From an uncultured Clostridium sp. (GTDB lineage: Bacteria; Bacillota; Clostridia; TANB77; CAG-508), in assembly GCA_947073285.1 (NCBI GenBank), contig CAMTJT010000007.1:32053-64052 (forward strand): a stretch of DNA of 32,000 bases. Direction: 5' to 3'. A program made the translations under genes and the position numbers. This document shows positions 1 to 32,000 of this stretch, one piece after another. The notes under the pieces were generated by a model. That model did not search any database and was not told the DNA's origin. It saw nothing but the letters and a program-made list of their open reading frames with translations. How positions within the stretch are numbered: the first letter of the stretch is position 1; the number at the start of each line of letters is the position of its first letter.

Positions 1-18606: not shown

Positions 18607-19989
18607 TTAGGGGTACAGGGTTACAAATATAAAGCTAGGCGAAGGCCGAAGACCGTCGTTGGAACCGTCTGGACCGCCGCTGTCACGACCCGATGCTGGA
18701 CTGTTGGTACCAGTGTAGCTAAAGTTGCCGCCTCTATAAACTCGATTGTACGTGTAGTAAGCTTCCATTGTCCATTCATAAACATTTCCTGCTAAATCAT
18801 AAATATGTTTTTGTTGGTAAGCTTGGCTACTTCCTGTAACTGCTATACTTCCTGTATAATTCCCCTTATCTGTACTATCTGCCACAAAACTAGTTAAATT
18901 TCCTTCTGCCTTTTCATAATTTGAATCTATAAAATTTAACGCTGCATCCCATTGTACTCCATAACACAAGGTACTTGTTACTTTATGAATTGTATCACTT
19001 TCTGGGTATAAACTTCTTGCCACTACCACTGCTCCTGGTTTTGTATCATCTCCTGGTAACTTATCAGATGATGAAGTATCTGAAGATGTACCTCCCCATG
19101 GAATAGTATTCCATACACCTACTCCTTTTTGCACTAATGGCTTTACACTTCCATCTGCTTTTGTTTTAGTTGAAAGGTTATCATTATCTGTTGTTCCTAC
19201 TATTCCTGCCTCAAATCGACCTATATAAAATCCTTTATTTTCTTTTACACTTTTATACATCTCAATACTTTCTATACTTCCTGCTGTACTATTTTTTGCA
19301 AGCGGAGTTCCTGCTTCTAAACTTGCTCCTGCCTCTCTTGATGGATTTGTTGCTTGACTAAGCATTGTACCTAAATTACCATTATAATATCCTTCTATCA
19401 AATGAAACTTACTATAATCTTCTACTGGTATCCACACAAATTGATTTCCATGTTTACTATTATCTAAATCATCATCTTGTACATCTGATATGACTAACCC
19501 ACTTTCTACTGTATTTTTATCTTCTGGGTTTTCTATGCTATCTTTTACTACACAAAATCCTCCTGGAATAATTGCTTTTCCTGTTTCATCTTCATATGGC
19601 TTGTTTTCTCCTGTTACTAACTTTCCTTTATCATCTGGCGTTAATTTATCAGCTCCTGGTGTTGTTCCTCCTGAGCCATCATTTCCATTTAAGTAATTTT
19701 GTAGCTGATTTGTAATATCTCCTAAATCTTTTTGTTCTTTTTGCATCGCATTATTGGTTGCATCTGCTGCTCTTTGTGCCATGTTAATAATTCCATTTTC
19801 TCCTAGTACAAATGTGATGGTTATTCCTGCTAGTATCAAAAGTACCACAATGGTTACCACCAAAGCAATTAAAGTGATACCCTGCTCTTTACTTATTTGT
19901 TTTAAGCATGTATTTATGTTTGCTTTTACCTGTGTTTTGCTATTTTGCAAGTAGCTATTGTTTTCTTCCTTTTTTATTCTTGTTTTCAC
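18607..19989 (-). CDS. Prepilin-like N-terminal anchor fused to an FGE-sulfatase/C-type-lectin-fold domain, with a candidate DGR variable region at the C-terminus
   Basis: The likely start is GTG 19989 with AAAGGAGGAAT upstream, parallel to the paralog. The track's ATG 20040 has no SD. Sequence landmarks are QGITLIALVVTIVVLLILAG, YIGRFEAG, VQWDAALNFI, GNVYEWT and RVYRGGNF. The zero-frame stop is at 18607. If the in-frame CGG at 18646-18648 is bypassed +1, the gene ends ...DGL-G-LRLALYL* at 18621. Confidence 0.75.
   Translation of the reverse strand: MKTRIKKEENNSYLQNSKTQVKANINTCLKQISKEQGITLIALVVTIVVLLILAGITITFVLGENGIINMAQRAADATNNAMQKEQKDLGDITNQLQNYLNGNDGSGGTTPGADKLTPDDKGKLVTGENKPYEDETGKAIIPGGFCVVKDSIENPEDKNTVESGLVISDVQDDDLDNSKHGNQFVWIPVEDYSKFHLIEGYYNGNLGTMLSQATNPSREAGASLEAGTPLAKNSTAGSIESIEMYKSVKENKGFYIGRFEAGIVGTTDNDNLSTKTKADGSVKPLVQKGVGVWNTIPWGGTSSDTSSSDKLPGDDTKPGAVVVARSLYPESDTIHKVTSTLCYGVQWDAALNFIDSNYEKAEGNLTSFVADSTDKGNYTGSIAVTGSSQAYQQKHIYDLAGNVYEWTMEAYYTYNRVYRGGNFSYTGTNSPASGRDSGGPDGSNDGLRPSPSFIFVTLYP
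18646..18648 (-). other. In-frame CGG inside the FGE-gene variable tail (predicted +1 site)
   Basis: The sense strand reads GGT CTT CGG CCT TCG. The +1 reading GGT CTT [C] GGC CTT CGC CTA GCT TTA TAT TTG TAA gives GLGLRLALYL*, which resembles the G(F/L)RLA end of FGE-fold domains. Confidence 0.5.
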
Positions 19990-20324
19990 GTTTTTTATTC
20001 CTCCTTTGCTATTTTTACTTATACTTTTTACATATTTCATTCTATTAAAAATTGTATTTTAGGTTTAAATTTCTTCATTTTAATATTAGCAATTTTTATA
20101 CTATTTTCCTATGTTGCTCTATGTTTTTAGCATAAGTTTTTTCTTTTAGTATTATGAGCTATTTTTTTGCTTTTTATACATAACTTTTAGCTACATTTCT
20201 ACTTACTTTTCACAAAACTATTTAATTTTAAATGTACTCTATTTAAGTTATGCATTTTTAAGCTTTTTGCTCATTTTGATAATCAATACACTTACTCTTG
20301 TTTCGTAAATATATTTTCACTTAT

Positions 20325-20353
20325 AGTATAAAGTAACTTTTTTCAAAAGTCAA
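20325..20353 (-). promoter_or_regulatory. Sigma-A-type promoter for the 18607..19989 gene
   Basis: On the minus strand: TTGACT (20348-20353), a 17 nt spacer, then TATACT (20325-20330). It is homologous to 1424-1452. Confidence 0.5.
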
Positions 20354-20370
20354 ACAAACTAAAAAAAAGA

Positions 20371-20399
20371 TTGTAAAATCTACTAGTAGGTGATATAAT
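20371..20399 (+). promoter_or_regulatory. Promoter for the dnaD-like/dnaI operon
   Basis: TTGTAA (20371-20376), a 17 nt spacer, then TGaTATAAT (20391-20399). Confidence 0.5.
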
Positions 20400-20429
20400 T
20401 TGACAAAAGATTACAAGTGGAGGTTACCT

Positions 20430-21587
20430 ATGAAATTAGAACAAAACGATGTATTACCTTTATTTTCAAATACTACCATTCCTGATATATTCTTTACACA
20501 GTATCTTCCAGAGGCAAATGGTGATTTTATAAAGGTATATTTATATATCTTATTTCTTTCAAAATATGATAAAGATATTAAAGTCAATGATTTATGCAAA
20601 AAATTAGGTCTTGCTCTAGCTGTTATTCAAAATGCACTTAAATATTGGGAAGAACAAGGTGTTTTAACTAAAAAAAATACTGGCTTTGTTCTTAATAATT
20701 TACAAGAATTAGAGTTGCATCAATTATATAAACCAAAAGCATCATTATCTGCAGAGCAAATTCAAAAATCTGCTGAAAGCCAAAAACGTGCTAAAACTAT
20801 TGAATATATTAATAACAAATTTTTCTCTGGTTTAATGCCAACATCTTGGTACCCAGATATTGAATTATGGTTTCAAAAATATGAATTTGATGATGAAGTA
20901 ATGATTTCTCTATTTGGAGAATGTTTTGATAAATCTGCTTTACATAGAAATTATATTCAGGCTGTAGCAGATGCTTGGTCTAAGAATCATATCAAAACTT
21001 ATAACGATTTAGATACTTATTCTGAAAAGCAAGAAAAAACTAAAAAAGTTGCTAATATGGTAAATAAAAAACTTTCTTTAGCTAGACCTTTATCACAATA
21101 TGAGTTTGCTTATGTTGAAAAATGGGTCATTGATTTTGGTTTTACTTTTGATATGATTGAAATTGCTTTAAAGAAAACTACTTCAAAACTAAACCCTAGT
21201 TTTGATTATATTGATAAACTTTTAACAGATTGGCATGATAGAGGCTTTAAAACACCTGATCAAGTACAAAAGTTTTTAGCAGATATGAAGCAGAAAAATA
21301 AAGAAATTAAACAGCTCGAAAAACAAACAGGTTATCAAAAACCTGAAAAAACTACCTCTTATCAACAATATGAGCAAAGAACTTATGATAATTTAAACTT
21401 TTTATATGCTAACAAAATAAATGACAATTTGCCTCAAAAAGAAACTGAGTTTCCTAATGTTGCAAGTTCTTTATCTCATTTAAATAAAGAAGCCTTACTA
21501 GATAACTCTAGTCCACTACCTAACTCACATGAAGAAATATCATCTAATATTACTACACGTTCATTGCCTAACTCAAATTTAAATTAA
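20430..21587 (+). CDS. DnaD-domain replication initiation / membrane attachment protein (DnaB-like of Firmicutes)
   Basis: ATG 20430 follows a GGAGG SD. The N-terminal winged-helix-like region is followed by repeated DnaD-type segments (...WFQKYEFDDEVMISLF..., ...VEKWVIDFGFTFDMIEIALKK...). It lies directly upstream of the helicase loader. Confidence 0.7.
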   Translation: MKLEQNDVLPLFSNTTIPDIFFTQYLPEANGDFIKVYLYILFLSKYDKDIKVNDLCKKLGLALAVIQNALKYWEEQGVLTKKNTGFVLNNLQELELHQLYKPKASLSAEQIQKSAESQKRAKTIEYINNKFFSGLMPTSWYPDIELWFQKYEFDDEVMISLFGECFDKSALHRNYIQAVADAWSKNHIKTYNDLDTYSEKQEKTKKVANMVNKKLSLARPLSQYEFAYVEKWVIDFGFTFDMIEIALKKTTSKLNPSFDYIDKLLTDWHDRGFKTPDQVQKFLADMKQKNKEIKQLEKQTGYQKPEKTTSYQQYEQRTYDNLNFLYANKINDNLPQKETEFPNVASSLSHLNKEALLDNSSPLPNSHEEISSNITTRSLPNSNLN

Positions 21588-21602
21588 AAGGAGGGGTATT
21601 TA

Positions 21603-22601
21603 TTGAACACTTCTACTTTAAAAACATTATTAATAGAATATAGCAAAAAGAAATTACGTGCAGAAGAACTAGCTTACCACAATAAGCTTTATTTATATGA
21701 AGAGTTTCCAGAACTAGATGCTATTGATAAAAAGCTAAGTTCTTTGGCTTTATCTACTATGAAAGCTGTTACTCAAAATAATAATAAAGATTTAATTGTG
21801 CAATTAAATGAAAAAATAGAACAATTGAAAAAAGAAAAAGAAAAAATTCTAAATTCAATTGGTTCTAAAGCAAATACTATTGTTCCACATTATGAATGCC
21901 AAAATTGCTTAGATACAGGCTATATTTCTACTGGTGCTTCTTCTCAAATGTGTAATTGCTTAAAACAACGAATTTATAATATTGAATATAATAAATCTAA
22001 TATCCATAATTTAGAAAAGCAAAATTTTGATAATTTTAATTTGGCTCTTTTTTCAAGTGAGGTTTCTCCTGAAAAATATAATTCTAATGTTTCTCCTCGA
22101 GAAAATATGCAATTAATTCAAAATATTTGCTTACAATTTATTGAAAATTTTGAGAATCTAGATGAAAAAAACCTACTTTTTACTGGAAAAACTGGTCTTG
22201 GTAAAACCTTTTTATCTAGTTGTATTGCAAATGAATTACTAAAAAAAGGAAAAACTGTACTTTATCAAACTTCTTCTAATATGTTAGATGCTATTATTAA
22301 TTATCGTTTTGGCAAACCTAATACAGCCTCTGACATTTATGATCATCTATTAAATGTAGATTTACTAATTATTGATGATTTAGGAACAGAAAGTCCTAAT
22401 AATATGAAATTAGCAGAATTATTTAATCTTTTAAATAGTAGATTATTAAATACAAAAAAATCCACTAAAACCATTATCTCTACTAATTTAAGTTTACAAA
22501 GTTTATTTAAAACCTATGATGAACGTATTGTTTCTAGAATTGTTGGAAATTATAATATTTGCTATTTTTTTGGAGAAGATATTCGTTTCAATCAAGGTTA
22601 G
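21603..22601 (+). CDS. dnaI: Primosomal helicase loader, DnaI/DnaC family
   Basis: Contains a zinc-ribbon-like CQNCLDTGYI...CNC, Walker A GKTGLGKTFL and Walker B LLIIDDLG. TTG start after AAAGGAGGGG. Confidence 0.75.
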   Translation: MNTSTLKTLLIEYSKKKLRAEELAYHNKLYLYEEFPELDAIDKKLSSLALSTMKAVTQNNNKDLIVQLNEKIEQLKKEKEKILNSIGSKANTIVPHYECQNCLDTGYISTGASSQMCNCLKQRIYNIEYNKSNIHNLEKQNFDNFNLALFSSEVSPEKYNSNVSPRENMQLIQNICLQFIENFENLDEKNLLFTGKTGLGKTFLSSCIANELLKKGKTVLYQTSSNMLDAIINYRFGKPNTASDIYDHLLNVDLLIIDDLGTESPNNMKLAELFNLLNSRLLNTKKSTKTIISTNLSLQSLFKTYDERIVSRIVGNYNICYFFGEDIRFNQG

Positions 22602-22622
22602 TTATTTTATAATTATTTTATC

Positions 22623-22665
22623 AAAAAAAGGTAAGTAACTTCCTATGTTTTACTTACCTTTTTAT
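22623..22665. terminator. Bidirectional terminator
   Basis: Stem GGTAAGTAA / TTACTTACC flanked by an A-run and a T-run, between convergent genes. Confidence 0.6.
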
Positions 22666-22711
22666 TTAAATATCTTTGTTTATTATTAGTATTAATTTTT
22701 TATTCTAACAT

Positions 22712-22981
22712 TTATCTTTCTTGCCCTTTTTCTTCTGATTTTCTCATTTGCTCTACTTTTTGATGTTCTTGTTCAATTTCTTCTAATGTTTGTTGTATAA
22801 AAGATTTCATGTTTGGAATATACTTATGCCATTGTTTTAAAAATGGTTCACAACTTACAATTGCTTCTTCTATCATTTCTTGTTCATTTGGAAATTTTCC
22901 TTCTTTAATTGCTCTAATTCTTACATATAAATCACATTCTATATAAGCTTTTGCAAAATGTTTTGCCTCTTCTGGTGTCAT
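22712..22981 (-). CDS. Hypothetical small protein, 89 aa
   Basis: The ORF has normal codon usage. I recognise no family. Confidence 0.5.
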   Translation of the reverse strand: MTPEEAKHFAKAYIECDLYVRIRAIKEGKFPNEQEMIEEAIVSCEPFLKQWHKYIPNMKSFIQQTLEEIEQEHQKVEQMRKSEEKGQER

Positions 22982-23063
22982 GGCTTTATCCCCTTTCTAT
23001 GTAATTGGAATTTAGATATTACTATTTGCTTTTTCTTATTTCCAAATTACTTTAAACAAATTC

Positions 23064-25527
23064 TTATTCTTCTACATTTGCTGTTTCTTCTGGGTTAATA
23101 GTTTCAATACTAACTACTCTACCTTCGTTTGTTCTCATTAATGTAACACCTTGTGTTGGTCTTCCTAATACACTAATATCTTTTACTCTTAATCTAATAA
23201 TAGTTCCATTTTCTGTAATTAGCATTACATCTTCATTATCTGTTGCAATACGAATACCAACTAGTTTTCCTGTTTTAGGGGTAATTTTGTATGTTGTTAC
23301 TCCTTTTCCACCTCTAGTTTGCACTCTATATTCTTCTAATTCTGTTCTTTTTCCAAAACCATTTTCTGTAATAGCAAGTAAAGTTGCATTTGTATTTCCT
23401 TCTATAATAGATTCCATTCCAATAACAAAATCATCTTCATTTAGGCGAATGCCTATAACACCTTGTGCTGTTCTTCCCATTGGTCTTACATCTTTTTCGC
23501 TAAAAGTAATACAAGCACCTTCTCTTGTTACTAATACTACATTATCTTGTCCATCTGTTAAACGTACATCAATTAATTCATCATCATCTCTTAAAGTAAT
23601 TCCTAATAGACCAGTTTTTCTAATAGAATCATATTCGTTTAATGGTGTTTTTTTGATAAAACCTCTTTTAGTTCCCATTAATAAATATTTTCCATCTGCA
23701 AAATTAGAAATTGGAATAACTGCTGATATTTTTTCTCCTGCATCTAGTCTTAATAAGTTAACAATTGCTGTACCTTTTGCTGTTCTTCCCGCTTCTGGTA
23801 CTTCGTAGCCTCTTAAGCGATAAACCTTACCTTTATTACTAAAGAATAAAAGTGTATCATGAGTAGATGCTGTAAATATTTGTTTTACAAAATCATCTTC
23901 TCTTGTTGCTAATCCTGTAATGCCCTTTCCACCGCGGTTTTGGCTTTTATAAGTATCAATTGGCATTCTTTTTACATAACCAAAATGTGTTAAAGTAATT
24001 ACAGTTTGTTCTTCTTTTACTAAATCTTCTATATTGATTTCGCCTTCTGCAGCAACAATTTTAGTTTTTCTTTCGTCTCCATATTTTTGTTTGATTTCTA
24101 ATAGTTCTTCTTTGATAATATCATATACTAGTTTTTCACTGGCTAAAACTGCTCTTAAATGCTCAATTAATTTCATTAATTCGTTATATTCTTCATCTAT
24201 TTTTTCTCTTTGTAAACCTGATAATGTTTTTAATCTCATGTCTAAAATAGATTGAGCTTGTATTTCAGAAAGTTTAAATCTTTCCATTAATCTTTCTTTG
24301 GCATCATCATAAGAATTACGAATAATTTCAATTACTTCATCAATATTGTCTAATGCTATTTTTAATCCTTCTAAAATATGAGCCCTAGCTAATGCTTTAT
24401 CTAAATCAAATTGTGTTCTACGAAGTACTACGGTTTTTCTATGATCTATATAATAGTCTAAACATTGTCTTAAGGTTAAAATTTTAGGTTCTCCATTTAC
24501 TAATGCTAATATAATAATTCCAAAAGTATCTTGAAGTTGTGTGTGTTTATATAGTTGATTTAAAATAACTTGTGCATTCACATCTCTTTTTAATTCAATT
24601 ACTATTCTTATTCTAGACTCTCTATCTGATTCGTCTCTTATTTCTGAAATACCTTCTATTTTCTTTTCTCTAGCTAGTGCCGCCATATTTTCAATTAGTT
24701 TTGCTTTATTTACTTGATATGGTAGTGAATTTACAATAATTCTTTGTTTATTTCCTGCCATTTCTTCTATTTCAGATTCTGCCCTTACTGTAATTTTTCC
24801 TCTACCTGTTGTATAGGCTTGTCTAATTCCTTCTAGACCTAATATAACACCCTCTGTTGGGAAATCTGGTCCTTTTACCACTTCCATTAATTGTTCATCT
24901 GTTACATCATCTTCATCAATAATTTTAATAATTCCGATTAATTATTTCTGTTAAATTATGTGGTGGAATATTAGTTGCCATACCTACTGCTATACCTGAA
25001 GAACCATTAATTAATAATGCTGGTATTTTAGCTGGAAGAACGGTTGGTTCTTGCAGACGATCATCATAGTTTGGCATAAAATCTACTGTATTTTTTTCAA
25101 TGTCAGAAAGCATAGTTTCTGCAATTTTTGCCATTCTTGCTTCTGTATACCTCATAGCAGCTGGACTATCGCCATCAACAGAACCAAAATTCCCATGCCC
25201 ATCAATTAGGGTATATCTTTGCGTAAAATCTTGTGCTAATCTTACCATAGCATCATATACTGAAGAATCACCATGTGGATGATATCTACCTAAAACTGAA
25301 CCAACTGTATTAGCACATTTTCTGTATGGCTTATCTGATGTAATACCATCTTCATACATAGCATATAGAATTCTTCTATGTACTGGTTTTAAACCATCTC
25401 TTACATCAGGAAGTGCTCTAGCTACAATAACACTCATGGCATAATCAATATAGGCTGTTCTCATTTCTTTTTCTATGTCACGCTCTATGATTTTTCCGTC
25501 ATTTCTTTTTTGCTCATTTGCTTCCAT
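23064..25527 (-). CDS. gyrA: DNA gyrase subunit A, read across a +1 frame change at CGG 24934-24936
   Basis: Family motifs are present: [27 protein letters not shown], and the active-site region AAMRYTE. Track ORFs 24925..25527 and 23064..24887 join as ...[37 protein letters not shown] when the C is skipped. Confidence 0.9.
24934..24936 (-). other. In-frame CGG at a +1 frame junction (gyrA)
   Basis: The sense strand reads AAT CGG AAT TAT TAA. AAT [C] GGA ATT ATT AAA restores the conserved EVI(D/N)G position. Confidence 0.8.
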
Positions 25528-25656
25528 TTTTCTAGTAGATGCTAGCTTTAAAAGCCAACATCAGCTCCTTTCTATAAATTCTAATTTTTTAATTGCTTTT
25601 TAGTTTTCTATTCTTGCTTAGCTTATTACCTTTTAAGCACTTTTTTCTACTTGTTT

Positions 25657-25685
25657 ATTATACTAAAACACTCAAAAATATGCAA
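25657..25685 (-). promoter_or_regulatory. gyrA promoter
   Basis: On the minus strand: TTGCAT (25680-25685), a 17 nt spacer, then TATAAT (25657-25662). Confidence 0.45.
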
Positions 25686-25699
25686 GTAAAAAACAAGAA

Positions 25700-25750
25700 A
25701 AAAGTAAGAAAATACTGCTATTTTGCCTACTTTTTCTCTTACTTTTTTTA
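25700..25750 (-). terminator. Terminator after the 25889..26668 gene
   Basis: Imperfect 11-bp stem AAGTAAGAGAA / TTTTCTTACTT (one mismatch) followed by a T-run on the minus strand. Confidence 0.5.
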
Positions 25751-25888
25751 TTCATTTTGGAAATTTATTTAAATTGCATTTATAACACTTTAGCAGTTCA
25801 AATATAAATAAGTAACACTATTATTGTTTTTGCAATATCATAGATAATTTTTGAATATATCTAGTTTGTTTCTCAATTTTACTTAACT

Positions 25889-26668
25889 TTAATTTACTAA
25901 TAGTCCTGCTAATGCTAATTGTTCTTTACTAATATTAAAATCATGCCCATTATTTTTAATAAGTGTATGTATGTTTTCAATTGCTCTTGCTTCATTTATT
26001 GTTTTTTCTAATGGCATAACTTCTTTTAATTTCTCCTTTATTTTTTGATATTCTCTTTCCATTCCTTCAAAATTTTCTTCTTGATAATATTTTTTCCAAT
26101 TATTTTCATATTTTCCTAGCTTCTCAATTTGATCTAATTGACCTACAAATTCAGCTTCAATATTACTACTTACATTATCTAATATTACATTTTTTCCTTG
26201 CCTAATTAGTTTTACAATATTATTAGGTAATAATCCACTTTTTTGTGTAACTGCTAATGTCGAATCTATTACATTAGAAACACCTTCTATAATACCTCCA
26301 TTTTTTACAACATTTTGTGCTTGTGCAATACTATCAAATTTTCCTGTAAAAATCCCTGTTACACTTCTTCCTAATTCTACTGCATTTGCTACTGCTTTAT
26401 CTATGCCTTCTTTTAAACCACCTCTTATTAAACTATTTTTTACATCTATAATTTGGTTTTCTACAAAGTCTGGTAATATCCATCTTAGACCTAAGTCAAT
26501 AGCGGTATTAATCACTTTTCCTACTGCTGTATCTAAAAAGTGATTTTGTTGTTTTGAGGTTACTAATTCATTTTGGGTTACCTCATATTTATTTAACTCT
26601 TGTACTGCCTCATTTTGATTTATAGTTTGTTTTTCTTTGTTTTGTTCTATTTCTTCTTGTAATAACAT
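25889..26668 (-). CDS. Hypothetical protein, 259 aa
   Basis: Long ORF, last gene of the minus-strand accessory cluster. I recognise no family. Confidence 0.55.
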   Translation of the reverse strand: MLLQEEIEQNKEKQTINQNEAVQELNKYEVTQNELVTSKQQNHFLDTAVGKVINTAIDLGLRWILPDFVENQIIDVKNSLIRGGLKEGIDKAVANAVELGRSVTGIFTGKFDSIAQAQNVVKNGGIIEGVSNVIDSTLAVTQKSGLLPNNIVKLIRQGKNVILDNVSSNIEAEFVGQLDQIEKLGKYENNWKKYYQEENFEGMEREYQKIKEKLKEVMPLEKTINEARAIENIHTLIKNNGHDFNISKEQLALAGLLVN

Positions 26669-26785
26669 TTCATTTCTTTCCTTTCTTTTCTATATGATTT
26701 TTTTCTGCAAAAATACAACTTATACTTCTATTTAATTATTAAAATTTAAGTGTTTTTATTAAACTCTAAAATTTTGTATAAAAGT

Positions 26786-28066
26786 TTAATTTAGCATTTT
26801 AAAACTTTTATAACTTTTTATAATATTTTGTTTTATTTTTTCATATTCTTTTTGTATTTTTTTACTAATATTGATGGATATATTTCGATTTATCATTAAA
26901 TTATATTTTGAATTAAGTGATAGTTTTCCTATAATTGAAAAACCTGAAAAAATATTTTTTAAAATTGAACTATCTATAGAATTTGAATTGTATTTATTAA
27001 ATAATATATGAAATCCTTTTTGTGGAATTTTCCATTCATTAATATAAATATTTAGTAATTTCTTCGCTTTTTTTATTTCTAATAAATTTGCTTCTACTAT
27101 AAAAATATGAAAATTACATTGTTTCATAATTTCTTTTGTATAATCAAAAAAACATTCTGAAGTAGTATCTATAATAATGGTATCATAACTTTCTTTTAAT
27201 TTAGTTAAAATACTTTTTATTTTCATACTACTAATTTGATATTTAGCATCAAATAATAAATTAATTCCTGCTATTAAATCAATTTTATGATTTATTTTTA
27301 TAATTAACTCTTCTACATTGATTTCTTGTAGCAAATCATTTTTTCTAATTTTATTTTTTATTTTATCTGGATATTTTTTTATCCCCAGAATTGTATGTAA
27401 GCTATTATAAAATACATCAAAATCAATAATTAATATTTTATTATTTTTATTTTCTAAAACTTTTGCTAGATTAACTGTTACAACACTTTTACCTACGCCA
27501 TTTGTTCCACTAATACAAATAATCTGTTTTGGTTGGTTATTATCAATATTTTTATTATCTTTACTATTTTTTTCTTTTTTACATTTTTTTATTTTATTTT
27601 TTTTGGGGTTAATTTGAATAAAACTATTTTCTTGCTCTTTTTGTTCTTTTTCTAATAGTAATTTTTTTAATTCGTCTAATTCTTTTTTTATTTCTTGATT
27701 AGGATTTTTCTGCCCATTTTTAATAATTTCTACTAGATCTTCTAACTCTACTTCGTTATGATAAAATATATTGTAAATTCCTTTCGCATATAAATAATTC
27801 TCTAATTCTTGATTTTTCTTTTCTAGAAATAAAATAATTTGAAGATTATAATTAGTTTGTTTTATTTTATTAATAAACTCTTTGATTTCAAATTCTCCTG
27901 GTAATAATTCACTTAATATTAAAAAATCGATTTGATTTTGTTTTTCTAAAAATTCTAAAATTCCTTCTTGATATTGAATGTCTTCTGATAAAATTTCAAA
28001 TAATGGATTTCTTTTTAAATATCTATTTAAAATTGGATTTCCTATTGCTGTTATAATTTTTTTCAT
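26786..28066 (-). CDS. ParA/MinD-superfamily ATPase with an N-terminal receiver-like domain (TadZ/CpaE-like)
   Basis: The N-terminal ~120 aa have a CheY-like alternating pattern. A Lys-rich linker follows, then a deviant Walker A ICISGTNGVGKS and ILIIDFD. Confidence 0.6.
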   Translation of the reverse strand: MKKIITAIGNPILNRYLKRNPLFEILSEDIQYQEGILEFLEKQNQIDFLILSELLPGEFEIKEFINKIKQTNYNLQIILFLEKKNQELENYLYAKGIYNIFYHNEVELEDLVEIIKNGQKNPNQEIKKELDELKKLLLEKEQKEQENSFIQINPKKNKIKKCKKEKNSKDNKNIDNNQPKQIICISGTNGVGKSVVTVNLAKVLENKNNKILIIDFDVFYNSLHTILGIKKYPDKIKNKIRKNDLLQEINVEELIIKINHKIDLIAGINLLFDAKYQISSMKIKSILTKLKESYDTIIIDTTSECFFDYTKEIMKQCNFHIFIVEANLLEIKKAKKLLNIYINEWKIPQKGFHILFNKYNSNSIDSSILKNIFSGFSIIGKLSLNSKYNLMINRNISINISKKIQKEYEKIKQNIIKSYKSFKMLN

Positions 28067-28159
28067 TTTTATTTATTTTTTACTCTTTCTCCTTTTATAT
28101 ATATTTAGGTTTTTAATAATAGATTTCCTATAAACTATTGATACCAATTTTTTAATTTA

Positions 28160-32000: not shown

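Follow-up and report, generated by a model that had tools for sequence, protein, structure and literature searches.

The variable proteins of diversity-generating retroelements (DGRs) are found in phages and in cells. Treponema denticola TvpA, a lipoprotein encoded next to its reverse transcriptase (RT), is a cellular, surface-exposed example with the FGE subtype of the C-type-lectin fold and the variable region (VR) at its extreme C-terminus. In the classic multi-target DGRs, one template repeat (TR) serves near-identical VRs. Remote or multiple targets, with genes far from RT and TR and several paralogous targets per genome, are covered by surveys for Legionella, cyanobacteria and CPR (PMC6642488, PMC8144416). 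In the DGR of Bordetella phage BPP-1 (Mtd, bRT, Avd, TR, IMH), differences between TR and VR are adenine-specific and concentrate in AAC-type codons, the GC-rich 3' end of the VR is invariant and followed by divergence of VR and TR, and hairpins are present downstream. Adenine mutagenesis by bRT is context-dependent (PMC12875486). Bacteroides DGRs diversify pilus adhesins (bioRxiv 10.1101/2024.11.15.621889). DGR targets of the 'GspG-type pilin' kind are rare, and a pilin-type domain is 'scarcely represented' on DGR targets (PMC11661182). Modular type IV pilins that carry a globular lectin or adhesin module grafted behind the N-terminal pilin helix are exemplified by Streptococcus sanguinis PilB and PilC (PMC8179133).

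The gene discussed here lies in a stretch of 32 kb of DNA, all of which was analysed and which is called the window (Table 1). The preliminary description had proposed that the end of this gene is a DGR variable region, and we agree, with a probability of about 90%: window 18633-18764 (minus strand) is very probably a DGR VR. The gene at whose 3' end it sits is chromosomal and encodes a prepilin-like surface protein, the globular domain of which has an FGE/C-type-lectin fold. What was observed in favour of this reading is localised hypervariability, adenine specificity relative to a recovered TR, the fold, and an Avd-RT-TR cassette in a sister lineage. The target adds one more example to a known kind of system, and its mechanism is well known.

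The target shares the cellular setting, fold subtype and VR position with TvpA. Unlike TvpA, it begins with a prepilin-like segment that leads into a helical stalk; no RT lies within ~52 kb of it, and sequence identity is ~12%. The adenine-specific TR-to-VR differences, the GC-rich invariant VR 3' end with divergence behind it, and the downstream hairpins resemble those of BPP-1. However, the target is a chromosomal gene near oriC of a gut Clostridia-type organism with ~27% GC, and not a phage tail fibre gene, it would be served in trans and not in cis, AAT codons are as frequent as AAC codons, and the nearest strong hairpin is 94 nt away from the end of homology rather than a few nucleotides. 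The distance from RT and TR and the presence of paralogs resemble remote and multi-target DGRs, except that the paralogs in the window have unrelated VRs and would need different templates. With the Bacteroides systems, the target would have in common the action of gut microbiome DGRs on adhesive pilus tips, but those are the Type V pili of Bacteroidota, whereas the protein here is a type IV-pilin-like modular one, with a class III signal-like segment, from AT-rich Clostridia. The modular type IV pilins are similar in architecture, but the target has no Glu5, a 37-aa leader and no adjacent pilus machinery in the window; to our knowledge, no mechanism of hypervariation is known for pilins of the PilB/PilC type.

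Table 1. Features of the target locus, its paralog and the template repeat
Feature	Position	Strand	Description
Target gene	18607..19989	minus	460 aa from GTG at 19989; longest ORF extends to ATG at 20040 (18607-20040, 477 aa)
Promoter-like element and leader	20041..20353	minus	TTGACT-17-TATACT and A-rich leader of ~270 nt; conserved with upstream region of paralog (window 1183-1490)
Prepilin-like segment	19804..19881	minus	QGITLIALVVTIVVLLILAGITITF; class III signal-like, G|ITLIA, no Glu at +5; followed by long amphipathic helix
Variable region (VR)	18633..18764	minus	132-nt block homologous to template repeat, L009 1474-1605
Span of all variable columns	18651..18758	minus	42 variable columns in 108 nt; 23 hypervariable NNC/NNT codons; four orthologous alleles
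Invariant GC-rich VR 3' end	18633..18650	minus	TTCGGCCTTCGCCTAGCT; 18 nt, exact match to TR; IMH-like; carries extra T
Frameshifted C-terminal tail	18607..18650	minus	LRPSPSFIFVTLYP, in place of GFRLALYL of the family
Weak hairpin	18586..18613	minus	CCCCT(18 nt)AGGGG, 5 bp; overlaps target stop codon
GC-stem hairpin	18516..18539	minus	TCATGGCG, 8-nt loop, CGCCATGA; ~94 nt past end of VR/TR homology
Truncated paralog of target gene	1..1182	minus	N-terminal 201 nt 92% identical; GC-rich variable tail from ~69, running off window edge
Template repeat (TR)	L009 1474-1605		132 nt, AAGCTTACAACACGAACAATCGAGTTAATAGAGGTGGCAACTATAACAACACTGGTACCAACAATCCAGCATCGAATCGTAACAACAACAATCCAGACAATTCCAACAACAATATTCGGCCTTCGCCTAGCT; aligns to window 18764-18633

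The GTG codon, which is preceded by an AAGGAGG ribosome-binding site, is likely the true start of the target gene. From this start, the protein is 100% identical to the 460-aa protein P0124. Exact record lookups returned nothing for either the 477-aa ORF or P0124, in the case of the ORF probably because of a different called start. From N- to C-terminus, the protein consists of the prepilin-like segment, a helical stalk, a G/T-rich linker and a globular domain with FGE/C-type-lectin fold, and the VR (residues 426-469 of the 477-aa ORF) is located at the C-terminus of this domain. It belongs to a family of thousands of prepilin-like lectins, with the C-termini of which the target region is in frame. 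The prepilin-like segment is kept across the family (consensus GITLIALVVTIVVLLILAG), including the conserved G|ITLIALVVTIVVLLILAG; the residue at +5 is alanine. Glu5 is also absent from GspK-class minor pilins. NCBI names the homologs 'type II secretion system protein', and at one homolog locus a gene with a prepilin-peptidase domain is found ~8 kb from the target homolog. The NCBIfam pilin models did not match the target protein, and the Pfam N_methyl model matched only the segment of the paralog, weakly and below cutoff. By analogy, the target protein could be an adhesin of the pilus-tip type.

The globular domain was assigned by comparison of models and profiles. The AlphaFold model has a mean pLDDT of 81, with values above 90 for most of residues 131-460, helices at residues 55-79 and 84-117, and low confidence for residues 461-477. 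A Foldseek search of the PDB with this model returned TvpA (2y3c) as the best match (E = 1.3e-4), with TaqVP and Mtd also among the matches, and a profile search matched SUMF2 (1y4j). The Pfam FGE-sulfatase match is weak (E = 3e-4, residues 376-432, 20.9 bits, with the gathering threshold at 23.3) and covers only profile positions 142-198 of 255. With a partial match below threshold, we reject a catalytic FGE/SUMF1 identity; the target has only the fold in common with these proteins and should not be classed as an enzyme.

The end of the gene had first drawn attention by its composition. The count of 57 G+C in the 100 bases at 18641-18740 was reproduced exactly, and the 81-nt sense string quoted at the time is found in frame at 18732-18652 of the minus strand, with C-ending codons in the claimed number (14/27, compared with 32/450 elsewhere in the gene; Fisher p = 7e-9). 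In sliding 100-nt segments of the window, GC content averages 26.6% (sd 6.9) and reaches 50% or more at two places only, the target end (starts 18592-18676, maximum 61%) and the paralog tail (starts 1-10, window 1-110). The VR has 54.5% GC, compared with 33.6% for the rest of the target gene and ~27% for the window. The run of NNC/NNT codons in the VR accounts for the raised GC content as well as for the many codons that end in C. The codon signature had originally been read as NNC, which are indeed diversified, but diversification also affects NNT codons (from AAT), and the variable stretch, placed in the right region, begins in the gene ~25 nt upstream of the quoted string. The sharp rise in GC (54% against 27%), in a window with several frameshift-split genes, might also be expected if the 130 nt were foreign, acquired by horizontal transfer, or mis-assembled. 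However, independent SPAdes and MEGAHIT assemblies contain the same gene end, +1 frame included, the region aligns in frame with the C-termini of thousands of homologs, and the split genes are likewise split in independent assemblies, so that a mere compositional island or an assembly artefact is extremely improbable.

The variation itself can be read from orthologs. In four orthologous genes from independent assemblies, the flanks of 18651-18758 are 100% identical over 95 nt upstream and 96 nt downstream, and 41 of the 42 variable columns in between are at codon positions 1-2, with a single one at the third position. The third positions have not begun to drift, so the alleles are recent on the scale of neutral divergence. 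K, E, Q, M and W, which NNY codons cannot encode, are absent from the variable sites in the ten protein alleles of the closest orthologs; the exception is a single K in P0004, a homolog of 72% identity. At least nine distinct VR alleles are present among 14 close orthologs, and the target ORF is intact in all strains compared. The backbones of the close orthologs are mosaic, and the same VR allele can occur on backbones that are ~4% divergent elsewhere (P0121 has the allele of the window, P0126 that of P0001, P0128 that of P0002). A 444-aa ortholog group in another species has the same variable-tail signature, and one VR allele is dominant in more than 20 samples of another species. As alleles are common to several strains, diversification looks episodic, with rare events; it would nevertheless still be going on.

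A search for the TR was carried out at the protein level: the inferred template was translated and queried against a protein collection. The query retrieved P0252, the contig of which is the ENA contig L009, a 1.7-kb contig with 2.4x coverage from the metagenome assembly of a different sample (ERZ14864794). L009 contains the TR outside any target gene and has A at all 39 variable sites (of 42 columns) that are adenine-templated. The preliminary description had suggested a search for a repeat of about 100-130 bp in which the mismatched positions are adenines, and such a repeat exists: the TR differs from the VR of the window at 22 positions, 21 of them TR adenines, with A accounting for 52 of the 132 TR bases (binomial p = 4e-8), and agrees with it at every non-adenine position except one. 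Against all four alleles, 80 of 86 mismatches are at TR adenines (p = 1e-25) and 6 at other bases. In the TR, 20 codons are AAC or AAT, and three others (TAC, TAT, ATT) contain one mutable adenine each. At TR adenines that precede G, 0 of 28 cells are changed, including five third-position adenines (four fully synonymous), and hence adenine mutagenesis is not uniform. L009 has no RT, and its upstream genes, an HTH/LytTR block, have 37-43% GC, compared with ~25% around the TR. It is unlikely that L009 is an assembly chimera in which a degraded gene copy poses as a template, because A is present at all of the adenine-templated sites.

Searches at the nucleotide level were negative. In the window, an A-degenerate pattern for which as many as 3 mismatches were allowed matched nothing but the VR itself. 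The inferred all-A template, in which one base was wrong (window 18669 is G in the TR), had 0 matches in GTDB genomes and JGI metagenomes. N-tolerant patterns that fit both VR and TR had 0 matches in IMG/VR, JGI metagenomes and GTDB representative genomes, which indicates that the species is absent from these collections.

Hypervariation of a pilin-like protein, with discrete alleles common to several strains and paralogs with similar tails in the same genome, is reminiscent of pilin antigenic variation. It could in principle be due to diversifying selection on point mutations, or to gene conversion from silent cassettes or paralogs, with the GC content incidental. Yet neither process limits changes to codon positions 1-2 between identical flanks, nor would either lead one to expect a non-coding copy in which all variable sites are A. 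Moreover, no cassette-like copy of the VR is found in the window or related loci, and the paralog tail, being different in sequence, could not be the donor. We therefore regard an origin of the variation other than a DGR as very unlikely.

The 3' end of the VR supplies a further comparison with the TR. Directly past the 18-nt common end, the sequences part, with TTTATATTTGTAA in the VR and CTAATAGTATTC in the TR, and the same VR-type and TR-type 3' ends are found in the unrelated cassette of contig L010 (ACTTTATATTTGTAA and ACTCTAATACAATTT, respectively). The extra T in the common end shifts the reading frame of the target relative to the family, and the insertion is present in the TR too. The ancestral frame is still open, as an alternative ORF (18621-18785) that ends in FGLRLALYL*. 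At the position of the stop codon, homologs have stronger hairpins than the target, namely CCCCTTAAG...CTTAAGGGG in L005 and TCTCC...GGAGA in L008. The GC-stem hairpin that had been noted earlier downstream of the gene is present and dominates the centroid fold. It is conserved in contigs L001-L003, the identity with which stops just beyond it, and a second hairpin is found at a similar distance in L010, L005 and L008. A consensus terminator scan did not call this hairpin a canonical terminator; it probably is a terminator-like element of the target gene.

L010 carries, for a member of the same protein family, the 3' end of a target gene with its VR, a MutS_I-like ORF, Avd, RT and TR, in this order. 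Its TR and VR differ by 25 mismatches, 21 of them at adenines. Avd was recognised by PF22296 (bAvd, 57 bits against a cutoff of 40) and, below cutoff, by NCBIfam DivGenRetAVD (E = 7e-17). RVT_1 matches the RT in two pieces (45 bits), with the motifs IGNYTSQ and YMDD, so that L010 also resembles BPP-1 in having Avd and an RT with IGxxxSQ and YMDD motifs. A frameshift splits the RT within a stretch rich in lysine codons and in A, and the split could be an assembly error. The templates of L009 and L010 are alike in their flanks on both sides, and the elements are therefore homologous. L010 belongs to a sister lineage of that of the window and has the full set of Avd, RT and TR.

The preliminary description had stated that the window contains no RT or template repeat and that the target would be remote. 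The first statement is correct, and synteny with related strains extends it: no RT, Avd or TR was found within ~10 kb beyond either edge of the window (L006 for the left, L012-L015 for the right). Likewise, there is no RT or TR within 10 kb at the loci of homologs (NCBI MAG L004 and L005, the paralog ortholog L006, IMG/VR L007 and L008, L012-L015), and pilus machinery does not adjoin the target gene in the window. With RT and template absent from the window and ~10 kb on either side, the target is remote, as had been proposed. Rfam had no match anywhere in the window, including the leader of the target gene. Several genes of the window are split by frameshifts, also in independent assemblies. 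An alternative genetic code was rejected as the cause, since what splits these genes is a change of frame, not an in-frame stop.

The truncated paralog at the left window edge bears the same signature. Its tail differs from the L006 ortholog only at codon positions 1-2, apart from one 3-nt indel. A single TR for both paralogs of the window was ruled out by their unrelated VR sequences; the template-encoded peptide expected for the VR of the paralog is like TETNNNADNPCNNRGGNYN... The two paralogs in L004 and L005 differ at third positions, and are thus not homogenised by a common TR.

The lack of an RT within ~52 kb of the target and on the TR contig, and the split RT of L010, raise the question of whether the VR is a fossil, written by a DGR in the past, with the working RT or template now lost and the alleles reduced to ordinary polymorphisms that are moved by homologous recombination. 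Identical alleles on mosaic backbones with ~4% divergence, the species with one dominant allele, and a frameshifted C-terminus of low model confidence would all fit. Such a history is possible, but we consider it doubtful. An intact, all-adenine template with one non-adenine mismatch to the VR is present in present-day gut metagenomes, 14 close orthologs have at least nine alleles, the ORF has been kept intact in all strains, and the third codon positions of the young alleles are not yet drifting. The split in the RT of L010, located as it is in an A-rich, lysine-rich stretch, could come from an assembly error.

For a DGR that is at work, the standard scheme of mutagenic retrohoming would apply. 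The 132-nt TR, at a site elsewhere, would be transcribed, and the transcript reverse-transcribed by a DGR RT with Avd. Nucleotides would be misincorporated opposite the TR adenines, and the mutated cDNA would replace the VR. In this way, the AAC/AAT-rich TR would give rise to the NNC/NNT run, and ~23 residues on the ligand-binding face would be randomised, while the scaffold codons stay fixed. Template and RT would be encoded in the same genome as the window and act in trans.

A broader, and quite speculative, possibility is that uncultured AT-rich gut Clostridia have a distributed DGR network. Many paralogous pilin-like lectins around the chromosome would each have their own template in trans. 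One template locus at least, that next to a LytTR regulator, would be physically separate from the RT. Adenines before G would be spared by the RT, which would let AT-rich templates carry 'safe' adenines, and a template-borne +1 indel would have been written into the target, rewriting its C-terminus.

The findings have practical and biological implications. Raw sequence alone is enough to recognise a remote DGR target, from a GC-rich NNC/NNT run with which an FGE-fold gene of an AT-rich genome ends. Nor is the genome needed to recover the missing template, because the translated inferred template finds spurious ORFs that have been called over TRs in protein collections. For the family, the data add a very large group of prepilin-like lectins of uncultured gut Clostridia to the surface proteins diversified by DGRs. 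They suggest that Gram-positive gut commensals have hypervariable adhesins at pilus tips, as a counterpart to those on the Type V pili of Bacteroides.

The GC-rich C-terminal tail of the minus-strand prepilin-like lectin gene (the target gene) had been proposed as a candidate variable region (VR) of a diversity-generating retroelement (DGR). The composition described for it is exact: 57 of the 100 bases in 18641-18740 are G+C, in a window with a mean of 26.7%. The quoted codon string corresponds, in frame, to 18732-18652, where C-ending codons are indeed enriched (14/27, versus 32/450 in the remainder of the gene; Fisher p = 7e-9). A GC content of at least 50% over 100 nt is reached at two places only, this tail and 1-110, the latter being the beginning of the equivalent tail of a paralog. 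The hairpin at 18516-18539 is also present as described; any role for it would be putative.

The nearest relatives in the database, at 95%, 90% and 89% identity, agree with the target protein almost throughout, save for about 40 C-terminal residues. At the DNA level, the window was compared with three ENA contigs (L001-L003) from different samples and assemblers. Variation among the four sequences is concentrated in 108 nt (18651-18758), where 42 columns vary and all but one of these fall on codon position 1 or 2; the 95 nt before this stretch and the 96 nt after it show no difference. Judged by codon position, this pattern is the reverse of neutral divergence. Recombination between old alleles cannot be the source of the variation, because such alleles would differ at third positions, which are invariant but for 1 of the 42 columns. 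With cluster members added, nine distinct alleles occur among 14 orthologs, and the residues at variable sites are those that NNC and NNT codons can encode. From the set K/E/Q/M/W, only a single K is seen, in a 72%-identical homolog (P0004). The original proposal needs two amendments: AAT codons are diversified as well as AAC codons, and the VR begins at 18764.

For the template repeat (TR), an adenine was placed at every variable column of the four alleles. Direct DNA scans of GTDB genomes and JGI metagenomes with this all-A template (one base of which was wrongly inferred) gave no match, and N-tolerant patterns gave none in GTDB genomes, JGI metagenomes and IMG/VR. As the latter patterns fit both VR and TR, the species is absent from those collections. 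Since template repeats are often annotated as small ORFs by gene callers, the translations of both open frames of the inferred template were used to query a collection of 5.8 billion proteins. Ten small ORFs were returned. One of them, P0252 (113 aa), is a 93% match to the second frame, and seven others, reading ...NRVNRGGNYNN.GSNNPASNRNNNNP.N.N.NIGFR..., are templates of sister elements.

P0252 lies on L009, a contig from another metagenome assembly that carries the TR (Table). The homology to the VR begins abruptly at AAGCTTAC and stops at CGCCTAGCT, and the L009 sequence outside this block bears no relation to the target gene. At 39 of the 42 variable columns, the TR carries an A. It differs from the window VR at 22 positions, 21 of them TR adenines and one a synonymous T/C; as adenines make up 52 of the 132 TR bases, the binomial p for this bias is 4e-8. 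When the four alleles are taken together, adenines account for 80 of 86 mismatches (p = 1e-25). A repeat with adenines at the mismatched positions, which the preliminary description had proposed to look for, therefore exists. Directly upstream of the TR, L009 carries genes for an HTH_3 protein and for a LytTR response regulator, and the contig has no reverse transcriptase (RT). Its GC content is 37-43% across the HTH_3/LytTR block (214-1282) and 21-25% in the TR flanks (1283-1694), a step that points either to the edge of a mobile element or to a chimera in this low-coverage contig.

Table. Coordinates of the target gene, its paralog, the template repeat and the sister cassette
Feature	Location	Strand	Description
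Target ORF	18607-20040	-	ORF call
Truncated paralog	1-1182	-	Cut off by the window edge; GC-rich hypervariable tail at 1-69
P0252 locus	L009		1,694-bp ENA contig
Template repeat	L009 1474-1605		Gapless alignment to window 18764-18633
Template segment of frameshift	L009 1585-1605
P0254 locus	L010		3,322 bp
L010 element 1	L010		3' end of family member with own VR (...EWTMESCNTHSRVIRGGDYSFTGAYSPASTRGYIYPSNGYVYVGFRLTLYL, stop)
L010 element 2	L010 647-1111		154-aa MutS-domain-I-like ORF between the L010 family member and avd; 32 bits (cutoff 20.6)
L010 element 3	L010		bAvd
L010 element 4	L010		Reverse transcriptase, two overlapping ORFs, with IGNYTSQ and YMDD
L010 element 5	L010		Template repeat, last in order

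The sister-lineage contig L010 carries a full cassette (Table). A MutS-like accessory gene has been listed for some DGRs. Between the TR and VR of L010, 21 of 25 mismatches are at adenines. L009 and L010 share sequence immediately before the template and over some 40 nt beyond it (TATATTTTAAGGAATATAT), and are therefore homologous elements. After the block end, the VR runs ...CT-TTATATTTGTAA and the TR ...CT-CTAATA... in both elements; the conserved VR-type and TR-type 3' ends are reminiscent of IMH and IMH*.

One extra T (ATTCGG, versus ATCGG in sister elements) is common to the TR and every VR allele of the lineage. It shifts the last 14 codons (18607-18650, minus strand), so that the family's terminal GFRLALYL is replaced by LRPSPSFIFVTLYP before the stop codon; the ancestral frame is still open as an ORF at 18621-18785 (minus strand). 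The template indel was evidently written into the target, and appears to have been retained. TR adenines followed by G were changed in 0 of 28 cells across the four alleles (18636-18764), compared to 73 of 152 cells (48%) for adenines in AA context. The spared NAG adenines include five at third position, among them CGA, AGA, CCA and CCA. In the L010 TR, one of four NAG adenines is changed. For the BPP-1 enzyme, strong dependence on the 3' neighbour and an average in-cell rate of 30.65% have been published (PMC12875486; for the dependence, see also bioRxiv 10.64898/2026.06.12.731847). The direction of the sparing is therefore unsurprising, but its completeness is surprising, and the context dependence of the BPP-1 bRT explains it only partly.

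As the preliminary description had stated, the window contains neither an RT nor a copy of the tail. RT, Avd and TR are all missing from the window and, by synteny with related strains, from either 10-kb flank. The idea of a remote target holds for this region; the TR itself comes from a contig of a different assembly, and a TR and an RT in the window's own genome are putative. In related strains, rnpA-rpmH, dnaA, dnaN, recF and gyrB lie just right of the window, placing the target gene near the replication origin, and the left side has UDP-sugar and ABC-transporter genes. Inserted in the origin region, between gyrB and gyrA and directly beside dnaA-dnaN-recF, is a module of conjugation or pilus type (DUF4160, DUF2442, TraC-like, VirB4/TraG-like, ParA/CpaE-like and a 259-aa unknown; 25889-31337, minus strand, and L012 10001-15436). 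Upstream of the ParA-like gene, the intergenic region contains at least five tandem copies of a T-rich 14-nt repeat (28163-28262). A frame change breaks gyrA (23064-25527, minus strand) into 200-aa and 607-aa ORFs, in the window as in all independently assembled contigs of related strains (L012, L013, L015). Also split are murA (3238-4534), an MBL-fold gene (4715-5513), a VirB4-like gene (28528-30115) and, in L012/L014, yidC. Either the essential genes are truly split or frameshifted, or the breaks are a systematic trait of the lineage.

The true start of the target gene is probably GTG 19989, because it is preceded by a strong ribosome-binding site (AAGGAGG) and because the database protein P0124 (460 aa), 100% identical to the target product, begins there. 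The prepilin-like N-terminal segment G|ITLIALVVTIVVLLILAG is kept throughout a family of many thousands of gut-type Clostridia MAG proteins, some of which NCBI names "type II secretion system protein". The AlphaFold model (105 homologs; mean pLDDT 81, above 90 across most of residues 131-460) predicts one transmembrane helix and one long stalk helix, then a flexible G/T-rich linker leading to a globular domain. Among PDB entries, the model best matches TvpA (2y3c), a DGR variable protein of Treponema denticola; FGE, PorK, TaqVP and Mtd come next. The sequence match to FGE-sulfatase/SUMF2 is weak and confined to the last part of the protein. According to model and sequence, the domain is of the FGE subtype of the C-type-lectin fold and is not an enzyme. 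Upstream of both the target (20041-20353, minus strand) and the paralog (1183-1490, minus strand), there is a promoter-like TTGACT-17-TATACT and a shared A-rich leader, some 270 nt long, that contains several blocks without any difference (e.g. GTAGCTAAAAAGTTATGTATAAAAA and GCTCATAATAC). The leader matches no Rfam family, and may be regulatory. In other genomes, family members are followed by purine-rich tracts of 0.7-2.4 kb, nearly devoid of C and without ORFs (L004 11245-13708; L001 1700-2360).

The tail of the paralog differs from that of its ortholog (L006 10001-11254) only at codon positions 1-2, apart from one 3-nt indel. As the VR sequences of the two paralogs are unrelated, separate templates would be needed. 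In a paralog-type group of 444-aa orthologs from another, abundant species (P0189-P0250), five discrete alleles of the C-terminal region are present, and most of the 31 aligned sequences carry the same one; a W-to-C change just upstream co-occurs with one allele. Among orthologs of the target, identical VR alleles are found on backbones about 4% divergent outside the VR. Because of this sharing and the dominant 444-aa allele, it looks as if diversification is episodic, or as if alleles spread by recombination. The same two observations would also fit a VR that is a fossil in this particular genome, which we consider rather unlikely.

By the defining TR/VR comparison, the target tail is that of a DGR, and the adenine-specific differences from the TR support its initial interpretation as a variable region. 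The target protein resembles TvpA in its fold, and the Bacteroides pilus adhesins in its likely role. Targets of the pilin type are on record as rare among DGRs (PMC11661182).
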